Source of the DNA: Desulfovibrionaceae bacterium
GTDB lineage: Bacteria > Desulfobacterota > Desulfovibrionia > Desulfovibrionales > Desulfovibrionaceae
Length of the DNA: 64,000 nucleotides
NCBI GenBank assembly: GCA_031553655.1
Contig: JAVBLG010000032.1
Coordinates: 115-64,114 of the forward strand
Direction of reading: 5' to 3'
Shown: positions 1-64,000 of the stretch, in pieces
Numbering within the stretch: position 1 is the first letter of the stretch
Layout of the letters: every line of letters begins with the position of its first letter
Translations under genes and position numbers: made by a program
Notes under the pieces: generated by a model
What the model saw: the letters and a program-made list of their open reading frames with translations, nothing else
The model's database searches: none
What the model was told of the DNA's origin: nothing

Positions 1-249
1 GAAAAGGTGCGCGCCGGCAAGGACGGCTTCGGTTTCAACGCCGCCATCGGCGAATACGAAGACCTGATTAAGGCCGGTGTTATCGATCCCAAGAAGGTGA
101 CCCGCATTGCTCTGCAGAACGCCGCTTCCGTGGCCTCTCTGTTGCTTACCACCGAATGCGCCATTGCCGAAAAGCCCGAACTCAAGAAGGACGCCCCCAT
201 GCCTGGCGGCGGAATGGGCGGCATGGGCGGAATGGGCGGCATGTACTAA
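1..249 (+). CDS. groEL: Chaperonin GroEL (Cpn60), C-terminal fragment; 5' end outside window
   Basis: Frame 1 is open from base 1. [28 protein letters not shown] and the terminal [12 protein letters not shown] tail are hallmark GroEL C-terminus. TAA stop at 247-249. Confidence 0.9.
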
Positions 250-280
250 GCCTTGCTCATAATACCATAGCCTTACCATA

Positions 281-323
281 GAACGTAAAAAGGCCGCGTA
301 TTACACGCGGCCTTTTTACGTTC
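281..323 (+). terminator. Rho-independent terminator after groEL (symmetrical, could act in both directions)
   Basis: gaacgtaaaaaGGCCGCGtattacaCGCGGCCtttttacgttc: GC stem 292-298/306-312 flanked by an A-run and a T-run. Confidence 0.8.
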
Positions 324-408
324 TATTCAATTTACTGACAGGGCAAAACCTTCCTGCTGCTAAAGGCTATTTCACTATAACCTCTGATATTAAACATAAA
401 AATATATT

Positions 409-424
409 TGGCACTAAATTTGCT
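409..424 (+). promoter_or_regulatory. Candidate sigma54 (-24/-12) promoter for the 456..815 ORF
   Basis: TGGCACtaaatTTGCT fits TGGCAC-N5-TTGCW with correct GG-N10-GC spacing. It lies about 30 nt upstream of ATG 456, and a GAGG Shine-Dalgarno follows at 446-449. Confidence 0.6.
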
Positions 425-455
425 TAAAAATGGGAAAAACATTTGAGGTAGCTTC

Positions 456-815
456 ATGAAGCCCATTATTTCCCACCTTGCCACCGAATTGCTCACCCCG
501 GAAGAAAACGCCATGCTGATGAAGCATCGTTTGATGGATCAGGAACCTTCAAAGCCTCTGGGTATTGAAGTACGCGCGGGAATGTGCGAAGCACTGGCCG
601 AACTGAGCGAATCCGTGCGCGCCATGCTGGCGCTTATGGGCCGTTATGATCTGCCTGCCGTTATGAGCAAGGACGCTTTTACCACTTATACCGACATAAT
701 GGATCGCATCGGTGTTGCCGCTTCAAAAGCTTCGAACATGGTTGAGCAGAGCCGCAATCTGGATCAGCAGGCCATGCTGGCGGTAATGCGCGGGGAAACG
801 GATATTATTCAGTAA
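456..815 (+). CDS. Hypothetical protein, 119 aa, no family recognised
   Basis: ATG preceded by a GAGG SD. Unbroken ORF with normal codon look. No motif I can name. Confidence 0.6.
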   Translation: MKPIISHLATELLTPEENAMLMKHRLMDQEPSKPLGIEVRAGMCEALAELSESVRAMLALMGRYDLPAVMSKDAFTTYTDIMDRIGVAASKASNMVEQSRNLDQQAMLAVMRGETDIIQ

Positions 816-845
816 CGCCATGCGATCCCAAGCCGCCTTTCACCG

Positions 846-902
846 GACGGCCCTAACAACGCACGGGCCGTCAGAGCATTTCGCTCATTTCATTCGCAAA
901 AC
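846..902. repeat. 57-nt hairpin-plus-tail repeat, copy 1 (family also at 19086..19142)
   Basis: GACGGCCC-loop-GGGCCGTCAgAGCATTTcGCTcATTTCaTTCGCAAAA aligns base for base with 19086..19142 except for the loop and 4 substitutions. It sits directly 3' of the minus-strand sugar transferase gene. Confidence 0.75.
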
Positions 903-905
903 GAC

Positions 906-2378
906 CTAATATGCTCCGTCGCCTGACACTATCACCGGAATGGTGCGGCAAAGAATTAAAATATCCAGCCATACCGACCAATTATTCACATAATACGCAT
1001 CAAGCTGCACCCGTTCCTCATAGGTAGTATGGTTACGTCCGGCAACCTGCCACAGGCCGGTAATACCGGGACGCACCTTACAGTAGCAGGCGAAGTCCCT
1101 GCCGTAACGTTCAATTTCCTCGCGTACTATGGGCCTTGGCCCGACCATGCTGATCTCGCCGCACAGCACATTCCAGAGCTGCGGCAACTCATCAAGGCTT
1201 GAACGCCGTAAAAAGCTGCCTACCTTGGTAATACGCGGGTCATGGCGCAGTTTGTGATCGCGCATCCATTCCGCGCGCAGTTCGGGGTCGTTTTCCAGGC
1301 AATTTTTCAGCACGGCGTCGGCATCGGAGCACATGGTTCTGAACTTCCATATCCCTATGGTGCGGCGCTCAAAACCGATTCTGTTCTGCCGGTAAAAAAT
1401 CGGTCCCCGGCTGTCCACGGAAATGGCTATAGCTACAAGAGCCATAATAGGCAGAGTAACAACAAGCCCCACACCCGCCAGCAACACGTCGATGCCCCTT
1501 TTGAACACGCGCCTCCGCGTATCCAGCAAATTGTGGGAAAGCTCAAGCCCAATCACCCCACCTAAGTCTCTGGTTTCGGCCCAGCGCCGCGAATACTCTC
1601 CAAGGCTCGGGAGAATGAGTACTTTATAAAAATACTCATGAAGATTCGGCAGGTAGGTGGTGCTGTTTTCGCTGGGCCGCCTGTCTGTCACCATGGCGCA
1701 ACAGCCAGGGTTACGCATGGCGAATGAGGCAGCCTCGCTGGGGTGACCCAACACGGGAATATCTCGGTAAACAGAACCTTTTGGTAGTGTTGTGGACAAA
1801 AGGCCTACAACTTTAAGCCCTCCGCTGGGCCTGAGCCGGGATATACGCTCGAGAAAAATATCTGCGCAGCGCCGCCCAATCAGAATTCCGGGGGTGGCAA
1901 AGTCAAATCGTTTGGCCATGGCTTTACGCATCATGCCCCTGGCCATGAAAGCCACTGGTGTTCCTGTGACCCAGGCAAAGAAAAAGATGGCTCGCGAATA
2001 TTCCTGCGACTTCATGAAAAAAGAAAAAACAATTAAAATACAGGCCAAGGCGCAGCTTATGCCTTCAAATGTTTTCTGCAACTCCTGATGCTGCGGTATG
2101 GACGGCCAGGGGTAAAGGCCCGACGCGGCATTATAAATTACGGCAATAGATAAAAACGGCGCAAGCTCAAGATAGTAGGACAAATCAACATGACCGGGAA
2201 AAACCATTCGCAAAAAAACTATAAGAAAAAAAACGCCGCTCAAGACAAAAAAATCAAACAGGGCCAGTAAAATGCCTGCATAAACTTGAACGGGATTCTT
2301 AAAAACGGCAAGCGCCCGCCACAAGGCTCCGGAACCGCCAGCACGAGAATTGTTGAACATATTAAGTATATTAGACAT
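906..2378 (-). CDS. Polyprenyl-phosphate glycosyl-1-phosphate transferase (WbaP/bacterial sugar transferase family), EPS/O-antigen priming enzyme
   Basis: N-terminal TM segments. C-terminal domain has [10 protein letters not shown]...WKFRTM...[23 protein letters not shown]...PGITGLWQV, the typical bacterial sugar transferase signature. Confidence 0.9.
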
Positions 2379-2379
2379 G

Positions 2380-3456
2380 TCAGCTAGATATCCTGGTCTT
2401 TCTTATTTCATCTCGCGTCTCTTCCCATACAAATTCCCGCCAGCCCAAGTCCGACTTGCGTTCCGGCAAAATCCGCGTCTGCCTGCATAAGCTACCATTC
2501 AGGGATTTCATTGTCACCACCACGTCTGAGCCTCCGCGCACGGCCCTGGGCGAAAATGAAGCCATGAACGAGGCCGCTGAATCCATCACTTCGTCAGGCC
2601 AAATTGCCACATTGCGCCCCACTGCCAGTGGACCGGGGTGCCCTTCAACCTTGAAAAGCAAATCATCAGGGCGCGCCCTGGACAACAGGTTTTCGTTGTC
2701 GGCCATATTGCGCCCAATGCTCAGCCAAAAGGGCTTGTCGCCGGAAAAAGCCCAATACTGGCGGCCAGTGTTGGCTAGATAAAAATCAGCCTCGCTATAA
2801 TCGGGCACATATTTCATCACCGGCCAATAACGCCGGGCGTTCTCTCTTTCGGTGAGCATGCAGCCCCCGGCCGGGGTGGGAATTTCTGCGATTCCGAGGC
2901 GTTCGGCCAGCTCAAGCTGGTTCTTGCGGCCTCGTCCGGAAAATCCGAAAAGCAGATCACGGTTCACCAGGCCGGAAAGTTCCATGGGCGTGGGCTCAAG
3001 CAAACGGGCCGAAAGCGGGCGCAAAAGAAATTCTTTTGCCCCGGCTTCGCGCCTGATGGCATTCATGGCATCGGCGCGCTGCGACATCGGGCGCTGCCCC
3101 ACCACTTCGCCCGTAATGATGAAAGAAGCCCCGTAATGCGCCAGCATTTTACCGGCGGCTCGCAGTAGCAATATTTTGCAGTCAATGCAGGGGTTCAGAA
3201 CCGAACCGAAGCCGTGGGCCGGGCCTGTCGCCATCATAGTGCAAAAATCCGCGCCTATATCCACTTTGTCTATATCAAGCCCGTAAGTTTTTCTCCAATG
3301 CCCCACGCGATCGGGGTGGCCGAAAAACGGCGAAAAAAAATGCAGGCATTTTACTCTCAGTCCTTGCCCGGCAATAACTTTGGCTGCCAGGATGCTGTCC
3401 AGCCCCCCAGAAAATAGCGCAAGCGCATCACAAGTATCTTCAGTCATCTTGAACAT
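2380..3456 (-). CDS. PP-loop ATP pyrophosphatase family protein (ThiI/MnmA-like tRNA thiolation-type domain)
   Basis: SGGLDS PP-loop motif near the N-terminus, then CIDCK...ITGEVVGQRPMSQ. Start ambiguous (TTG 3465, ATG 3456 with GGA upstream, ATG 3447). The stop lies 2 nt from the sugar transferase start. Confidence 0.7.
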   Translation of the reverse strand: MFKMTEDTCDALALFSGGLDSILAAKVIAGQGLRVKCLHFFSPFFGHPDRVGHWRKTYGLDIDKVDIGADFCTMMATGPAHGFGSVLNPCIDCKILLLRAAGKMLAHYGASFIITGEVVGQRPMSQRADAMNAIRREAGAKEFLLRPLSARLLEPTPMELSGLVNRDLLFGFSGRGRKNQLELAERLGIAEIPTPAGGCMLTERENARRYWPVMKYVPDYSEADFYLANTGRQYWAFSGDKPFWLSIGRNMADNENLLSRARPDDLLFKVEGHPGPLAVGRNVAIWPDEVMDSAASFMASFSPRAVRGGSDVVVTMKSLNGSLCRQTRILPERKSDLGWREFVWEETRDEIRKTRISS

Positions 3457-3524
3457 TCTTTCCAAGTAATTTAGTTTTGGTATAAAAGCTATGATACATA
3501 ACGCATGGTCGTGTAATTAAAAAA

Positions 3525-3553
3525 ATTATATTGTCCCTTGCAGACTCAGGCAA
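3525..3553 (-). promoter_or_regulatory. Candidate sigma70 promoter for the PP-loop/sugar transferase operon
   Basis: Minus strand reads TTGCCT-N17-TATAAT (plus-strand aggcaa 3548-3553, attata 3525-3530). Confidence 0.5.
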
Positions 3554-3743
3554 GCATAAAATTGCCAGGAACGCGCGGTAGGTTAGAGTTTAAGGACAAT
3601 GGCCGAGAAAAACTAAATTCCCTATGAATTGATTGACACACTGTTTGCCAACTACGCAAAGCCGTTGATGGATTGAAAAATAGAATGGAGAAATGTTGGG
3701 AAAGCCCCTTCTTTGGGGAAGAACCGTAAACCCCTAAAGGGCA

Positions 3744-3779
3744 CAAAAAAAGGGCACTTTTCAGTGCCCTGGTTTTTTT
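3744..3779 (-). terminator. Rho-independent terminator downstream of tRNA-Asp (bidirectional shape)
   Basis: aaaaaaaAGGGCACTtttcAGTGCCCTggttttttt: 8-bp stem with A-run and T-run on either side. Confidence 0.75.
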
Positions 3780-3783
3780 CGAG

Positions 3784-3860
<77 letters not shown>

Positions 3861-3933
3861 GCGGTGTGGCGAACTTGTTCAGTCCGTCCGACCAGAGAAT
3901 AAATATGCCAGGTAAAAAAAAAAGGCAAGCATT

Positions 3934-4761
3934 TTATTTCAAATTTAGTAAAAAACTTTTCACTCCATCGACATAAACTCGGCCGGACTGCAAAAAGGCT
4001 CCGCTGTGGCTCCCTGTAAGCTCCACAAATTGCTTGGGACCGTCATAGGATTCGTACAATTCTCGCCCAAGGGAGTAGGGCACAACATTATCTTCGGGGC
4101 TGTGGGTGAAAAGCGCGGGCAGATTTTTGCCGTGCAGCGTTTCCTTGGTGTCGTAAATTCCCCCCACGAACATCTTTACCGGTAAGAAGGGATAGGCCGA
4201 TTTACCCGCGTCAGCCAAACTTGTAAAAGTGCATTCCAAGATAATAGCGGCAGGTTTTACCTGCCCGGCAAGCCATCCGGCAACGCCACCGCCCAGAGAA
4301 TGGCCGTGCAGAACTATTTTATCCGGCGGCACACCTTTGTCCACCACAAGCCAGTTCCAGGCCGCTATGGCGTCCATCTCCGTGCCTTCCACCGAGGGCT
4401 TGCCTTCGCTCTGCCCATAGCCATGGTAATCCACTATCAGCGAATTGAGCCCAAGGTCATTGAAAATTCTTATATAATCCAGCCTGCCTGATATATTTCC
4501 TGCATTGCCGTGGAAAAGCAGCATCGTAATGCCTCTGGAAAACAGCGGCCCGCCGGATGCCGGAACATACCAGCCGTGAATGACCACTCCGTCGGCGGTT
4601 TTGATACGTACATCCTCATAGGCCAGATGCAACGCCTTCGGAGTAGCAGCCAGCAGGTGAGAGGGGTGGAAGATAATGTTGTTGCGAAAATACCAGGCCG
4701 CCATGGTAATTATGGCGTATCCGCACAGGGCCAGCAGGGCCAGTTTGACAAAAGTATTCAT
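3934..4761 (-). CDS. Alpha/beta-fold hydrolase (BEM46/ABHD13-like) with N-terminal membrane anchor
   Basis: HGNAGN oxyanion-type motif and GHSLGG nucleophile elbow. Hydrophobic N-terminus. Confidence 0.85.
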   Translation of the reverse strand: MNTFVKLALLALCGYAIITMAAWYFRNNIIFHPSHLLAATPKALHLAYEDVRIKTADGVVIHGWYVPASGGPLFSRGITMLLFHGNAGNISGRLDYIRIFNDLGLNSLIVDYHGYGQSEGKPSVEGTEMDAIAAWNWLVVDKGVPPDKIVLHGHSLGGGVAGWLAGQVKPAAIILECTFTSLADAGKSAYPFLPVKMFVGGIYDTKETLHGKNLPALFTHSPEDNVVPYSLGRELYESYDGPKQFVELTGSHSGAFLQSGRVYVDGVKSFLLNLK

Positions 4762-4780
4762 GGTGTAGAAATTTTTCCTA

Positions 4781-4810
4781 TTGACACGAATGTAATTCTT
4801 GTGAATTAAT
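4781..4810 (+). promoter_or_regulatory. Candidate sigma70 promoter for the trp leader/operon
   Basis: TTGACA (4781-4786), an 18-nt spacer, then ATTAAT (4805-4810). By-eye match only. Confidence 0.35.
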
Positions 4811-4867
4811 GCTTATGACGATTTTGAAAAATCGTATCACCCTTTTTACTAACCTCCTGTAACGGAA

Positions 4868-4975
4868 ATGTCCATGAGCTTCAATACCGCCATATCTTCT
4901 TTTGCTGCCGCCACCTGTTGGTGGGGTTTCTGGTTTAGCGGTCGGGCCCGGGAGCTGACAGGGGGTATGCGGTAA
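4868..4975 (+). CDS. trpL: trp operon leader peptide (35 aa) with three Trp codons
   Basis: Reads MSMSFNTAISSFAAATCWWGFWFSGRARELTGGMR*. TGG TGG lies at 4919-4924 and TGG at 4931-4933. It is followed by a strong terminator and then trpE. Confidence 0.65.
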   Translation: MSMSFNTAISSFAAATCWWGFWFSGRARELTGGMR

Positions 4976-5005
4976 TCCGCATGTAATTGTAATACAGACC
5001 TGATC

Positions 5006-5040
5006 AGAGCCGCGGGCCAAGTGCCCGCGGCTCTTTTTTA
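5006..5040 (+). terminator. Attenuator terminator upstream of trpE
   Basis: AGAGCCGCGGGC-caagt-GCCCGCGGCTCT is a perfect 12-bp stem followed by TTTTTTATTCTTTTTTTT. It sits 58 nt before the trpE ATG. Confidence 0.8.
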
Positions 5041-5097
5041 TTCTTTTTTTTAACAGAATAAAGCTCAAATCAACCACACCAGGACAGCGAGTCGAGC

Positions 5098-6525
5098 ATG
5101 GAAATCATACTTGAACAAAAAAGCCGGATAATGGAAAGCGACGTGGAAACCCCAATCAGCCTTTTTTTGCGCCACGTGGGCGGCAATGAGGGTATTTTGC
5201 TTGAAAGCGCCGAGGTTGACGGCCGATGGGGACGCCACAGCGTGATCGCCGGCGACTTTTTGCTGGTCATATCTTGCGTAAACGGCCTGATGCGCCTTGA
5301 TATACGCGCTCCCGGCCTTGCTTCCCTGCGAACTCTGGACGGTATGCCTTTCATGGAAGGGCTGCGCGCGGTAACGCGGGCTTTAAATATAAAGCCCGCA
5401 AAAAGGGAAAATGAAGATTTTCCGCCCATTACCCGCGCCATTTACGGTTATTTAGGCTACGGCCTGTCCGGGCTTATGGAACCCAGGCTGGCTGCGGTTC
5501 TGCCGCCCGAAGAATCTGAATCATGTCTGGCCCTGCCCGGAACATTGATATTTTATGATCACGCCTACAACCGGGTTTACCACCTGTCACTATGCCCACC
5601 GCAACCACATTTTCAAGATAGGGAAATGAACAGTGCGGGCACATCCTCGACCTCAACTTCGGATCACCGGGATCTGTCCATGCTTCCGGCCGGCATCAGC
5701 GAGCCTGCCTCCACCATGAGTAAAGACGAATATATGGAAACGGTGCGCGGTATAAAAGAACTTATCCGTCAGGGAGAAGCTATTCAAATTGTGCCTTCCC
5801 TGGGCTTCCAGGCGCGGTTTCATGGTGAGCCTTTCACCGTATACCGGCGTCTCCGGCGTGTAAATCCTTCCCCATACATGTTTTTCATGCGTCTGCCCGG
5901 CCTCACTTTGCTTGGATCCTCGCCTGAAACGCTGGTGGGGTGCGAGGGCGGAACTTTGCGGCTTTGCCCGATAGCGGGAACCCGCCCCAGAGGCGAAGGC
6001 GAGGCCGAAGACAATTTGTTTGAGGCCGAACTGGTCAGCGATCCCAAGGAGCAGGCCGAGCATGTCATGCTGGTGGATCTTGGCCGCAACGACCTGGGGC
6101 GGGTGGCAAAAACCGGCTCAGTATCCCTTGAACGCTACATGGAAGTGGAACGGTTCTCCCATGTGATGCACCTAACCTCATACATCAGGGCCGAACTTGC
6201 CCCGCAATTCGATGTCATTGATGCGCTGAGCGCCGTATTTCCGGCCGGAACGGTCAGCGGCGCACCCAAAATACGGGCCATGGAAATAATAGCCGGGGTG
6301 GAAAAACGTGCGCGGGGCCCCTATGCCGGGGCCATAGGCTGGTTGGGGCTGGACCGGAACGAGGCACATATGGACACAGGCATCACTATACGCAGCATAT
6401 GGTTCAAAGATGGGCAAGCTTTTTGGCAGGCCGGAGGAGGCGTGGTGCTGGACTCTTCGCCCGAGGCTGAATGGAATGAATGCAACAACAAGGCCGCTGT
6501 GGCTGTGGCCGTCCTGAAAGGTTGA
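5098..6525 (+). CDS. trpE: Anthranilate synthase component I
   Basis: Chorismate-binding enzyme motifs (LESAE..., GTRPRG, FPAGTVSGAPK, GPYAGAIGW). First gene of the trp cluster. Confidence 0.95.
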   Translation: MEIILEQKSRIMESDVETPISLFLRHVGGNEGILLESAEVDGRWGRHSVIAGDFLLVISCVNGLMRLDIRAPGLASLRTLDGMPFMEGLRAVTRALNIKPAKRENEDFPPITRAIYGYLGYGLSGLMEPRLAAVLPPEESESCLALPGTLIFYDHAYNRVYHLSLCPPQPHFQDREMNSAGTSSTSTSDHRDLSMLPAGISEPASTMSKDEYMETVRGIKELIRQGEAIQIVPSLGFQARFHGEPFTVYRRLRRVNPSPYMFFMRLPGLTLLGSSPETLVGCEGGTLRLCPIAGTRPRGEGEAEDNLFEAELVSDPKEQAEHVMLVDLGRNDLGRVAKTGSVSLERYMEVERFSHVMHLTSYIRAELAPQFDVIDALSAVFPAGTVSGAPKIRAMEIIAGVEKRARGPYAGAIGWLGLDRNEAHMDTGITIRSIWFKDGQAFWQAGGGVVLDSSPEAEWNECNNKAAVAVAVLKG

Positions 6526-6557
6526 TACCGTCCACATTCCGCAATTAGGAGATTTTC

Positions 6558-8294
6558 ATGTTCCTGCTTATAGACAACTATGATTCTTTCACCTTCAATC
6601 TGGCGCAGTCTTTTGCCGTTCTGGGCGTAACCCCGGAATTGCGGCGCAATGACGATGCCGACCTGCTCAATCTGGCCGCAAACCCGGATTTGCGGGCGGT
6701 GTGCATAGGCCCAGGCCCCGGCGGGCCGGAACAGGCCGGAAAGTGCCTGGAATTCCTTGCGCGGCTTTCCGCTTCCGTGCCGGTGCTCGGGGTATGCCTG
6801 GGCCACCAGATTCTGGGGCGCTTTGCTGGGGCTCCGGTGGAAGTGGGAGCTCATATCATGCACGGCAAGGCTTCCAATATAAGCCACGACGGCTCATGGC
6901 TGTTTCGAGATCTGCCTTCGCCCATGCGCGCGGGCCGCTATCATTCTCTGGTTGTGCACGCGGAACAGGCTCAAAGGCCGGTTAAAATAACCGCCCGCGC
7001 CGAAAACGGCGAAGTAATGGGCCTTCTATATGAAGACAGACCTTGGGCCGGAGTACAATTTCACCCCGAATCGGTGCTCACCCCGGATGGAATGCGCCTG
7101 CTGGGAAATTTCGTGAAATCAGGCCGGGCAGCGGAAGAAATCGGAGCGGACGGCAAGGCCCGCAAGGAAGCGATCGTGGAAACCGGCGCGAGCGCTGGCG
7201 GAAATTCCACTGAAAGCGCCACACGGCAAGAACAATCTCCCGGGCGCGAAGCATCTGGAATATCCGCGCCGCCCAGGCTTTCCGACATCATCGACACTTT
7301 GGCCAGGGGAGAAGACCTGCCGCCGGAAATGGCCAGAACCGGGTTCGCCCGCCTCATGGACGGAGAAATGACCCCTGCCCAGGCCGGAGCCTTTCTGCTG
7401 GGGTTGCGCGGCAAAGGTGAAACCCCTGATGAAATGGCTGAAGCCGCCCGGGCCGTGCTGGAACGAGCCGTGCCCGCGTCCGTACCCGAAGGCGTGCCCG
7501 TGCTGGACGTGGTGGGCACCGGCGGCGACGGCAAATCTTCCTTTAACTGCTCCACGGGCACCGCCTTAATTCTGGCCGCGCTGGGACACAAGGTAGTAAA
7601 GCACGGCAATCGCTCCGTATCCTCCAGATGCGGCAGCGCCGACGTGCTCGAAGGGTTGGGTCTGCCTTTGGACATCGCCCCGCAAAGCATTGCCGCGCGT
7701 CTGGATAAAGACGGCTTCGTATTTTTGTTCGCCCCGCTGTTTCATCCTTCTTTCAGGCATATCATGCCCATCAGGCGTGAACTCGGGGTACGCACCCTGT
7801 TCAACCTCCTTGGGCCGCTGGTTAACCCGGCTCGGCCCGAACTATGCTTTCTTGGCGCGCCCCGCGCCGACCTGGTGCCGCTCATGGCCAACACCCTGGC
7901 CCGACTCGGTGGGCGTTCCGGAGCCGTAATCCACGGGGCCGGAGGCTATGATGAGCTGACCACGCTCGGCGAAGCCCAAGTGGCTTTTGTGCGCGGCGGT
8001 AAGGTAACAATGGCGCGTCTGAACCCGGAGGAATACGGATTTAAGCCATGTCTCCCGGAAGAATTGGCCATAAGCGGGCCGGAACACGGCGTGGCTGTCC
8101 TGCGCGAATTGCTCGACGGGCGCGGACCTGACCCCATGAGCGCAATGCTGGCTCTTAATGTCGGCTTCGGGCTGCACCTGTTGTCCCCGGAAAAACCTAT
8201 GGCTGCCTGCATGGCCGAAGGTAGGAACGCCGTAGCCTCGGGAATTGGAGGGCGATTTGTGCGTGACCTTCGTCCGCCGCACAGCGCCACATAA
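6558..8294 (+). CDS. trpGD: Fused anthranilate synthase component II (glutamine amidotransferase) / anthranilate phosphoribosyltransferase
   Basis: N-terminal MFLLIDNYDSFTFNL...GVCLGHQ...FHPES GATase. C-terminal GTGGDGKSSFNCST...KHGNRSVSS TrpD. The two are joined by a low-complexity linker. Confidence 0.93.
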   Translation: MFLLIDNYDSFTFNLAQSFAVLGVTPELRRNDDADLLNLAANPDLRAVCIGPGPGGPEQAGKCLEFLARLSASVPVLGVCLGHQILGRFAGAPVEVGAHIMHGKASNISHDGSWLFRDLPSPMRAGRYHSLVVHAEQAQRPVKITARAENGEVMGLLYEDRPWAGVQFHPESVLTPDGMRLLGNFVKSGRAAEEIGADGKARKEAIVETGASAGGNSTESATRQEQSPGREASGISAPPRLSDIIDTLARGEDLPPEMARTGFARLMDGEMTPAQAGAFLLGLRGKGETPDEMAEAARAVLERAVPASVPEGVPVLDVVGTGGDGKSSFNCSTGTALILAALGHKVVKHGNRSVSSRCGSADVLEGLGLPLDIAPQSIAARLDKDGFVFLFAPLFHPSFRHIMPIRRELGVRTLFNLLGPLVNPARPELCFLGAPRADLVPLMANTLARLGGRSGAVIHGAGGYDELTTLGEAQVAFVRGGKVTMARLNPEEYGFKPCLPEELAISGPEHGVAVLRELLDGRGPDPMSAMLALNVGFGLHLLSPEKPMAACMAEGRNAVASGIGGRFVRDLRPPHSAT

Positions 8295-8402
8295 GATGTC
8301 TCGCGCACTTCAATTCCGCAGGGTGGCAGAATTGGGCCTTACCTAAAAATAAATAATCATTTTACTGTGATTTGATAAAATTGCTATCAATTGGAAGTAA
8401 CC

Positions 8403-9209
8403 ATGCTTGAAAAATTCTGGTTTGCGCAACAACCGCGCATAAAAAAACTTCTGGCTCAGCAGGCCGAAGGCAATCCGCCGATTCCCTTTTCCGGTATACG
8501 CCCTTCCCTGGCTCTGGCTCTGCGTGAAAACGGGCCGGGGGCGATCATCGCCGAATACAAGCGGGCCTCGCCTTCCAGGGGGGATATAAATCTCGGCGCA
8601 AGCCCCGAAGACACGGCGGCCGACTATGCCAAAGCGGGGGCAGCCGCGCTGTCGGTGCTCACTGAAGAACGATATTTCAAGGGGAATGTTGATTTTCTGA
8701 CCAGCATGGCCGGACCTGGGCTTCCTATGCTGCGCAAGGATTTTCTGCTTCATCCGGCGCAGGTGGCGGAAACGGCGGCAACCCCGGCTTCGGCCCTGTT
8801 GCTCATAGTTCGTATGCTGGGAAACGATAAGCTTGAGGATATGCTTGAGGCCGCAAGTAGAAGCGGCCTGGAATGTGTTCTAGAAGTATTTGATCAGGCG
8901 GATCTGGACCGGGCCAGATCCGCCTTGGCCGCCACTGGAACCAGTCCATCCATAATACAGGTGAATAACCGCGATTTGCACACCTTGACCATTGATGAAG
9001 GCGTTTCCAGGAAATTGATTCGTCTGCGCCGACCGGAAGAAGTGTGGATTTCCGCCAGCGGCGCGCAACGCCGGGAGCAAGTGGAGGAACGCGCCGCCCT
9101 TGGTTTTGACGCAGTGCTCATCGGCTCCGCGCTCATGTCCGGGACAAGCCCTGGAGCGATTTTGTCCGCCATCACAGGCAAAAGGGACAATCGGAGAATG
9201 CCGTCATGA
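8403..9209 (+). CDS. trpC: Indole-3-glycerol phosphate synthase
   Basis: IIAEYKRASPSRG...LSVLTEERYFKG...LRKDF motifs. ATG 8403 preferred over the TTG 8391 of the ORF track. Confidence 0.9.
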   Translation: MLEKFWFAQQPRIKKLLAQQAEGNPPIPFSGIRPSLALALRENGPGAIIAEYKRASPSRGDINLGASPEDTAADYAKAGAAALSVLTEERYFKGNVDFLTSMAGPGLPMLRKDFLLHPAQVAETAATPASALLLIVRMLGNDKLEDMLEAASRSGLECVLEVFDQADLDRARSALAATGTSPSIIQVNNRDLHTLTIDEGVSRKLIRLRRPEEVWISASGAQRREQVEERAALGFDAVLIGSALMSGTSPGAILSAITGKRDNRRMPS

Positions 9210-9829
9210 AAAATTCTTTTCTGCCTCTGAAGGTGTGCGGACTCGCCAGATCTGAAGATGTGCATCTCTGCCTGGAGCTTGGCGTGGCCTTTACAGGATT
9301 CATTTTTGCGCCGGGAAGCCCGCGCCGCCTCAGCGTAGAAGCGGCTGCGGCTCTGCCTTCGGGCCGGGCCGCGCGAGTGGGGGTGTTTGTTGATCAGTCC
9401 CCTGAAGAAATAGAGGCCGCCATGTATGCGGCCCGCCTGGATTACGCCCAGCTGCACGGCAACGAAAGCGAAGAAATATGCCGTGTCCTGGGGCCGGAGC
9501 GGGTAATAAAGACGCTGTGGCCCGAGGCGCGGGATTTTGCAAAAAACTGCGCCCGCTTCGCTCCCTTATGTGCCATGTTTTTGCTGGATTCGGGAAAATC
9601 CGGAGGAGGAAGCGGTCGCCCCATTTCTCTCGAAGTTCTGCGCTATTTTGATCCCGGCAAACCCTGGCTGCTGGCCGGAGGTCTGGGACCGGAAAACGCA
9701 CATGAGGCCATGTCGCGCTGCGTCCCCCTGGCCGTGGACTGCAATTCCGCGCTGGAAGATGCGCCCGGCATCAAAAATCACGAAAAAATACGCATTCTTG
9801 TCGAAGAACTTGAAGCGTTTCGTCAATAA
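9206..9829 (+). CDS. trpF: Phosphoribosylanthranilate isomerase
   Basis: KVCGL...GFIF...QLHG... PRAI pattern. ATGA overlap with the trpC stop. Confidence 0.9.
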
Positions 9830-9867
9830 TTTTCTTACGTCAGACCATAAAAATACCAGAGGTAGAA

Positions 9868-11055
9868 ATGAAAAAAGGTTATTTTGGAGAATTCGGTGGG
9901 CAATTCGTGCCTGAGCTGCTCATGCCTCCGTTGCGCGAGCTGGAAGACGCCTGTGAGCGCATCATGCCTTTAGAAGAATTCAGGACAGAATTGGATCTGC
10001 TTTTGCGCGACTATGCCGGTCGGGCCACGCCCCTTACCCGCTGCCCGACGCTTTCGGCCGAAGTGGGGTTCAACCTGTGGCTGAAAAGGGAAGACCTGCT
10101 GCATACCGGGGCGCACAAAATGAACAATACTCTGGGGCAGGCGCTGCTGGCCAAAAAAATGGGCAAGTCAGCCCTGGTGGCCGAAACCGGCGCGGGCCAG
10201 CACGGAGTGGCCACAGCGGCCGCGGCAGCCCGCCTGGGTCTTGCCTGCACTATTTTCATGGGCGAGGAAGACGTTGCCCGCCAGTCGCCCAATGTGGCGC
10301 GTATGCGCCTGCTGGGGGCCGAAGTGCGCCCGGTGCGCAGCGGCACAAAAACTCTCAAGGACGCCATAAACGAAGCCCTGCGCTTCTGGCTGGCCGAACA
10401 GCGCGAAACCCACTACTGCTTCGGCACGGCCGCCGGGCCGCATCCCTTTCCGACTCTGGTGCGCGACCTGCAAAGCGTAATCGGCCGGGAAACCATGGAG
10501 CAATGCCGACAAGCCTTCGGGCGATTGCCCGATGTGGCGGTTGCCTGCGTGGGCGGTGGTTCCAATGCTGTGGGCATGTTCCATCCCTTTGTGGCGGCCG
10601 GGGCGAAAACGCGCCTGGTAGGTGTGGAAGCCGGTGGCACAGGTGAGCCCGGTTGCCACACTTCAGCTCCGCTGAATCTTGGCTCGCCGGGGGTGCTGCA
10701 CGGCCAGCGCACCATGTTGCTGCAGGACAGACACGGGCAGATTATGCCCTCGCATTCGGTTTCCGCCGGGTTGGACTACCCCGGCGTGGGGCCGGAGCAT
10801 GCCTGCTGGCATAAAGACGGGTTGGTGGAATACCATGTCATAACCGATAATCAGGCCTTGTGCGCGTTTTCGGCCTTGTGCGCTCATGAAGGCATCATTC
10901 CGGCGCTGGAATCGTCTCACGCGCTGGCTTGGGCTTTGAATAATTCCGGAAATCTGCCGCCGGACAGCCAGGTGGTGGTCAACCTTTCCGGACGCGGCGA
11001 TAAAGATCTTGATATAATCAAAAATCATGCCCCCGGCATGTACGAGGAGAAATGA
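9868..11055 (+). CDS. trpB: Tryptophan synthase beta chain
   Basis: [10 protein letters not shown]..., [16 protein letters not shown] (PLP lysine), GGGSNAVG. Confidence 0.96.
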
Positions 11056-11057
11056 AA

Positions 11058-11824
11058 TGAGCGTCGGTATACTTAAAGAACGCATATATGCGGCCAATGC
11101 CTCGGGCCGCCATGCCCTGATTCCCTTTGTTACCGCCGGATATCCCACCATCGACCGGTTCTGGGATATCATGGAAGACCTGGATCACGCTGGGGCCGAC
11201 ATAATTGAAATAGGCGTGCCTTTTTCCGATCCGGTGGCCGACGGCCCTGTTGTGGAAGCGGCATCCCAGCGCGCCATCAATAACGGCGTGACGCTGCACT
11301 GGCTGTTGGAAGCGCTTTTGCGGCGTAAGCACAGCTTCAGAGCCGGGCTGATCCTCATGGGCTATTATAATCCGTTTTTAAAATACGGCCTTGACCGCCT
11401 TGCCGCGAACGCGGCCGCTGTGGGTATTTCCGGTTTGATTGTGCCGGATCTGCCGTTGGAGGAAAGTGCGGACATGCGCACAGCCCTCAAAAAATACGGC
11501 CTTTCTTTACTGCCTTTGGTGGGCGTGAACACCAGCAGAGAGCGTATGGTCTCCTATGCCGAAAATGCCGAAGGCTACGCATATCTGGCCTCCGTGCTGG
11601 GCACCACCGGCCAGCGGGCAGGCTTTCCGCCCGAACTGGCCAAAGCTCTTGAAAATGCCTGCGATATATTCAAGATCCCTGTGGCTCTGGGCTTTGGCTT
11701 GTCCCGTCCGGAACAGCTGCATGATCTGCCGGTGAAACCGCGAGCGGTGGTTTTCGGCTCGGCCCTGCTCAATCACATAGAGAACGGAGGCAAGGCCGGA
11801 GATTTCATCCGCAATTGGCTGTGA
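11058..11824 (+). CDS. trpA: Tryptophan synthase alpha chain
   Basis: LIPFVTAGYP..., IEIGVPFSDPVADGP..., GFGLS. ATG 11058 lies 2 nt after the trpB stop. The ORF-track start at 11027 overlaps trpB and is unlikely. Confidence 0.93.
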
Positions 11825-11915
11825 AAGGGTAGTGCGGGCACAATGTCATGGACAGCGCCTATTTCAGGGAGTATAAGCAGAAAAATTTTGCAGTTGCTGT
11901 TTATCCGTAAATATC

Positions 11916-11941
11916 CCGGCCGCCGACTTTGCGGCGGCCGG
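11916..11941 (+). terminator. GC-rich hairpin after trpA (possible terminator, no clean U-tract)
   Basis: CCGGCCGCCG-actttg-CGGCGGCCGG is a 10-bp perfect stem, followed by aaataaaag. Confidence 0.4.
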
Positions 11942-11967
11942 AAATAAAAGTTCCCGGAGGTGCCTTT

Positions 11968-12309
11968 ATGCGTCCTTTTCTTCCGGCAAGCGTGCTTCTT
12001 TGCCTGACTCTTTCCGGATGTGCTGCGGGAGATAAGACTCCCCCCCCGCCGTTGCCCCCGCTTTCACCGGTGATGGCCTTTATGGCCGAAGCCCGGCCCG
12101 GCGAAATCACCGTGCTAGACGACGAGGCATTTGGCAGACAGGTGCGCGTAACCCTGGAAGGCGGCTTCACCTCGGCCGACGGCGAGGATTGCCGCCGGGC
12201 CACAGTTGTGGCCCGGGGCCGTGAGTCGGAAATGGTGGTTATCTGCCGCTCGGGCGATCAACCATTCACGATGGCGCCCCGGATATGGGGACAGGGCATA
12301 TACAATTAG
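11968..12309 (+). CDS. Small lipoprotein, function unknown
   Basis: GGAGG SD 8 nt before ATG 11968. Signal peptide with lipobox LTLSGC, followed by a Pro-rich linker. Confidence 0.6.
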   Translation: MRPFLPASVLLCLTLSGCAAGDKTPPPPLPPLSPVMAFMAEARPGEITVLDDEAFGRQVRVTLEGGFTSADGEDCRRATVVARGRESEMVVICRSGDQPFTMAPRIWGQGIYN

Positions 12310-12366
12310 ACAGTATAGTCACAAGTAAGCGCTTTTTCGTTTCCGGCGGCGTCATTTGTCCACCGC

Positions 12367-12410
12367 GACGGAGTCAGCCGGCGGAGGGAGCTGACTGTGG
12401 ATTGAAACAT
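12367..12410 (-). repeat. 44-nt hairpin repeat, copy A (CRISPR type I-C repeat-like solitary unit)
   Basis: The reverse complement is ATGTTTCAATCCACAGTCAGCTCCCTCCGCCGGCTGACTCCGTC. The same 17-nt head and a hairpin occur at 14977 and 37611. Confidence 0.8.
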
Positions 12411-12479
12411 TATCATCCGCAAAATGTTTTAAAATTTTTTTGACAAACCGGCATAACTAACATTTATTTTTCGTAACTA

Positions 12480-14048
12480 ATGAAAAAAAGACTGTTTCTC
12501 TCCATTTTTATTTTACAGTGTATCCTTATAATGTCCACAGGCGTGCCGTCTCAGGCCGCGCCCGTACCTTTCGCATCCAATCTTTTCCAGGGTAACTTTT
12601 CCAATGTCCAGAAAAACGAGGCTTCCGTTCTGGAACCGGGCGACCGGGTGGTGCTGCGCCTGTGGGGCGGCTCCGTGAGCTTTGACGGTTCGCTGGTGGT
12701 AAGTGCCGACGGCAAATTGGCCTCCACCCCGGAAGGTAACCTTCCGTCCGAGCTGGAAAATATGCCCGTGTCCGGGCTGCCTCACGACAAGCTGGCCGAC
12801 GCCCTCAAAAGCAGGCTTTCCGCCAGAGGCGTCAGCGACACGCAAATTTACGTGGCGCCCCTGGACGGCAGGCCCGTGGCCGTGTTCATAACCGGCGGAG
12901 TGCAAAAGCCCGGCCGCTACTCCGGGCTGCCTTCCGATTCCATTCTCACTCTTCTGGACAAGGCCGGAGGTATTGACCCCAAACGTGGATCTTATCGCTC
13001 CATCCGCCTTTTGCGCGACGAAAACGAAGTGGCTTCCTTTGATCTTTACCCCTTCGCCCGCACCGGCGCGATCAAGTGGACGCGCCTGCATGACAACGAT
13101 ACTTTGGTGGTGAGCGAGCGCGGTCCGGTTGTGGAGGCCGGGGGCGAAGCGCGCAATTCCGCTTTTTTTGAGTTCCGCAAAGGCGAAGCAACGGGCAAAG
13201 CCCTGCTGGATCTGGCCGAACCCTACAAAAAAGCCTCACATGTTTCTCTCTCCGGAACACGGAACGGCGCGCCCTACAACACCTATCTGCCCATAAGCTC
13301 ATTTGCCGGGCTGACTCTTGAGGATGGCGATCGTGTAACCTTCATGGCCGACGCTCCCGGCAACACAATTATGGTACAGGTAAGCGGCGCGGTGCGTGGC
13401 GCATCAAACTTTCCGGTGCGGCGCGGAGCCAAATTGAGTGACGTGCGCCGCTATATCGCAGTTGAGCCGGGCCGGGCCAATCTTGAGGCCATCTATATCA
13501 AACGTAAAAGCGTGGCCGAACGCCAGAAAAAAGCCCTGGACGACGCCCTGCGACGCCTGGAGCAAAGCGCCTTCACCGCCACCTCGTCCAGCACCGAAGA
13601 ATCGCAAATTCGCGCCAACGAGGCCAACATGCTGTCAAAATTCGTGGAACGGGCCAAAGCCGTGGAACCCGAGGGCGTGGTTGTGGTGGGCAAGTCCGAC
13701 CTGGCTCTGGAAAATGGCGACGTGATCGTGGTTCCGGAAAAAAGCGATGTGGTGCTGGTGAGCGGCGAAGTGCTGGTGCCCCAGGCCATGGTGTGGAATA
13801 AAAAGAAGGATTTTGACGATTATGTGAAGGGCGCGGGCGGCTATTCCAATCGGGCCGACAAGTCCGTAAGCCTGATCGTACGCCAGAACGGCGAAGTGCT
13901 GCGCTCGAACGACGGCGACATCATGCCAGGCGACCAGCTGTTGATCATGCCCAAGGTGGAATCTAAAAGCATGCAAACAGTCAAGGACGTAGCCCAGGTT
14001 TTATTTCAGGTGGCTGTGTCCGCCCGCATGGTGCTTGGTTTGCCTTAG
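12480..14048 (+). CDS. Periplasmic polysaccharide export protein (Wza/Poly_export + SLBB repeats)
   Basis: Signal peptide, PGDRVVLRLWG export motif, and repeated soluble-ligand-binding beta-grasp-like segments. Confidence 0.8.
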   Translation: MKKRLFLSIFILQCILIMSTGVPSQAAPVPFASNLFQGNFSNVQKNEASVLEPGDRVVLRLWGGSVSFDGSLVVSADGKLASTPEGNLPSELENMPVSGLPHDKLADALKSRLSARGVSDTQIYVAPLDGRPVAVFITGGVQKPGRYSGLPSDSILTLLDKAGGIDPKRGSYRSIRLLRDENEVASFDLYPFARTGAIKWTRLHDNDTLVVSERGPVVEAGGEARNSAFFEFRKGEATGKALLDLAEPYKKASHVSLSGTRNGAPYNTYLPISSFAGLTLEDGDRVTFMADAPGNTIMVQVSGAVRGASNFPVRRGAKLSDVRRYIAVEPGRANLEAIYIKRKSVAERQKKALDDALRRLEQSAFTATSSSTEESQIRANEANMLSKFVERAKAVEPEGVVVVGKSDLALENGDVIVVPEKSDVVLVSGEVLVPQAMVWNKKKDFDDYVKGAGGYSNRADKSVSLIVRQNGEVLRSNDGDIMPGDQLLIMPKVESKSMQTVKDVAQVLFQVAVSARMVLGLP

Positions 14049-14055
14049 ATACTGT

Positions 14056-14964
14056 CTAGGCACTACCAGGAGTCTTGGAGGTGCTCTTTATCGGGTGGAA
14101 AATGCCGGTCGCTATGCGAATAAATGCTTTGGCGGCCGGAGATGCCCGTCGTTCGTCAACCACCGCCAGAGCCACATCGCGCGATGCCGGGGGATTCAAC
14201 GGTCTTATAACACAGCGAGGGTCAAGTTCTCGCGGCAACGCGGACCCGTTCAAAATGGTAACAGCGTCGCCGCGCGCCACTGTGGCTATGGTGTCGGCCA
14301 GCTGCGAGGTGCGATAGCGTACATTTGGTTTCAGCCTTGCGGCCTGAAATAAATTCAAAATAAATTCTTCGGAGCCGGACTTGGTTATTGCGAAAGAGCC
14401 GGCGCACAAATCTTTCAGTGAAACTGAACTATGACTGGCCAGGGGGTGGTTGGCGGGAATCAGCGCCAGCAGTTGATTTTTGATCAGCGGAAAGGTGGAA
14501 AGCAGCTCGTTAGGCAGCGTTACAAACCCCACATCAATATGGTAATCCGTCAACCACTGGATTACTTCTTTATCCGACCCTTCGTCCACGTATATTTCAA
14601 TATCGGGAAAATATTTACGGTATTTGTCCAGGATGGCGGGCAGCAGTCGTAATGAGGAAGTGGGGCCGAAAGAACCTATGCGCAGGGTTCCCTTTTTTAT
14701 TCCTCTGGAGTCGGAAGCTTCCTGGCGCATATATTCGGCCAATCCCAGAATGGCCCGAGCCCGTTGCAGCAGCCGCATTCCGATATCAGTGAGTTCCATC
14801 CGCCTTTGATGACGATGGAATAATCCCACGCCAAATTCCTGTTCCAGGGCTTCAATAGCGTGTGATACTCCAGACTCGGAAATATCCGACAGCGAGGCCG
14901 CTGCCGCCGCGAAGTCTCCTCGTTCGGCAACCGCCAAAAAAATTTCAAGCTGCGTCAGCGTCAT
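14056..14964 (-). CDS. LysR-family transcriptional regulator
   Basis: MTLTQLEIFLAVAERGDFAAAAASL...VSHAIEALE HTH, then a LysR substrate-binding domain. Start moved to ATG 14964; the ORF-track N-terminal extension reads through repeat copy B. Confidence 0.88.
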   Translation of the reverse strand: MTLTQLEIFLAVAERGDFAAAAASLSDISESGVSHAIEALEQEFGVGLFHRHQRRMELTDIGMRLLQRARAILGLAEYMRQEASDSRGIKKGTLRIGSFGPTSSLRLLPAILDKYRKYFPDIEIYVDEGSDKEVIQWLTDYHIDVGFVTLPNELLSTFPLIKNQLLALIPANHPLASHSSVSLKDLCAGSFAITKSGSEEFILNLFQAARLKPNVRYRTSQLADTIATVARGDAVTILNGSALPRELDPRCVIRPLNPPASRDVALAVVDERRASPAAKAFIRIATGIFHPIKSTSKTPGSA

Positions 14965-14976
14965 ACCTAACCATCC

Positions 14977-15020
14977 ATGTTTCAATCCACAGTAAGCTCC
15001 ATCCGCAGACTGATTCCGCT
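14977..15020 (+). repeat. 44-nt hairpin repeat, copy B (degenerate stem)
   Basis: ATGTTTCAATCCACAGTAAGCTCCATCCGCAGACTGATTCCGCT. It lies 13 nt upstream of the lysR-type gene start on the opposite strand. Confidence 0.75.
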
Positions 15021-15205
15021 TGCGGCGAATAGGAACCGTACGGGTATTATTATAACTGTTCGCATGCGATGGCAACTTTATATTCCGACTTTGGCGGGCA
15101 CTTGAATGACTCTGCGCCGGATAACGAAAAATTATCGCGCGACAACACTGTCGACGAGATGTTTCATTCGCAATTTTTTCCGGCAAGATAAAAAGTTTAG
15201 GAAAA

Positions 15206-15231
15206 GGGGGATGGGGGTCGGGGGAAGGGGG
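15206..15231 (+). other. G-quadruplex-forming motif G5-AT-G5-TC-G5-AA-G5
   Basis: GGGGGatGGGGGtcGGGGGaaGGGGG is read directly from the sequence. The last 13 nt also form one arm of a 13-bp inverted repeat with 15295-15307. Confidence 0.7.
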
Positions 15232-15333
15232 AAAGAAACCTTTTCAAAGGGCCGTTCGTATTGAGCGTAGCGAAATCGAACTAATCTATGAAAGCCCCCT
15301 TCCCCCGGCCGCCGGACCGCCTTTAGCTTGAAT

Positions 15334-17112
15334 CTATTCGGCGCAGTGCGGCGGATTGGTCGGCGCGTCTTCAGTGCATAGGGCGCATTCCTCAAATTCC
15401 GTCACATTGTTAAGTTCCGTGCCCATGGAGATATTGGTCACTCTTTCCAAAATAATCTCCACAAGCACCGGCACCCGGTATTCACGCATCAATTCGCGGG
15501 CTTTGGCGAAAGCCGGGGCAATATCTTCCGGCTTGCGCACCCGTATTCCCTTGCAACCCAAACCTTCGGCCACCTTCACATGGTCAACGCCGTACTGGCC
15601 CAACTCCGGCGAATTATTGTTTTCAAAAGAAAGCTGCACGCAATAATCCATGTTGAAAGCGCGCTGCGACTGGCGGATCAACCCCAGATAGCTGTTGTTG
15701 AGCACAATGTGTATGTAGGGCAATTTGAACTGCGCGCCCACGGCCAGTTCTTCGATCATGAACTGAAAGTCGTAGTCGCCGGACAGGGCCACTACCTGCC
15801 GTTCGGGGTCGGCCTTGACCACACCCAGAGCGGCGGGCATGGTCCAGCCCAACGGTCCGGCCTGCGCCGAATTGATCCAATGCCGGGGCTTGTAAACATG
15901 CAGCATCTGCCCGGCCGCGATCTGCGACAGGCCGATGGTGGTTACATAGGTTACTTCCTTACCGAAGGCCCGGTTCATTTCCTCGTACACGCGCTGCGGC
16001 TTCACCGGGGAATTATCAAAATGGGTCTTGCGCTGTTGCGCGGCGTCACTCTTGCGGGACAGACAGGACGAGGCCCAGGCTCCGAAGTCGGGCAGAGTGG
16101 TATTTTTACCGCGCAGCAAGTCCAGCATACCGGCCAACGCCATGCCCGCGTCGGAGACTATACCCAGGTCGGGGTTGAATACTCTGCCGATTTGCGTCGG
16201 CTCCACGTCAATATGCACAAAAACGCGATCTTTGGTGTACACGTCCAGTGAGCCGGTGTGACGGTTGGCCCAACGGTTGCCTATGCCCAGAACAAAGTCC
16301 GCTTCCATAAAAGATTGATTGGCATAGCGATGCGAATGCTGAATGCCGATTCGTCCGATCATCAGCGGATGATCGTCGGGAATGCAACCCCAGCCCATAA
16401 GCGTGGGGATAACCGGAACCCCGGAGCGTTCGGCAAATTCCACCAGCAGGTTCGAGGCATCGGCATTGATCACGCCGCCCCCGGCAATGATCACCGGACG
16501 TTTGGCTTTGCCGAGCAATTCTAGAACCTTTTCCAACTGCCTAGGCGAAGCCGCTGGTTTGTAAACGGGCAGAGGCTCGTAACTGTCCACATCAAAGACA
16601 ATTTCGGCCATTTGCACGTCAAAGGGCAGATCTATAAGCACCGGGCCGGGGCGACCGGAACGCATCAAATGAAAAGCCTGCTGAAAAACGCGGGGTACCT
16701 GGCCCGGTTCAAGTACGGTGGTGGCCATTTTAGTCAACGGGGCGGCAATTGAGGCGATGTTCACGCACTGAAAATCTTCCTTGTGCAAGCGAGCCTTCGG
16801 GGCCTGCCCGGTGATGCAGAGAATGGGAATGGAGTCGGAGCAGGCCGAGTACAGGCCGGTGATCATGTCAGTTCCACCCGGACCGGAGGTGCCCAGGCAC
16901 ACGCCGATATTGCCCGGTCTGGCTCTGGTGTAGCCCTCGGCCATGTGCGAAGCGCCTTCAACGTGGCGGGCCAGCACATGGTCGATGCCTCCCGCCTGTT
17001 TCATAGCCGAATACAACGGATTGATGGCCGCCCCGGGCACGCCGAAAGCCGTGGTAATCCCTTCCTTGAGCATAACCTGAACCGCCGCGTCAACAGCACG
17101 CATTCTGGACAT
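15334..17112 (-). CDS. gcl: Glyoxylate carboligase (tartronate-semialdehyde synthase), ThDP enzyme
   Basis: [37 protein letters not shown]...[15 protein letters not shown]...[17 protein letters not shown] closely follows E. coli Gcl as I recall it. 593 aa from ATG 17112, which has a GGAG SD. Confidence 0.93.
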
Positions 17113-17173
17113 AATCGTCTCCTTTTCTATTTCTCCCGTCGTCTGGCTGACGAATGGGGGGATTTTTGCGGTT

Positions 17174-17203
17174 AATTTCTTATTAGGAAATTTAGTTTCC
17201 AAA
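17174..17203. promoter_or_regulatory. Candidate IclR-type operator upstream of gcl
   Basis: aaTTTCTTAtTAGGAAAtttagTTTCCaaa contains a half-site pair related to the two palindromes at 19969-20003, plus a GGAAA-N5-TTTCC inverted repeat. Confidence 0.45.
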
Positions 17204-17212
17204 TATAGTCGT

Positions 17213-17265
17213 AAAAAAACGCCTGCGCAACGACCGCCCAAGGCGGTCCAGGCAGGCGGTTTTTT
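17213..17265 (-). terminator. Terminator between glxR and gcl (bidirectional shape)
   Basis: aaaaaaaCGCCTGCgcaacGACCGCCcaaGGCGGTCcagGCAGGCGgtttttt: a compound hairpin flanked by an A-run and a T-run. Confidence 0.65.
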
Positions 17266-17268
17266 CTG

Positions 17269-18174
17269 TTATTTCGGCGCGGAGCTTCCGCTCTTTTTTA
17301 CCTCAAAGCCGGACAGTTTTTCATAAAAGCGCACCAGAGCGGAATGATCCGCCTGGCCCAGGCCGTCCACAGTAAGAGCTTGCATCATTTCCATGACTGA
17401 GGCGGAAAGCGGCAGGGGCACGCCAACGCCGTGCCCGGTTTCCATAACATTACCGAGATCCTTAATATGCAGATCAATTTTGAATCCTGGCTTGATATTG
17501 CGCTCAAGCATCATGGGAGCCTTGGCTTCCATAACCGTGGAACCGGCCAGTCCGCCGCGTATGGCCTGGAACACCAGCTCGGGATCAGCTCCAGCCTTGG
17601 CCGCCAGGGTCATGGCTTCGGAAAGAGCGGCTATATTAACAGCCACCACAATCTGATTGGCCAGTTTGGCTATGTTGCCGGCTCCGATTTCACCCACGCG
17701 CACCACGGACGAAGCCATGGCCTTCAACACGGGCAGGGCTTCGGCAAAATCGGCCTCGGCACCTCCCACCATTACCGAAAGAGTGCCCTCCACAGCCTTG
17801 GGTTCGCCACCGCTGACCGGGGCGTCAAGCATGCGGATTTTTTGGGCGGCCAGCTTGGTATGTATGTCGCGCGCGGCCAGAGGCGCTATGGAACTCATGT
17901 CCACCAGCAAGGTTCCCGGTTTGGCGTGTTCGGCCACGCCGCCGGGGCCAAGGACCACTTCGGCCACTTGAGGCGAATTGGGCAGCATGGTGATAATTAT
18001 GTTGCAGCGTCCGGCCAGCTCTGCCACCGAAGCGGCGGGCACGGCCCCGGACGCGGCTACTTCATCCACTGCCGCGCGGCTGCGGTTGAAGCATACAACT
18101 TCGTGCCCGGTTTTAAGCAGGTTGCGGCACATGGGCTTGCCCATTATTCCCAACCCTATGAATCCTATAGACAT
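17269..18174 (-). CDS. glxR: 2-hydroxy-3-oxopropionate (tartronate semialdehyde) reductase
   Basis: MSIGFIGLGIMGKPM Rossmann motif and the 3-hydroxyisobutyrate dehydrogenase family pattern. Sits between hyi and gcl. Confidence 0.88.
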   Translation of the reverse strand: MSIGFIGLGIMGKPMCRNLLKTGHEVVCFNRSRAAVDEVAASGAVPAASVAELAGRCNIIITMLPNSPQVAEVVLGPGGVAEHAKPGTLLVDMSSIAPLAARDIHTKLAAQKIRMLDAPVSGGEPKAVEGTLSVMVGGAEADFAEALPVLKAMASSVVRVGEIGAGNIAKLANQIVVAVNIAALSEAMTLAAKAGADPELVFQAIRGGLAGSTVMEAKAPMMLERNIKPGFKIDLHIKDLGNVMETGHGVGVPLPLSASVMEMMQALTVDGLGQADHSALVRFYEKLSGFEVKKSGSSAPK

Positions 18175-18195
18175 TTGATTGCCTCCAGTTCTGCC

Positions 18196-18978
18196 TTATC
18201 TAGTTTTGTAGGGGGCAAACCAGCCGAGACCGTCAACAGTTTTGCCCGCCGGATTGTACTCACAGCCGATATAGCCCTGATATCCCATGGCATCGACCAC
18301 GGAAAACACATAATCATAATTCAGCTCGCCCTGATCCGGCTCGTGCCGTTCCGGCGCGCTGGCCAGCTGGCAATGGCCGATTATGGGCAAATATTCTTTA
18401 AAACGTTGGCAAACACAACCTTCTTCCATTTGCACGTGGAAAAAGTCGTATTGAAGTTTCAGATTTGGCTTGTCCAGTTCCGCTATATACGCGGCGGCCT
18501 GTCCTTGAGTGCGCAGAAAATAGCCGGGCATACTACGCTGATTTATGGCTTCAAGTCCCACGCTTATTCCGTGCGGCGCGAAGAAGTCAGCTGCCTTGGC
18601 GATATTGGCCTTGTAAACACGTTCCATCTCGGCTCGATCCATACCTGAGGGGATCATGCCCGCCATGGCGTGTACAATGGTGCAACCTGTGGCTTTGGCA
18701 AATCCCAGAGCCGTTTCCAGGCTTCCGGCAAATTCATCCTCGCGGCCGGGCAGAGCCGCAAGGCCGCGCTCGCCTTTTTCCCAATCACCAGCGGGAAGAT
18801 TGAAAAGGGCTTGTTTTAAAGAGAATTTTTTGAGTGGCGCGGCCACTTCCTCGGGGGAAAAGGCATACGGAAAAAGATATTCCACAGCCGAAAATCCGGC
18901 TTCGGCCGCCAGAACAAAACGCTCCAGAAACGGAACCTCGGTGAACATCATACTAAGATTGGCTGCAAAACGCGGCAT
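18196..18978 (-). CDS. hyi: Hydroxypyruvate isomerase
   Basis: MPRFAANLSMMFTEVPFLERF resembles the E. coli Hyi N-terminus. Xylose-isomerase-like TIM barrel. GGAGG SD before ATG 18978. Confidence 0.88.
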   Translation of the reverse strand: MPRFAANLSMMFTEVPFLERFVLAAEAGFSAVEYLFPYAFSPEEVAAPLKKFSLKQALFNLPAGDWEKGERGLAALPGREDEFAGSLETALGFAKATGCTIVHAMAGMIPSGMDRAEMERVYKANIAKAADFFAPHGISVGLEAINQRSMPGYFLRTQGQAAAYIAELDKPNLKLQYDFFHVQMEEGCVCQRFKEYLPIIGHCQLASAPERHEPDQGELNYDYVFSVVDAMGYQGYIGCEYNPAGKTVDGLGWFAPYKTR

Positions 18979-19085
18979 GGTCAAACCTCCTGTATTCTCC
19001 GGAAAAGGCACGGATGCGCCGTAATTCCGGTATCTCATGTTATTACGACGGCTTCGCCGCCTACGTCACGGACACTTTATATCTT

Positions 19086-19142
19086 GACGGCCCGGGCCAC
19101 ATCCGGGCCGTCAAAGCATTTTGCTAATTTCGTTCGCAAAAT
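19086..19142. repeat. 57-nt hairpin-plus-tail repeat, copy 2
   Basis: GACGGCCC-loop-GGGCCGTCAaAGCATTTtGCTaATTTCgTTCGCAAAA. The tail overlaps the last codons (FCERN*) of the IclR-type gene. Confidence 0.75.
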
Positions 19143-19924
19143 TCTTTGTATCCCATACCAATTGAAATTTCCGCGCAGGCTTTCTTTACCATTTGTCCCA
19201 GTTCAGCCAGGCGTTCCAACCCTCCGCGAACCACCGGCCAGGATATGCTCACTCCGCCGGTGGCTTGCCCGGAATAATCAAGAACCGCCGCGCCCACGCA
19301 GATAATGCCTTCTTCGTTTTCCTCAAGGTCTACGGCATATCCTCTTTCCCGCGCCTCGGCGGTCTGGGCCAGGTAAATCTCTTTGCTGGTGACGCTACGC
19401 AAGGTTTTGGGTTCAAAGGAAAAACCTTCAAGTAAATAAGCCTGCTCATGCTCGGGCAGCCAGGCGAAAACAGCCTTGCCCACTGCGGTATAGGTCCATT
19501 CGGCTCGGCCGCCGATTTTGGAATGCATGCGCAGCGAACGTGTTCCTTCGTATTTGTCGATGTAGATCAAGTCTCCGATATGATACGAGGCCAGGTTAAC
19601 AGATTCGTCTGTGGCAGCTTCCAGTCGCTCCAGCACGGGGCGGGCCGCCGTGCGAATGTCCATGCCCTCGATAAGCTGTGACCCCAGCTCCACAAGCTTG
19701 TATCCCAAAAAATAACGTCTTGTGGCCGGATCCTGGCGCACAAAGTCCTGTTCGGCCATGGTCGACAGCATCTTGGACACGCTGGCCGTGTTTATGCCGC
19801 TTAATGCGGCCAGATCTTTCACCCTGGCCCCACCGCGCTGCTTGCCCACCAGTTCCAATAATCTCAAGGCCGAACGCAATGATTTGATCGTGCTGCCGGA
19901 AGATTTGCCCGTTCCCTGTGTCAT
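19124..19924 (-). CDS. IclR-family transcriptional regulator (AllR/KdgR-like)
   Basis: N-terminal winged HTH (LRLLELVGKQ...VKDLAALSGINTASVSKML) and a C-terminal IclR effector domain. Heads the hyi-glxR-gcl gene string. Confidence 0.88.
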   Translation of the reverse strand: MTQGTGKSSGSTIKSLRSALRLLELVGKQRGGARVKDLAALSGINTASVSKMLSTMAEQDFVRQDPATRRYFLGYKLVELGSQLIEGMDIRTAARPVLERLEAATDESVNLASYHIGDLIYIDKYEGTRSLRMHSKIGGRAEWTYTAVGKAVFAWLPEHEQAYLLEGFSFEPKTLRSVTSKEIYLAQTAEARERGYAVDLEENEEGIICVGAAVLDYSGQATGGVSISWPVVRGGLERLAELGQMVKKACAEISIGMGYKEFCERN

Positions 19925-19968
19925 GTGTCACCATTTTGGGCAAGTTTTGTCTGCCCCCTTGAAAATTA

Positions 19969-20003
19969 TTTCTTAATAAGAAATTTAATTTGCTAATAAG
20001 AAA
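19969..20003. promoter_or_regulatory. Two tandem palindromic operator candidates (autoregulation of the IclR-type gene)
   Basis: TTTCTTAaTAAGAAA (19969-19983, perfect 7-1-7 palindrome) and TTTGCTAaTAAGAAA (19989-20003). Centres are 20 bp apart. Confidence 0.5.
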
Positions 20004-20029
20004 TTACTCGTTTTGCCAAAGTATGTCAA
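20001..20029 (-). promoter_or_regulatory. Candidate sigma70 promoter of the IclR-type gene
   Basis: Minus strand reads TTGACA-N17-TAATTT. The -10 element overlaps the distal palindrome. Confidence 0.45.
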
Positions 20030-20054
20030 CAGCGATCCACTGCTGACACAGCAC

Positions 20055-20084
20055 GAAAAAAAGGCTCGCTTTTTCACGAGCCGG
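20055..20084 (-). terminator. Rho-independent terminator after flagellin gene
   Basis: Minus strand reads CCGGCTCGtgaaaaagCGAGCCttttttt. Confidence 0.75.
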
Positions 20085-20127
20085 AAAGAATGGTTTTTAT
20101 ACCGACAAAGAAGATAAGGAAATTTTA

Positions 20128-21603
20128 TCAGCCGCCGATAATTTGCATGGCCATTTTGGGTAGAGAGTTGGCTTGGGCCAGCATGGCCACAGCGGATTGA
20201 GTGAGAATTTGATTACGCGTGAATTCAGTCATTTCAGTAGCCACATCCACGTCGGAAATGCGCGATTCGGACATTTGCAGATTTTCAGCCTGGATATTAA
20301 GATTGCTGATGGTGTTTTCCAGGCGGTTTTGCAATGCGCCAAGATGGGCGCGAGTTTTGTCTTTTTTTACTATGGCACTGTCTATTCGTTCCAGCATGTT
20401 TTGCGCCAGATCCTGGGTAGCGACGTCGGGAACGTATATGGTTGTGCTTCCATCCACATCGATTCGCCTTTGTACACTTTGCGGCACGGGGTCTACCAGA
20501 GCTACGATTATCAAATTGTTAGAGGCAACGGGGTTTCCAGATGAATCAAGAGGAGCCGTGTTAAAATAAAGGGCGTTGCAGCTGCCGGTGTACTCGTATT
20601 TGATCGGAAACCCGGTCATACCACTGGATGGGATACTGAACGATGCTGACTGGTTGTAGGTTGCCCCAGAGAACAAACCGCTGCTGTTCATCCAGGACTG
20701 CAGATCTGTTGCATTATTAACGCCGAATTGTGCCCACAGGGAGTTCGCATTTCCTGGCGTAGTTCCTGCTATGTGGGTGCCGTCCGGGGCGAATACCTGG
20801 TATTGGATTATATTGGTGGTCGGGCGCTGGGTGGTCAAGGTTCCCAGGGCGGTGATGTCGCTATATATATGGTAGTTGGTGCCGTACGAGTTGGGAGGAG
20901 CAATATTCGTAATCACAGTAGGCCCGGTCATACCCAGGGCGCTGGCAATGGGGTTGTTGCTACCGAGATTGGAAAGCCATAAGTTATAATTTGTGGTGTT
21001 TATGGTTCGCCATTCATGTATCGGCTCGACGATGACTGCGTCGAACAGCCCAAGTCCCTTGGTGGTGGAATCGTCTATTTCAATGTAATAGTAGTCCTCG
21101 GCAGAGTCGTTACCTGTGCCGAAATGAATTTTGGCCGCCCCGGTGGAAGTTAGGCCCGAACCGTCATGAGTTCCCTGCAAATTGCCGTTTAGCAGATGAA
21201 TGCCGTTGAAGTCGGTTGAATTGGCTATACGGTCTATTTCCGCAGCCATGGCCAAAAATTCGCTGTTGATCATCAGACGCTGGGTGGAGTCATAGGTGCC
21301 GGTGGCGGCCTGCTCGGACAGTTCCTTCATGCGGATGAGTTTTTCATCGATGATTCCCAGCGCGCCGTCAGCGGTCTGAATGAGCGAAATGGCGTCGTTG
21401 GCATTACGCACGCCCTGCTGAAGAGTCTTAATGTCGGCCCGTTGAAGTTCGCGTATGGCCAGCCCGGCGGCGTCGTCGGAAGCGGAAAACACGCGCAGCC
21501 CGGAAGAGAGGCGGCGGGTGGAATCTGATAGAGAGGAATAATGGGTATTGAGATTGCGTGCCGCATTGGAGGCCATGAGGTTGTGATTGATCACCAGGGA
21601 CAT
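20128..21603 (-). CDS. fliC: Flagellin
   Basis: N-terminal MSLVINHNLMASNAARNL...LSSGLR and C-terminal LGALQNRLE...TQSAVAMLAQANSLP conserved domains around a variable central domain. AGGAGG SD before ATG 21603. Confidence 0.92.
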   Translation of the reverse strand: MSLVINHNLMASNAARNLNTHYSSLSDSTRRLSSGLRVFSASDDAAGLAIRELQRADIKTLQQGVRNANDAISLIQTADGALGIIDEKLIRMKELSEQAATGTYDSTQRLMINSEFLAMAAEIDRIANSTDFNGIHLLNGNLQGTHDGSGLTSTGAAKIHFGTGNDSAEDYYYIEIDDSTTKGLGLFDAVIVEPIHEWRTINTTNYNLWLSNLGSNNPIASALGMTGPTVITNIAPPNSYGTNYHIYSDITALGTLTTQRPTTNIIQYQVFAPDGTHIAGTTPGNANSLWAQFGVNNATDLQSWMNSSGLFSGATYNQSASFSIPSSGMTGFPIKYEYTGSCNALYFNTAPLDSSGNPVASNNLIIVALVDPVPQSVQRRIDVDGSTTIYVPDVATQDLAQNMLERIDSAIVKKDKTRAHLGALQNRLENTISNLNIQAENLQMSESRISDVDVATEMTEFTRNQILTQSAVAMLAQANSLPKMAMQIIGG

Positions 21604-21637
21604 TTTTGCCGCCTCCTGTATAGATTGTGCTTTACTG

Positions 21638-21653
21638 TGCAAGAGAGGGGCCA
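21638..21653 (-). promoter_or_regulatory. Candidate sigma54 promoter for flagellin
   Basis: Minus strand reads TGGCCCctctcTTGCA: correct GG-N10-GC spacing and one mismatch to TGGCAC. About 35 nt upstream of ATG 21603. Confidence 0.4.
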
Positions 21654-21827
21654 TGCGTAAAAATGTAGCTATAACAGCATATCAAATGAATTGTTTTTTA
21701 TTGCGCCTGCAAATATTGCCGCGTCGAGGCGCGGCAGCCCTATGATTTCCGAATAACGCTATCTTGTGCTTTGTCCTGAACGCGTCTAAACTACTGCCAA
21801 ATTTTTTTTGCCAAGGATGTTCCCCCA

Positions 21828-23129
21828 ATGCATTCCGTTCGATATATACATGCGGCCGACCTGCACCTCGACGCCGCCTTCAAGGGGCTTGCGCGCGAAG
21901 CCGCCCCGCATATGCCCGACATGGCCGCAAGGCTGCACTCGGCCACTTTCACCGCCCTGGAGCGCCTTTTCACCCTGTGCGAACGGGAGCGGGCGGATTT
22001 TCTGGTTATTGCCGGAGACATATATAATGCCGAGGATCACAGCCTGAAGGCTCAGCTGGCTCTGCGCGACGGCTGCAAGCGCCTTGCCGAACACGGCATC
22101 AGGGTCTTTCTGGCCCACGGCAACCACGATCCGCTGTCTTCGCGCCTGCTCACCCTGGATTGGCCCGAAAACGTGGTCATTTTCGGCGATCAGGCGGAAA
22201 GCCATGTGGTAATGCGAAATGATAAGCCCGTAGCCGTGGTGCACGGCATAAGCCATGCCACGGAAAGGGAAGGGCGCAACCTGGCCCGAAGTTTTCAACG
22301 ACTTTCCGGCACAGAAGAACTCAAGAATTGCTTTCAGCTGGGCGTATTGCATTGCACGTTGGAGAACGGCGACTCCAAAGCGGAAAGGTATGCGCCCTGC
22401 TCCGAGGATGACCTGATCGAAGCCGGGCTGGACGCCTGGGCTCTGGGGCATATTCACGACAAGCGCATAGTGCGCAAGACCGACCCCTTGATTCTTTACC
22501 CCGGCAACATCCAGGGTCTGCACATCAATGAAACCGGAGCGCGCGGTTGCACTCTGGTATCGGTCAGTTCCGTCAAAAACGGTTTTGCCTTCGATACCCA
22601 TTTCCACGCGCTGTCCCCGGTGCAGTGGGCCAAGGTGGAACCCAAAATGGCCGATTGCAGAACCATGGCCGCATTGGAAGCGGCCATGAGCGAAGCTCTG
22701 GAATTCGCGGCCCGGCAAACCGGCCCGGAATGCGGCACGCTTATTGCGAGAATAACTCTTTCCGGCCGTACATCCCTGAATGAGGAGCTTCGCCTGCCCG
22801 GAGTCACGGCTGATCTGGCCGAAAAACTGGGCGACCGCTCTTCAGGCCGCCCGGCGGTGCTGCTCAAGGACATCGTGCTGGAAACCAAACCATTGGCCGA
22901 TATGGAAAACATGCTCAAGCGCGACGATCTTCTGGGGGAAGTTCTGAGGCTGGCCGAGGATATAAGCCGGTCTTCCGATAAAATGAACACCCTCGCGCTT
23001 GAAGCCCTTGAGCCAATCCACAAGCATGCCAAACTGCGTAAAGCCCTGACCATGCCGGATGAAGCGGAAATGACGTCTTTGCTGGATGACGCCGGCCAAA
23101 TTTGCATTGACATCATGGAGGCCGAATAA
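21828..23129 (+). CDS. SbcD/Mre11-like metallophosphoesterase DNA-repair exonuclease (YhaO/SbcF-like)
   Basis: IHAADLHLD, GDIYN and AHGNHD calcineurin-like phosphoesterase motifs. The stop overlaps the start of the following ATPase (TAATG). Confidence 0.85.
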   Translation: MHSVRYIHAADLHLDAAFKGLAREAAPHMPDMAARLHSATFTALERLFTLCERERADFLVIAGDIYNAEDHSLKAQLALRDGCKRLAEHGIRVFLAHGNHDPLSSRLLTLDWPENVVIFGDQAESHVVMRNDKPVAVVHGISHATEREGRNLARSFQRLSGTEELKNCFQLGVLHCTLENGDSKAERYAPCSEDDLIEAGLDAWALGHIHDKRIVRKTDPLILYPGNIQGLHINETGARGCTLVSVSSVKNGFAFDTHFHALSPVQWAKVEPKMADCRTMAALEAAMSEALEFAARQTGPECGTLIARITLSGRTSLNEELRLPGVTADLAEKLGDRSSGRPAVLLKDIVLETKPLADMENMLKRDDLLGEVLRLAEDISRSSDKMNTLALEALEPIHKHAKLRKALTMPDEAEMTSLLDDAGQICIDIMEAE

Positions 23130-26100
23130 TGTATATATCTTCCTTCCACATCAACGGATTCGGCATATTCTCCGATGTGGGTCTGGAATCCATGCCGCCC
23201 GGCCTCTCTATTTTTCTGGGGCGCAACGAAGCGGGAAAATCCACCTGTCTGGATTTTTTCCGGGCCATGCTCACCGGCTATCCGGATCACCGCAGCAAGG
23301 AAGGACGCAATTTTTCCCACCCCCGCGCAGGGCAGGGCGGGGGAAGCATCGACATCAATGCCGGCTCTCTCGGCCGTCTCCGCCTCACCCGTCGACCCGG
23401 CAGCGGAGGCGGCTCGCTGAACCTTACTGACGCCTCGGGCGCTCCGCTGGATCTGGCCGTGCTGGACCGTCTGCTTTCCGGGGTGACCAGGGAAGTGTAT
23501 ACTAATGTGTTCGGTTTCAGCCTCTCAGAGCTGCAAAGCTTCAAAAGCCTCAATTCCGAAGGTGTGCGCCACGCCCTTTATGGGGCCAGTTTCGGCATGG
23601 GGCTGCGCCCTCCGGGACTGGTTTTCAAGCAACTTGACGATCGCATGGAGGCCCTGTTCAAACCCGGCGGCAACAGGCCTACTCTGAACGCCGCCGTGAA
23701 GGAATGGGAAGAGCTGCGCCGCCAGGTGCGGGCCGCCGAGGAAGAAAACCGCCTGTACGATACCAAAAAGCTCGAACTGGTTGAAAACGACCGCAAACTG
23801 GCCGAAACCAGGCAAAAGCGCGCGGAAACAGAACATGAACGCCGTCAGCTTGAAAAACGTCTGGGGGTATGGCGGCAATGGGATGAATGGCGTAAACTGG
23901 CTATTCGAATAGAGCGCCTGGAAAATGTTGTGGACACCTTCCCCGAGAACGGCCCGGCTCGCCTGGCCAGAGCAGTGGAAATACGCGAAGAGGCCGCTCG
24001 CAATGCCAGGGCGCGGCGCGAAATTCTGGAGCGCACTATAGATGCGGCCGAGGCCATGTCCGCGCAAATAGACGGCGAACTTCTGGCAAATCTGCCGGAA
24101 ATCCGCACGCTCAGCGAACGCAGGCTGATCTTCCGCAATGCTGAAGCAGCCATTCCCATCAAGCAGGCCGCCCGCGCCAGATCCGGGCAAGAACTGGAAC
24201 GGCTGCTCACCGGGCTGGGGCCGGACTGGTCGTGTGATCGCATCCGTGCCACCGATCGCTCGCTTTTTGCCCGCGAAGAACTGGAGCAGCAGGCTACCGA
24301 GCTGGGCGTGGCGGCTTCGTCCTATACCGCGGCCACCGACGCGCTGCAAAAAGCCAACCGCAACGTTGAAAGCTGCGAGCATGCCGTGCAGATAGCCAAG
24401 GCAAGAGCCGAGCATCTGCCCATGCCCGTGGCCGCTCTGGACGACGACGGCCGCGACTCGATGCGCCGTATTCTCGCCCGCATAGAAGAAAACAGGCAGC
24501 GTATTCCCGAGCGTACCCAGGCTCTTAACGCGGCCAAGGCTTCCTTTATGCGTTCCTATACTCCGTTGCGCTTGCGCAGCAATTCTCCCGCCGCCACCTT
24601 GGACCGTCTCAGCGAAGCTCAGGACAAGGCCATGGAATTGTCCGCCGAGGTGCAAAAATGTATCGCTCGCTCTGAAGATGCGGCCCGCGACGTAATGCTG
24701 GCGCAGCAGGCCGAAGACGCCTGCAAAATACGTATGGATCGCCTGCGTATTCAGCAAAAAACTAATCAGGGTCCCACCCGTTCCGCGCTGGACGCCAGGG
24801 CCTCGGCCCTGCGCAATATGCGTAACCTGGCCGCCGCCATGAACGTGGAGGTGGAAAGGCAAACCGATCTCAAATCGCGCCTTGACGGCATGTGGGCGCC
24901 CAAACCCATAAAAAGCCTTCCGCTGATGATTATTGGCGGCATTTTCGCGCTGGTCGGGGCAACGATTCTGTTTGCCTGCATGAAATTGGGTATGACCGCC
25001 TTTGTGCTTAACCCGGACATAACCGTTCCCGTCACCACCTGGTTGGGCTATCTGGCCATGCTGGCCGGTGTGGGTATTTTTCTCGGGGGTATGCCTCGTT
25101 CCGGGCCTGAAGCCGAACGTTTCAGAAAGGAATTTGAAGAGCTCAGCCTGCGCGCCAGTGACACGCAAAAACGCATTGACGATTTTCAGGAACAGCTTTC
25201 GGCACAATGTCTCGAAGCCGGTGTTGACAGCGCTGACCCCATAACAATGGAGGCCACGGAGCTTCTTCTGGAACGCGAGCGTGAAATGTGCGTCACCGAG
25301 GAACGCCTGGAACAGGAAATGATGTCCATGCAGGCCGATCTGACTTCGCTGCGCGAAAAGACCAAATATATGGAAACGGTGCGCATTGAGTCCGAAAACA
25401 GGGTGCAGCATGCCCGTCGTCGCTGGCATGAATTTCTGGTGGGTTGCGGAGTGGAAAGCATACCCGCTCCTGAAGCCGTAAGCGCTTTTTTTGCCAAGGT
25501 GGAATCAGCCAGAGGGGCCATGGGCGCGGTGAAGAATCTGGAAGCCGAAATAGTCGAGCTGGAAAAAATCATCAAGGAAAAGGCGCGCGAGGCCATGGGC
25601 ATTGCCCCGGTGGCCGAGCTTCTGCCGCCTGAAAGCGCCGAGCTCAACAACGTGCTCGACGCCGTGCGCAAGGTGTTGGAGGCCTGCCGCGATGCCGATG
25701 CCGCCGCCGAGGAGAGGGTGAAGGCCCAGGCCGAGGTGCGCAATGCCGAAATCAATGCCGAAAGGGCCGCCATGGCCCAGGGCGAAGCCATGGATTACAT
25801 TACCGCGGCCGAAAACCGTCTGGGATCGGCCCGCGAAGCCTGGCGCGAAAGCCTGCATTCCCTGGGGCTGGGCCTTGATCTGTCGCCCGGAACGGTGCGT
25901 GAAGCCTTTGAATGCATGGAAAGATGTCTGGCCACGGAAGCCGAGGAAGCCCGCTTCGGCGAAGAACTGGGCCGTCTGGCCGAAGACCTCGGCACGATAA
26001 TAAACCCGTTGCGCGCCCTTTTGGAACGCCTGAAGCGCGAAGTGGGCCGGGATTCACTGTCCGGTGATTCCGATTGGCTGGGCAGCCTTAACACTCTTTA

Positions 26101-27103
26101 CAACGAAGCCTCACAAGCGGAAAAAAACTCCGGAGAACTGGCCCGGCTCAATGAAACCGCTCAGGCTCAGGAAGACGAATGCAAGGCCGCTGAAGCTTTT
26201 CTGACCGACGCCCTTAAAAACGAGCGTGAGCTTCTTATTTTGGGCGGCGCGGAAAATGCCGAGGAATTCCTGCGTCTGGCCGCCGTGCGCGATGAACGCA
26301 AGGAAATAACCCGCCGCCGCGAAGACTTGGAAGATGCCCTGCGCCTGGCTGACGACAGCCAGTCTTTCGACGACTTTATCAAGTCTTTTGATAATTTTGA
26401 CCGGGAAGAAGGCGAAGCCCGCAATGTGCGCATAGCTGAGGAATTGAGCGCCCTGGCTGACGAGGAACGCCGTCTGGCGGGCGAAATAGCGTCATTGGAA
26501 GCGGTATTGAGCAATCTTACGGGCACGGATCATTTTTCACACCTGCGCCAGCAGGAGGCCTCGCTTTTGGAGTCCATACGGCGCATGGCCCGCGAATGGA
26601 GTCGCCTGGCCATTTCCAGGCATCTTCTGACCGAAGCTAAAAGCCGTTTTGAACGCGAGCGCCAGCCTGAAGTAATCCGCGCCGCTTCGGAAATATTCTC
26701 CGACATAACCGCTGGAACCTGGACCTCCATTTCCGCCTCGCTCGAAGACAGCTCGCTTTCGGTAATGCGGCCTTCAGGTGAGGCCGTTTCGCCCGACACT
26801 ATGAGCCGGGGGGCCCAGGAACAGCTTTATCTTTCACTGCGCCTGGCCTATATACGCAACCATGCCGCGCATGCCGCTCCGTTGCCGGTGATCATGGACG
26901 ATATTCTGGTCAACTTCGACCCGGAAAGAGCCAGAAGAACCGCCGCCGCCCTTGCCCCGTTGATTCGCGGCGAAGATGGCAATTACCCGCCCCATCAGGT
27001 GCTGTTTTTTACCTGTCACCCACATATGGCGGAAATGCTTAAAGATACTATCAATGGCAGCGCGGTATTCATGGTGGAGAAGGGCACGATCACCTCTTGC
27101 TGA
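23129..27103 (+). CDS. Rad50/SbcC-like AAA ATPase (YhaN/SbcE-like), 1324 aa, with long coiled coils and a central two-helix membrane hairpin
   Basis: N-terminal Walker A GRNEAGKST. C-terminal SRGAQEQLYLSLRLA signature and PVIMDDILVNFD Walker B. Heptad-rich arms. Hydrophobic segments are encoded at 24914-25093. Confidence 0.85.
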   Translation: MYISSFHINGFGIFSDVGLESMPPGLSIFLGRNEAGKSTCLDFFRAMLTGYPDHRSKEGRNFSHPRAGQGGGSIDINAGSLGRLRLTRRPGSGGGSLNLTDASGAPLDLAVLDRLLSGVTREVYTNVFGFSLSELQSFKSLNSEGVRHALYGASFGMGLRPPGLVFKQLDDRMEALFKPGGNRPTLNAAVKEWEELRRQVRAAEEENRLYDTKKLELVENDRKLAETRQKRAETEHERRQLEKRLGVWRQWDEWRKLAIRIERLENVVDTFPENGPARLARAVEIREEAARNARARREILERTIDAAEAMSAQIDGELLANLPEIRTLSERRLIFRNAEAAIPIKQAARARSGQELERLLTGLGPDWSCDRIRATDRSLFAREELEQQATELGVAASSYTAATDALQKANRNVESCEHAVQIAKARAEHLPMPVAALDDDGRDSMRRILARIEENRQRIPERTQALNAAKASFMRSYTPLRLRSNSPAATLDRLSEAQDKAMELSAEVQKCIARSEDAARDVMLAQQAEDACKIRMDRLRIQQKTNQGPTRSALDARASALRNMRNLAAAMNVEVERQTDLKSRLDGMWAPKPIKSLPLMIIGGIFALVGATILFACMKLGMTAFVLNPDITVPVTTWLGYLAMLAGVGIFLGGMPRSGPEAERFRKEFEELSLRASDTQKRIDDFQEQLSAQCLEAGVDSADPITMEATELLLEREREMCVTEERLEQEMMSMQADLTSLREKTKYMETVRIESENRVQHARRRWHEFLVGCGVESIPAPEAVSAFFAKVESARGAMGAVKNLEAEIVELEKIIKEKAREAMGIAPVAELLPPESAELNNVLDAVRKVLEACRDADAAAEERVKAQAEVRNAEINAERAAMAQGEAMDYITAAENRLGSAREAWRESLHSLGLGLDLSPGTVREAFECMERCLATEAEEARFGEELGRLAEDLGTIINPLRALLERLKREVGRDSLSGDSDWLGSLNTLYNEASQAEKNSGELARLNETAQAQEDECKAAEAFLTDALKNERELLILGGAENAEEFLRLAAVRDERKEITRRREDLEDALRLADDSQSFDDFIKSFDNFDREEGEARNVRIAEELSALADEERRLAGEIASLEAVLSNLTGTDHFSHLRQQEASLLESIRRMAREWSRLAISRHLLTEAKSRFERERQPEVIRAASEIFSDITAGTWTSISASLEDSSLSVMRPSGEAVSPDTMSRGAQEQLYLSLRLAYIRNHAAHAAPLPVIMDDILVNFDPERARRTAAALAPLIRGEDGNYPPHQVLFFTCHPHMAEMLKDTINGSAVFMVEKGTITSC

Positions 27104-27140
27104 ATTCCCAATACGTATTGTGTTCAATTGGTTGCGCCAA

Positions 27141-27205
27141 GCGGGCTTTTTGCTTAAGTCGAGTACCGAAAAAAGTACACTCCTTTCGCAAAAAGCCCGT
27201 TTTCT
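27141..27205 (+). terminator. Compound hairpin terminator after the SbcC-like gene
   Basis: CGGGCTTTTTGC (27142-27153) pairs with GCAAAAAGCCCG (27188-27199). There is an inner GTAC-cgaaaaaa-GTAC hairpin, then TTTTC. Confidence 0.55.
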
Positions 27206-27572
27206 TGCCTTTTGTCCAAAATACGCTTCTTAAGAAACGCATTTGTGTAACCGCACGAAGTGGCCGGGCCGGTCGCAAAGTATCCCGTTTTTAATGATAC
27301 TTTTCGATTAATTTATGTGCCGCGTATCTCGGTTATATCATTTGCTAGCGGCGCTCGTTCAAAAATAACTTGATAAATCATTGCATTAGCATTATACTGC
27401 ATAAGTATAAATAATTTTACTGTGTTACAGCTTGCTCTGTTTTTTGATTATCGCTAAGAGCCGCTATACGTCTATCGTCTAGATCTGTTTCGCAATCTTA
27501 AGAGCAACTATCACGAGGTGTGGCAACTATGTGCTTTGACATTTGATACTTATTCAACATGAGGAGTGAATT

Positions 27573-29717
27573 ATGATTTGGTACCGCAATTTGCGCATGA
27601 CTTCTAAAATAGTGCTTCCTGTTGGTTTGATGCTTATTGTAGCTCTGGGTTTTCTGGCTTGGCAGATTAGGGAAAAAAGTTCCTATGCGATAGAACATGT
27701 GGCGCAGAGAGAATTGGCATATCTGGCCGGGCAGTACGGAAACGAAATCAAATCAGTCTTTGAAGTGGCGCTGGACGGAGCCCAGGCTTTTGCGGACGCG
27801 ATGGTGGTTCCACTGGAAAATAACGACCCCATCACCAGAGAGCGATTCATAATGATGATGGAAGGCGTACAAAAAAGCCGTCCCGAATTTCTAGCCGCCG
27901 GAACAGCCTGGGAACCCAATGCCTACGACGGTAAAGACACCGAAAATGCCGGCAAGCCCGGTTCAGACAAAAACGGCCGTTTCATCCCCTATAGCGCAAC
28001 CGGCTTTCCCCTTACCACCCTTCAGGATCTGGAATCCAGCGAATATTATTCCGAACCCAAAAGGCGCGGCAGAAGCTATTTGAGCAAACCTTATATTTAC
28101 GACGTGGGCGGCGGCAAGAAAATTTTAATGACCACGGCCAGCGCTGTTGTAAAAGTCAAAGGTAAATTCAGCGGTATTGTTCTGATTGATATCTCCCCCG
28201 AAGTAGCCGCAAAGACGGTGAGTTCTCTCCATATTTACCAATCGGGCTGGGGCGCGGTGCTTACCCAGGACGGCACCATAGCGGTGGCCAGAGATGATGC
28301 CAGCTTTGGCAAAAGCATATTTTCCACCGGAGTCACCCAAAAGCAGGATGCCTTGCGTCGAGCCATGAATGCGGGCGAACCTTTTGTGGAGCGCGGCAAC
28401 TACCAGGGCAAGGATTCTTTTTTCTATTATTATCCCATACCCTTCCCCCTGACCGGCCAGAACTGGTATTTTATGGTCAGCGCGCCCATTGACGAGGTGT
28501 TGGCCGAGGTTGCCAACATAAGCCGAGTGACCCTTATTTTCAGCGCCGCTGTTCTGGTTTTGTCCATTCTGGTCATTTTTGTGGTGGTGCGCGCCTGTGC
28601 GAAGCCCATGGGCATTTTGGCCGAAACAGCCAAGGACATAGCCGGGGGCAACCTGCATGCTCCTGTGCATGACGAAAACTTTAGCGGCGAAGTGCTTGAA
28701 TTGAGCACCGCCTTGAAAAATATGATTGCCTCGCTGATTGAAAATATTGAAAAGGCCGAAGCCATGAGCGCCGATGCCCAAGCCCAGACCGCCAAAGCCG
28801 AAGTGGCCATGCGCGAGGCTGAACAGGCCCGGCTGACGGCCGAACGGGCCAAGCGCGACGGCATGCTTGCTGCCGCGAATCAGCTTGAGGGCGTGGTGAA
28901 CATTATTTCCACCGCTTCCGAAGAGCTTTCGGCTCAAATTGAGCAATCGGAACGCGGCTCGTCTGAACAGGCCAACCGCTTGGGCGAGGCGGCAACGGCT
29001 ATGAGCGAAATGAACAGCACAGTAATGGAAGTTGCTCGTAATGCTTCGCAAGCATCGCAAATTTCGGTACAAACCAGGGCCAAGGCCGAAGACGGAGCCA
29101 AGGTAGTGCAATCCGCCGTTACCGGCATACAAAACGTGCAGACTGTCTCGCTTGCGCTTAAGGCCGACATGACAAAACTATCCGAGCAGGCTCAGGGCAT
29201 TTCCCAGATTATGGGTGTTATTTCCGACATAGCCGATCAGACCAATCTTCTCGCCCTTAACGCCGCCATTGAAGCGGCGCGGGCGGGTGACGCCGGGCGC
29301 GGCTTTGCCGTGGTGGCCGATGAGGTGCGCAAGCTGGCCGAAAAAACCATGACTTCCACAGTTGATGTGGGCAATGCCATAAAATCCATACAGGAAAGCG
29401 TTAATCAGAGCATCAAGCAGGTGGATCTGGCCGTAAGCCTCATAGATACGGCAACGGATCAATCCAACAGATCCGGAGAATCACTCAGCGAAATAGTCAC
29501 CATGGTGGACAGCACCGCCGACCAGGTGCGGGGCATAGCCACGGCCAGCGAGCAGCAATCTTCCACCAGCGAAGAGATAAACCGTTCCATAGAGCATATC
29601 AACAGCATAGCTTCGCAAACAGCTGAAGCCATGCATCAGGCGGCCAGGGCCGTGAGCGATCTTGCCGCACAGGCCCAGGCGCTGAGTACGTTGATTGAGG
29701 ATATGAAGAGAGGTTAG
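27573..29717 (+). CDS. Methyl-accepting chemotaxis protein (periplasmic dCache-like sensor, HAMP, MA domain)
   Basis: GAGGAG SD. Two TM segments flank a domain of about 290 aa. Highly conserved signalling hairpin ADQTNLLALNAAIEAARAGDAGRGFAVVADEVRKLAE. Confidence 0.92.
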   Translation: MIWYRNLRMTSKIVLPVGLMLIVALGFLAWQIREKSSYAIEHVAQRELAYLAGQYGNEIKSVFEVALDGAQAFADAMVVPLENNDPITRERFIMMMEGVQKSRPEFLAAGTAWEPNAYDGKDTENAGKPGSDKNGRFIPYSATGFPLTTLQDLESSEYYSEPKRRGRSYLSKPYIYDVGGGKKILMTTASAVVKVKGKFSGIVLIDISPEVAAKTVSSLHIYQSGWGAVLTQDGTIAVARDDASFGKSIFSTGVTQKQDALRRAMNAGEPFVERGNYQGKDSFFYYYPIPFPLTGQNWYFMVSAPIDEVLAEVANISRVTLIFSAAVLVLSILVIFVVVRACAKPMGILAETAKDIAGGNLHAPVHDENFSGEVLELSTALKNMIASLIENIEKAEAMSADAQAQTAKAEVAMREAEQARLTAERAKRDGMLAAANQLEGVVNIISTASEELSAQIEQSERGSSEQANRLGEAATAMSEMNSTVMEVARNASQASQISVQTRAKAEDGAKVVQSAVTGIQNVQTVSLALKADMTKLSEQAQGISQIMGVISDIADQTNLLALNAAIEAARAGDAGRGFAVVADEVRKLAEKTMTSTVDVGNAIKSIQESVNQSIKQVDLAVSLIDTATDQSNRSGESLSEIVTMVDSTADQVRGIATASEQQSSTSEEINRSIEHINSIASQTAEAMHQAARAVSDLAAQAQALSTLIEDMKRG

Positions 29718-29848
29718 ATACCGCTCATGTGTTACTTACCTTGGTCATATTATTCGCTCGCGACATTGATTAAAAAATATATTGACAATGTTCCTGATTT
29801 GGGCATAGGCTGACTCTCGAACAAAATTACACAGGACAAAATTTTATT

Positions 29849-29935
29849 ATGAACACCGCCGCCAACAGTTTCTCTTTCTTTTACTTTAGCTATTTTTATT
29901 GCTGGGGAGACGCTCGCGGCCGCGTTGCCTGTTAA
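29849..29935 (+). CDS. Aromatic-amino-acid operon leader peptide (28 aa), rich in Phe/Tyr/Trp codons
   Basis: Reads MNTAANSFSFFYFSYFYCWGDARGRVAC*. Nine of twelve consecutive residues (positions 8-19) are aromatic. A terminator follows, and then the aro operon. Confidence 0.65.
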   Translation: MNTAANSFSFFYFSYFYCWGDARGRVAC

Positions 29936-29962
29936 TTTTGGCATTTTGAACATCAGGAACAG

Positions 29963-29996
29963 ACGGGCCGCCCAAAAAGCGGCCCGTTTTTTTTTA
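29963..29996 (+). terminator. Attenuator terminator upstream of the aro operon
   Basis: ACGGGCCGC-ccaaaaa-GCGGCCCGT is a 9-bp stem followed by 9 T. It lies 114 nt before ATG 30110. Confidence 0.8.
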
Positions 29997-30109
29997 TTCA
30001 TCACACTCCCACGCATAACCGGAACCATAAAATGGCGGCGCGAGCGTGGGGGTACAAAACAGGGCATTTTGCAAAAAATAATCAAAAAATGCCATAGGGG
30101 GATAAGAAA

Positions 30110-30907
30110 ATGCATCTTGGTAAAAAAATACGTCTGGAAAGGATCATCAACCGCAAAACCCAAAAAACCCTGATTATCCCCATGGATCACGGAGTTACCG
30201 TGGGAGCAATCGAAGGGCTTGTGGACATGCGCGAAGCCGTGAACGACATGGCCGAAGGCGGAGCCGACGCCGTGCTCATGCACAAAGGGCTGGTGCGCTG
30301 CGGGCACCGCAAGGCGGGCCGCGACCTGGGCCTTATAGTGCATCTTTCGGCCTCAACCGCGCTTTCGCCGCTGGCCAACACCAAGGTTCTGGTATGCACT
30401 GTGGAAGAGGCCATCAAGCACGGCGCGGACGCGGTTTCCGTTCATGTGAATCTGGGCGACCCCAATGAAAGAATCATGCTGGCCGACATGGGCCGTGTGG
30501 CCGAGGCCTGCGACAACTGGGGCATTCCTCTGTTGGCCATGGTCTACGCCAGAGGGCCGCAAATAGAAAACAGCTTCGCCCCGGCCGTGGTGGCCCATTG
30601 CGCCAGGGTGGGCGTGGAGCTTGGCGCGGACATCGTAAAGGTTTCCTACAGCGGTGACGTGGAATCTTTCTCCGAAGTCGTGGCGGCTTGCTGCGTGCCC
30701 GTGGTCATCGCCGGGGGTGAGCGCATGGAATCCACCCGCGACTTCCTTCAGGTGGTGCATGACTCTATGAAGGCCGGTGGCGCGGGCCTTTCCGTTGGCC
30801 GCAATGTGTTCCAGCACCCCAATCGCGCGGCCCTGGTGCGCGCCCTGCGTGCCTTGGTGCACGAAGGAGCTGATGTGGATGCCGCTCTGGCCATGGTTGG
30901 AGAATAA
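30110..30907 (+). CDS. 2-amino-3,7-dideoxy-D-threo-hept-6-ulosonate (ADH) synthase, DhnA-type class I aldolase (alternative first step of shikimate pathway)
   Basis: IIPMDHGVT..., DAVLMHKG..., DIVKVSY (Schiff-base Lys context). MJ0400-like family. Lies adjacent to the DHQ synthase II gene. Confidence 0.82.
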
Positions 30908-30970
30908 TCCGGAGCCAGGGGATAAAACCGGAACCGGCATTTCCAACTGGAAATGCCGCGGGAGAAGACC

Positions 30971-31948
30971 ATGACTGAAATATTGTTTAAAAGCGCGCCG
31001 ACGGTCAAAGAAGAACTTACCCTGGCCTTAGAGGCCGGGGTCGATGGGCTTGTCGTGCCCCACGATAGCCTGGATTCCGCATTGGGACTGGCTCGTTGTG
31101 ATGTTGTAGCCGCCGAAGATTTGCCTGTATTCGCTATTATCAACAAAGAAAGCGAAGAGGAAGCCATACGTCGCTACAAGAGCGGGGAAAGACTTATTAT
31201 AGGACGGGGCGCGGAAATAATCCCCCTCGAAAATATTCTGGCGGCGCTTCCGGACACTAAAGTCTACATGGAAGCGGGCAGCCTGGCCGAGGCCGAGCTG
31301 GCCGCCGGAATTCTGGAGCGCGGCGTGCAGGTTGTTGTGCTCACCCCCGAAGCTCTGCCCGATATAAGGCAAATTGTGTCTCGTCTCAAAACCGGAAAGG
31401 GCGAATTTTCTCTGCAAACGGCGGAAATAACCGCCATACGTCAGGCCGGTCTGGGCCATCGGGTGTGCATTGACACCATATCCATTTTAAAACGTGGGCA
31501 AGGCATGCTGGTGGGCAATTCCAGCGCCTTTTCCTTTCTGGTGCATGCTGAAACTGAATATAATGCTTATGTGGCGGCCCGCCCATTCCGGGTGAATGCC
31601 GGGGCTGTGCAGAGCTATGCTTTCATGCCCGGAGACAAAACACGCTATCTGGAAGAAATACGCTGCGGCGACGAAGTGCTGATTGTGTCGGCTGACGGCT
31701 CGGCTCACGCGGCAACTGTTGGCCGCGTTAAAACCGAAATAAGGCCTATGCTGCTTATTGAGGCCCGCATTGGCGAAATCAGGGGTACGGTTTTTCTGCA
31801 AAATGCCGAAACTATACGCCTCACCCGCCCGGACGGCGTTCCGGTAAGCGTGGTGGCCCTGAAGGAAGGCGACGAGGTGTTGTGCCATACCGATGCCGCC
31901 GGGAGGCATTTCGGTATGCGCATCAATGAAAATATCATGGAGATTTAA
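30971..31948 (+). CDS. 3-dehydroquinate synthase type II (archaeal-type)
   Basis: GMLVGNSSAFSFLVHAET and the overall MJ1249-like pattern. ATG 30971 has a GGAG SD, so it is preferred over the ORF-track alternative at 30953. Confidence 0.8.
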   Translation: MTEILFKSAPTVKEELTLALEAGVDGLVVPHDSLDSALGLARCDVVAAEDLPVFAIINKESEEEAIRRYKSGERLIIGRGAEIIPLENILAALPDTKVYMEAGSLAEAELAAGILERGVQVVVLTPEALPDIRQIVSRLKTGKGEFSLQTAEITAIRQAGLGHRVCIDTISILKRGQGMLVGNSSAFSFLVHAETEYNAYVAARPFRVNAGAVQSYAFMPGDKTRYLEEIRCGDEVLIVSADGSAHAATVGRVKTEIRPMLLIEARIGEIRGTVFLQNAETIRLTRPDGVPVSVVALKEGDEVLCHTDAAGRHFGMRINENIMEI

Positions 31949-31954
31949 TAGAAA

Positions 31955-33076
31955 ATGGCTCCTGACTTACAGATATTGCGCCAGGAAATAGATCGGATTG
32001 ACGACGAGCTTTTGCGGCTTTTAAACCGCCGCGCCGCCATTAGTATTGATGTTGGCAAAAGCAAGGCCGCAAACACCCAGATTTTCAATCCAAGGCGCGA
32101 AGAAAACATTTTGAACGAGCTGCGCGAGAAAAATTCCGGCCCCCTGCCCGATGCCCACATGGCGGCCATCTGGCGAGAAATATTCTCTTCTTCGCGCACC
32201 CTGCAAAGAAGGCAGCGCGCCGCCTATCTTGGCCCCGAAGGTACTTTTTCCCACGCTGCCGGACTGGCCTGCCTGGGGCATTCGGTGGACATGATGCCTT
32301 GCCCCGATTTACGCGACGTTTTCATGAGCGTGCACAACCGTGACTGCGATCTGGGCGTCATTCCCCTGGAAAATTCCCTGCACGGCACTGTGGTGCAAAG
32401 CGTGGATCTTTTTATGGAAACCGAGGTGCGTATTCTGGCTGAGACATACCTGCGCATCTCTCACAGCCTGCTCAGCCTTGAAACGTCCCGGGAAAACGTA
32501 TGCAAGGTATATTCACACCCCCAGGCTCTGGCCCAATGTGAAATGTGGTTGCGCGCCAAAATGCCCGGGGCGGAACTGGTTGCTGTGGAATCAACGGCCA
32601 AATCCGCGCTGCTGGCGGCGAACGAGCGCGGCGCGGCGGCCATTGCCAGCGCCGAACTGGCCGATGACAACAATTTGCATGTGCTGGCCGCCAATATTGC
32701 CGATACCCCCGACAATTATACCCGCTTTCTGGTCATAGGCCCGCATAATGAAAGCGAAGCAATCGCCAATAATGCTTTGCCTGTGGACAAAACATCAATT
32801 TTGTTTACAGTATCCGACAAACCCGGCGCTCTGGCAAAAATACTCAATCTTCTGGCCAGAGAAAATATCAACATAAGCAAACTTGAATCGCGACCGCAAA
32901 AAGGGCACAAATGGCGGTACATTTTCTTTGCCGACATCGATTGTGAGCTTGACACACCGGCCCATAGGCACATAATCCATGACCTTAAAGAATTGTGCGA
33001 CAGTTTGCGTATTTTAGGATCGTATGTAAGGGCGCGTCAGCCCTTGACGCCCGCGCCTGGAATATTCTACGAATGA
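31955..33076 (+). CDS. pheA: Bifunctional chorismate mutase / prephenate dehydratase (P-protein)
   Basis: N-terminal CM_2 (LRQEIDRIDDELLRLLNRRA), a PDT domain (AYLGPEGTFSH...PLENSLHG) and a C-terminal ACT domain (SKLESRP). Confidence 0.92.
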   Translation: MAPDLQILRQEIDRIDDELLRLLNRRAAISIDVGKSKAANTQIFNPRREENILNELREKNSGPLPDAHMAAIWREIFSSSRTLQRRQRAAYLGPEGTFSHAAGLACLGHSVDMMPCPDLRDVFMSVHNRDCDLGVIPLENSLHGTVVQSVDLFMETEVRILAETYLRISHSLLSLETSRENVCKVYSHPQALAQCEMWLRAKMPGAELVAVESTAKSALLAANERGAAAIASAELADDNNLHVLAANIADTPDNYTRFLVIGPHNESEAIANNALPVDKTSILFTVSDKPGALAKILNLLARENINISKLESRPQKGHKWRYIFFADIDCELDTPAHRHIIHDLKELCDSLRILGSYVRARQPLTPAPGIFYE

Positions 33077-33160
33077 AATGAGTAAATACTCTTTTAAAAA
33101 AGAGCTTCGAATTATGGATAATTTCAAAAGCAAAATGTTATAAAAGGGAAAAAAGCAGAA

Positions 33161-34477
33161 ATGATTACTGTATTCGCTCCGTCGTCCAAATCTCTTTCGC
33201 ATCGGGCCGTCATTGCCGCTTCTCTGGCCTCTGGGGAATCGTTGTTGGAAAACGTGCTGCAAAGTAAGGATCTGGAGCGCACTATTGCAATCTTGTCGGC
33301 GTCCGGGGCCGAAATAAGTGAAAAAAAACCCGGAATTCTAAAAATAAAAGGTGTGGGCGGCAAATTGGCCGGAGGAAATCCCAATGCTCCGCTGCCCTGC
33401 GATGTGCATGAATCGGGCACAACCTGCCGCCTGCTCACTGCTGTGCTGGCTTCGGGCAAGGGGGTTTTCAGAATCTACGGGGCGCAGCGCATGCACGAGC
33501 GTCCCATTGGCGAATTGGTGGAAGCCCTGCGCGTCGCCGGAGCCAACATTACCTACGAGGGCCGCGACGGTTGCCCTCCGCTGCTGCTGGAAACTGAAGG
33601 TCTGGCCGGAGGCCGGGTGGAGATTACCCTTGACGAGTCCAGCCAGTATCTTTCCGGCCTGCTTCTGGCAGCGCCCCTGGCCGAAAGCGGGTTAGTCATC
33701 AATATTGTTGGAAAAAGTTCCGTGTCCTGGCCCTATGTAGGCCTGACTCTGAAAATTCTCGACGATTTCGGTGTGGACTTCGGCGTGCAGGAAAAAGAAA
33801 ACGGCGCATGGACCAGCCGCGACTGGCGCGGCATAAAAGAGGCCGTGCCCGACAATATGCGCTTTATTGTGGCCCCCGGCGCTTACCGCGCCCGTAAGCT
33901 GGCCGTTGAAGGCGACTGGTCCAATGCCTCATATTTTCTCGCGGCCGGAACAGTTGGAACTAATCCCGTACGCGTAAAAAATCTTGTTGCCGATTCCCTT
34001 CAGGGCGATCGGGCCATCATGGATATTTTAAACAGCATGGGCGCCAAAATAAAAGTGGAAGACAATACCATCACCGCCTATCCCGCCAAATTGCGGGGAG
34101 TGGAGGTAAATATGGCCCATTGCCCGGATCTGGCGCCTACAGTGGCAATAGTGGCCGCCTTTGCCGAAGGCGAAACCAGGATAGGCGGCGTAGCCCACCT
34201 GCGCCTGAAGGAAAGCAACCGCATCACCGCGCCCATCAAAGAAATGCGCAAGGCCGGCATAGCCGCCCACGAAACCGATGACGGCATGGTCATTTACGGC
34301 GGTATGGGTAAACCGGAACCCGGGACCATATTTTCCAGCCATCAGGATCACCGCATGGCCATGTCCCTGGCGCTGTTAGGTCTTAACGGAATTGCCGTGA
34401 ACCTGGATGATGCCGGTGTTGTCGGCAAATCTTTTCCTGATTTCTGGGAAGTATGGCGCAAAGTGGTAAAGCCGTGA
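33161..34477 (+). CDS. aroA: 3-phosphoshikimate 1-carboxyvinyltransferase (EPSP synthase)
   Basis: PSSKSLSHRA..., ESGTTCRLL..., LRLKESNRI..., HQDHRMAMS. Confidence 0.95.
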   Translation: MITVFAPSSKSLSHRAVIAASLASGESLLENVLQSKDLERTIAILSASGAEISEKKPGILKIKGVGGKLAGGNPNAPLPCDVHESGTTCRLLTAVLASGKGVFRIYGAQRMHERPIGELVEALRVAGANITYEGRDGCPPLLLETEGLAGGRVEITLDESSQYLSGLLLAAPLAESGLVINIVGKSSVSWPYVGLTLKILDDFGVDFGVQEKENGAWTSRDWRGIKEAVPDNMRFIVAPGAYRARKLAVEGDWSNASYFLAAGTVGTNPVRVKNLVADSLQGDRAIMDILNSMGAKIKVEDNTITAYPAKLRGVEVNMAHCPDLAPTVAIVAAFAEGETRIGGVAHLRLKESNRITAPIKEMRKAGIAAHETDDGMVIYGGMGKPEPGTIFSSHQDHRMAMSLALLGLNGIAVNLDDAGVVGKSFPDFWEVWRKVVKP

Positions 34478-35226
34478 AGAGCCTGAATGTAGCCGTCATC
34501 GGCCACGAAGGACGCATGGGAGCCATGTTTGCCGAAAGGCTGGCCGAATGCGGGCATCGAGTGCGCGGTCTGGATCGCCCCCTTAGCGCGGAAAAAGCCG
34601 CTGAAGCCCTGGGCAACGTCGATTTGGCTCTTTTGTGCGTTCCGGCTGCGGCTTTTGCCGAGGTGTTGAAAATAATAACACCTTATCTGCCGTCAGACGC
34701 TTTGCTCATGGATATTGCCTCGGTGAAGTCCCTGCCCATGGCCGACATGCGTGCCGCCTGGAAAGGCCGTATGGTGGGCAGCCACCCCCTTTTCGGCCCT
34801 AATCCGCCGCCCGATCCACGCGTGGCCCTTATGCGCGAGTGCGACACTTGCCCGGCATGCTTCGAACTTGCCCGAGAGCTGTTCGAAGACATGGGATATG
34901 TAGTTTTTGAAACTACGGCCAAAAAACACGACCAGGCTATGGCCGCCGTGCAGGGCCTGAACTTTATTTCCAACTTGGCCTATCTGGCCGCTCTGGCCCA
35001 TCAGGACGAACTGCTGCCCTTTCTCACCCCATCCTTTCGGCGGCGTCTGGAATCGGCGCGTAAAATGCTCACCGAAGACGGCGAGCTGTTCTCGGGTCTG
35101 TTCGAAGCCAACCCCTATGCTCAGGACGCCGTAAAGCACTTCCGCTCCTACCTCCATGTGGCCGCCGGAGGCGATGTGGATTTGTTGCTGGAAAAGACTA
35201 AATGGTGGTGGGGGAAGGGGGAGTAG
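34453..35226 (+). CDS. tyrA: Prephenate dehydrogenase
   Basis: VAVIGHEGRMG Rossmann motif and the GSHPLFGP motif. The start is either ATG 34453 or GTG 34474 (GTGA overlap with the aroA stop). The C-terminal WWWGKGE is encoded by a GGGGGAAGGGGG motif. Confidence 0.85.
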   Translation: MAQSGKAVKSLNVAVIGHEGRMGAMFAERLAECGHRVRGLDRPLSAEKAAEALGNVDLALLCVPAAAFAEVLKIITPYLPSDALLMDIASVKSLPMADMRAAWKGRMVGSHPLFGPNPPPDPRVALMRECDTCPACFELARELFEDMGYVVFETTAKKHDQAMAAVQGLNFISNLAYLAALAHQDELLPFLTPSFRRRLESARKMLTEDGELFSGLFEANPYAQDAVKHFRSYLHVAAGGDVDLLLEKTKWWWGKGE

Positions 35227-35358
35227 GTTATTTTCTCTTGATAAAGCCCTGCTACGGGCGTACCAAAGACGTCGTACAACGTATACGCCGACTCTCCGAC
35301 GCGTGCGGCCGCGCTCCGTACGGCCGCGAAAATCTTTGTCCGCAAGCAGGATCTTCCC

Positions 35359-36639
35359 ATGTCTACTTTCCATACCATACTGCCGTATTTAAAGCTTCTT
35401 TTTGTTTTCGCCACCATGCTCACGGCCATACGCTTCAAATTGGGCCTGGGCTGGTCCATGCTGGGCGGCAGTTTTTTGCTGGCCCTGTGTTTTGGCGTTG
35501 ACCCGCTGCAATGGTTTCAGGCCGGAATAAGCATTTTCAGCGACTCCACCATTCTCACCGTGTGGATTATTCTGGCGCTTATTTTGTGCATGTCTTCAAT
35601 TATGGAAAAAAACGGGCAGGCTGAACGCTTCATGGGCGCGCTGTCGCACCGCATCACCAGCCCGTCCGCGCGCCTGGTGTTTTTTCCCATTCTGATCGGC
35701 CTTTTGCCCATGCCCGGCGGCGCGGTTTTTTCCGCTCCGCTGATCAATGCCGTGGCCCGCGATTTTGATCTGCCTGAAGTGGATAAATCGCTTATCAACT
35801 ACTGGTTCAGGCACACGGCGGAAATGTCCTGGCCGCTCTTTCCCGGCATTATCCTGGCCGCGGGCATAGCCGGGGTGCCCACCATCCGCCTGGTACTGGT
35901 AACCGGACCTCTGGTTCTGGTATTCTATGTGGCCGGCTGGTGGTTTTTCATGCGCAAGCTTAAGTTTCCTCCCGGCCCCGGAGTGGTCAGTTCAAAAGAG
36001 GAAGGAAGCTGGAGTAATATTCTCTATCAGGGCCTGCCGATCATTGTAGCCATTGGCGGGGCTTTGATTTTTGAGGCGCTCATTGCCTTTACCTTGCCAT
36101 CCGTCCCCATGGATTATGGGGTAGTACCGGCATTGTGTCTGGCTATAGCCGTGAGCCTTAAGCAAAACGGCAAGACGTTCAAGGATTTTGTCGATGCGCT
36201 GCGCGGTCCGCAAGTGGCCCCGATAATATTTATGGTGGGGGCCATAGGCGTGTTCAAAAACGTGCTGGGAGCGGGCGGCATTGTGCAAAGCCTGCAAATT
36301 TCCGGCGACGGTCTGCTGGCTCTTTCTTTGGCGGCCGTTTTTCTGCCCATGTTGGTGGGGGCTCTCACCGGAATTTTGATGGCCTGTGTGGGGGCTACCT
36401 TCCCGTTGCTGGTTGCGGTGCTGGCCTCCATGGGCATTACCGGAGAGCAAATTATGCCCTGGATCGCCCTTGCTACCTTTTCGGCCTTTTCCGGCACCAT
36501 GGGGTCGCCCCTGCACATCTGCTTTGTGCTGTCCTGCGAATATTTCAAGGTAACCATGCCCGAATCATGGCGCAGACTGCCAGGCCCGGTGGCCTTTTTC
36601 TGGCTGGGAGGCTTTTTGTATTTTATGATGATAAAGTAA
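35359..36639 (+). CDS. Polytopic inner-membrane protein, DUF401-like putative transporter
   Basis: About 10-12 hydrophobic helices. LPMPGGAVFSAPL and WFRHTAEMSWP segments resemble the DUF401/TIGR00529 family as I recall it. Confidence 0.55.
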   Translation: MSTFHTILPYLKLLFVFATMLTAIRFKLGLGWSMLGGSFLLALCFGVDPLQWFQAGISIFSDSTILTVWIILALILCMSSIMEKNGQAERFMGALSHRITSPSARLVFFPILIGLLPMPGGAVFSAPLINAVARDFDLPEVDKSLINYWFRHTAEMSWPLFPGIILAAGIAGVPTIRLVLVTGPLVLVFYVAGWWFFMRKLKFPPGPGVVSSKEEGSWSNILYQGLPIIVAIGGALIFEALIAFTLPSVPMDYGVVPALCLAIAVSLKQNGKTFKDFVDALRGPQVAPIIFMVGAIGVFKNVLGAGGIVQSLQISGDGLLALSLAAVFLPMLVGALTGILMACVGATFPLLVAVLASMGITGEQIMPWIALATFSAFSGTMGSPLHICFVLSCEYFKVTMPESWRRLPGPVAFFWLGGFLYFMMIK

Positions 36640-36784
36640 TCATAACACCGCGCATTTGGAGACAGCCCCTGGCCTTCATTTTGTCTGAAATCGCCCTTGC
36701 CATCGGGGGCAACGCAATATATATTAAAAAGATAAAACTATTGTCGGCGGCATGTTGCCACGGCATTAAGCACGGAGGAAAAAA

Positions 36785-37483
36785 ATGAACGACACCAGAA
36801 CCATCGCGAGATCAGAAGTCAGCGTGGTTTCCTATTTTATGCAGCAGGTGTACCTGTGGATGGCCATCGGGCTTGGCCTTACAGCCTTCGTGGCCTGGGC
36901 TGTGGCTGGATCTCCGGCCGCGCTCTCCTTTATTTTCGGCAACACATTTGTGCTTATCGGCCTGATTGTGGCGGAATTCGCCCTGGTCATTGCCATTTCC
37001 GCCGCCGTGCACAAGCTTTCGGCCGCCACAGCCACCGGGCTTTTCATGCTTTATTCCGCTCTTAACGGGGCAACCCTTTCGAGCGTTCTGATCGTGTATA
37101 CGGCTTCTTCCGTTGCCAACGCCTTTCTGGCTACGGCCGGTACCTTTGTGGCCATGAGCGTTTACGGCACCGTGACCAAGCGCGACCTCACAAGCTGGGG
37201 CAGTTTTCTTTTCATGGGGCTTATCGGCATAGTCATTGCCTCGCTGGTCAACATCTTCCTCAAGAGCACCATGATGGAATTTGTGATCAGCTGCATCGGC
37301 GTTCTGGTGTTTGTGGGCCTTACCGCTTACGACACCCAGAAGATTCGTCAGTTCGCCCTCGGCGCGCCCCTGGACGACTCCACAGCCGTGCGGCGCGGAG
37401 TGATTTTGAGCGCCCTGTCTCTCTACCTCGACTTCATCAACCTCTTCCTGATGATTCTCCGCCTTTTCGGCAGCAGGGATTAA
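36785..37483 (+). CDS. BAX inhibitor-1/YccA family membrane protein
   Basis: Seven TM helices. FMQQVYLWMA N-terminal pattern and LYLDFINLFLMILRLFG C-terminal signature. Confidence 0.85.
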   Translation: MNDTRTIARSEVSVVSYFMQQVYLWMAIGLGLTAFVAWAVAGSPAALSFIFGNTFVLIGLIVAEFALVIAISAAVHKLSAATATGLFMLYSALNGATLSSVLIVYTASSVANAFLATAGTFVAMSVYGTVTKRDLTSWGSFLFMGLIGIVIASLVNIFLKSTMMEFVISCIGVLVFVGLTAYDTQKIRQFALGAPLDDSTAVRRGVILSALSLYLDFINLFLMILRLFGSRD

Positions 37484-37494
37484 TTTTCCCGGTT

Positions 37495-37548
37495 ACGGCC
37501 TCGCGGTGCGAAGTCTTTGCGGCTTTGCGCCGCAGGCCGTATTTTTTT
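37495..37548 (+). terminator. Rho-independent terminator after the BI-1 family gene
   Basis: ACGGCCTcGCGGtGC...GCgCCGCAGGCCGT imperfect long stem followed by ATTTTTTT. Confidence 0.7.
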
Positions 37549-37610
37549 ACCATATCCGGCCATATCCGTAAGAACAGCGGCCCGCCTTTTCCCACATCCT
37601 GGTATAAGCA

Positions 37611-37654
37611 ATGTTTCAATCCACAGTCGGCTCCATCCGCCGACTGACTCCGTC
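37611..37654 (+). repeat. 44-nt hairpin repeat, copy C (in rnr 5' leader)
   Basis: ATGTTTCAATCCACAGTCGGCTCCATCCGCCGACTGACTCCGTC with an 8-bp stem CAGTCGGC/GCCGACTG. The ORF track uses its ATG as a false rnr start. Confidence 0.8.
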
Positions 37655-37670
37655 CATAAAGGAAGTTTTG

Positions 37671-40253
37671 ATGAACAAGAAAAAAACTTTCGTTCCCGAG
37701 TCCGGAGAAATCCTTGACTTATTGGTAAAGGCCAACCGCCCGCTGAATCTTGACGATGTGCTGCGTCATTCCGGAGTACAACGCCGGGCCAAAAAGGAGG
37801 TGCAGGAAATTCTGTTCTCTCTGGCCGACAAAGGCGACATACTGCGCTTGCGCGGCGGCGCTTTCATTCCCAAATCCATGGCCAAAACCGTTACCGGACG
37901 CTATTTTGTGCAGCGCTCCGGGGCCGCTTTTGTTACGCCTGATTCCTCCAAAAATCCGCTGGGCGATATTTATATTCATCCGGGTATGGGCGGTGATGCC
38001 TGGCACGGTGACCTTGTGCGGGTGGCCGTTCTGCCCGGACGGCGCGGTAAAAATTCCGAAGGGCGCGTTGTTGAAGTGTTGGAACGCCAGGTTACACAGC
38101 TGGCGGCCCATGTTACGGCAATACACGGCAAGGAATTGATTTGCGCCCCTGCCGACCCTCGCTACGATTTTACTCTGCGTGCCGACGCGGAAGAGGCGGA
38201 GCGGGAAGCAGGCGTATCCGGCCGTTTGCGCCGGGGCGATCTTGTAATTGTGAAGCCGCTGGCCCCTCTTGGCGAAAATTTCTGGCAAGGGATGATTGTG
38301 GCCGGGGTAGGCTCGGAAAACACCGTGGCTGCCCAGGAAATGCTGGTTAAAATCGCCCATCAGGCCCCGACCGAATTTCCACCCGGAGCGCTGGCCGAGG
38401 CTGACGCGCTGCCCGAGAATCCCCGCCCGGAAGATTGGGAAGGGCGGGAGGATTTGCGCTCCATCCCCTTTGTGACCATTGACGGGGCCGATGCCCGCGA
38501 CTTTGACGACGCCGTCTTTGTGCGTAAAGAACAGGGCGGTTTTTTGCTTTATGTGGCCATAGCCGACGTCAGCCACTATGTGCCCGCGCGTTCCGCCCTG
38601 GATAAAGAGGCTTATCTGCGTGGTAATTCCTGGTATTTTCCCAGCTCAGTGGAACCCATGTTGCCCGAGGCTCTTTCCAACGGCCTTTGCAGCTTGAAGC
38701 CCCATGTTCCCCGGCTGGCCGTGGTGGTGGAAATACATTTTGATCAAAATGGCCGCACCCTGAGCAGCCGTTTTTTTCCAACGGTCATATCTTCGGCCGC
38801 TCGGCTTACTTACGAACAGGTAGGCGCTTTTTTAAAGAAAGATGAAACCTTCGGCGTATCCTCATCCGGAGGGACGGAATCCGGACCGGAATCGGCGCCG
38901 CAGACATGGGCGGAGAAATCAGCATCCAGTGGCGATCCGGACGAGCTTCCCCCGGAAATAATGGAAATGCTGCGTGTTGCCGCGCGATTGTCCGCGCTTT
39001 TGAGCGTGAAACGCCGCCGCAAGGGCACTCTGGATTTTGACCTGCCCGAAGCCGAATACGAAATTGATGAACGCGGCGGGCTTGTCGCCATCAAAACGCG
39101 TGAGCGCAACCAGTCCCATCTGCTCATAGAAAATTTTATGATCGCCGCCAATGAAGCCGTGGCTGTTTTTTTGTCCGGGCGCGGGGTTCCATTTTTGTTC
39201 CGTATTCACCCGGAGCCGGACCCGGATCGTATTGAAGACTTTTTTAAAGCCTTGGCCCGTACCGGCCTGTCCGTGCCGGAACAGGTCGGCGGGATGAAGG
39301 ACGAGGGGGTAACGGACAGCGAAACCGGCAACTCGGCAGACGGAAAAACCCCAGACCATCGGATGAAGGGCGGCGGCAAGCAACCGTCAGCATCGGACTT
39401 GCCCATAGTTTTGCGGGCCTTCAAAGGCACGGATCAGGAATTTCTGGTAGGACGCATGGCTTTGCGTTCCATGCCCAAGGCTTTGTATCATCCTTTCAAT
39501 TCCGGGCACTTTGGTCTGGCTTTGCGTGATTACTGCCATTTCACCTCTCCCATCCGGCGTTATGCCGATCTTGTTGTTCATCGCGCGCTTAAATACGCTT
39601 TGGGTTTTGACAGCGTCGCTCCGCCTACGGCCAAGCGGCTGCTGGAAATCGCCGAGCGGATCAACCATTGCGAACTGTCCGCCGCCGAAGCCGAGCGCGA
39701 AATGCTGCGGCGCATGGGCGTTCTGGCGCTTCATAGCCGCGTGGGCGAAAGTTTTTCCGGAACAGTCAGCGGGGTAAACGACTTTGGCATTTTTGTGCTG
39801 CTTGACGAAATGCCCGTGGAGGGCATGGTTCATGTGGAAAACCTTGGCGACGATTTTTATGAATATGATCCGGAAGCCCAGGAACTCATCGGCGTGGGCA
39901 CAGGGCGGCGTTTCAGCCTGGGGCTGAAAGTGGAAACGAGGCTGGCTGGTGTCAATCGGGGGCGGTTGGAAATCAATCTGGAACTGATCGGCGGCGGGAT
40001 TTTCGGCAGGCGGCAAATCAGGGCGGCGGGAGCTTTCGGCAACGGCGGGCGCAACAGGACCGCGAAACGCGGAAGCAGTGAAACAAGCCGAAAAACCGGC
40101 CGCAGCGGAAGCAAAAGCGCAACGCGCCAGGGCGGACGGGCTTCGGGCGAGCCGACTCATGGAAGCCCCAGGCCCGGGTCGGGGAGACCGCGCGTCGGCA
40201 AACCCGGTAAAAGCTCGGGCAATCGTTCCAATCGGGGAAGAAAGGGGTCATGA
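37671..40253 (+). CDS. rnr: Ribonuclease R
   Basis: RNB catalytic domain (VTIDGADARDFDDAV..., HFGLAL..YCHFTSPIRRYADLVVHR), an S1 domain and a Lys/Arg/Gly-rich C-terminal tail. ATG 37671 preferred. Confidence 0.92.
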   Translation: MNKKKTFVPESGEILDLLVKANRPLNLDDVLRHSGVQRRAKKEVQEILFSLADKGDILRLRGGAFIPKSMAKTVTGRYFVQRSGAAFVTPDSSKNPLGDIYIHPGMGGDAWHGDLVRVAVLPGRRGKNSEGRVVEVLERQVTQLAAHVTAIHGKELICAPADPRYDFTLRADAEEAEREAGVSGRLRRGDLVIVKPLAPLGENFWQGMIVAGVGSENTVAAQEMLVKIAHQAPTEFPPGALAEADALPENPRPEDWEGREDLRSIPFVTIDGADARDFDDAVFVRKEQGGFLLYVAIADVSHYVPARSALDKEAYLRGNSWYFPSSVEPMLPEALSNGLCSLKPHVPRLAVVVEIHFDQNGRTLSSRFFPTVISSAARLTYEQVGAFLKKDETFGVSSSGGTESGPESAPQTWAEKSASSGDPDELPPEIMEMLRVAARLSALLSVKRRRKGTLDFDLPEAEYEIDERGGLVAIKTRERNQSHLLIENFMIAANEAVAVFLSGRGVPFLFRIHPEPDPDRIEDFFKALARTGLSVPEQVGGMKDEGVTDSETGNSADGKTPDHRMKGGGKQPSASDLPIVLRAFKGTDQEFLVGRMALRSMPKALYHPFNSGHFGLALRDYCHFTSPIRRYADLVVHRALKYALGFDSVAPPTAKRLLEIAERINHCELSAAEAEREMLRRMGVLALHSRVGESFSGTVSGVNDFGIFVLLDEMPVEGMVHVENLGDDFYEYDPEAQELIGVGTGRRFSLGLKVETRLAGVNRGRLEINLELIGGGIFGRRQIRAAGAFGNGGRNRTAKRGSSETSRKTGRSGSKSATRQGGRASGEPTHGSPRPGSGRPRVGKPGKSSGNRSNRGRKGS

Positions 40254-41836
40254 GCTTTTTCAGTCGTACGCACCAATTTGGCGCGGCCGCGCTGATCATG
40301 GGCCTGAGCATTGTGCTCTCGCGCTTCATGGGGTTGGCTCGCGATAAGGTCATATCCTGGAAATTCGGCGCGGGGGGCGAGGCCGACATCTATTTTGCCG
40401 CCTTTGTCATTCCCGACTTCATAAACTATCTTCTGGCCGGCGGCTACATTTCTATTACCATTATCCCCTTGCTGGCCAAGCGTTTTAAAGAGGATGAAGC
40501 CGACGCCTGGAAGTTTTTCTCGGCCATTTTCTGGTGGGCGTTGCTTGTATCCGGCCTTCTGACCCTGCTGTGCATGTTCGCGGCCCCGGAACTGGCGAGT
40601 CTTTCCGCGCCTGGCTTCAGCGCCGCGCAGCTTGAGCGTCTTACCGCCTTTTTGCGTCTCATTCTGCCGGCGCAGATATTCTTTCTGGCCGGGGCCTGTT
40701 TTTCGGCTTTGCTCTACTATCGGCGGCAATTCAGCGTTCCGGCCTTGACCCCGCTTATCTATAACGGCTTCATCATCCTCGGCGGGTTGGTCTGGCCTTA
40801 TGGCGGCATGGAAGGCTTTTGCATCGGGGTTACTCTGGGTGCGGCCGTGGGAGCCTTCTGGCTTCCCTGGCATGCGGCGCGGGCCGGGGGGGGCGTGCAT
40901 CTGCGCCCGGTGTTGCGGCATCCGCTGCTCAAGAAGTTTTTGATTATCGCCCTGCCGCTCATGCTCGGACAGAGCGCGGTGATGCTCAACGAGCAATTTT
41001 TACGCATTTTTGGCTCCATGGCCGGAGATGGCGCGGTGAGTCTTTTAAGTTATGCCCGGCGCATGGCTAATGTGCCGGTGGGCATGATCGGCCAGGCCGC
41101 CGCCGTGGCTTCTTATCCTTTTCTGGCGGCCCTGGCCGCTGAAAAAACAGAAAAAGCGGCCCAAACTTTTAACGGCACGCTCAATACGGCCTTCGCCTCC
41201 AGCCTGGCGATTATTTTTCCCGTGTCGGCCTGGACAATTGCGGCCGCGCAGCCGATTATGGAAGCCATCTTCCTCGGCGGGCGCTTTGGTCTGGCCGAAG
41301 CCGCCGCTTCCGCCCCGATGCTGCAAATTATGACCATAGCCAGCCCTTTGTGGGTTATGCAGATGATTATGAGCCGAGCTTTTTACGCCGAGGGCGACAC
41401 CATCACTCCGGCCCTGTGCGGAACTTTGGTGACTTTTGCCAGCCTGCCGTTTTTCTTTGCCCTGGCCAAAGGCGGGGAGTTTTTCAGCGGCGCCACGGCC
41501 ACGGCCCTGATTAGCACCGCCGGTATTGTGGTTTATGCGCTGCTGATTATCGGGGTGTGGATTAAACGCAAGGGATTCAACGCGTTTGCCGGGCTGCCGC
41601 GTCTTTGCGCATATTCTCTGCTGATATCCGCGCTGGCGGCGGTTCCGGCCTGGCTGCTGGCCGGTTGCGGGGCAAATCTCAATTGGCCCCCAGTGCTTTC
41701 CGCCCTGGCCGCTCTGGCGGTCAGCGGACTTATTTTCGCCATTGTATATCTGGCTCTTGCCCTGAAATTCCAGCCGGTTCTGGCTGAGCCTTTCATGCGG
41801 ATTTTGAGGCGTTTCGGCCCACTCAAAAAAGTATGA
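40250..41836 (+). CDS. murJ: Lipid II flippase MurJ (MviN)
   Basis: SRFMGLARDKVISWKFGAG..DIYFAAF N-terminal signature and about 14 TM helices. ATGA overlap with the rnr stop. Confidence 0.9.
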   Translation: MSFFSRTHQFGAAALIMGLSIVLSRFMGLARDKVISWKFGAGGEADIYFAAFVIPDFINYLLAGGYISITIIPLLAKRFKEDEADAWKFFSAIFWWALLVSGLLTLLCMFAAPELASLSAPGFSAAQLERLTAFLRLILPAQIFFLAGACFSALLYYRRQFSVPALTPLIYNGFIILGGLVWPYGGMEGFCIGVTLGAAVGAFWLPWHAARAGGGVHLRPVLRHPLLKKFLIIALPLMLGQSAVMLNEQFLRIFGSMAGDGAVSLLSYARRMANVPVGMIGQAAAVASYPFLAALAAEKTEKAAQTFNGTLNTAFASSLAIIFPVSAWTIAAAQPIMEAIFLGGRFGLAEAAASAPMLQIMTIASPLWVMQMIMSRAFYAEGDTITPALCGTLVTFASLPFFFALAKGGEFFSGATATALISTAGIVVYALLIIGVWIKRKGFNAFAGLPRLCAYSLLISALAAVPAWLLAGCGANLNWPPVLSALAALAVSGLIFAIVYLALALKFQPVLAEPFMRILRRFGPLKKV

Positions 41837-42849
41837 AAACTTTTATTCTCACGCTCGCGCATCACGGCAAGCGACTCGACCATATTCTGAAAATTCTGGA
41901 AGTGGAAAACGGGTTGCGCGGTTGCCGCAGACTTTGCGAGTCTGGTCTCGCGCGCTTAAATGGCAGGCCGGGCAGGGCGGCGGAGAAGGGGAGATCCGGA
42001 GATCGACTTGAGGTGTACAGCCCGCCTTGTCTTGCCGCGCAAACAGGTTTGGCTGAAGACGGGGTCGCCGGGTTGTCTCAAGAACGTCGCCCGACCGAGG
42101 CGGAGCAGGGGAATTTTTTCGGCAATGGCGTATATTCGAAGGCCTTGCCGGAAGTTGCGGCCGACTTCGGGGCGCTGATCTTCATTTACAAGCCTTCGGG
42201 AATGCACAGTGTTTCCCTTGCCGGAAAGAGCGATTGCGACAGTCTGGAAAATTATCTTCCTCGTATCGCTCCCGGTTTTCGTTTGCTCACCCGTCTGGAT
42301 TTTCCAACCTCCGGGCTGGTGGCGGCCGTGAACAATGACGCTATGGCGCGAAAATGGCGCGAGTCTGAAACCTCGGGAACTTGCCTAAAGTTTTACTGCG
42401 CTTTGCTTGAGGGGCGGCTTGAGCGCGAAATGCCGGTTGAAAACAGTCTTGAGACGGCTGGAAGACAGAGAAGTGTTGTTTTGACCAGGCGCGATCCCGA
42501 TTTTACAAGGCACACCCGGTTTTATCCGTTGGCTTGGCTTGCGGCCGAGGATGTTTCGCGTTTTGTGGGGGAATATGCCCAAATTGGCGGCCCGGCCAAC
42601 ATCTTCACCTTGGCTGGATGTCTGATCCGGCGCGGAGCCAGGCATCAGATTCGCGCCCATGCGGCCGGTCTCGGACATCCACTGGCCGGAGACGCGCTTT
42701 ATGGGGCACAAACAACCATGCCTATTGTCCTGCATCACGGTCGCATAATCAGCCCTTTTGGCCAGGCCCGTTGCGCCGCGCCCGTGGAGTTTTTTTTGCC
42801 CTCACCCGCGCGGGAGGCTCTGCAAATTTTCTGGAACTCCGACAAATGA
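41833..42849 (+). CDS. RluA-family pseudouridine synthase with N-terminal S4-like region
   Basis: KPSGMHSV, RLDFPTSGLV (catalytic Asp motif), GARHQIRAH. ATGA overlap with the murJ stop. Confidence 0.8.
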   Translation: MKTFILTLAHHGKRLDHILKILEVENGLRGCRRLCESGLARLNGRPGRAAEKGRSGDRLEVYSPPCLAAQTGLAEDGVAGLSQERRPTEAEQGNFFGNGVYSKALPEVAADFGALIFIYKPSGMHSVSLAGKSDCDSLENYLPRIAPGFRLLTRLDFPTSGLVAAVNNDAMARKWRESETSGTCLKFYCALLEGRLEREMPVENSLETAGRQRSVVLTRRDPDFTRHTRFYPLAWLAAEDVSRFVGEYAQIGGPANIFTLAGCLIRRGARHQIRAHAAGLGHPLAGDALYGAQTTMPIVLHHGRIISPFGQARCAAPVEFFLPSPAREALQIFWNSDK

Positions 42850-42922
42850 TTTTTTGTTGAAAACGGGCCCAGGGGCCTGAAACAAATTTTGTCCAGCTCG
42901 TAACACCATATTGGAGATTGTA

Positions 42923-43777
42923 ATGGAAAAGACCATTTTTCGTCTGGAAATAACCGCTGAGGAGCAATATTCCGACCTGATCACCGGGGTTCTGGCCCTC
43001 AATTACCCCTATGGATGGGAAGAAGCCAGCCTGAATGACGGACGGGTGCGCTTTACGTTACACACGGATCTGCCTGAAAATTTGGATATTTTGCCGCCGG
43101 AAATAAAAAGAGTGGCCCCAGATGCCGAAATTGAGTGCACGGAGCTGGAAGACAAGGATTGGACCAGTGCCTGGAGGCAATTTTTTACCCCGGTGCCCTG
43201 CGGCAGCCGCTTTATGGTAATTCCGCCCTGGCTGCGCGACGAAATGGATTTGCAGGGCCGTCGGGCCATAGTGATTGAACCGGCTTCTGCCTTTGGCACC
43301 GGGCATCATGCCAGCACCGAGCTGTGCCTTTCGCTCATATCCGATCTTATGGATACCGGAAAATTGAAACCGGGCATGGAATTTATGGATTTGGGAACAG
43401 GCTCTGGCATTCTGGGCATAGCGCTTGCCGGGCACGGTCTGACCGGGCTGGGCATAGACATTGAAGCTGTGGCCGTGGCCAATGCCAGGGAAAATATGGA
43501 GCTCAACGGAACAACCGGGATGGAAGTGCGGCAAGGTGACATCACCGCTGCCGAAGGACGCAAATTTGATATTGTGGTGGCCAATATTCTGGCCGACGTG
43601 CTCAAGAATCTGGCCCCGCAACTTGTTGGCTCACTGCGGCCCGGAGGTATTTTGCTTCTTTCGGGTATTCTAGACATACAGGCCGGAGCGGTTGAGGAAA
43701 AATACATGGCTCTCGGCCTGCCCCAGGCGCAACGTAAGAAGCAGGGAGAGTGGACGGCGCTGAAGTGGGTAAACTAG
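42923..43777 (+). CDS. prmA: Ribosomal protein L11 methyltransferase
   Basis: FGTGHHASTELCL, DLGTGSGILGIA, ANILADV. GGAG SD before ATG 42923. Confidence 0.9.
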   Translation: MEKTIFRLEITAEEQYSDLITGVLALNYPYGWEEASLNDGRVRFTLHTDLPENLDILPPEIKRVAPDAEIECTELEDKDWTSAWRQFFTPVPCGSRFMVIPPWLRDEMDLQGRRAIVIEPASAFGTGHHASTELCLSLISDLMDTGKLKPGMEFMDLGTGSGILGIALAGHGLTGLGIDIEAVAVANARENMELNGTTGMEVRQGDITAAEGRKFDIVVANILADVLKNLAPQLVGSLRPGGILLLSGILDIQAGAVEEKYMALGLPQAQRKKQGEWTALKWVN

Positions 43778-43778
43778 C

Positions 43779-44708
43779 ATGGCCGCCGGAAAATATGTTC
43801 CTTCGACGAATATCACCATGCCGGTGTTCAATAGGCATGATCAGACATTAAAAACCATTTTCGCCTTACGACGCAATACGGGGGCCAAAATAATCCTCAC
43901 AGTTGTAGACAACGGCAGTAAAGAAGCTTTGAGGAATGAGCTTATACGGCTGCATAAAGAAAAGGTTATTGATAATCTGTTCATTTTGGAAAAAAATTAC
44001 GGTATTTCCTGCGCATGCAATGTCGGCTGGCAGCTTGTTGACGCGTCATTTTTTATGAAACTTGACAATGACATGCTCGTGCTGTCGGGCACATGGCTGG
44101 AAGACGTGTTCTCCATGTGGGGCCGTTATAAATATTCTACTGTATTCGGGCCGGTATGGAACTCGGATGCCACGAACCTCAAGGTGGACACCCCCTGCGG
44201 AACAATGTGGATGATGCCCGCATCTTTGAGTGGCGCGGCCTTTTTGGTCAGCAAGAAAGTTAATGAACAAATTGGATATTTCAGCGAAGATTACGGACTA
44301 TACGGAGAGGAAGACGCCGATTACTGCATGCGTTGTCTACACGCGGGAATCAGGAAATACACCTTTGAAGCGTCAAAAATGTTTGCGGACGCGGGCGGGA
44401 ACGATGATTACAAAAGCATAAATTTTTCCAAGGTGGACATGCATAACAGGAATGTGGGCTTTGGCCGGGGCGAAGGAATTTTCGCCTTGAACCTGTTTTT
44501 GTACAAGCATGGCCTGCGGGATCTGAAAGTGCGCCGCAGGTATGTGATCGACTCCGTGGACGGAAATCATGTGAAGATTTCGGAAGATCAGGACTATTTG
44601 AAATACCTTGACGCTCTGTCCGAATGCTGTGATTTGTTCAATGCCTGCGGCAGAGAGCCGGATAGTGAGCTTACGGAAAAAATAAAAAAAATTCTTATTG
44701 CAGCATAG
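43779..44708 (+). CDS. Family 2 glycosyltransferase (low-GC)
   Basis: PVFNR...VVDNGS..., KLDNDM, EDADYCMRC motifs of GT-A/GT2 enzymes. Visibly AT-richer than prmA. Confidence 0.8.
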   Translation: MAAGKYVPSTNITMPVFNRHDQTLKTIFALRRNTGAKIILTVVDNGSKEALRNELIRLHKEKVIDNLFILEKNYGISCACNVGWQLVDASFFMKLDNDMLVLSGTWLEDVFSMWGRYKYSTVFGPVWNSDATNLKVDTPCGTMWMMPASLSGAAFLVSKKVNEQIGYFSEDYGLYGEEDADYCMRCLHAGIRKYTFEASKMFADAGGNDDYKSINFSKVDMHNRNVGFGRGEGIFALNLFLYKHGLRDLKVRRRYVIDSVDGNHVKISEDQDYLKYLDALSECCDLFNACGREPDSELTEKIKKILIAA

Positions 44709-44737
44709 AGACTTTTGAGAATGGAAGTATCTGTATT

Positions 44738-45517
44738 TTATTTAAAATGATGGTTCTCCCTAAGCTCTGGTAATTCATCGGCCAAGCAAAGCAAATAAGT
44801 GGTGTAGAAAGATGGAAGTGCTCCAGATTTATCAGGATAAAGGTACGTGTCGCGTAGTTCTAATAATTTTTCTTCATCATCTACAGCTTCTTTAAGATCA
44901 TCGGAAAGTTGTTTCCATATTGCCAAGCGGCGTTGTGCCAGCCTCGGAGTGTTTAGGCCCAAAATTTTTATAGTGTTTTCTACTACAGCACAATCTATCC
45001 CAGCGCGTTTGCAGGCTGCAATATCAGGCGCAAATAAAAGTCCAGATGAGGTCTCTACTTGGGTAAATAATGGATAATCCGGCAAAGTGTAAGGATTGAG
45101 GATATTTCCTTCAGGATCGTGCTTGTCCTTCTTTTGCCCGCATGAAAGCTCCACTTCTTGATATATTTTTTTGTGATTTTTGTCGTAATTCGGTTTTGAG
45201 CCTCCAAGACAATTTAGAAGAAAATTATCAAAAGTGCATGTGTAATCATGTGTTGGTGTACTTGCATTTTTAGGAATAAAATTCTCTATCTGCCTGCCGT
45301 GCTCTTGAAGACTCGCTTCACAATAAGCGCAAACTCCATTATGGCTTATAAGCAAGTTGGAAATTATTTCCTTATAAGCATCCTGGTATTCATTTTTGAA
45401 TGCTTCCCATCTCGCGGTTTCCGTACGTGCGGGAGACGCCGGAGGATAATTTTTTTGAAATAATGCCACAATAGCAGAAAAATTTTTTGGTTCGTCAGCG
45501 GGTTTAATCTTGTGCAT
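44738..45517 (-). CDS. HNH-fold (TIGR02646/PtuB-like) protein with a non-canonical active-site motif
   Basis: CAYCE ... RQIENFIPK ... FDNFLLNC ... SCGQKKDK ... TIKILGLNTPRL. The family pattern is recognised from memory. Asn stands where the family His is expected. Overlaps the upstream ATPase gene by 14 nt. Confidence 0.55.
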   Translation of the reverse strand: MHKIKPADEPKNFSAIVALFQKNYPPASPARTETARWEAFKNEYQDAYKEIISNLLISHNGVCAYCEASLQEHGRQIENFIPKNASTPTHDYTCTFDNFLLNCLGGSKPNYDKNHKKIYQEVELSCGQKKDKHDPEGNILNPYTLPDYPLFTQVETSSGLLFAPDIAACKRAGIDCAVVENTIKILGLNTPRLAQRRLAIWKQLSDDLKEAVDDEEKLLELRDTYLYPDKSGALPSFYTTYLLCLADELPELRENHHFK

Positions 45518-46805
45518 TTGAATCTTCCCGTTCCTTTTTTCTTTTCATACGCAGCAACAGCATATCGGCTCTGTCAAGAACAGGATCATCCCGCATCCAT
45601 ACATTCAATTTTTCGCGTAATTTTTCGGCTTCTTCAAACCCCCCATTTCTTAATAGACTGAAATAATTTTCAAGTGTTTTTGTGGCATCATTGTGCGGGC
45701 GCGGTAATACTTCCTGAAGAAATTGCAATACTCTGGAATTTTCTGCTCCAAAGGTTGACACATTGGTGCAATACGCTTTTCCATCTTTTAATATGCGTAT
45801 ATATTCAGGTTCTATAGAGGTAAGAGTTTGCGGGCTATGGGTGGTTACTATGAATTGAATGTTGGGGAAAATATTCATCAACGTTGGCAACACAGTCTGT
45901 TGCCAGGAAGGGTGCAAATGTAATTCAATTTCATCAATCAGCACTGTACCCGGAGAATGAAGCACGGATTCCCCTTTTAGCCAGGTGACCTTGTCGTTCG
46001 CCACCGCCATGCGGCGAGCCAAGTCCATAACCAGGGCCAGCATGGTGCGATAACCGTCGCTGAGTTGGGTTAGTGAATACATTTCGCCCGTATCTTTTTT
46101 GCAAACAAAAAATTCGGGTGGAGTTTTATCTATCTGCGGATCCTGGTATTCTTCATTGAGGGCTTTGAGCACGGCCTCGCGCACTGCTTTGAGTTCCGCT
46201 ATTTCATAATCGAAATTTTTGATCTTTTTGGCATGTAGAGCTTCTTCTGTGGATTTGTTTACAAACCAGTTCATAGTGGACTGGAAATCTATGGCCGGAG
46301 AAAAGGCGTCTGTATAGGCACTTGCTTTGTTTATGCTACCTGAATTGGAATTTTTAGTTTCAGGTAGAATGCGTTTTGCGGAATAATAAGTGAATACCGG
46401 CATGGCTTTGTCTAATTTGCCATGCTCCGCATAGGTATCCCAAAATGTGTTTAAGGGTCTAATATATTGTGCTAAATCTACTTTTAATAATGAGCTGATT
46501 CTATCCTCATTGAATAGCGCCTCAATGGCTGGAACTTCAGCTCCGTCAGCGCCTTTGAGTTTTACTGAATAGTAAAAACTATCAAAACCTATGGAAGGAT
46601 TAGAAATATATATATTTTCCATAATACGGATTTCATTGTCGCGAAAACTGTTGGCGAATGCCTTCAGTATAATAGCCAAGGCGTCAAGAACCGCGCTTTT
46701 GCCCGCGCCATTCACGCCTACCAGCACGGTGAGCTTTGGATCAAAGTCTATTTGCAAGTCGCTGAAGCATCGGAAATTTTTTACATGCAAAGACTCAATA
46801 GTCAT
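45504..46805 (-). CDS. ABC/SMC-type AAA ATPase (AAA_15/AAA_21, COG3950-like; PtuA-like)
   Basis: MTIESLHVKNFRCF..., Walker A GVNGAGKS, signature-like LSDGYR, Walker B VLIDEIELHLHP, H-loop VTTHSP. GGAGGG SD favours ATG 46805 over 46817. Confidence 0.72.
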   Translation of the reverse strand: MTIESLHVKNFRCFSDLQIDFDPKLTVLVGVNGAGKSAVLDALAIILKAFANSFRDNEIRIMENIYISNPSIGFDSFYYSVKLKGADGAEVPAIEALFNEDRISSLLKVDLAQYIRPLNTFWDTYAEHGKLDKAMPVFTYYSAKRILPETKNSNSGSINKASAYTDAFSPAIDFQSTMNWFVNKSTEEALHAKKIKNFDYEIAELKAVREAVLKALNEEYQDPQIDKTPPEFFVCKKDTGEMYSLTQLSDGYRTMLALVMDLARRMAVANDKVTWLKGESVLHSPGTVLIDEIELHLHPSWQQTVLPTLMNIFPNIQFIVTTHSPQTLTSIEPEYIRILKDGKAYCTNVSTFGAENSRVLQFLQEVLPRPHNDATKTLENYFSLLRNGGFEEAEKLREKLNVWMRDDPVLDRADMLLLRMKRKKEREDSNAQD

Positions 46806-46847
46806 TTTACCCTCCATTGCGCGCCTTGCGTATTTGCAATCTTGCCG

Positions 46848-48311
46848 CTACCTGCGCCAGAACGCCGGTACGAAAATGATCATGATGGTGTAAATTTCCA
46901 GCCGCCCCATGAGCATGGCCAGGCTTAGCAGCCATTTGCCGCCGTCGGGCAGGTGCCCGAAGTTTTCCACCGGTCCCAGGCTGGCAAAGGCCGCGCCCAC
47001 ATTGGCCAGGCAGGCGGCCGAGGCCCAGAAGGCGGCTTCCACTTCCGCGCCCATGGCGGCCAGAGCCACAGTGGAAGCGGCGATCAGCAGCACAAAGATC
47101 ACAAAAAAGCTGATTACCGCATTAAGTACCTCGGGGGGTACGGCCTTGCCGTCGATTTTGATCACGTTTATCGAGCGCGGGTGCAGCAAATGCAGCACTT
47201 CTTGCCAGGCCACCCTGGCCAGCAAAATTATGCGCAATATTTTCAGCCCGCCGCTGGTGGAGCCAACGCAGCCGCCCACAAAGTAGAAAGACATCAGCAC
47301 AGCCCGCCCGGCAGAAGGCCAGGTTTCGTAGTCGGTGGAGGAAAAGCCCGTTGTGGTCACTATGCAGGTTATCTGGAAAAAGGCGTGGCGCACGGTTTCA
47401 GCCACGGTGGCATATTGTTTGTTGTGCAGCAGAATCCAGGTGAGCAGGGCGGCCCCGAACAGCAGAATGGCGCTGTAGATTTTGAATTCGCTGTTGCTTT
47501 TGTAGGCGGCGCGGTCGCCGGATAAAAAACGGTTGTGCAGGGCGAAGCTGGCCCCGGAAACATACATGAAAATTACCACCACCCATTGAATATAGGCATC
47601 GTCGAAAGATGCCAGGGAATTGTTGCGGGTGGAAAAACCGGCTGTGGAAATAGTGGTGAAGGTATGGGTTACGGCTTCAAAGAGCGACATGCCGCCAAGA
47701 AGCAGCAATATCAACAGCGCGGCGGACAACATCAGATAAATGCGCCACAGCACCGCGGCGGTGTCGCGCAGGCGTGGGGTGAGCTTGTTTTTGGACGGAC
47801 CGGGTATTTCGGCCTTGAAAAGCTGCATACCGCCCACGCCCAGAGTGGGCAGAATGGACAGATACAGAATGATGATGCCGATTCCGCCCAGCCATTGGGT
47901 GAAGCTGCGCCACATGAGCAGCCCGCCGGGCATGGCTTGAATGTCGGGTATTACCGAAGCCCCGGTGGTGGTAAAGCCCGAGGTCGATTCAAAAACAGCG
48001 TCGGCCAGAGACAGCCAGCCCCCGATAATATAGGGCAAGGCCCCGCCCAGGCTCATGCAAATCCAGCACAGGGCCACAGTGAGCATGCCCTCGCGGTTGC
48101 TGAGGCCGTCTTCGGGGTCGGGCGGCTTGAAGAAAAAACGCAGCAGCGCGCCAATGCCCACCATAATAGCCATGGATATGCCCAGCGCCTTGTCCGAGCC
48201 GTCGTCATACCAGAGTGCGGTTAGCATGGGCAGCATCATGGCCAGCCCCACCGCAAGAGTTAGCACGCCAAGAATGTGCAGAATGCCTGCGGGCCTTATG
48301 ACTTTGCTCAT
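46848..48311 (-). CDS. trkH: Trk-type potassium uptake protein TrkH
   Basis: Multi-pass membrane protein with repeated M1-P-M2 segments (SGFTTTGAS, TAGFST, TTGFSS, GGLK). Confidence 0.9.
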   Translation of the reverse strand: MSKVIRPAGILHILGVLTLAVGLAMMLPMLTALWYDDGSDKALGISMAIMVGIGALLRFFFKPPDPEDGLSNREGMLTVALCWICMSLGGALPYIIGGWLSLADAVFESTSGFTTTGASVIPDIQAMPGGLLMWRSFTQWLGGIGIIILYLSILPTLGVGGMQLFKAEIPGPSKNKLTPRLRDTAAVLWRIYLMLSAALLILLLLGGMSLFEAVTHTFTTISTAGFSTRNNSLASFDDAYIQWVVVIFMYVSGASFALHNRFLSGDRAAYKSNSEFKIYSAILLFGAALLTWILLHNKQYATVAETVRHAFFQITCIVTTTGFSSTDYETWPSAGRAVLMSFYFVGGCVGSTSGGLKILRIILLARVAWQEVLHLLHPRSINVIKIDGKAVPPEVLNAVISFFVIFVLLIAASTVALAAMGAEVEAAFWASAACLANVGAAFASLGPVENFGHLPDGGKWLLSLAMLMGRLEIYTIMIIFVPAFWRR

Positions 48312-49696
48312 TCCCGTTCCGCCAGGCGTTTTTCGATTTCGCTCATGACCTCGCGGGTGCAGACCATTATGATGTGGTCGCCAGCGTCAAGCTCGCTGTT
48401 GCCGTTGGGAATAAACACACCCTTGTTGCGCATCACGGCCACCAGCAATGCGCCGCGCGGAAGTTTAAGATCGCGTACCGGCCTGCCGGTTAAGGTGGAA
48501 TTTTCCGCCAGCACCGCTTCGAGCACTTCGGCGGCCTCGTCGCCCACGGAAACTGAAGTGAGCATGCGGCCTTGTCGTACTACGTTGACCAGGGTATTCA
48601 CGGCCGATTGGCGCGGGCTCACCCCGTGGTCGATACCTATATTTTCCACCAATGAGAGATAGCCGGGCTTGTTCACCCTGGCCACTGTGGTGGCCACGCC
48701 CATAGACTTGCCCAGCAGGCAGGCCATGATGTTGGTTTCCTCGTCGCCGGTGGCCGCCACCAGTACGTCCATATCTTTGATGTTTTCTTCGATGAACAGG
48801 CTTTTGTCCGTGCCGTCGCCGTGCAGCACTAGCGTGCTGTCGAGCACCGAGGCCAGGTGCGCGCAGCGTTCGGCGTCGGAATCCACCAACTTGAGATCCA
48901 CGCCCTTGTTTTCATAGAGTTTGGCCAGCTGCAGGCCTATGGTGCCCCCGCCGATTATGCATATGGTGCTGAAAAAAGCCCGGTTGCGGCCCAAAGTGCG
49001 CAGCAGCCGCCGCTGGCTGTGCTCATTGTAAATGAAGTAGGCCGTGTCTCCGGGCAGCAGGCTTTCGCGGCCCGAAGGCACAATGACCTGATCCTTGCGG
49101 GCTATGGCCGCCACCATAATGCTGTCGCCGCCCACCAGTTCGCGAAAGCGGGAAAGGGGTTCGCCGGCCAGCGGCCCACTTTCTATGCGGTAAGCAGCCA
49201 TGCGGATGTGCCCGCCGGCAAATTCGGCATATTCCACGGCTCCGGGCATGGACAGCAGGCGGTCTATGGTGCGCACCACTTCCTTTTCCGGGCTGACCAT
49301 AATGTTGATGCGCAAGCCTGAGCCGAGCAGTTCGGGATAATTAGCGAATTCTTCATCACGTAGCCGGGCCAGGATGACGGCCTCTTTGGGCGCTATGGCA
49401 TTGGCGAAAAGGCAGGCGATGATATTTACTTCGTCGCTGCTGGTCACGGCGAAAAAAAACGAAGCTTCAGCCGTGCCCGCTTCTTTCAGCACCGAAGGGC
49501 TGGACCCCGAACCGAGCACGGTCTGAACGTCAATAGCGTCGGAAATGCGCTTGAGCCGTTCCGATTCAAGGTCTATTACCGTGACATCCTTATCTTCCTG
49601 GGTAAGGCGGCGAGCAATGTGAAAGCCGACTTCGCCGCCGCCGACGATAATTATTTTTTTGCGCTCAAATTTTGTTTTATTGCCGAAGATGAACAC
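48308..49696 (-). CDS. trkA: Trk system NAD-binding protein TrkA (two RCK tandem units)
   Basis: IIIVGGGEVG and ICIIGGGTIG Rossmann motifs with two RCK_C regions. ATGA overlap with the trkH start. Confidence 0.9.
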   Translation of the reverse strand: MFIFGNKTKFERKKIIIVGGGEVGFHIARRLTQEDKDVTVIDLESERLKRISDAIDVQTVLGSGSSPSVLKEAGTAEASFFFAVTSSDEVNIIACLFANAIAPKEAVILARLRDEEFANYPELLGSGLRINIMVSPEKEVVRTIDRLLSMPGAVEYAEFAGGHIRMAAYRIESGPLAGEPLSRFRELVGGDSIMVAAIARKDQVIVPSGRESLLPGDTAYFIYNEHSQRRLLRTLGRNRAFFSTICIIGGGTIGLQLAKLYENKGVDLKLVDSDAERCAHLASVLDSTLVLHGDGTDKSLFIEENIKDMDVLVAATGDEETNIMACLLGKSMGVATTVARVNKPGYLSLVENIGIDHGVSPRQSAVNTLVNVVRQGRMLTSVSVGDEAAEVLEAVLAENSTLTGRPVRDLKLPRGALLVAVMRNKGVFIPNGNSELDAGDHIIMVCTREVMSEIEKRLAERE

Positions 49697-49751
49697 ATAT
49701 GCCTCGTTTGGAGCATTTTTTTTGATTTTTGTGGTACTTGAGTCTGTTTTT

Positions 49752-52349
49752 TTAAACCAGCCATTCGGCTATCTTACGCAGCAACTCTTCCGGCAGAAAG
49801 GGCTTGCCCAGATGGGCATTCATGCCGCAGGCCAGGCTTTTCGCCTTGTCGCAACTCAGGGCATTGGCGGTTATGGCTATAATGGGGATATTTTCCGCCT
49901 TGGGCGCGCCGCAATTTCTTATGCGCTTTGTGGCTTCAAAACCGTCCATTTCCGGCATCTGAATATCCATGAGTACAAGATTGTACTCGCCGTTGAGCGC
50001 GGCTTCCACAGCTTCGCGTCCGTTTACGGCCACATCGACCTGAATTCCGGCCTCGCGCATGATTTCCAGGGCTATTTCACGGTTTATCTCATTGTCTTCG
50101 GCCAGCAGAACTTTGGCTGAAGACAACTTGTCACGCAGTTCCGGTGAAAGGCCGCCGCTTACAGAGTCCTTCGAGGTTTCAGGGGCGATGCCGCCGGAGG
50201 ATTCCGACTCCCCTTGGGGGGCTTCTCGAAGCATGGCTTTGGCCGTGAATACGAAAACACTGCCCGTAACATCCCGGCGATCTTCCACCTGAACATTGCC
50301 GCCCATGAGCGAGGCCAGCTTTTTGCTTATGGCCAGGCCAAGCCCGGTTCCGCCAAAGCGGCGGGTGGTGGAACCATCCACCTGGCTGAACGGGGCGAAA
50401 AGCCTGTTGCGCTGCTCTTCGGGTATGCCGATGCCGGTGTCGGCCACTCGAAAACGCAACATAGCCTGGCCAGCTTCAAGGTCATTGTTTTGCGTTCGAC
50501 AGGAAACGTCAATGGTCACTGAGCCTTTTTCCGTAAATTTTATGGCATTATTGACCAGGTTGAGTAAAATTTGGGAAATTCGCAAGGGGTCACCGGAAAA
50601 GCTGTCGGGAGTTCCTTCTTCCATATTGATACTGAATTTCAGCCCTTTTTCTTCAGCCGCGAATTCGGTTATGTTGCTCAAATCCGCCAGCAGGTGCGGG
50701 AGATTGAATTTTATATTCTCAACTTCCATTTTGCCGGCTTCAATTTTGGAAAAATCAAGTATGTCGTTTATTATGCCCAAAAGCCGCACTGCCGCCCCAT
50801 CCATTTTGCGCAGATAGGCTTGCTGTGCTTCGTTTAGTCCGGTGCGTTGCAATAAATGCCCCAGGCCGATGATGGCGTTCATAGGGGTGCGTATTTCGTG
50901 GCTCATGCGCGCCATGAATTCGCTTTTTGCTTTGGTAGCCCCTTCGGCCCCGGCCCTGGCCGCCTCGGCCAGTTCTTTTGCCGCAATAAGCGTTTCACGG
51001 GCCTGCCTTTCCTGGGTCATATCCTGAACCAAGCCCACGCATTTGATGCTGCCCCAGTCTTCAACGCCTTCAGCCAGGAAAAATATATACTTCAGCGGAA
51101 CGTCGCGCCCGTTTATATTTTTGTCCAGTTCCACAATTTTATAGCGGGTTTCTCCATGATAAAGAGCTTCAAGCACTTCGCGCGATTCTCCACAGGGGCC
51201 TTGCGGGCGCTCGCCCAGCATGTCCCGGCTCCGGCAGCGGAAAATTTTTTCATATTCAGGATTAAGGTATTCGGCCGCAAGGGTTTTTGCATTGCGAATC
51301 ATCAGCCCAATGGGCATATTTTGAAAAATAGTGAACAAAATCCGTTCACGGCTGCGCGTGTTGCGGTGCTCGCGATGCACCAGCTTGAAAATATACAGCA
51401 GAAAAACGCAGGAAATCAGGTTTAAAAGCACATTGAACATGGTATTGTAGGTGAGGATGTCGCCTGTCCAATCCACATCGGCTTTGTCCACAATCATCAC
51501 CAAATGCCAGGGCCTGCCTGGTGTGCCTGAAATGCGGAAGAATTTTTGATGCTGTTCCTGACCATATTCCCCCCAATCTTCTCCTCCCGAAGCTATTTTT
51601 TCTTCAATAGCCCGATATTGCGGAGCATAGTCCAATTTGCGCATCAGTAGCGTTTTGTCCGGATGGCTTATGATTGTGCCGTTTTCATCAACAACCATGG
51701 CATACAGGGATTTATAAACATCACGCAATTTCGGGGTCAAATCCAAAAAGGCGATATTCATGTCTACCCCCATGAAGCCAACGGTTCCGCTATGGTCCAC
51801 AATCTTTATGGCCGCCGTTATAATGCCCGAACTATGACCAAGGGTGAAGCGTACCGGGGAAAAATGCACGTCATTGTCCGGCATTTCGTCGCTGTACCAG
51901 GGCGTGGACTTAAGCCCGCTGGCCGGGCGTTCATATGCGCCGTTGCCGTACATTATGGAGCCGGTTTGGGCATTGGCCATCCAGGAATCGGAAACTTCGG
52001 GGTGAATCTCCTTGGTGCTTGCCAGCAGATCAACCACAACGGCGTATTCGCGACTGTTCGATTGCTCCTGGGGAGCGATTTTGTTCATGTATTCGCGCAA
52101 AATTAATTTGGTGGGCAGATGTAGGGCGAGCATTCTGAGCTGGCTTACGGAGTTCTCAATGCGCGCTTCGCATGTACGGCTGTCAAGCTCCACGCTCTGC
52201 CGCCATTCTCGATCCATTTTTTGATCGACCAGGTAATATATCCTGACGCCGCTTATCACGGCTATAACCGGGAAAAGCAGCGCCAGGAGCAAACGCATCC
52301 CCACGCGGGATTTTTTAAATGCGTCAAAATTAAGCGGAATGTCGCTCAT
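49752..52349 (-). CDS. Hybrid sensor histidine kinase/response regulator (Cache-like periplasmic sensor, PAS, HisKA, HATPase_c, REC)
   Basis: H-box MSHEIRTPMNAIIG, N/G boxes NLVNNAIKFT and DTGIGI...GGTGLGL, receiver LMDIQMPEMDG. ATGA overlap with the stop of the upstream acyl-CoA synthetase. Confidence 0.9.
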   Translation of the reverse strand: MSDIPLNFDAFKKSRVGMRLLLALLFPVIAVISGVRIYYLVDQKMDREWRQSVELDSRTCEARIENSVSQLRMLALHLPTKLILREYMNKIAPQEQSNSREYAVVVDLLASTKEIHPEVSDSWMANAQTGSIMYGNGAYERPASGLKSTPWYSDEMPDNDVHFSPVRFTLGHSSGIITAAIKIVDHSGTVGFMGVDMNIAFLDLTPKLRDVYKSLYAMVVDENGTIISHPDKTLLMRKLDYAPQYRAIEEKIASGGEDWGEYGQEQHQKFFRISGTPGRPWHLVMIVDKADVDWTGDILTYNTMFNVLLNLISCVFLLYIFKLVHREHRNTRSRERILFTIFQNMPIGLMIRNAKTLAAEYLNPEYEKIFRCRSRDMLGERPQGPCGESREVLEALYHGETRYKIVELDKNINGRDVPLKYIFFLAEGVEDWGSIKCVGLVQDMTQERQARETLIAAKELAEAARAGAEGATKAKSEFMARMSHEIRTPMNAIIGLGHLLQRTGLNEAQQAYLRKMDGAAVRLLGIINDILDFSKIEAGKMEVENIKFNLPHLLADLSNITEFAAEEKGLKFSINMEEGTPDSFSGDPLRISQILLNLVNNAIKFTEKGSVTIDVSCRTQNNDLEAGQAMLRFRVADTGIGIPEEQRNRLFAPFSQVDGSTTRRFGGTGLGLAISKKLASLMGGNVQVEDRRDVTGSVFVFTAKAMLREAPQGESESSGGIAPETSKDSVSGGLSPELRDKLSSAKVLLAEDNEINREIALEIMREAGIQVDVAVNGREAVEAALNGEYNLVLMDIQMPEMDGFEATKRIRNCGAPKAENIPIIAITANALSCDKAKSLACGMNAHLGKPFLPEELLRKIAEWLV

Positions 52350-54031
52350 TTGCCGGTTTTACCCGTGTCCGGCCATAGCTCCGAAGCCATTTCCCGCAGC
52401 TTATATTTTTGGATTTTTCCGCTAGCCGTAAGGGGGAAGCCGTCAATCAAGCTGATATATTTAGGAACTTTATACCATGCTATTTTGCCTCGGCAGAAAT
52501 CGCGCACATCTTCGGGCAGAATGTCATAACCAGGTTTGGGGATGATGAAGGCCCCCACTTCTTCGCCGTATTTCTGGCTGGGCACGCCCACCACCTGCAA
52601 ATCGAGAACACCCTCCATGCCCATGAGGTATTCTTCCACTTCGCGCGGGTAAACATTTTCCCCGCCGCGTATGATCATGTCCTTGATGCGCCCGGTAACC
52701 GTGAGATAACCGTTTTCGTCCATAACCCCAAGGTCGCCGGAATGCAGCCAGCCGTCTTTGGTTACAGTGGCGGCTGTGGCTTCGGGCATGTTGTAGTAGC
52801 CTTTCATCACATTATAGCCCCGGCACATGATTTCGCCGGTCTGGCCGCGCGGAATTTCTTCGCAAGTTTCCGGGTCGGCCACTTTCACTTCAATGCCGGG
52901 CATGGCGCAGCCCACAGTGCGGCAGCGCAAGTCGATGGAATCTTCCACGTCGGACTGAGTCATCACCGGCGAACCTTCGGTAAGGCCATAGCAGATGGTA
53001 ACCTCCTTCATATACAAATCATCCACCACCCGGCGCATCAGCGGCTCGGGGCATACCGAACCGGCCATGATGCCGGTGCGCAGCGAAGACACGTCAAAGC
53101 GTTTGAACATCTTGTGCTCGAGCACGGCCAAAAACATGGTAGGCACGCCGTAAAGACCGGTGCAACGCTCGGTGTCCACTGCTTCGAGTACGTGCAGGGG
53201 GTTGAAGTGTTCCAGAATGACCATTGTGGCCCCGTTGTTTACAAAGGCCGAAACCCCCAGCACGCAGCCGAAGCAGTGGAACAGAGGCGCAGGCAAGCAG
53301 ATACGGTCTTTTTCTGTAAGATTTTGATGTTTTCCAATCCAGTAACCGTTGAGGCCCACGCCCACATGGGTGAGCATGACTCCCTTGGGAAAGCCGGTTG
53401 TGCCCGAGGTATACTGCATGTTTACAACATCCCAGGGATCGAGCGATTTCTGGCGCTCAAGGTATTCCTCGTCGGAAACCATAACCGACAGGGCGAATAT
53501 TTCCGGCAGGGAGTACATTCCCCGATGCTTTTCCTGGCCGAGAAAGAACACTCGCTTCAAATGCGGCAGGGTGGGGCTTTTTATGTCGCCGCGCGGCTGG
53601 GTGCGCAGTTCCGGAGCCACTGTATACAGGGTCTGAATATAGTCGTGATCGCGGTAGCCGTCGATGATGAACAGGTTTTCGCTTTCGGATTGCGACAGCA
53701 GATAGCGCAGTTCGTGCTCGCGGTAATTGGTGTTTACCGTAACCAGAACGGCCCCGATTTTGGCTGTGGCAAACATCAGGGTAACCCAGAAGGGCACATT
53801 GGTGGCCCATATGGCCACTTTTTCACCCTTTTGGATTCCAAGGGCCATCAGCCCTTTGGCCAGATCATCCACAGACTGTCCGAACTCGCGCCAAGTCTGG
53901 CGATAGTCGCGGTCAACATAAATTATGGCGTCATTATCGGGTATGCGCGCCACTGTCTCATCCAGAATCTGCCCGAGCGTTTTCTCCCGAAGGACAAAAA
54001 GCTTTTGACGCTCGGCTACCTTGTCGATCAT
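52346..54031 (-). CDS. AMP-forming acyl-CoA synthetase/ligase
   Basis: MQYTSGTTGFPKGVMLTH AMP-binding motif, GYGLTE, SGDLG...GRIKD, and the C-terminal PLTASGKIQK. Confidence 0.9.
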   Translation of the reverse strand: MIDKVAERQKLFVLREKTLGQILDETVARIPDNDAIIYVDRDYRQTWREFGQSVDDLAKGLMALGIQKGEKVAIWATNVPFWVTLMFATAKIGAVLVTVNTNYREHELRYLLSQSESENLFIIDGYRDHDYIQTLYTVAPELRTQPRGDIKSPTLPHLKRVFFLGQEKHRGMYSLPEIFALSVMVSDEEYLERQKSLDPWDVVNMQYTSGTTGFPKGVMLTHVGVGLNGYWIGKHQNLTEKDRICLPAPLFHCFGCVLGVSAFVNNGATMVILEHFNPLHVLEAVDTERCTGLYGVPTMFLAVLEHKMFKRFDVSSLRTGIMAGSVCPEPLMRRVVDDLYMKEVTICYGLTEGSPVMTQSDVEDSIDLRCRTVGCAMPGIEVKVADPETCEEIPRGQTGEIMCRGYNVMKGYYNMPEATAATVTKDGWLHSGDLGVMDENGYLTVTGRIKDMIIRGGENVYPREVEEYLMGMEGVLDLQVVGVPSQKYGEEVGAFIIPKPGYDILPEDVRDFCRGKIAWYKVPKYISLIDGFPLTASGKIQKYKLREMASELWPDTGKTGK

Positions 54032-54115
54032 TGCTGTTCTCCGTTTTTATTGATCTGTTTTTTCGCCGAAAGTTTCCATCGGCCGGGGGCGAAAAAGTGC
54101 TTGCGGCGGCGCTGT

Positions 54116-54685
54116 CTAAGGATTGTAAATGACGGCCAGTATCTCAACAGGATTGTCGCCGTGTGGCCCCACATAATGCGGCACCACCGAATTGTAGTAA
54201 ATGGTGTCGCCGGCTTTCAGTACTTGGGTCTCCCGGCCGTAGACCACCAGAAGCTCGCCCTTGAGCACCAGAATGAATTCTTCGCCTTGGTGCGAGGAAG
54301 TTTTGCGCTCGTCATGTTCGTCGGGCTGAATTTCAATGAAAAAAGGCTCCATATTGCGGTCGCTTTTGCCTTTGCCCAGAGAATGATACACATAGCTGGC
54401 CCGATCATTGCGTGTTTTGTGCATGGCCAGATCGGCTTCGCGCTCGCCAATGCGCGAAATGACCGGGTCTTTGGTTATTTGATCGTCCATAAAGGTGCCC
54501 AGGCGCACCCCGAGGGCTCTGGCCACTTTTTGCAGAGGACCTATGGACGGGTAAATATTGTCTTCTTCAAGCTGGGTTATGAATTCCGTAGTCAGGCCAG
54601 TGGTTTCCGCCAGGGTTTCGCGGTCGATCTGACGTTCTTCTCTGAAAACTTTGACTCTCGACCCCAATGTTTTTCGCTTGGACAT
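54116..54685 (-). CDS. XRE-family HTH + cupin transcriptional regulator
   Basis: LGSRVKVFREERQIDRETLAETTGLTTEFITQLE HTH, and a C-terminal cupin (GEEFILVLKGEL...GDTIYYNSVVPH). GGAG SD before ATG 54685. The ORF-track extension to 55237 is antisense to hypF. Confidence 0.85.
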   Translation of the reverse strand: MSKRKTLGSRVKVFREERQIDRETLAETTGLTTEFITQLEEDNIYPSIGPLQKVARALGVRLGTFMDDQITKDPVISRIGEREADLAMHKTRNDRASYVYHSLGKGKSDRNMEPFFIEIQPDEHDERKTSSHQGEEFILVLKGELLVVYGRETQVLKAGDTIYYNSVVPHYVGPHGDNPVEILAVIYNP

Positions 54686-54859
54686 ATTTTCTCCAGAAAG
54701 ATAAGATATGTTGAGTGGGCCGAAGCGAATTGAACTCATTTTCAATTTCTTCTTCGGTACGCCGAAAAATACTTTGCCACATTGTGGAACAAAATAGATT
54801 AGCGTAAAATGCTTTGTAGGTAAAGATAATTGAACTTGCCATAAATATTTGGATTTATA

Positions 54860-57292
54860 ATGAAAAAAACAACACGCCTGCGTCTGAACATTGCCGGGCG
54901 GGTGCAGGGGGTGGGGTTTCGCCCCTTTGTATATCGTCTGGCCTTTGACGGCGAGCTCACCGGGCTGGTGGGTAATTCCAGCGCCGGGGTTGTGGTGGAA
55001 GCGCAGGGTGACGCGGAAAAGGTGGAAGTTTTTTTGGCGAGCCTGCAAAACGATTTGCCTCCTCTGGCCGAAATTACCACCTTGCGCGTGGAAGAAATTC
55101 CCGTCCTTGAAGGCGAAAGCGGCTTTTCCATAGCCGCCAGCGAAGGGGGGGGAGGGCACAATGTGCTGATCAGCCCGGATGTGGCCGTTTGCGCGGACTG
55201 TTTGGCCGATATGGCCGACACCAAAGGGCGGCGGCATGATTATGCTTTTACCAATTGCACTAATTGCGGCCCGCGTTTCACCATAACCAAGTCCATACCA
55301 TATGATCGGGCGGTCACCTCAATGGCCTGTTTTGAAATGTGCCCGGCCTGTCTGGCCGAATACCGCGATCCGCTCAACCGGCGTTTTCACGCTCAACCCA
55401 ATGCCTGCCCGGTGTGCGGGCCGGGGCTGCTGTTTGTCGGGCCGGAAAGCGTGTCCGATTTTTGTACCAGGAGCTGTCTCCAAATAGAGGATTTTGATTC
55501 AAGAGCAATGGAATCAGCCGTGGAGGCCCTGGCTGCCGGAAAAATTCTGGCCGTGAAAGGGCTGGGAGGCTTTCATCTGGCTTGCGACGCCTTTGACGAG
55601 GCGGCTGTGGCTGAGTTGCGGCGGCGCAAAAATCGCCCGCACAAGCCCTTGGCTGTGATGGTAAAAGATATGGAAACGGCTCGGAGCATTGCCTTGATTG
55701 ATGCGCGGGCTGAACATTGGCTGACTTCCCGGCAGGCGCCCATTACGCTTTGCCCGGTAAGAGACGGCGGCCTTCCTTACGCCATTTCACCCGATTCGCG
55801 CCTGGTGGGCCTGATGCTGCCCTATACTCCGCTGCATCATGTTCTTTTGGGGTTTTTTGCCGAAAGTGTTGGGGCGGATCGCCCGGCGGCCTTGGTGATG
55901 ACCTCGGGCAATGCCGGGGGCGATCCTATATGTCTTGGCAATCGCGAAGCCCTGGATCGTCTGGGGGATCTGGCCGACGCCTTTTTACTGCACAACCGCG
56001 ACATACTCACGCGCATTGACGATTCCGTGGTAATGCCTTCTTCTTCTTCTTCTTCTTCTTCTTCTTCTGATACCACGGGCGAGCCGGACATTTTTTATCG
56101 CCGAGCGCGGGGGTATGTGCCGGGGCCGATTAGAATTGCAAACGAGAAAGCGCGCCTGCCTTCAATTATGGGGCTGGGAGCCGAGTTGAAAGCAACAATA
56201 TGCCTTAATCGCGGCAACGAAGCTTTTGTGAGCCAACATACAGGCGATTTGCAAAATGCCGCCGTATACGGTTTTTATCGCGAGGCTGCTGATTATCTTT
56301 CCATGCTGCTGCAAACCCGGCCGGAAATCTGTGTGTGCGATTCGCACCCCGACTATCTTTCTACCAGGTATGCTGAAGAGAGTGGTTTGCCGGTGCTGCG
56401 CTTGCAACACCACTTCGCTCATGCCTTTAGCGTTCTTGGAGAGAATTGGGGAATTGTATTTGGTGAAGGTATGCCCGCGCGGCTCGAGAACCGTCCGGCC
56501 CTGGTGCTGGCCCTGGACGGTACCGGCCTTGGCGACGACGGCACCATCTGGGGTGGCGAACTGCTGATGATAAACCCGGCCACTCTGGAAATGCGGCGCA
56601 TGGGGCGGCTTTCTCTTTTTGACCTGCCTGGCGGCGAAGCGGCTATACGCGAACCCTGGCGCATTGCCGAGGGACTGCTGGCTGGAATTGGAGAAGAAGC
56701 GCTGATGGCCGCGAGAGGACAAATCATACGGCAAATGGTTGCGCGGGGCGTCAATTGCCCTAAAACTTCCAGCTGCGGCAGACTTTTTGACGCGGTGTCG
56801 GCTCTGCTGGGCCTGTGCGATGAAATTACTTATGAAGGGCAGGCGGCCATAAGGCTTGAGAATTGCGCCTGTGCGGTTGCCGCACCCGCGTCAGGAGGGC
56901 TGACTGGCGGCGTCATTAAAAATATTTTTGTCGATATTTCGCCATATGAAGTGCGATTGCGCGAAAATGGCTCCCTGTTGGAACTTTCCAGCCAGGACCT
57001 GTTCGCGGCTGTATTGGAAGACCTGCGCGTGGGCACGCCGGTTCCGCTTGTGGCCGCTCGCTTTCATTTGAGCCTGGCGCGAGGCTTCGCGGCCATGGCC
57101 GCAAGTCGCGCCAAAGCTTGCGGGGCTGAAGTGGTGGGGCTTTCCGGCGGAGTAATGCAAAATGCAACGCTTTTGCGTCTGTTGATGGCCGAGCTTGAGG
57201 GCGCGGGCCTCATCCCGTTGACACACAAAGTTCTTCCGCCCAATGACGGCTGCATAAGTTTCGGGCAGGTATGTTATGGTTTGCTCCGGTAG
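54860..57292 (+). CDS. hypF: [NiFe]-hydrogenase maturation carbamoyltransferase HypF
   Basis: Acylphosphatase-like N-terminus (GRVQGVGFRPFVYRLA), two CxxC zinc-finger pairs (CADC...CTNCGPRF; CPAC...CPVCGP), a YrdC-like domain and a Kae1-like domain. Confidence 0.95.
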   Translation: MKKTTRLRLNIAGRVQGVGFRPFVYRLAFDGELTGLVGNSSAGVVVEAQGDAEKVEVFLASLQNDLPPLAEITTLRVEEIPVLEGESGFSIAASEGGGGHNVLISPDVAVCADCLADMADTKGRRHDYAFTNCTNCGPRFTITKSIPYDRAVTSMACFEMCPACLAEYRDPLNRRFHAQPNACPVCGPGLLFVGPESVSDFCTRSCLQIEDFDSRAMESAVEALAAGKILAVKGLGGFHLACDAFDEAAVAELRRRKNRPHKPLAVMVKDMETARSIALIDARAEHWLTSRQAPITLCPVRDGGLPYAISPDSRLVGLMLPYTPLHHVLLGFFAESVGADRPAALVMTSGNAGGDPICLGNREALDRLGDLADAFLLHNRDILTRIDDSVVMPSSSSSSSSSSDTTGEPDIFYRRARGYVPGPIRIANEKARLPSIMGLGAELKATICLNRGNEAFVSQHTGDLQNAAVYGFYREAADYLSMLLQTRPEICVCDSHPDYLSTRYAEESGLPVLRLQHHFAHAFSVLGENWGIVFGEGMPARLENRPALVLALDGTGLGDDGTIWGGELLMINPATLEMRRMGRLSLFDLPGGEAAIREPWRIAEGLLAGIGEEALMAARGQIIRQMVARGVNCPKTSSCGRLFDAVSALLGLCDEITYEGQAAIRLENCACAVAAPASGGLTGGVIKNIFVDISPYEVRLRENGSLLELSSQDLFAAVLEDLRVGTPVPLVAARFHLSLARGFAAMAASRAKACGAEVVGLSGGVMQNATLLRLLMAELEGAGLIPLTHKVLPPNDGCISFGQVCYGLLR
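56039..56068 (+). repeat. (TCT)10 trinucleotide microsatellite encoding Ser10 inside hypF
   Basis: Ten perfect in-frame TCT codons, counted directly from the sequence. Confidence 0.95.
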
Positions 57293-58142
57293 AATGCGCG
57301 ATTCCAAAACTTCTGTTTTTGATTTCCAACTGGCCGACGGCCGTATTTTGTCGTGTTTGTTCGAACTTTCCGCCCGCGCCAAACGGGTGCTGTTGAAATA
57401 TTCACCGGAACGGGGATTGCGCATGGCTTGGCCCGAAACGCGAAAACCTGATGACGGGGAAGTATTGACCATTCTGGAGCGCTTGCGGCCATGGATTGAA
57501 AATCAGGTGGCCAAGGCGCAAAAGCGCGCGGAAGAAAGTGGCGCGAACGGGCTGGGCGACTCCGGCTGCCGGAGTAGCAAAAACGGAAAGAACAAGCTGC
57601 CGGACAGCATTCATTTAGTTGCTGTAGGTGAAGTTTGGCCGGTAGTTTATGAAATTGTCAAGACGGATAAAATTACGCTTGAGGTTCGCAAGGCTAATTT
57701 GGAACTTGCCGGCAAATCAGCCTATAAGCCGCGCGAAGACCACTTGGCTGTGCGCGGCCCTGACCAGCAATTTTTTCCGCACATTCTCCAACAATGGCTG
57801 TTGCGTGTGGCTAAACATCATCTTCCGGTTGAAACTGTCCGCCTGGCCGCGCAATACGGTTTTAAAATCAACAGGGTTACGGTAAAGCGCCAGAAAACCC
57901 GTTGGGGCAGTTGCAGCGGCAAGAGCAATATCAACCTCAACTACAGGCTTATGCTGCTTCGCCCCGATCTGGTGCGCCTTGTCATCATGCACGAGTTTTG
58001 CCATCTCAAGCATATGAACCACGGCGAGGAATTTTACCGCCTGCTGGCCTCATATTGCCCTGACTGGAAGGAGCTGAACAAGGAACTGCGCCGCGCCGAA
58101 CGGGCGCTTCCGGCGTGGAGCATGGATGAGCCGGATGCATAA
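57276..58142 (+). CDS. M48-family/DUF45 (YgjP-like) zinc metallohydrolase
   Basis: C-terminal MHEFCHLKHMNHGEEF HExxH motif context typical of DUF45. The start (ATG 57276 or 57294) overlaps or abuts the hypF end. Confidence 0.78.
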   Translation: MVCSGRMRDSKTSVFDFQLADGRILSCLFELSARAKRVLLKYSPERGLRMAWPETRKPDDGEVLTILERLRPWIENQVAKAQKRAEESGANGLGDSGCRSSKNGKNKLPDSIHLVAVGEVWPVVYEIVKTDKITLEVRKANLELAGKSAYKPREDHLAVRGPDQQFFPHILQQWLLRVAKHHLPVETVRLAAQYGFKINRVTVKRQKTRWGSCSGKSNINLNYRLMLLRPDLVRLVIMHEFCHLKHMNHGEEFYRLLASYCPDWKELNKELRRAERALPAWSMDEPDA

Positions 58143-58194
58143 AAGCTCCTCCGCGGCTTTGGGGCGCGCGTGAATAGTGAAAATATTTGCATTG

Positions 58195-58689
58195 TCAAGT
58201 CTGGCACGAGTGGCTGGACTGCGGTTGCGACGGAAGCGCCCAGGGCAATATTTCCGCGCCGCCCGCCGCTTCCCACCCCAGGCAGGCCAGCCAGACGTGG
58301 CGCGGTATGGGCTTTTGCGCCGTGCGATAGTAAGAAATCATACGGCGGCTGAGTCCCAGCGCCTTTGCCGCCGTGCTAAGGGAAAGGGCATTGCGGCGCA
58401 TCCATTCGCCAAACATTTCGTGGCTTGTCTGTCCGTTTTGTTCCTTGGCCCAGGCGTAAATATTGTCCGCGCCAAATTCTGAATCGAACCATTCCACGCT
58501 GCTGCCCCATTCGCCAATATGAACCATAGCGAAGGCGTCCGGCTCCAAAATAGGAGTAAGGGCCGGGTGGGAACGTAGTGCTGACTCCAAATCCACAATC
58601 AAAATTTCACCAGTATTCCAGCGAGTACTGATGCGGTAAGGAGCCATGGCCTCCACCACCAATAGTTCGGGAAAGAAAAACTTGCTCAT
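58195..58689 (-). CDS. DUF2442-like domain fused to a C-terminal XRE-type HTH (putative antitoxin/regulator)
   Basis: N-terminal pattern VVEAMAPYRISTRWNTGEILIVDL...WGSSVEW resembles DUF2442. C-terminal LSLSTAAKALGLSRRMISYY is an HTH. ATGA overlap with the stop of the upstream DUF4160 gene. Confidence 0.6.
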   Translation of the reverse strand: MSKFFFPELLVVEAMAPYRISTRWNTGEILIVDLESALRSHPALTPILEPDAFAMVHIGEWGSSVEWFDSEFGADNIYAWAKEQNGQTSHEMFGEWMRRNALSLSTAAKALGLSRRMISYYRTAQKPIPRHVWLACLGWEAAGGAEILPWALPSQPQSSHSCQT

Positions 58690-58913
58690 TGCTGAAGCCT
58701 CACCCATTCTTCCAACAGAGTCTCCCGGCGCGTTCGCATCCAGCTTAACACTTCTGTCAGCTTGTGCGCCGATATGTTGCCGGTTACAGCCAAATTTTTA
58801 ATTTCGATCAGTGCTTCACTTCGATCCGCCATAAGCACATGCACATGTGGGGGCGCATTATCGCGGTACCTGGTTTCCAGCTTGCAGAAGGTGAACTTGG
58901 CAATAGTTGGCAT
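58686..58913 (-). CDS. DUF4160-family small protein (putative toxin-like partner)
   Basis: MPTIAKF...RYRDNAPPHVHVLMADRSEALIEI matches the DUF4160 pattern (PPH.H) as I recall it. 75 aa from ATG 58913. Confidence 0.62.
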   Translation of the reverse strand: MPTIAKFTFCKLETRYRDNAPPHVHVLMADRSEALIEIKNLAVTGNISAHKLTEVLSWMRTRRETLLEEWVRLQQ

Positions 58914-58946
58914 AAGTGAAAGATAGAGCAATAGTTGCTCCAGGTC

Positions 58947-59005
58947 AAGGGTATGAAAGCGTCAGATGCAAGAGGCAACCTTTCATCGGACGCTTTCATA
59001 CCCTT
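58947..59005. repeat. Long inverted repeat (17 bp perfect, 22 bp with one mismatch) spanning the cfa stop codon
   Basis: AAGGGTATGAAAGCGTC (58947-58963) is the exact reverse complement of GACGCTTTCATACCCTT (58989-59005). Confidence 0.85.
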
Positions 59006-60098
59006 CGGTCACGCCATGGGGCGAAAGCACTATCTGCCAGGTATACATGTTGCGGCTGCGAAAAGCGCCCGCGCAACTTCGCAGGTAATAGGCGAACATG
59101 CGTCTGAAACGCTCGCCGCATTGGAAGCGCTCTTCACGATAGCCTCTTTCGAAGTTGCCGTGCCAGGCTATGGCGGTTTTGTCGTAGTCGAGGCCGAAGT
59201 TGTGCCAGTCTTCCAGCACGAATTTTCCGGCCGCGCTTTCGGTTATTTGTCTGGCCGACGGCAGCAGGGAGTTGGGAAAAATATATTTTTCCAGCCAGGG
59301 GTCGGAACCGTAATTTTTTCCGCCCAGCCCGCCGATGGTGTGCAGCAGAAAAATACCTTCCGGCTTCAGGCAGTTTTTTACCGTGTTGAAAAAAATTTCA
59401 TAATTGCGCGGTCCCACATGCTCGAACATGCCCACCGACACCACGCGATCCCACTTGCCTGACAGTGCGCGGTAATCCCGCAATTCGTATTTTACCGGGA
59501 GATCTCCCGCATTTTCGCGGGCTTGGTTCACTTGATCCGTGGACACGCTTATGCCGGTAACGCTTACCCCGGAGCGTTCGGCCAGGTAGCGAGCCAGGCC
59601 ACCCCAGCCACAGCCTATATCCAGCACGCGCATACCCGGCTCAAGCTTGAGCTTTTTACGGATAAGTTCCATTTTCGCCAGTTGCGCGTCATTAAGATTG
59701 TCGGATTCTTTCCAATAACCGCAACTATATTGCATGTAGGGATCGAGCATGGCCTTGAAGACAGCCTGATCCGCATTGTAATGACGTTCGGCCACAATGG
59801 GAGCGCGGGCCGCGCCCTGCAGGTTGATCATGCTCATAACGGCCCGGTGCAGCACGGAGTATATATTTTTGCGTAATTTATATTCCAGATGCGCCTGCAA
59901 GGCTTTGTTGACCATTTCATCAATGCGCTCGCAATCCCACCATCCCAGCATGTAAGATTCGCCAAGACCGAGAGTGCCTTTACGCATAATCAGGTCGCAG
60001 GCCCGCTCGTCGTTAAGGCGCATATCCCACGGCCGGTCACCGTTGAGGCGGATGTCGGCCTTTTGCGCCATATTTTTTAAAATGTTTTTGGCTTTCAT
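58983..60098 (-). CDS. cfa: Cyclopropane-fatty-acyl-phospholipid synthase
   Basis: VLDIGCGWGGLARYLAE SAM motif, HYNADQAVFKAMLDPYMQYSCGYW, and FEHVGPRNY. Confidence 0.9.
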   Translation of the reverse strand: MKAKNILKNMAQKADIRLNGDRPWDMRLNDERACDLIMRKGTLGLGESYMLGWWDCERIDEMVNKALQAHLEYKLRKNIYSVLHRAVMSMINLQGAARAPIVAERHYNADQAVFKAMLDPYMQYSCGYWKESDNLNDAQLAKMELIRKKLKLEPGMRVLDIGCGWGGLARYLAERSGVSVTGISVSTDQVNQARENAGDLPVKYELRDYRALSGKWDRVVSVGMFEHVGPRNYEIFFNTVKNCLKPEGIFLLHTIGGLGGKNYGSDPWLEKYIFPNSLLPSARQITESAAGKFVLEDWHNFGLDYDKTAIAWHGNFERGYREERFQCGERFRRMFAYYLRSCAGAFRSRNMYTWQIVLSPHGVTEGYESVR

Positions 60099-60190
60099 TT
60101 TATACCCCTTCGTTGAGCCATAAAAATAAAAAAGGCGCTATCCAATGGATAACGCCAAGGTTAATGCGAGGTAAAATTAGCAGGCAATTA

Positions 60191-61501
60191 TTACAGACAG
60201 TCCTTTATTCTCTCCAGCCCTTCTCTGGTGTCCACCGGGTCTCCAAAGCCGGTGAGCCGGAAATAGCCTTCGCCACTGGGGCCGAAGCCCGCTCCTGGTG
60301 TTCCCACCACCCCGGCCTTGCGCAGCAGCATGTCGAAAAAGCTCCAGGAGTCCATGTCCTCAGGGGTTTTCAGCCATACATAGGGCGCGTTTATGTCGCC
60401 GTTGTTGCCGTTTGTTTTTGCGTAGTTGCCTTTAACTGTTGTCCCAAGCTCATTCTGAGGCCGGCCGCGTTTTTCTCCCCCGGCAACAGTGAAGCCGAGA
60501 TTGATAAATGTATCGCGTATCAGTTTGGCATTGTCCAGATACCCTTGCAGAACAGCCTTTATTTCGGCCTGGCCTTGAGCGGTGTGGGTGGCGGCTGCGG
60601 CACGCTGAACTATGTAGGGGCAACCGTTATATTTGGTGGTCTGGCGGCGCAACCACAGATCGCGTAGCGCTGTTTCGCGACCGTCCGGGGTTATGCCGCG
60701 CACGCTTTTGGGCACCACGGTAAATCCGCAGCGCAACCCGGTGAACCCGGCTGTTTTGGAATAGCTGCGAAATTCAACGGCCACTTCCCTGGCCCCTTCT
60801 ATTTCATAGATGCTGTGCGGAATATGCGGGCTGGTGATGAAAGCCTCGTAAGCCGCGTCAAAAAAGATCACAGCCTTGTTTTGTTGGGCGTATTCCACCC
60901 ATTGGGCCAGTTGCTCTCTGGTGAGTACAGTGCCGGTGGGATTGTTGGGGTAGCATAAATATATAAGGTTGGGTTTGCCTGTGTGCGCATCGGGCAGGGC
61001 GGGCACAAAGCCGTTTTCCGCTGTGCAGGGCAGATAGATTATACGGTCGAAGCTTTCTCCGACGTATTTCCCGCCGCGTCCGGCCATGACATTGGAGTCC
61101 ACATAAACCGGATACACCGGGTCGGTCACGGCCACGCGGCTGTTTGTGGAGAACAATTCCTGAAAATTGCCGAGATCGCACTTGGCCCCGTCGCTGATAA
61201 AAATTTCGTCGATTTCAATGCCAAGCCCGGTGTAGGCCGATTCGACTACGGCTTCGCGCAGGAAGTCGTAGCCTTGTTCCGGCCCGTAGCCGCGAAAGCC
61301 TCTTTTGGAACCCTGTTCGGCTACGGCTTCGTGCAGAGCGGCCAACACGGAAGGCGTTAATGGGCTGGTAACGTCGCCTATGCCCAGACGGATCAATTTT
61401 TTTGCGGGATTGGCGGCCGTGTAAGCGGCCACGCGCGCGGCCACCTCGGAAAATAGGTAGCTTCCGGGCAGATCGAGATAGTTGGCATTAATTTGAGCCA
61501 T
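60191..61501 (-). CDS. dapL: LL-diaminopimelate aminotransferase
   Basis: [29 protein letters not shown].., [14 protein letters not shown] (PLP Lys). DapL-type class I aminotransferase adjacent to dapF. Confidence 0.88.
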
Positions 61502-62363
61502 AAAAGTATTCTCCCTTGAAAACGGTCGCGGCCGGGCCGGTCATGTAGATTTTGCCGTAGGTGTGCCATTCGATATCCAGTTCGCCGCCGCGCAGCATAA
61601 TTACGGCGGAACGTTCCGCAAGGCCCATGCGGTTACAGGCGGCCAATGTGGCGCAGGCTCCGGTGCCGCAAGCCATGGTTTCGCCTGATCCACGCTCCCA
61701 TACGCGCATTTTTATGCGGCCCGGTTCCAGAATCTGCGCGAATTCCGTATTTATGCGCCGTGGAAAAAGCGGATGATGCTCGAAAAGCGGCCCGATGGCG
61801 GCCAGATCCAGCGCTGCGACATCAGGCACTGGCACCACCAGATGAGGGTTGCCCATGGATACCGCTGTGGCAACAAATTTTTGTCCGGCCACTGTTATTT
61901 CCCGATTGATAAAGTTTTCTTCGGGCACAGACACAGGTATTTCGACCGCCTCGAATACCGGTTCGCCCATGTCCACGCGCACTCGCGAAACCCGGCCGTT
62001 TTCCGTAAAAAGCTTTAGGCAGCGTATTCCAGCCAGGGTTTCCAGCGTAAATTCTATATGTTGCAAATATCCGGCATCAAAGAGATATTGGGCCACGCAA
62101 CGGCTGGCATTGCCGCACATTTCCGCTTCGGAGCCGTCGGCGTTAAAAATACGCATCCTGAAATCAGCCTTGGACGAAGCTCCGATCAGCACCAACCCGT
62201 CCGCGCCGATACCGAAGTGGCGGTCGCTGACTTTTATAGCCAAACGGGCGGGGTCGGGCACGGGCCGCGCGAATTCTTCCATATATACATAATCGTTGCC
62301 TAATCCCTGCATCTTGGTGAAGGGGAGGGTAGCGTTTTTACTGATTGGTGTTGCGGTGTTCAT
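61488..62363 (-). CDS. dapF: Diaminopimelate epimerase
   Basis: [29 protein letters not shown] and ACGTGACA catalytic Cys motifs. ATG 62363 preferred over the ORF-track start at 62480. Confidence 0.9.
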
Positions 62364-64000
62364 CAAAATTTCCTTTGTTTTCGCGTCCGTAATCCGAATA
62401 CACTTCTTCGGTAGCGGAAACGCTCTCCACATGTGCCCCTTCATTGGCTTTGAGCCGCTCAAGGGCGCGGCGGTATTCAATGGGCGTAATTTTCAAGAAA
62501 AGCGGCAGAGATGCCCGCCAGTCTTCCAATATAATTCTGGCCAACTCGCTTCCGGTATGGCGGTAGTGGCGGCTTAAAAGCGAGCGTAGCAGAACAACGT
62601 CTTCCTTGCGCCACACGCTTTCCAGATTCACTCCGTCCATATTGCATCTGTTGAGGAAAAGCTCGCTGCGATCATAAACATAGGCCTCGCCGCCGCTCAT
62701 TCCGGCGGCGAAATTGTACCCGGTCGGCCCAAGCACCACCACGATGCCGCCGGTCATGTATTCGCAGGCATGATCGCCCACGCCCTCAACAACGGCCGAA
62801 GCCCCACTGTTGCGCACGGCAAAGCGTTCTCCGGCCGAACCGGAAAAATAGGCTTCGCCGCTTATGGCTCCATAAAGGGCTACATTGCCGACGGCGGTAT
62901 GCCCGGCTTCCATCCCTCTGGCCGCGCCGCGCGGCGGAGCCACGGCCAGAACGCCGCCGGAAAGCCCCTTGCCCGCGTAATCATTGGCTTCGCCATTGAT
63001 ATGCAGGCGGATGCCGCGCATCAGAAAGGCCCCGGCGCTCTGTCCGGCCGTGCCGGTAAGGTCTATTTCAATACTGCCGGGCGTAAGCCCCCGTTCGCCG
63101 TGCAGACGGGCTATTTCGCCCGAAAGGCGGGCGCATATGGCCCTGTCGTCATTGTGGATCAGTGCGGCAAAGCGTGCCGTGCGCCCTTCACGCGCTGCTG
63201 GCAGCACCACTTCAAGCATGGCCCGATCCAAAGGGGAATCGGGCCTTGGCTCGCAGGGGCGCAGTCGCGGCGGGTAGAATGCGGCGGATTGTGCCGGAGC
63301 AGGGAGAAAGGAAGCTCCCTGCCCGCGCCGGTTGGGGACGTGGTAGAAATAAGCCAGCAATGGGGACAGGTCCAGCGAAGCGGATCTGTCGAGATTTATG
63401 TCCGAAAGCGTTTTTTGACTTGGGGCCGTATCGGCTTGGCCACTTTGCGCCGCGCGTAAAAGATCGGCGCGGCCCACAAGCTCTTTCACGCTCCGCAGGC
63501 CAAGGGCGGCCATATATTCGCGCAAATCACGGGCCATAAAGCGCAGATAGCGTTCCACATGTTCGGGCTTGCCTCCAAAGCGCTCCCGCAGTTCCGGATC
63601 TTGCGCGGCCACGCCCGCTGGACAGGTGCCTTTGTGGCAGATGCGCAGCATGCAGCAACCCAGAGCCACCAACAGGCCGGTGCCGAAGCCGAATTCTTCC
63701 GCACCCAGCATGGCGGCTACGGCCAGATCGCGTCCAGTGCGCAATTGTCCGTCGGTTTGCAGAATTATACGTTCGCGCAGTCCGTTGGCCGTGAGCGTTT
63801 GATGAACTTCGGCCAGGCCCAGTTCCCAGGGCAGGCCTACATGGCTTATGGCCGTGCGCGGCGAGGCTCCGGTTCCGCCGTCATGCCCGGAAATGAGAAT
63901 TATATCGGCCCCGGCCTTGACTACGCCGCTGGCCACGGCCCCCACACCCGGCCCGGCCACCAGTTTTACAGACACCTTGGCCAAAGGATTGAGGTTTTTC
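62338..64000 (-). CDS. Glutamate synthase large-subunit-like protein (FMN/TIM-barrel end plus C-terminal GXGXG domain), N-terminus outside window
   Basis: ISGHDGGTGASP...GLPWELGLAEVHQTL...CHKGTCPAGVAAQDPELR, then GTAGQSAGAF...GEANDYAGKGLSGG. The frame is open to the window edge. Confidence 0.85.
   Translation of the reverse strand, partial: KNLNPLAKVSVKLVAGPGVGAVASGVVKAGADIILISGHDGGTGASPRTAISHVGLPWELGLAEVHQTLTANGLRERIILQTDGQLRTGRDLAVAAMLGAEEFGFGTGLLVALGCCMLRICHKGTCPAGVAAQDPELRERFGGKPEHVERYLRFMARDLREYMAALGLRSVKELVGRADLLRAAQSGQADTAPSQKTLSDINLDRSASLDLSPLLAYFYHVPNRRGQGASFLPAPAQSAAFYPPRLRPCEPRPDSPLDRAMLEVVLPAAREGRTARFAALIHNDDRAICARLSGEIARLHGERGLTPGSIEIDLTGTAGQSAGAFLMRGIRLHINGEANDYAGKGLSGGVLAVAPPRGAARGMEAGHTAVGNVALYGAISGEAYFSGSAGERFAVRNSGASAVVEGVGDHACEYMTGGIVVVLGPTGYNFAAGMSGGEAYVYDRSELFLNRCNMDGVNLESVWRKEDVVLLRSLLSRHYRHTGSELARIILEDWRASLPLFLKITPIEYRRALERLKANEGAHVESVSATEEVYSDYGRENKGNFDEHRNTNQ

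Follow-up and report, generated by a model that had tools for sequence, protein, structure and literature searches.

The 44-nt hairpin repeat that occurs three times in the window, i.e., the whole stretch of 64,000 nucleotides analysed here (C128:115-64114, from a genome of 3.6 Mb in 134 contigs with 53% G+C), is the 3'-terminal module A of a non-coding mosaic element of about 182 nt, in which the modules follow each other in the order D-C-B-A on the CRISPR-sense strand. This element behaves as a non-autonomous repeat of the REPIN/MITE type. The family is almost certainly a REPIN/MITE-like mosaic that donates translation-start signals and ends in a mimic of the type I-C CRISPR repeat. No earlier description was found in Rfam or by literature text searches, and to that extent the family is new. 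Our best reading of the whole, held tentatively and with a confidence just short of even, is that of a REPIN/MITE-like element carrying a CRISPR-repeat mimic, which Cas5c probably binds or cuts when the tail is free.

In the window, the 17-mer ACTGTGGATTGAAACAT was found exactly at positions 12394-12410 (+), 14977-14993 (-) and 37611-37627 (-), in agreement with the three 44-nt copies and their identical first 17 nt reported in the original prediction (12367-12410, 14977-15020 and 37611-37654). With up to three mismatches there is no fourth match in the 64 kb, the number expected from shuffled sequences being 0.07. Copy A (12355-12410, plus strand) consists of module A only, corresponding to HMM positions 126-182. 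Its hairpin arms, AGTCAGC/GCTGACT, lie at 12372-12378 and 12390-12396, and are followed by the CRISPR-like tail GTGGATTGAAAC at 12397-12408 and by a terminal AT at 12409-12410. This tail is free, with no partner module to pair with, and is sense to the downstream gene, a Wza-like polysaccharide export gene (12480-14048, plus strand; SLBB and Poly_export domains). The gene starts 70 nt 3' of copy A and is co-oriented with its CRISPR-sense strand; a T run (T7) stands approximately 33 nt 3' of the copy. Both the gene and the T run had been pointed out beforehand.

Copy B (14977-15045, minus strand) associates a partial module B with module A (HMM positions 114-182) and has a degenerate stem. It is located in sense orientation in the 5' leader of a gene for a LysR-family regulator (14056-14964, minus strand), the end of its tail, at 14977, preceding the start codon by 12 nt on that strand. 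Copy C (37611-37654, minus strand; module A, HMM positions 139-182) has a perfect 8-bp stem, CAGTCGGC/GCCGACTG; these arms, like those of copy A, had been quoted correctly. It is an A-D deletion form that adjoins the RNase R gene, rnr, and is antisense to it. The module D of copy C (CATAAAGGAAGTTTTGATGA, 37655-37674, plus strand) provides the RBS and the ATG (37671-37673) of RNase R (37671-40253, plus strand; RNB, CSD2 and S1 domains), the gene start being this very ATG. The first ATG in the element, at position 37611, is in frame with RNase R and opens an 880-aa ORF (window 37611-40253). The 20-codon N-terminal extension encoded by the repeat in this ORF is likely spurious, and the true start is likely the module D ATG at 37671.

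Across the genome, the 17-mer search that had been suggested gave 28 exact matches and 66 with up to two mismatches. One of the 66 is a repeat of the true array and 65 are outside arrays; a control with the reversed 17-mer gave zero matches in the genome. When the copies were extended, the consensus reached approximately 182-184 nt, and conservation ends abruptly after ...GAAACAT. On the tail-bearing strand, module D is CATCAAAATTTCCTTTATGGTCTGAAACC. Module C contains a CCCCC/GGGGG hairpin, the invariant TTGAC(A/G) and a small covarying hairpin (CGAC-GAA-GTCG), and module B consists of a second hairpin followed by CAATCCGCACGGCTCCTATCCGCCG. With an nhmmer profile, 100 copies or fragments were recovered in the genome, 17 of them full length, 71 with the A end and 40 with the D end; 95 of the 100 matches are intergenic according to our own codon-usage-based gene call. 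The forms with internal deletions comprise A only, B-A, D-A (window copy C) and D-C. A REP/MITE-like element had been one of the options of the original prediction, which counted against its CRISPR reading a genome devoid of type I-C with dozens to hundreds of copies of a generic REP element. The number, about 100, is indeed REP-like, and the option is upheld by the 65 non-array copies, the 100 nhmmer matches, the mosaic build, the presence in 12 genera and the occurrence on mobile elements.

No Rfam family matched the element at E<=1. Neither an empty site nor a parent IS was found for it; the sole other contig encoding the neighbouring protein, used for the empty-site comparison, stops inside the element. 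The sole Rfam match, a fragment of a group II intron (D1-D4, RF02001, 39.9 bits) cut by the contig end, is on contig C72, where a full-length element lies at a distance of about 430 nt. On contigs C11, C57, C26 and C2, copies of the element are repeatedly adjoined or interrupted by another dispersed repeat (GACGGCCC...GGGCCGTCAGAGCATTTCGCT.ATTTCATTCGCAAAACGC). The consensus is open over 55 codons in the sense of the genes, which was judged to be due to chance (approximately 7%) rather than to a uORF, and a likeness to the DnaA box (TGTGGAT compared with TGTGGATAA, only 7 of 9 positions) was judged coincidental.

Module D reads CATAAAGGAAATTTTGATGA on the opposite strand, and its end carries AAGGAAATTTTGATG, the ATG of which serves as the start codon of unrelated genes. 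In 14 of the 20 perfect D modules, this ATG opens an ORF of at least 115 aa, and the proteins that start there are unrelated (PurC-like, Pta-like, Cmk-like, RfbA-like, RNase R and others). Between 21 and 22 of the 40 D ends coincide exactly with independently called gene starts. The A end is directed towards a co-oriented downstream gene in 50 of 65 copies (77%, p=1.6e-5) and is usually located 0-40 nt from its start. In the copies without D, the start codon follows the A end at a median of 23-24 nt. The A-only copies are co-oriented with the downstream gene in 20 of 24 cases, at a median of 27.5 nt from the start codon, and A-only and B-A copies do not differ significantly in how they are oriented or in how far they stand from gene starts. 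Because both of its ends sit at gene starts, the element can be described as a portable piece of 5' leader.

The CRISPR-sense strand is the G-rich strand (local GC skew) in 67-70% of the copies versus 53-56% of the genes. This agreement hints at an insertion dependent on the replication strand, the bias being moderate only, and the gene-orientation bias of 77% is larger than a replication-strand bias can account for. A consensus scan called no sigma-70 promoter within the element, nor for the plasmid copy described below. The TTGAC(A/G) of module C does not vary between genera but is joined by a poor -10 region, and a promoter inside this module is speculative.

The genome encodes a complete type I-C system, as had been asked of it by the original prediction. 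Contig C95 carries cas3, cas5c (C95:6228-6998, minus strand), cas8c, cas7 (Csd2), cas4, cas1c and cas2, all over the NCBIfam cut-offs, and an array of at least 18 repeats, GTCGCTCCCTCGCGGGAGCGTGGATTGAAAC, which runs off the contig end. Neither of two outcomes that would have spoken against a CRISPR link, a genome devoid of a type I-C system or a genuine repeat with a different tail, was observed: the last 12 nt of the array repeat are GTGGATTGAAAC, the tail of module A, and the statement that this 12-mer forms the 3' end of type I-C repeats proved right for this organism. The probability that a consensus of approximately 180 nt shares a 12-mer by chance with a 32-nt repeat is about 4e-4, the identical register not yet being counted. 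RNAfold predicts for the genuine repeat a 2-nt overhang, a 7-bp stem and a 4-nt loop, then UGGAUUGAAAC, and for the module A consensus an 8-bp stem (CAGUCGGC/GCUGACUG) and a 7-nt loop, then UGGAUUGAAAC(AU). In both, a C-G pair closes the stem and the 3' G immediately precedes the 11-nt handle.

Cas5c substrates are defined by a stem-loop and an 11-nt 3' overhang, and most of the recognition by the Bacillus halodurans enzyme comes from U22-G23-G24, together with the base of the stem and the 3' overhang, rather than from the loop or the 5' overhang (PMC8524198). The Cas5c of the present genome matches that of B. halodurans (4F3M) with 300 bits over 220 residues, and the IYWKP and GKHY motifs are aligned. 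These motifs contain the catalytic Tyr, Lys and His. Module A copies the portion of the repeat published as the Cas5c determinants, namely the hairpin closed by C-G, the 3' G, then UGGAUUGAAAC. Compared with the full repeat of about 32 nt, the stem sequence, the loop and the 5' part differ: the stem of module A has 8 bp and its loop 7 nt, true repeats have a 7-bp stem and a loop of 4-5 nt, and module A lacks their 5' GTCGC. The unit had been said to look like a solitary CRISPR repeat. It is not one, as just the last 12 nt and the hairpin geometry match and the 5' part of the repeat, an array and a leader are all absent. As already noticed in the window, no second repeat lies at spacer distance: a second tail at 48-62 nt was found nowhere in the genome except in the true array on C95.

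Over 34 sequences from many genera, the local hairpin of module A is 91% paired; 14 cells show compensatory double changes, and the closing pair, C35-G58, is invariant. None of 500 shuffles reached the observed score and all slid registers failed. The lineages have their own, compensated stems, such as CAGTCGGC/GCCGACTG, CATCCGGC/GCCGGATG, CAATCGGC/GCCGGTTG and CAGTCGC/GCGACTG. Among the non-Watson-Crick pairs, 64 are G-U and 27 A-C, and the folded strand is therefore the CRISPR-sense strand, which is mostly the sense strand of the downstream gene. Within this genome, the conservation of the tail is no higher than that of the rest of module A. A second fold exists in the copies that possess module B, present at approximately 46 of the 71 A ends. 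There, CAAUCCGCAC...AUCCGCCG pairs with CGGCGGAU...UGUGGAUUG into a B:A hairpin of 27 bp (-43.5 kcal/mol, z=-7.4) in which only AAACAU stays free. Since module B pairs with the tail in these copies, most copies would hide the handle, and a free tail is found in the A-only copies, approximately 24 in this genome including window copies A and C. The long B:A helix also shows compensatory changes. As this is the case for both folds, two mutually exclusive structures are under selection.

The element was searched for in 401 sampled genomes of Desulfovibrionaceae. A pattern containing the tail was found in 32 of them, belonging to 12 of the 72 genera; the 40 nearest sampled relatives of the present genome lack this pattern. 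The named records with the element are gut Desulfovibrio, Bilophila and "Lawsonia" MAGs, which come from termite gut and goat rumen. A covariance model of modules B and A was built without the tail in order to remove circularity, and it detected the element in 33 of the 401 genomes, in 12 genera. In this tail-independent search, the best copies end in (T/C)GTGGATTGAAACAT in every genus, the most divergent included. Cas5c is present in 109 of the 401 genomes: in 18 of the 25 element-bearing genomes (at least three copies by the tail-independent probe) versus 91 of the 376 others (OR 8, p=1.7e-6). A Mantel-Haenszel test stratified by genus gave an OR of 11.7 (p=2e-6), with kinship corrected to the genus level only and many of the genomes being MAGs. 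In the genus g72, the split of the element against Cas5c is 5/5 versus 1/22. Seven of the 25 element-bearing genomes are without Cas5c (G384, G208, G192, G338, G379, G276 and G092), and the element therefore persists without Cas5c. Among these, G384 (99% complete) has 23 copies and neither Cas5c nor an array, and G208 (95% complete) has 41 copies, no Cas5c and five dispersed type I-C mini-arrays.

Some element-like sequences are located close to cas genes. In the present genome, a B-A copy with a degenerate tail (TGTAGGTTGAAAC) lies between cas3 and cas5c (C95:7022-7128, minus strand), 23 nt before the GTG start of cas5c. Six other element-bearing genomes have no such copy at up to 1.5 kb from cas5c. 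A conserved copy in the cas operon was considered as the cause of the association with Cas5c, and was dismissed because only this genome has one. In one relative (G045/G232), an isolated TGTGGATTGAAAA motif without a hairpin is found approximately 95 nt upstream of cas5c and may be a degenerate, repeat-like regulatory remnant.

The element is also carried by mobile DNA. The circular plasmid pRGI00788 (HG796367.1; 2,862 bp), from an uncultured gut bacterium and encoding a Rep3 initiator, possesses a solitary module A (hairpin and UGGAUUGAAAC) at positions 310-352, 54 nt after rep; the similarity stops exactly at GAAAC. Full and partial elements were found in contigs of 62-123 kb predicted to be viral (prophage-like) in IMG/VR. 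In G208, a hybrid locus on contig C108 (minus strand) is composed of element modules B-A, a 31-nt spacer, a genuine type I-C repeat, a 34-nt spacer and a degenerate repeat, so that module A stands at the first-repeat position of a mini-array. The mini-arrays of G208 are three-repeat arrays of type I-C, and similar orphan mini-arrays were seen in G379 and G041. No second hybrid of element and array was found in the 401 genomes, three other candidates having turned out to be ordinary arrays with a C-to-T repeat polymorphism. Genuine type I-C arrays of the relatives G218, G077 and G394 contain blocks of repeats that end in ...GGGGGTGTGGATTGAAAC instead of ...GGGGGCGTGGATTGAAAC. As both occur within one array, the base pair at the Cas5c cleavage site varies.

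Solitary repeat units are called Racr RNAs when they act as RNA anti-CRISPRs, and RacrIC1 was tested and inhibits a type I-C system (PMC10651486, Camara-Wilpert et al. 2023). Module A resembles them in that a single unit outside an array mimics the hairpin and flank of the cognate repeat and matches the subtype of the host; a C-G pair closes its 8-bp stem and GUGGAUUGAAAC comes next, an arrangement also seen in the repeat of the genome itself. Most copies are chromosomal, others are located on a small plasmid and on prophage-like contigs, and the module A of pRGI00788 is a candidate RNA anti-CRISPR of the Racr kind. In contrast to Racr, the mimic is one module of a mosaic repeat of about 182 nt with approximately 100 chromosomal copies, mostly in gene leaders. 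It imitates only the 3' two-thirds of the repeat, and the partner module B can bury the handle in most copies.

We propose that module A, once transcribed with its tail free, would be bound by Cas5c, which would probably cut after the G at the stem base. The substrates would be the approximately 24 A-only copies of this genome, window copies A and C among them, together with the plasmid copy. The copies keeping module B, with their tail buried in the 27-bp hairpin, would more likely act as structures of a REPIN-like or RNase III type. By acting on the free-tail copies, Cas5c could process or occlude the leader of the gene that follows, or Cas5c/Cas7 could be titrated, or both. Module A would in this sense be related to the solitary repeat units (Racr RNAs) of mobile elements, while being chromosomal and present in many copies. 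Such processing is possible in view of the matching recognition determinants, the conservation of the tail and the association with Cas5c, and we credit the binding or cutting of free-tail copies by Cas5c with rather more doubt than belief. A further step, which we regard as unlikely, would be a second, housekeeping role for the type I-C Cas proteins of these gut Desulfovibrionaceae, in which leaders bearing the mimic are cut or covered as a post-transcriptional regulon, or the approximately 100 mimics act as a Racr-like sponge. Dozens of gene leaders would then have received the mimic from the mobile repeat, as a rule 0-40 nt ahead of the start codon, an interval within the reach of a Cascade backbone. 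Cas5c would cleave these mRNAs, or else a Cas5c/Cas7 assembly would form on them. As a sponge, the mimics would tune CRISPR immunity in the manner of Racr. In either case, module B could work as a switch, with the handle hidden or exposed.

The main competing explanation is that the repeat is REPIN/MITE-like and purely selfish or structural, Cas proteins playing no part in it today, which we consider a serious possibility although somewhat below an even chance. The conserved tail would be the terminal recognition site of some ssDNA transposase or recombinase, or part of an inverted repeat. Its agreement with the CRISPR handle would go back to the capture of a repeat end or be due to convergence, the RNA effects, if any, would pass through host RNases (RNase III or E, for instance) or the donated RBS, and element and type I-C would occur together owing to common ancestry or to joint transfer by one and the same mobile element. 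The REP-like copy number, the intergenic location, the deletion variants, the copies in prophage-like contigs and the 20-40 copies that thrive in Cas5c-negative genomes are all expected of such a repeat. Several features moreover fit a REPIN or an IS200/IS605-like single-strand mechanism: the B:A inverted pair, whose very stable hairpin shows compensatory changes; hairpins in subterminal position at both ends of one strand (on the left, H1 at approximately 26 nt from the end, and on the right, the local hairpin at 13 nt); TGTGGTTTGAAAC, a direct repeat similar to the tail, which other genera have at the D end; the CAT present at both ends; and the GC-skew agreement. The CAT is indistinguishable from the element sequence itself and, with regard to a target duplication (ATG/CAT), no consistent remnant RBS was observed in the left flanks of the copies. 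The "solo" forms (CCTTTATGGATTGAAACAT) look like recombination products between two tail motifs. However, the genome contains no intact Y1/RAYT transposase, a PF01797 search having given only a 33.6-bit fragment, and the Y1 loci of six relatives are not flanked by element modules; no TnpA and no transposase linked to the element were found. A selfish repeat also accounts poorly for a 12/12 match in the same register beside a hairpin, for its conservation in 12 genera, for an association with Cas5c that holds within a genus such as g72, for a plasmid that retains only the hairpin and the handle, and for a gene-orientation bias greater than that explicable by the replication strand.

Two further explanations call on the CRISPR system in other ways. 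An interplay with type I-C adaptation at the DNA level is very unlikely in our opinion. Here, Cas1-Cas2(-Cas4) would read module A as an ectopic repeat that seeds or joins mini-arrays, or the type I-C integrase would help the element to spread. The hybrid locus of G208, with B-A in the place of the first repeat, the several dispersed three-repeat mini-arrays of the element-rich genomes G208, G379 and G041, and the association with type I-C suggest it. But this hybrid is the single true one found in 401 genomes, the integration of a spacer would duplicate an A-like unit and no such duplication is seen, the boundary of the element lies 2 nt past the repeat-equivalent end, and target duplications of repeat length are absent. 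Still less credit, to the point of being negligible, is given to crRNA-like regulatory guides of the CreA/CreR/crlRNA type, in which the handle and a flanking "spacer" would guide Cascade to a promoter, or to remnants of decayed arrays. The identity of the handle with that of the cognate crRNA, the approximately 33 nt and T run that follow copy A and the copy 23 nt before cas5c evoke such guides, but the approximately 100 copies have unrelated flanks and no second repeat nearby, and the flank matches its own locus only, where the PAM position is a non-PAM AAC. The CreA/CreR regulators and mini-arrays each occupy one locus, within a cas operon or next to it, and have a spacer matching a promoter (10.1101/2023.03.03.530964; PMC8501985). 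The element shares with them a repeat-like sequence outside an array, which could recruit Cas proteins for a non-defence role, and differs by being dispersed and high-copy, with no spacer logic. Location in or next to a cas locus, which characterises crlRNAs, is not a property of the family: its copies are spread over many contigs, and the lone cas-operon copy has a degenerate tail and is not conserved in the six other genomes.

The family can be compared with known dispersed repeats. With REP/REPIN and the enterobacterial BIME mosaics it shares tens to hundreds of intergenic palindromic units (100 matches, 95 of them intergenic), inverted pairs that form long hairpins such as B:A, mosaic combinations and lineage-specific stems with covariation. 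Unlike REP/REPIN, it has no associated RAYT/Y1 gene, it is longer and made of four modules, one of its ends donates an RBS and a start codon, and its terminal motif is a CRISPR handle. Compared with a MITE, its inverted arms (B/A) are internal on one side. The Correia elements of Neisseria, the BOX/RUP elements of Streptococcus and the MIRUs of Mycobacterium are small, non-autonomous mosaic repeats of leaders and operon spacers, which are co-transcribed, form RNA hairpins and can provide signals for gene expression; the MIRUs extend over start and stop codons of the genes beside them. The element is similarly a small mosaic repeat in leaders, of unrelated sequence and in another host clade, with a 3-nt CAT repeat at both ends. 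None of these is known to have a CRISPR-repeat mimic.

Apart from CRISPR, the element illustrates clearly how a mobile repeat can provide some 20 or more unrelated genes with an RBS and a start codon. Even without a Cas role it matters for annotation: it breaks assemblies, it creates false N-terminal extensions (an ORF of 880 aa rather than 860 aa for RNase R) and its copies can pass for orphan CRISPR repeats. Solitary CRISPR-repeat mimics are known as single loci, Racr on phages and plasmids (PMC10651486) and CreA/CreR beside cas genes (PMC8501985). A chromosomal, high-copy and horizontally spreading family with such a mimic would be a new route of interaction between CRISPR and selfish repeats. 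Conservation of the mimic extends over 12 genera, its occurrence is statistically associated with that of Cas5c, and the resemblance may link a dispersed repeat family to the CRISPR machinery. This could mean that host mRNAs are processed by Cas5c, that the genome bears an anti-CRISPR-like RNA sponge, or that the end of a CRISPR repeat was borrowed by a mobile element.

What the first reader, a model, noticed from the sequence alone, without database searches (positions are those of the whole stretch)
29849..29996. Aromatic-rich leader peptide (FSFFYFSYFYCW) with terminator upstream of the ADH-synthase/DHQS-II/pheA/aroA/tyrA operon
A 28-codon ORF encodes MNTAANSFSFFYFSYFYCWGDARGRVAC*. It packs 5 Phe, 3 Tyr and 1 Trp codon into 12 consecutive positions. 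A 9-bp stem terminator (ACGGGCCGC/GCGGCCCGT) and 9 T follow, about 110 nt before the first aro gene.

The peptide's 3' coding part contains GCGGCC (29918-29923). This can pair with GGCCGC (29966-29971) of the terminator's 5' arm, giving a plausible antiterminator.

A single leader sensing all three aromatic amino acids for a common-pathway operon would differ from the single-amino-acid pheL/trpL leaders. In this window it coexists with a separate Trp-only leader for the trp operon.
Basis: partly seen in the sequence, partly recalled or inferred. Interest (0 to 1): 0.6.

Follow-up and report, generated by a model that had tools for sequence, protein, structure and literature searches.

The report
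Aromatic leader-peptide attenuator of aro operon
A 28-codon mini-gene packed with Phe, Tyr and one Trp codon, followed by a switchable terminator, precedes this gut-type Desulfovibrio relative's only aromatic amino-acid entry operon; it is a diverged copy of a textbook-style ribosome-sensing switch that is uncatalogued yet present in about 95% of Desulfovibrionales genomes sampled.

Summary
The ORF 29849-29935 encodes MNTAANSFSFFYFSYFYCWGDARGRVAC. A strong terminator (29961-29989) and a run of nine T follow, 114 nt before the ADH-synthase gene.

It is a real leader-peptide transcription attenuator. A model built from 17 relatives finds the element in 191 of 201 genomes of the order. A profile built without the window's sequence finds only this site and the trp leader in the whole 3.6-Mb genome. 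Terminator, antiterminator (93-95% of cells paired, with compensatory changes) and a 1:2 hairpin are all supported. The proposed GCGGCC/GGCCGC antiterminator is right, and it extends by CGUU/GACG.

Two sub-claims need correction:
- The trp leader is not Trp-only (CWWGFWF).
- Mixed aromatic leaders are already known (C. glutamicum aroR).

In 18 of 20 relatives the operon runs on into trpE, so the mixed Phe/Tyr/Trp leader is ancestral. Here the trp operon has split off and the aro leader keeps one Trp codon. A close relative that lacks trpE has none.

The mechanism is textbook, but the family is in no curated library I searched. No expression data were available.

The parts
29782..29787 (+). -35-like TTGACA preceded by an A/T-rich stretch (inferred promoter of the leader transcript)
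   Evidence: Read. In 46 of 58 related leaders TTGAC lies 35-40 nt before the leader ATG. Here it lies 67 nt before. The transcription start is not mapped.
29806..29811 (+). -10-like TAGGCT, 18 nt after the -35 box (inferred and weak)
   Evidence: Read. It matches TAnnnT only and falls below the threshold of the promoter scan, which found none.
29833..29836 (+). Shine-Dalgarno-like AGGA, 12 nt before the leader ATG
   Evidence: Read. Relatives of the D. piger group and Mailhella also have AAGG/GAGGA before their leaders, whereas most of the order appears leaderless.
29849..29935 (+). Leader ORF, 28 codons plus TAA: MNTAANSFSFFYFSYFYCWGDARGRVAC
   Evidence: Homologous leaders were found.
29870..29905 (+). 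Regulatory codon run FSFFYFSYFYCW (5 Phe, 3 Tyr, 1 Trp); it forms the loop between regions 1 and 2
29852..29862 (+). Region 1 (AAC.C.GCCGC), which pairs with region 2 as the anti-antiterminator
   Evidence: MFE fold. The family-wide 1:2 complementarity is species-specific. The window's duplex is weak at -13.2 kcal/mol.
29916..29926 (+). Region 2 (GCGGCC-G-CGUU), which pairs with region 1 or with the terminator's 5' arm (antiterminator)
   Evidence: Fold without region 4. The homologous helix is 93-95% paired with compensatory changes.
29961..29989 (+). Intrinsic terminator hairpin. Region 3 is GACGGGCCGC at 29962-29971 and region 4 is GCGGCCCGU at 29979-29987.
29987..29995 (+). Run of nine T at the terminator
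30110..35226 (+). Controlled operon: ADH synthase (30110-30907), DHQ synthase II (30953-31948), chorismate mutase/prephenate dehydratase (31955-33076), EPSP synthase (33161-34477), prephenate dehydrogenase (34453-35226)
   Evidence: Pfam and NCBIfam (TIGR01949, 394 bits, above its cut-off). This is the only ADH synthase in the genome. There is no DAHP synthase: the single PF00793 hit is KdsA.
4868..5040 (+). Paralogous trp attenuator: leader (M)SMSFNTAISSFAAATCWWGFWFSGRARELTGGMR (ATG at 4868 or 4874, stop at 4973-4975), then terminator 5006-5034 and a T-run, before trpE (5098) of trpE-GD-C-F-B-A

Best explanation
This is a classical ribosome-mediated (leader-peptide) transcription attenuator of the operon that holds the genome's only shikimate-pathway entry enzymes plus pheA, aroA and tyrA.

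How it works. Transcription probably starts about 30 nt upstream of the ATG and makes a leader RNA. Its 28-codon ORF is itself a hairpin: codons 2-5 (region 1) pair with codons 23-26 (region 2), and the Phe/Tyr/Trp run lies in the loop.

- When charged tRNA-Phe and tRNA-Tyr are plentiful, the ribosome runs to the TAA. There it covers region 2, and after release 1:2 reforms. Regions 3 and 4 then fold into the terminator and RNA polymerase stops at the T-run.
- When a charged aromatic tRNA is scarce, the ribosome stalls in the run. Region 1 is held apart and region 2 stays free. Region 2 (GCGGCC-G-CGUU) pairs with region 3 (GACG-GGCCGC) before region 4 is made. The terminator cannot form and the operon is transcribed.

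I commit to Phe and Tyr as the main inputs here. The single terminal Trp codon is at most a minor input, left over from ancestors in which the same leader also controlled the trp genes.

Shown: the sequence anatomy, the alternative pairings, the conservation and covariation, and the operon context. Inferred: the transcription start, translation of the ORF, the ribosome geometry and the regulatory response.
For: - ORF, terminator and context.
- Small ORFs with an aromatic run and a terminator precede the orthologous gene in relatives from different genera.
- Covariance model R1 finds the element in 191 of 201 genomes of the order, in 162 of 165 good-quality genomes and in 47 of 49 genera.
- A profile built from 88 relatives without the window's sequence finds only the aro leader (E 7e-5, nearly full length) and the trp leader (E 3e-5) in the whole genome. 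The next hit has E 2.3.
- With region 4 withheld, region 2 pairs with region 3 in the window (-21.7 kcal/mol, against -20.2 for the terminator) and in all 16 relatives folded.
- The antiterminator helix is 94.5% paired in 17 sequences and 93.4% in 89 sequences, against 34-48% when slid. One pair is UA:67, CG:11, UG:7. No shuffle of 500 reaches the observed covariation. The 89-sequence alignment was fitted to the terminator, not to this helix.
- The terminator is 95% paired.
- Region 1:2 complementarity is species-specific: native mean -24.8 against cross-species -20.0 kcal/mol, permutation p < 1/5000.
- Amino acids in the conserved tail swap freely (C/R, A/V/T) while base-pairing is kept. That points to selection on the RNA rather than the peptide.
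- In paralogous copies in relatives the codon run changes with the gene controlled. Phe-only runs precede an SSF symporter, a PaaK-like ligase and a second ADH synthase. A Tyr-only run precedes another ADH synthase. Trp runs precede trpE and a TRAP binding protein.
- Every one of 18 leaders in front of an aro-trp super-operon has at least 1 Trp codon. A relative without trpE has none.
Against:
- The window's copy is the weak end of the family. Its antiterminator is only 6 + 4 bp with a bulge. Its 1:2 duplex is -13.2 kcal/mol, against a family mean of -24.8.
- At equilibrium the terminator plus local hairpins always wins, wherever a ribosome is masked. The switch therefore has to be kinetic.
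- The promoter -10 is poor and no promoter passed the scan threshold.
- The SD-like AGGA is short and lies 12 nt from the ATG.
- Sequences in the covariation tests are related, so the shuffle statistics overstate independence.
Confidence: 0.88

Rival explanations
1. The attenuator is the same, but it is a true three-way sensor. The single Trp codon (W19) is as effective as the Phe and Tyr codons, so shortage of any of the three derepresses the only pathway entry.
For: The operon supplies chorismate for Trp as well, and it holds the sole ADH synthase. With TGG in the A site, region 2 begins 13 nt downstream, roughly at the edge of a stalled ribosome, so it may remain free (coordinates; footprint size from general knowledge). 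The D. piger group keeps exactly one Trp codon although its trp operon is also separate.
Against: There is only one Trp codon, against eight Phe/Tyr codons. It is the last of the run, where a stalled ribosome is most likely to occlude region 2. Several gut relatives have lost Trp codons altogether. The trp operon has its own Trp-rich leader.
Confidence: 0.25
2. The hairpin is simply the constitutive terminator of the upstream chemoreceptor gene (ends at 29717), and the aromatic ORF is a chance feature of a T-rich spacer.
For: No other terminator-like site lies between 29717 and the leader. About a dozen aromatic-rich windows occur elsewhere in the genome by composition alone.
Against: The ORF and hairpin travel with the aro operon, not with the upstream gene, in genomes of 47 of 49 genera. 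A TTGACA box lies between the chemoreceptor gene and the ORF. Regions 1, 2 and 3 co-vary.
Confidence: 0.03
3. The hairpins switch in response to a protein or a small ligand (TRAP-like protein, T-box-like or riboswitch control), and translation of the ORF is irrelevant.
For: Alternative terminator and antiterminator folds are common to all such systems. No translation data exist.
Against: No Rfam family reaches its threshold. The open frame, the start codon and an aromatic run are kept in nearly every relative. The identity of the codons changes with the controlled gene in paralogues. Only decoding explains that.
Confidence: 0.04
4. The ORF encodes a functional hydrophobic micro-peptide, and the terminator merely ends its small transcript.
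For: The peptide tail (RACG-like) and the N-terminal motif (NHS/NHT) look conserved at first sight.
Against: Those motifs coincide with RNA regions 1 and 2. They tolerate radical amino-acid swaps (Cys/Arg) that preserve pairing. The window's peptide tail (GDARGRVAC) differs from the family consensus, yet pairing is kept. Leaders use TTT 85% and TAT 81% of the time, against 42% and 56% in the next gene.
Confidence: 0.03

Closest known systems
E. coli pheL-pheA and trpL-trp operon attenuators (Rfam Phe_leader RF01859, Trp_leader RF00513)
   Same: A short leader ORF enriched in end-product codons, four RNA segments forming 1:2, 2:3 and 3:4, and an intrinsic terminator before the first biosynthetic gene. 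A ribosome at the stop codon covers region 2.
   Different: There is no sequence or model membership: Trp_leader scores 20.6 bits against a gathering score of 41, and Phe_leader scores 19.7 against 55, on the wrong strand. Three amino acids are mixed in one run. The run lies in the loop between regions 1 and 2 rather than inside region 1. The operon starts with archaeal-type ADH synthase and DHQ synthase II. Most relatives appear to translate the leader from a leaderless mRNA.
Corynebacterium glutamicum aroR-aroF attenuator (Neshat et al. 2014, as summarised in PMC11802643)
   Same: A mixed aromatic leader peptide (Phe-Tyr-Phe) controls, by attenuation, the gene for the first common step of aromatic biosynthesis.
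   Different: It has only three regulatory codons and no Trp. It is reported to respond to Phe but not to Tyr. It belongs to Actinobacteria and controls a DAHP synthase rather than an ADH-synthase-family aldolase. I found no sequence relationship.
The uncatalogued Desulfovibrionales aro(-trp) leader family
   Same: Same position, same three pairings, and homologous terminator and region 2. The window is found by a profile built without it.
   Different: The window's copy is diverged in five ways. (1) The terminator lacks the inner GGC/GCC extension. (2) Region 2 is GCGGCC-G-CGUU instead of GCCUGUGGUC. (3) Only one Trp codon remains. (4) A 5' UTR of about 30 nt with AGGA replaces the leaderless geometry. 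(5) The operon ends at tyrA instead of running on into trpE.

Membership tests
Leader-peptide (ribosome-mediated) transcription attenuators | A short translatable ORF on the same transcript, upstream of a biosynthetic operon | tested here: met
   An ATG-initiated 28-codon ORF, with AGGA 12 nt upstream and a TTGACA box 67 nt upstream. Homologous ORFs are present in relatives. The transcription start and translation are not measured.
Leader-peptide (ribosome-mediated) transcription attenuators | Clustered codons for the end product(s) of the controlled pathway | tested here: met
   9 aromatic codons in 12 positions. Only 17 of 5.13 million windows genome-wide reach that. The operon encodes pheA and tyrA plus the common pathway.
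Leader-peptide (ribosome-mediated) transcription attenuators | An intrinsic terminator between the leader ORF and the first structural gene | tested here: met
   An 11-pair stem at 29961-29989 with 9 T, at -20.2 kcal/mol. It is 95% paired across relatives.
Leader-peptide (ribosome-mediated) transcription attenuators | An antiterminator that uses the terminator's 5' arm and excludes the terminator | tested here: met
   29916-29926 pairs with 29962-29971 when region 4 is withheld. The homologous helix is 93-95% paired with compensatory changes.
Leader-peptide (ribosome-mediated) transcription attenuators | A region 1:2 pairing, and a stop codon placed so that a terminating ribosome blocks region 2 | tested here: met
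   The 1:2 pairing is in the MFE fold. It is species-specific across 54 leaders, but weak here at -13.2 kcal/mol. The stop codon is 7 nt after region 2. That a terminating ribosome covers region 2 is inferred from the usual footprint size.
Leader-peptide (ribosome-mediated) transcription attenuators | Read-through that rises when the cognate charged tRNA is scarce | not testable with these tools
Rfam Phe_leader (RF01859) / Trp_leader (RF00513) | A score at or above the family's gathering threshold | tested here: not met
   Trp_leader scores 20.6 bits against 41. Phe_leader scores 19.7 against 55, on the minus strand.
   nhmmer with 88 relatives and the window excluded gives window 29877-29991, E 7.3e-5, profile positions 4-124 of 125. 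The only other hit below E = 1 is the trp leader. The R1 score of 59.7 bits is not independent, because the window was in the seed alignment.

The most novel reading that the evidence does not exclude
The window shows one state of an order-wide, modular 'attenuator chassis' (region 1, codon loop, region 2, terminator). The chassis has been duplicated and re-coded by swapping the codon run.

- Mixed Phe/Tyr/Trp runs control aro-trp super-operons.
- Phe-only and Tyr-only runs control stand-alone ADH synthase isoenzymes. This is an attenuation-based counterpart of the AroG/AroF/AroH isoenzyme system.
- Phe-only runs also control an SSF symporter and a PaaK-like ligase.
- Trp runs control trpE and a TRAP binding protein.

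After the operon split in the window's lineage, the trp genes acquired a sister leader (CWWGFWF) and the aro leader shed Trp codons. A relative that lost trpE lost them all. Leader codon composition would then be a readable record of what each transcript supplies.

The same lineage also switched from leaderless to SD-led translation of the leader.
Probability: 0.6. Interest if true: 0.6.

Novelty: new member of a known kind. Interest (0 to 1): 0.42.

Why it matters
- It explains how a bacterium with a single, archaeal-type entry into aromatic biosynthesis, and no DAHP synthase isoenzymes, can still match pathway expression to more than one end product. It counts several kinds of codon in one leader.
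- The family is nearly universal in Desulfovibrionales. That order includes gut Desulfovibrio, Mailhella and Lawsonia relatives and the model sulfate reducers. Yet the family is absent from Rfam, Pfam and NCBIfam, and the leader ORFs are almost never annotated. A public model would therefore improve annotation and regulon reconstruction.
- The comparative series (super-operon, split operon, lost trp genes; mixed, Phe-only, Tyr-only and Trp leaders on one RNA scaffold) is a natural experiment on how attenuators evolve their specificity.
- The mechanism itself would not surprise a specialist.

Tried and rejected
- **Rfam.** A permissive scan of 29000-31000 gave only sub-threshold, mutually inconsistent hits.
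- **Peptide families.** NCBIfam and Pfam scans of six leader peptides found nothing.
- **Exact look-up.** Of ten leader peptides, one was in the 15-billion-protein collection, and it was unnamed.
- **Literature.** Eight searches and four paper look-ups found no description of a Desulfovibrionales aromatic leader. The Desulfovibrio vulgaris transcript-annotation paper (J Bacteriol 2011), which I recalled from memory, could not be opened. Older subscription-journal surveys of attenuators could not be checked either, so prior prediction cannot be excluded.
- **Equilibrium folding with a masked ribosome.** At every codon the result was the terminator. That design cannot show a kinetic switch, so I replaced it with folds that withhold region 4.
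- **The hairpin as the chemoreceptor gene's terminator.** Rejected on synteny.
- **Trp-codon number scaling with linked trp genes.** Only partly borne out. Super-operon leaders have 1-3 Trp codons, and the window and the D. piger group still have 1. Only the complete absence of Trp codons coincides with unlinked or lost trp genes. Operon content was not checked for the MAGs.
- **A second entry enzyme.** The single PF00793 hit is KDO-8-phosphate synthase, and PF01474 is absent.

Full report
**1. What is in the sequence**

The + strand carries an ATG at 29849 that opens a 28-codon frame ending in TAA at 29933-29935. It encodes MNTAANSFSFFYFSYFYCWGDARGRVAC. Codons 8-19 (29870-29905) hold 5 Phe, 3 Tyr and 1 Trp.

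Twenty-five nt after the stop lies a hairpin at 29961-29989. Its core is ACGGGCCGC/GCGGCCCGT with a 7-nt loop, and nine T follow. The next gene starts at 30110.

GCGGCC is at 29916-29921, inside the palindrome GCGGCCGC at 29916-29923.

On chance: only 17 of 5.13 million stop-free 12-codon windows in the six frames of this 3.6-Mb genome reach 9 aromatic codons. They fall in about a dozen loci, most of them T-rich or out-of-frame stretches. The region folds better than shuffles (z = -3.2). None of this alone proves function.

**2. Context**

The downstream genes are:
- an ADH-synthase-family aldolase (TIGR01949, 394 bits, above its cut-off);
- 3-dehydroquinate synthase II;
- chorismate mutase/prephenate dehydratase;
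- EPSP synthase;
- prephenate dehydrogenase.

The genome has one ADH synthase and no DAHP synthase. The single PF00793 hit is KDO-8-phosphate synthase, and PF01474 is absent. This operon is therefore the only entry into the pathway.

Upstream, a chemoreceptor gene ends at 29717. No terminator-like site lies between it and the leader. A TTGACA box (29782-29787) with an A/T-rich stretch before it does lie there.

By the record titles of the nearest matches, the organism belongs with gut Desulfovibrionaceae. The aldolase is 77-82% identical to Desulfovibrio sp. MAGs, 79% to D. piger ATCC 29098, about 72% to Mailhella and 68% to Lawsonia.

**3. Conservation**

In 41 relatives from different genera, 39 have the aldolase. 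In 17 of the 30 loci fetched, a simple scan already found a small ORF with an aromatic run (consensus FYFWYF(Y/W)F), followed by a tail such as RACG(L/P/Q)G and a nearly invariant terminator, AGGGCCGC(A/G)GGC-loop-GCCGGCGGCCCU-Un. The ORF lies 60-270 nt before the aldolase gene or before a tandem paralogue.

A covariance model of this core (R1) matches 191 of 201 genomes drawn from the order. That is 162 of 165 good-quality genomes and 47 of 49 genera. Elsewhere in the phylum only about 26 of some 290 genomes match, and weakly.

The window was part of the seed alignment of R1, so I repeated the test without it. An nhmmer profile of 88 relatives, run over the whole genome, returns just two sites below E = 1. 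These are the aro leader (window 29877-29991, E 7e-5, nearly full length) and the trp leader (E 3e-5).

**4. The three pairings**

- **Terminator (3:4).** It is 95% paired over 17 sequences.
- **Antiterminator (2:3).** When region 4 is withheld, as it is during transcription, region 2 pairs with the terminator's 5' arm in the window and in all 16 relatives folded. In most relatives it is at least as stable as the terminator. In the window the helix is GCGGCC (29916-29921) with GGCCGC (29966-71), then a bulged G, then CGUU (29923-26) with GACG (29962-65). The domain scores -21.7 kcal/mol, against -20.2 for the terminator. Across the family the helix is 94.5% paired in 17 sequences and 93.4% in 89 sequences, against 34-48% when the partner is slid. 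The one freely varying position co-varies (UA 67, CG 11, UG 7), and no shuffle of 500 reaches the observed covariation. The 89-sequence alignment was fitted to the terminator, not to this helix.
- **Anti-antiterminator (1:2).** The N-terminal codons pair with region 2, so the whole ORF is a hairpin with the aromatic run as its loop. In 54 leaders the native 5'/3' coding segments pair better than cross-species combinations (-24.8 against -20.0 kcal/mol, permutation p < 1/5000). Relatedness inflates such statistics, but the direction is clear.

The window's 1:2 pairing is weak (-13.2 kcal/mol). In the window all three segments have changed together relative to the consensus: region 1 is GCCGC rather than CCACAG, region 2 is GCGGCC rather than CUGUGG, and the terminator has lost its inner GGC/GCC step.

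**5. Geometry (inferred)**

I take a ribosome to shield roughly 12 nt beyond the first A-site base and about 15 nt behind the P site. This figure is general knowledge and was not tested here.

- Stalls at codons 8-17 leave region 2 (which starts at 29916) free, while region 1 is covered or just unwound.
- A stall on the last codon of the run, TGG (29903-05), ends about at 29915, so it is borderline.
- A ribosome at the TAA covers about 29915-29947, which is all of region 2. This favours the terminator.

At equilibrium the terminator always wins, wherever the ribosome is masked. The decision must therefore be kinetic, as in the classical systems.

**6. RNA selection, not peptide selection**

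The 'conserved' peptide tail varies by radical substitutions that keep pairing: TGT/CGT gives Cys/Arg, and GCC/GTC/ACC gives Ala/Val/Thr. The window's tail, GDARGRVAC, is unlike the consensus yet still pairs.

Leaders use TTT for 85% of Phe codons and TAT for 81% of Tyr codons. In the next gene the figures are 42% and 56%. This fits a need for an unstructured U-rich loop, or for wobble-decoded codons, or both.

**7. Which amino acids are sensed**

In 18 of 20 relatives examined over 9 kb, the operon runs straight on from tyrA into trpE-trpGD(-trpC). The mixed Phe/Tyr/Trp leader is thus the ancestral controller of a 12-gene aro-trp super-operon. All 18 such leaders have 1-3 Trp codons.

The two exceptions among those 20, like the window itself, belong to the window's wider clade:
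- One relative (G017, 72% identical aldolase) has no Trp codon in its leader (FNSFYFSYYY) and no trpE anywhere in its complete genome.
- The D. piger-type genus has one Trp codon and a separate trp operon behind its own WWW leader.

The window likewise has one Trp codon and a separate trp operon 25 kb upstream.

Several gut MAG leaders also lack Trp codons. I did not check their operon content.

The window's trp leader, (M)SMSFNTAISSFAAATCWWGFWFSGRARELTGGMR, has its own 12-bp terminator. It matches R1 (E about 1e-5) and also matches the profile built without the window. It is Trp-dominated rather than Trp-only.

I therefore read the aro leader here as mainly a Phe/Tyr sensor, with Trp as a minor or vestigial input.

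**8. A re-coded family in relatives**

Genomes with several R1 hits show the same RNA scaffold with different codon runs:
- RFFFFFSFRFF and similar runs precede a sodium:solute symporter and a phenylacetate-CoA-ligase-like enzyme (Pfam).
- FFFFFSFYF precedes a monocistronic second ADH synthase.
- YYYGY precedes another monocistronic ADH synthase.
- WWW runs precede trpE and a TRAP-type binding protein.

Only decoding of the ORF explains this correlation. It suggests an attenuation-based counterpart of isoenzyme-specific control. The window's genome has only the aro and trp copies.

**9. Start of the leader**

In 46 of 58 related leaders TTGAC begins 35-40 nt before the ATG (mode 37). A -10-like hexamer follows after 17 nt, and there is no Shine-Dalgarno sequence. 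This implies leaderless translation.

The window has the box 67 nt before the ATG and carries AGGA. Mailhella-like relatives have it at 58 nt with GAGGA. The D. piger group has it at about 58 nt with AAGG. This lineage seems to have switched to SD-led initiation. All of this is inferred from sequence.

**10. Comparison with what is known**

The mechanism is that of trpL and pheL. The element is not a member of any Rfam family. The peptides match no NCBIfam or Pfam model.

The nearest functional precedent is C. glutamicum aroR, a Phe-Tyr-Phe leader before the DAHP synthase gene aroF (PMC11802643).

I found no paper on a Desulfovibrionales aromatic leader in the held library. Some candidate sources could not be opened.

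Earlier AI notes of this scan describe the same family in other genomes and reach the same reading. I treated them as leads and re-derived the evidence here.

**11. Limits**

The transcription start, the translation of the ORF and the response to amino acids are therefore inferred.

**12. Verdict**

This is a genuine, diverged member of an order-wide but uncatalogued leader-peptide attenuator family. The mechanism is ordinary. The evolutionary context is interesting: operon fission, loss of Trp codons, and a paralogous trp leader.

Noticed in passing
window 4868-5040: The trp operon (trpE 5098-6525, trpGD, trpC, trpF, trpB, trpA to 11824) has its own leader, (M)SMSFNTAISSFAAATCWWGFWFSGRARELTGGMR, and a 12-bp terminator AGAGCCGCGGGC/GCCCGCGGCUCU. 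It matches the aro-leader model and so looks like a paralogue. It mixes 3 Trp with 2 Phe in the run.
   Followed up: partly
L035-L070 and other loci, 35-40 nt before each leader ATG: In 46 of 58 related leaders a TTGAC(A) box begins 35-40 nt before the ATG and there is no Shine-Dalgarno sequence. This implies leaderless leader mRNAs. The window, Mailhella-like and D. piger-group relatives instead have 20-30 extra nt carrying AGGA, GAGGA or AAGG.
   Followed up: partly
L067, L071, L075 (SSF symporter); L088, L091 (PaaK-like ligase); L080, L081, L076 (second ADH synthases); L079 (TRAP DctP); L085 (trpE): The same RNA scaffold carries Phe-only, Tyr-only or Trp runs in front of transporters, a phenylacetate-CoA-ligase-like gene and monocistronic ADH synthase paralogues in relatives. 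This looks like an attenuation-based aromatic regulon with isoenzyme-specific leaders.
   Followed up: partly
G017 (L002, L118): The complete 2.2-Mb genome of a close relative has no trpE. Its aro operon shows only ADH synthase, DHQS-II and pheA within 9 kb. Its leader has no Trp codon. It is probably a Trp auxotroph whose leader has adapted.
   Followed up: partly
window 29997-30109: Between the terminator and the aldolase start there are two further hairpins, about 30005-30053 and 30063-30093. The second ends just before the GGGGGA ribosome-binding site. Relatives carry a GGCCGCC-like segment after the terminator that could pair with its 3' arm in read-through transcripts. This is the subject of a separate note of this scan, and I did not analyse it.
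   Followed up: no
window 29718-29848: The chemoreceptor gene ending at 29717 has no terminator-like site of its own. Read-through from it would also meet the attenuator's terminator.
   Followed up: no
37 related leaders against their downstream genes: There is a strong bias to U-ending aromatic codons in leaders: TTT 85% and TAT 81%, against 42% and 56% in the adjacent gene.
   Followed up: yes
G000 contig C2:10228-10297 (outside the window): A weak partial match to the attenuator model (E 0.195, terminator half only). It is probably just a similar terminator.
   Followed up: no
window 35359-36639: A DUF401 membrane protein gene follows tyrA after a 130-nt gap, at the place where relatives have trpE. 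I did not examine whether it is co-transcribed with the aro operon.
   Followed up: no

Follow-up and report, generated by a model that had tools for sequence, protein, structure and literature searches.

Locus organization and base composition

Two overlapping genes on the minus strand make up the locus, which was examined within a window of 64,000 nt, i.e. the whole stretch of DNA that was analysed. The first gene, ptuA, codes for an ABC/SMC-like ATPase of 433 aa when read from its likely start (45504..46805), and its longest ORF extends to 46817 (45504..46817, 437 aa). The second gene, ptuB (44738..45517, 259 aa), codes for a TIGR02646-type HNH (His-Me finger) protein. They share 14 nt (45504..45517), delimited by the TAA of ptuA at 45506..45504 and the ATG of ptuB at 45517..45515. 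The start of ptuA is probably the second ATG, at 46805, because a Shine-Dalgarno-like GGAGG, read off the sequence, is placed 5 nt upstream of it (46811..46815, minus strand), the 433-aa form is present in NCBI (protein P0002), and family HMMs begin at this residue. An exact look-up of the 437-aa form in the protein collection gave no match.

The pair is positioned directly 3' of trkA-trkH, with the trkH stop located about 40 nt upstream of the ptuA start. On the other side are prmA and a convergent GT2 gene, the latter ending 29 nt past the ptuB stop. Neighbours of ptuA-ptuB in the window are housekeeping genes or GT2, and no second PtuA or PtuB was found in it. Neither RT nor ncRNA adjoins the pair, the intergenic space being too small, and the Rfam scan gave no match near it, only a distant tRNA. 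In the search for flanking repeats and att sites around the locus, short matches at chance level were the only result, and promoter and terminator scans of the locus revealed nothing exceeding shuffled expectation.

Together with the GT2 gene, ptuB and ptuA form a low-GC patch (43779..46817) bounded by prmA and trkH. GC content is 0.36-0.46 over ~43.8-46.8 kb, compared to 0.55-0.61 in the flanks, and the change is abrupt at the trkH stop. Low GC of ptuA and ptuB (~40%, 0.40-0.42, vs 55% for the window) and their GC3 (0.42 in PtuA and 0.33 in PtuB, vs 0.60-0.74 in flanking genes) support horizontal origin; judged by GC and GC3 only, the module is horizontally acquired. A search with TrkH through the genome contigs disclosed no match closer than 43% identity. 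The original prediction described two low-GC minus-strand ORFs (44738..45517 and 45504..46817) that overlap by 14 nt, with no reverse transcriptase or retron ncRNA adjacent, and gene layout, the Rfam scan and base composition bear it out in each of these points.

PtuA, PtuB and related systems

The PADLOC PtuA1 model matches PtuA in its full length (E=3e-98), and the Pfam domains AAA_15, AAA_21 and AAA_23 were detected in it, in agreement with the AAA_15/AAA_21 class of ATPases proposed originally. PtuA chains from PDB match at E=1e-36 to 1e-41. The motifs GVNGAGKS, LSDGYR, VLIDEIELHLHP and TTHSP, listed in the original prediction, were all found in the translation, and Walker A, signature motif, Walker B and H-loop are all intact. 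Residues G, N, G, G and K of Walker A (GVNGAGKS; 46695..46718, minus strand) are in invariant alignment columns. The Walker B/D-loop segment, VLIDEIELHLHP (45909..45944, minus strand), includes the D-E pair equivalent to D395/E396 of Ec78 PtuA, in which D395A and E396Q abolish function (PMC12673091, PMC12819146). In an alignment of 118 homologues, 63 columns reach ≥95% conservation, and PtuA deviates at none of them. The Q-loop residue is apparently Ser where Ec78 has Asn, in a segment in which the alignment is weak.

The possibility, raised originally, that PtuB would be placed outside HNH/TIGR02646 was addressed by HMM search; the protein falls inside TIGR02646, above the cut-off (55.2 vs 52.15 bits). 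It also matches PADLOC PtuB1 (PDLC00349; E=1e-50) and the PDB chain 9e8z_E (E=1e-11 with the single sequence, E=5e-45 with a profile). The AF2 model of PtuB (pLDDT 94.4) retrieved Ec83 PtuB as the first Foldseek match (TM 0.73), followed by Cas9 HNH and Gme HNH. According to DSSP, the beta-beta-alpha-Me core of this model is built of strands 75-79 and 99-103 and helix 126-130, and the protein also has a helical C-terminal domain, the one expected to bind PtuA. Motifs CAYCE, IENFIPK, FDNFLLNC and ILGLN..RL..RR are present as predicted. The nearest relative obtained by the HMMER search of representatives is 45% identical. The word-indexed protein search returned only PtuB itself, which is the sole member of its protein cluster and comes from a single contig.

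The zinc-finger and active-site span (45140..45331, minus strand) comprises C63, C66, C103, C126, E67, E78, N98 and a 22-residue insert, situated between beta-2 and the Me-helix. All four cysteines (C63, C66, C103 and C126) are present and occupy invariant columns; the zinc ligands of Ec78 PtuB are C43, C46, C78 and C90 (PMC12673091). As read from the alignment, the Cys4 zinc finger of PtuB is split yet fully intact. The replacement of CxxCNxxK by NCLGGSK...SCGQKKDK, originally presented as a deviation, turned out to be family-wide, and the same split C...C occurs in PtuB of Ec83 and Ec78.

Of 62 related loci in the HMM screen, 61 have PtuA immediately in front of PtuB. This order, together with PADLOC, TIGR02646 and PDB matches in both sequence and fold, strongly supports the assignment to Septu/PtuAB made in the original prediction, and the ptuA-ptuB pair is a homologue of stand-alone type I Septu. 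The stand-alone type is indicated because there is no room for RT/ncRNA and because PtuA is without the retron-type N-terminal extension.

Stand-alone type I Septu of E. coli (PDB 8EE4/8EE7/8EEA) shares with our locus an operon without RT in which the ATPase comes first and HNH second, as well as a PtuA of ~430-465 aa that lacks the N-terminal extension (8ee4_A aligns from residue 1). PtuA1 and PtuB1 are the best PADLOC models here, and 8ee7_C matches the PtuB profile (E=6e-25) in an alignment in which the Q...C and I-E-H blocks line up, while identity to 8ee7 is low and phmmer with the single PtuB sequence gives no match to it. The catalytic His and the conserved Gln of that system are Asn and His, respectively, in PtuB studied here. 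In addition, the first knuckle of 8ee7_C reads LCCYSE, whereas PtuB has a full Cys4 zinc finger.

By sequence and fold, the closest solved PtuB is that of retron Ec83 (9E8Z, 9E90, 9O4A; type I-A retron or “type II Septu”), which shares the layout C-L-G-G...insert...S-C-x-x-x-K and the C-terminal LNxxRL motif. However, Ec83 also possesses RT, ncRNA/msDNA and a PtuA of 542 aa that is extended at its N-terminus and contains an insertion, and none of these exists at the present locus. Retron PtuAs (~540-550 aa) align to the 433-aa PtuA only from residues 63-68 and carry a coiled-coil insertion, ~40 aa extra in comparison with PtuA here. In retron Ec78/Eco7, zinc-finger topology and positions of the H57/N73 dyad in PtuB are the same, and the Walker B block LIDEIELHLHP of PtuA is identical; differences are in the retron, which is missing here, and in H57, which is replaced by Asn. 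Scores of the NCBIfam Ec78 equivalogs are below cut-off for both PtuA (NF041760, 265.3 vs 500 bits) and PtuB (NF041761, 70.9 vs 150). Thus, none of the attributes of a type I-A retron (RT with msr/msd, extended PtuA, equivalog scores) was found at the locus.

Substitutions at two conserved positions of PtuB

In PtuB, Asn79 (codon AAT, 45281..45283, minus strand) stands where the catalytic His, the general base, is expected (H57 in Ec78), which results in E-N-F-I-P-K where the family has E-H-F-x-P-K. AAT is one transversion away from CAT. In the AF2 model, N79 closes strand 75-79 (beta-1) at its C-terminal end, where members of the His-Me superfamily almost always carry His as the general base (PMC5714182). 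His is found at column 79 in 145 of 147 representative PtuB homologues, in all 15 closest relatives, and in 69 of 69 unique metagenomic homologues, so that PtuB differs by its Asn from the His of ~210 surveyed relatives. The only other sequence without His at this column, P0142, has Leu. The metagenomic sample was based on a 16-sequence alignment, with a pattern that demanded Gln at column 59, and only its counts at column 79 are therefore unbiased.

Inspection of the alignment for a catalytic His in a shifted register, a test suggested in the original prediction, revealed no replacement His. The candidate E72-H73 was rejected; it belongs to a variable turn, and the F-x-P-K block comes after N79 and not after H73. 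Of the anomalies in PtuB on which the prediction was built, the catalytic His changed to Asn (ENFIPK) was identified correctly, and the missing CxxCNxxK is the normal state of PtuB.

With H57A in Ec78 PtuB, defence, toxicity and tRNA-Tyr cleavage are all lost (PMC12673091, PMC12819146). Plasmid nicking is abolished by E56A and H57A (PMC13376987), and H71A has been described as an additional HNH active-site null (PMC12475279). Every solved PtuB has His at this column; Ec83 PtuB reads E-H-F, and only in the engineered mutant chain 9o4a_C is Ala (E-A-F) found at the residue matching N79. Numbering of the H71A mutant misfits Ec83, and we presume that it more likely comes from another type I-A retron, perhaps the one in PDB 9N69. 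PtuB retains E78, the acidic residue preceding the base, and N98, the structural Asn of the omega-loop that corresponds to Ec78 N73 (PMC12804668). E78 and E123, putative metal ligands, are both present. An HNH centre competent by virtue of its general-base His is absent from PtuB.

The second unique substitution, absent from the original prediction, is His59 (codon CAT, 45341..45343, minus strand), which lies four residues N-terminal to the first zinc Cys, in place of a Gln that is nearly invariant. Gln occupies column 59 in 144 of 145 representatives, and also in PtuB of Ec83, Ec78 and stand-alone Septu (8ee7). Q59H and H79N are each unique among ~140 full-length homologues, and each is one nucleotide off the consensus codon. 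PtuB deviates only at these two of its 21 conserved columns, which makes them the sole deviations over 84 conserved columns of PtuA and PtuB. The substitution in the nuclease active site is the only unusual feature of an otherwise ordinary Septu module.

Interpretation of the altered active site

In characterised Septu and retron I-A complexes, the HNH nuclease is activated by phage and acts by nicking or degrading DNA, by cutting tRNA-Tyr, or by both. By analogy with characterised systems, PtuA with all of its family-conserved residues should oligomerise and clamp PtuB via both C-terminal helical domains, while N79 would abolish or strongly weaken the nuclease chemistry of PtuB. Because Asn stands where relatives carry the catalytic His, we consider it probable that the locus represents a disarmed copy, i.e. 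a horizontally acquired stand-alone type I Septu in which the nuclease is abolished or strongly attenuated. One plausible route is that the lesion was fixed as a relief from self-toxicity of PtuAB, and that the change of Q59 was later or concurrent. Since N79 is shared with no relative, it looks like an active-site lesion of a single lineage and not like a new subtype. The original wording, “Septu-like variant not covered by the canonical description”, is in this respect overstated for a singleton.

Some observations count against a dead copy. PtuA is without decay (0/63), PtuB is off at 2/21 columns only, and both ORFs are intact; broader decay would be expected in a dead system unless the lesion is recent, and with the nearest PtuB only 45% identical, no close relative dates the change. 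Published PtuB His mutants are H-to-A, while the residue here is Asn (PMC12673091, PMC12819146, PMC13376987). Moreover, changes confined to two of the most conserved non-Cys residues could mean that the active site is remodelled. PtuB would then be active with its general base moved, and the module would be a working Septu whose catalytic centre departs from the canonical one, an explanation that we find unlikely. Candidates for the relocated function are the unique His59, or His90/Tyr92 of the omega-loop, comparable to the loop Tyr of PacI, with N79 merely positioning water or metal; however, H90 and Y92 occur in other homologues too. Slightly lower still we rate the specific proposal that with Q59H and H79N the catalytic base has been relocated in nature, where His59 or a nearby residue would activate water in a functional Septu whose preference for substrate or metal may also be altered. 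As the only deviations over the 84 columns, both of them unique, the two substitutions suggest linked changes instead of random drift, all other functional requirements are intact, E78 and E123, which may bind metal, are present, and PacI shows that the catalytic residue of a His-Me nuclease can be relocated (PMC5714182). On the other hand, this arrangement exists in no other family member and evolutionary replication is therefore missing. P0142, with Leu at column 79, is not the sequence that lacks Gln at column 59, so that it reveals no coupling of the two positions.

PacI, Smad MH1 and ENPP nuclease-like domains likewise have the beta-beta-alpha-Me fold without the general-base His (PMC5714182), but there the change is fixed in whole families, whereas here it concerns one sequence in an otherwise always-His family; PacI, in addition, has an identified substitute residue, the loop Tyr in place of His. 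Documented His-Me domains that lost His and kept DNA binding (PMC5714182) bring up a non-catalytic PtuB kept for another role, in which the PtuA-PtuB complex would still assemble and, like Smad MH1 or ENPP nuclease-like domains, bind nucleic acid, but without cleavage; it would serve as a decoy, sensor or regulator, or act by sequestration. The conserved fold, zinc finger and PtuA-binding C-terminal domain of PtuB and the fully conserved PtuA are consistent with such a role. We nevertheless hold it to be improbable, as a singleton without a family of its own gives no indication of selection for a new role, and an effector partner is absent from the window. Least probable is an error in sequencing or consensus, or a variant carried by a minority of the population, behind which the true PtuB would have Gln59 and His79 in a canonical Septu. 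Each substitution is a single nucleotide from the consensus codon, and apparently a single sample or assembly stands behind the one-member cluster. Against this, there are two distinct substitutions, 60 nt apart, with zero frameshifts, and a Logan contig assembled independently from SRR23967709 matches the sequence without a single difference across 1663 nt (100% identity).

General significance of these results is limited because they concern one sequence only. If the site is remodelled, PtuB would be the second His-Me nuclease, after PacI, that is active without the canonical His, and positions 59 and 79 would represent a ready pair for probing PtuB catalysis. If the lesion is inactivating, as in the disarmed copy that we favour, the locus would be a natural case in which loss of a catalytic residue has disarmed a toxic defence module and left its other machinery intact. 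PADLOC PtuA1/PtuB1 HMMs call the pair Septu without flagging the absent His, and an inactivating lesion would bear on how many defence systems “predicted” in surveys actually function.

Organization and identity of the Septu pair

The locus comprises two minus-strand ORFs, ptuB (44738–45517, 259 aa) and ptuA (longest form 45504–46817, 437 aa), whose 14-nt overlap and quoted motifs are present as in the original prediction. Within the alternative-start region of ptuA (46803–46817), the longest ORF begins at 46817, but the second ATG, at 46805, is the most likely start, giving 433 aa, because GGAGG lies 5 nt upstream of it (within codons 1–4 of the 437-aa form), the NCBI entry P0002 is the 433-aa form, and family HMM alignments run from this Met.

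Family and structure searches agree on the predicted PtuA/PtuB identity. PADLOC models identify the two proteins as PtuA1 (E = 3e-98 over the full length) and PtuB1 (PDLC00349, E = 1e-50). Pfam finds AAA_15, AAA_21 and AAA_23 in PtuA, in line with the expected AAA_15/AAA_21 ATPase class, and no family in PtuB. The HMM check bore out the proposed TIGR02646 placement (“retron system putative HNH endonuclease”) of PtuB (55.2 bits; cut-off 52.15), while both proteins fall far under the cut-offs of the Ec78-specific NCBIfam equivalogs. Compared with solved structures, PtuA matches its counterparts from retrons Ec78 and Ec83 and from stand-alone Septu (E = 1e-36 to 1e-41), and PtuB that of Ec83 (E = 1e-11); a 60-sequence PtuB profile also matches Septu PtuB 8ee7_C (6e-25) and Ec78 PtuB (1e-14). 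The very confident AlphaFold2 model of PtuB (pLDDT 94.4, pTM 0.90) has Ec83 PtuB as its best structural match (TM 0.73), followed by Cas9 HNH domains and the Gme HNH nickase. Of 62 metagenomic loci with a PtuB relative and enough upstream DNA, 61 have a co-oriented PtuA gene immediately before it. By homology, the locus belongs to type I Septu.

The module is of the stand-alone kind, since its flanks crowd the pair, a tRNA 40 kb away is the only Rfam match, no second PtuA or PtuB was found in the window, and the PtuA N-terminus fits stand-alone Septu 8ee4_A. The alignment begins at residue 1 of 8ee4_A, whereas retron PtuAs align only from their residues 63–68 and carry an additional insertion. 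The absence of an adjacent RT or retron ncRNA, as originally noted, thus holds, with flanking gaps of ~ 40 nt and 29 nt. The closest PtuA relative (48% identity, Desulfosarcina genome) has an equal two-gene layout without RT.

Genomic neighbourhood

The reported low GC was recovered: values drop from ~ 0.58–0.61 to 0.36–0.46 precisely at the trkH stop, ~ 40 nt from ptuA, and stay low as far as ~ 43.8 kb. GC3 is 0.33 in ptuB and 0.42 in ptuA, versus 0.60–0.74 for prmA, trkH, trkA, murJ and the RNase R gene. trkA and trkH (46848–49696, minus strand) overlap by 4 nt. Promoter- and terminator-like sites score no better than chance, so read-through from the trk operon may transcribe ptuA and ptuB. 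Convergent with ptuB (29 nt between stops) is a family-2 glycosyltransferase gene (43779–44708, plus strand; PF00535, E = 5e-9), which starts 2 nt past the prmA stop. With a GC of 0.46, it occupies part of the low-GC patch and may have been acquired together with the Septu pair or separately.

Elsewhere in the window, GC dips to 0.49 at 20001–21000, covering a flagellin gene (20128–21654), and to 0.45 at 27001–28000, spanning the 5' flank and beginning of a methyl-accepting chemotaxis protein gene (27573–29717). A 433-aa ORF (21828–23129) abutting a 1324-aa AAA_27/AAA_23 ATPase (23129–27103, plus strand) forms a pair (21828–27103) resembling a nuclease-ATPase module of the YhaO/YhaN or SbcCD type; the ATPase N-terminus weakly matches the PtuA HMM via the shared Walker A region only.

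Substitutions in PtuB

Two non-canonical nuclease features had been proposed, of which the loss of the catalytic His stands and the missing C-x-x-C-N-x-x-K does not. In a MAFFT alignment of the best 150 of 447 matches (E ≤ 1e-3, exhaustive HMMER search), column 79 is His in 145 of the 147 sequences having a residue there, the exceptions being the query, alone in having Asn, and a fragment truncated at its N-terminus, with Leu. All 69 unique metagenomic homologues, an independent sample, have His, and Q-I-E-H-F/I/V-x-P-K occurs in 15/15 closest PtuB relatives as well as in the PtuB encoded with the closest PtuA. In the alignment, column 79 corresponds to Ec78 H57 (counting residues recovers the published positions C43, C46 and H57) and to the His to Ala difference between PDB chains 9e8z_E and 9o4a_C (“Ec83 PtuAB mutant complex”). 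In the AlphaFold2 model, N79 is the final residue of strand 75–79, the strand-end position of the His-Me finger general base (PMC5714182). Judged by alignment, E-N-F-I-P-K is a real anomaly. H73 was rejected as a register-shifted catalytic His, since the turn that contains it is variable and it is N79 that precedes the conserved F-x-P-K block.

The cysteine arrangement, by the same comparison, is ordinary within PtuB. The family layout is split (C63-x2-C66 ... C103 ... insert ... C126-x3-K130) with four invariant Cys; the zinc ligands of Ec78 PtuB are C43, C46, C78 and C90 (PMC12673091), and Ec83 PtuB likewise reads C-L-G-G ... S-C-D-x-x-K. Four residues before the first Cys, column 59 is Gln in 144/145 representatives and in the Ec83, Ec78 and stand-alone Septu PtuBs, and His solely here, a second unique change that the original prediction does not mention. 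Q59H and His79 to Asn are exactly the departures among 21 PtuB columns conserved at ≥ 90%, each one nucleotide off the consensus codon (CAT versus CAA/CAG; AAT versus CAT). PtuA departs at none of 63 columns conserved at ≥ 95%.

PtuB also differs, though more mildly, at a third position in the probable active-site region: Glu123 (45149–45151, minus strand), three positions ahead of the final zinc Cys. This column has Asn in 59% of homologues, possibly the metal-binding Asn at the Me-helix N-cap, Asp in 16 and Glu in 6 of 150. In PtuA, residue ~ 142 of the 433-aa form (~ 46380–46382, minus strand) is Ser where, in a weak alignment, Ec78 has the Asn of Y-N-V-E-R; this may be the Q-loop position, reported as Gly in hydrolysis-inactive type I Septu PtuA (PMC12804668), and may therefore bear on whether this PtuA hydrolyses ATP.

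Functional reading and place in the family

In Septu, PtuA oligomers grip PtuB via C-terminal domains. Toxicity and defence reside in this complex, which nicks DNA or degrades it and, in several systems, brings about tRNA-Tyr cleavage (PMC12819146, PMC12673091, PMC13376987, PMC13096335). The H57A substitution in Ec78 removes defence, toxicity and tRNA-Tyr cleavage alike (PMC12673091, PMC12819146), and plasmid nicking is lost in both E56A and H57A (PMC13376987); an H71A HNH active-site mutant, likely from another type I-A retron, also lost defence (PMC12475279). All features for assembly and ATP binding are intact here, as are the zinc finger, E78 and N98 of PtuB, and the general base is absent. 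In functional terms, this PtuB lacks the sole chemical requirement common to all characterised PtuBs. We consider it reasonably probable that the nuclease would be dead or strongly attenuated, and the module therefore a disarmed Septu copy.

The main rival, an active site rewired around a relocated general base, appears unlikely. It would draw on the fact that the only two departures among 84 conserved columns strike near-invariant residues of one domain, and on linkage of the two changes, argued by each being found in no other full-length homologue; PacI, moreover, is a His-Me nuclease using another residue in place of His (PMC5714182). A non-catalytic binding role for PtuB is less likely, and so is sequencing error; a Logan assembly of SRR23967709 agrees at every position over 1663 nt, so the substitutions are no assembly slip.

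The locus comes from a poorly sampled lineage, the TrkH of which shares ≤ 43% identity with any GTDB species representative; the closest PtuB is 45% identical. The PtuB of the closest metagenomic PtuAB homologue (locus L011, 102–8672) is 39% identical with canonical QIEHFIPK. Judged by eye, this homologue lies between a 961-aa ORF and a 1180-aa ORF that looks like an SNF2-type helicase; such surroundings are reminiscent of a defence island, in contrast to the housekeeping genes around the pair in the window. The observation was largely right, and the Septu interpretation holds. Since the change recurs in no other sequence, it is an isolated lesion or variant within an established system, not a new subtype, and the locus is a member, probably degenerate, of the known Septu type.
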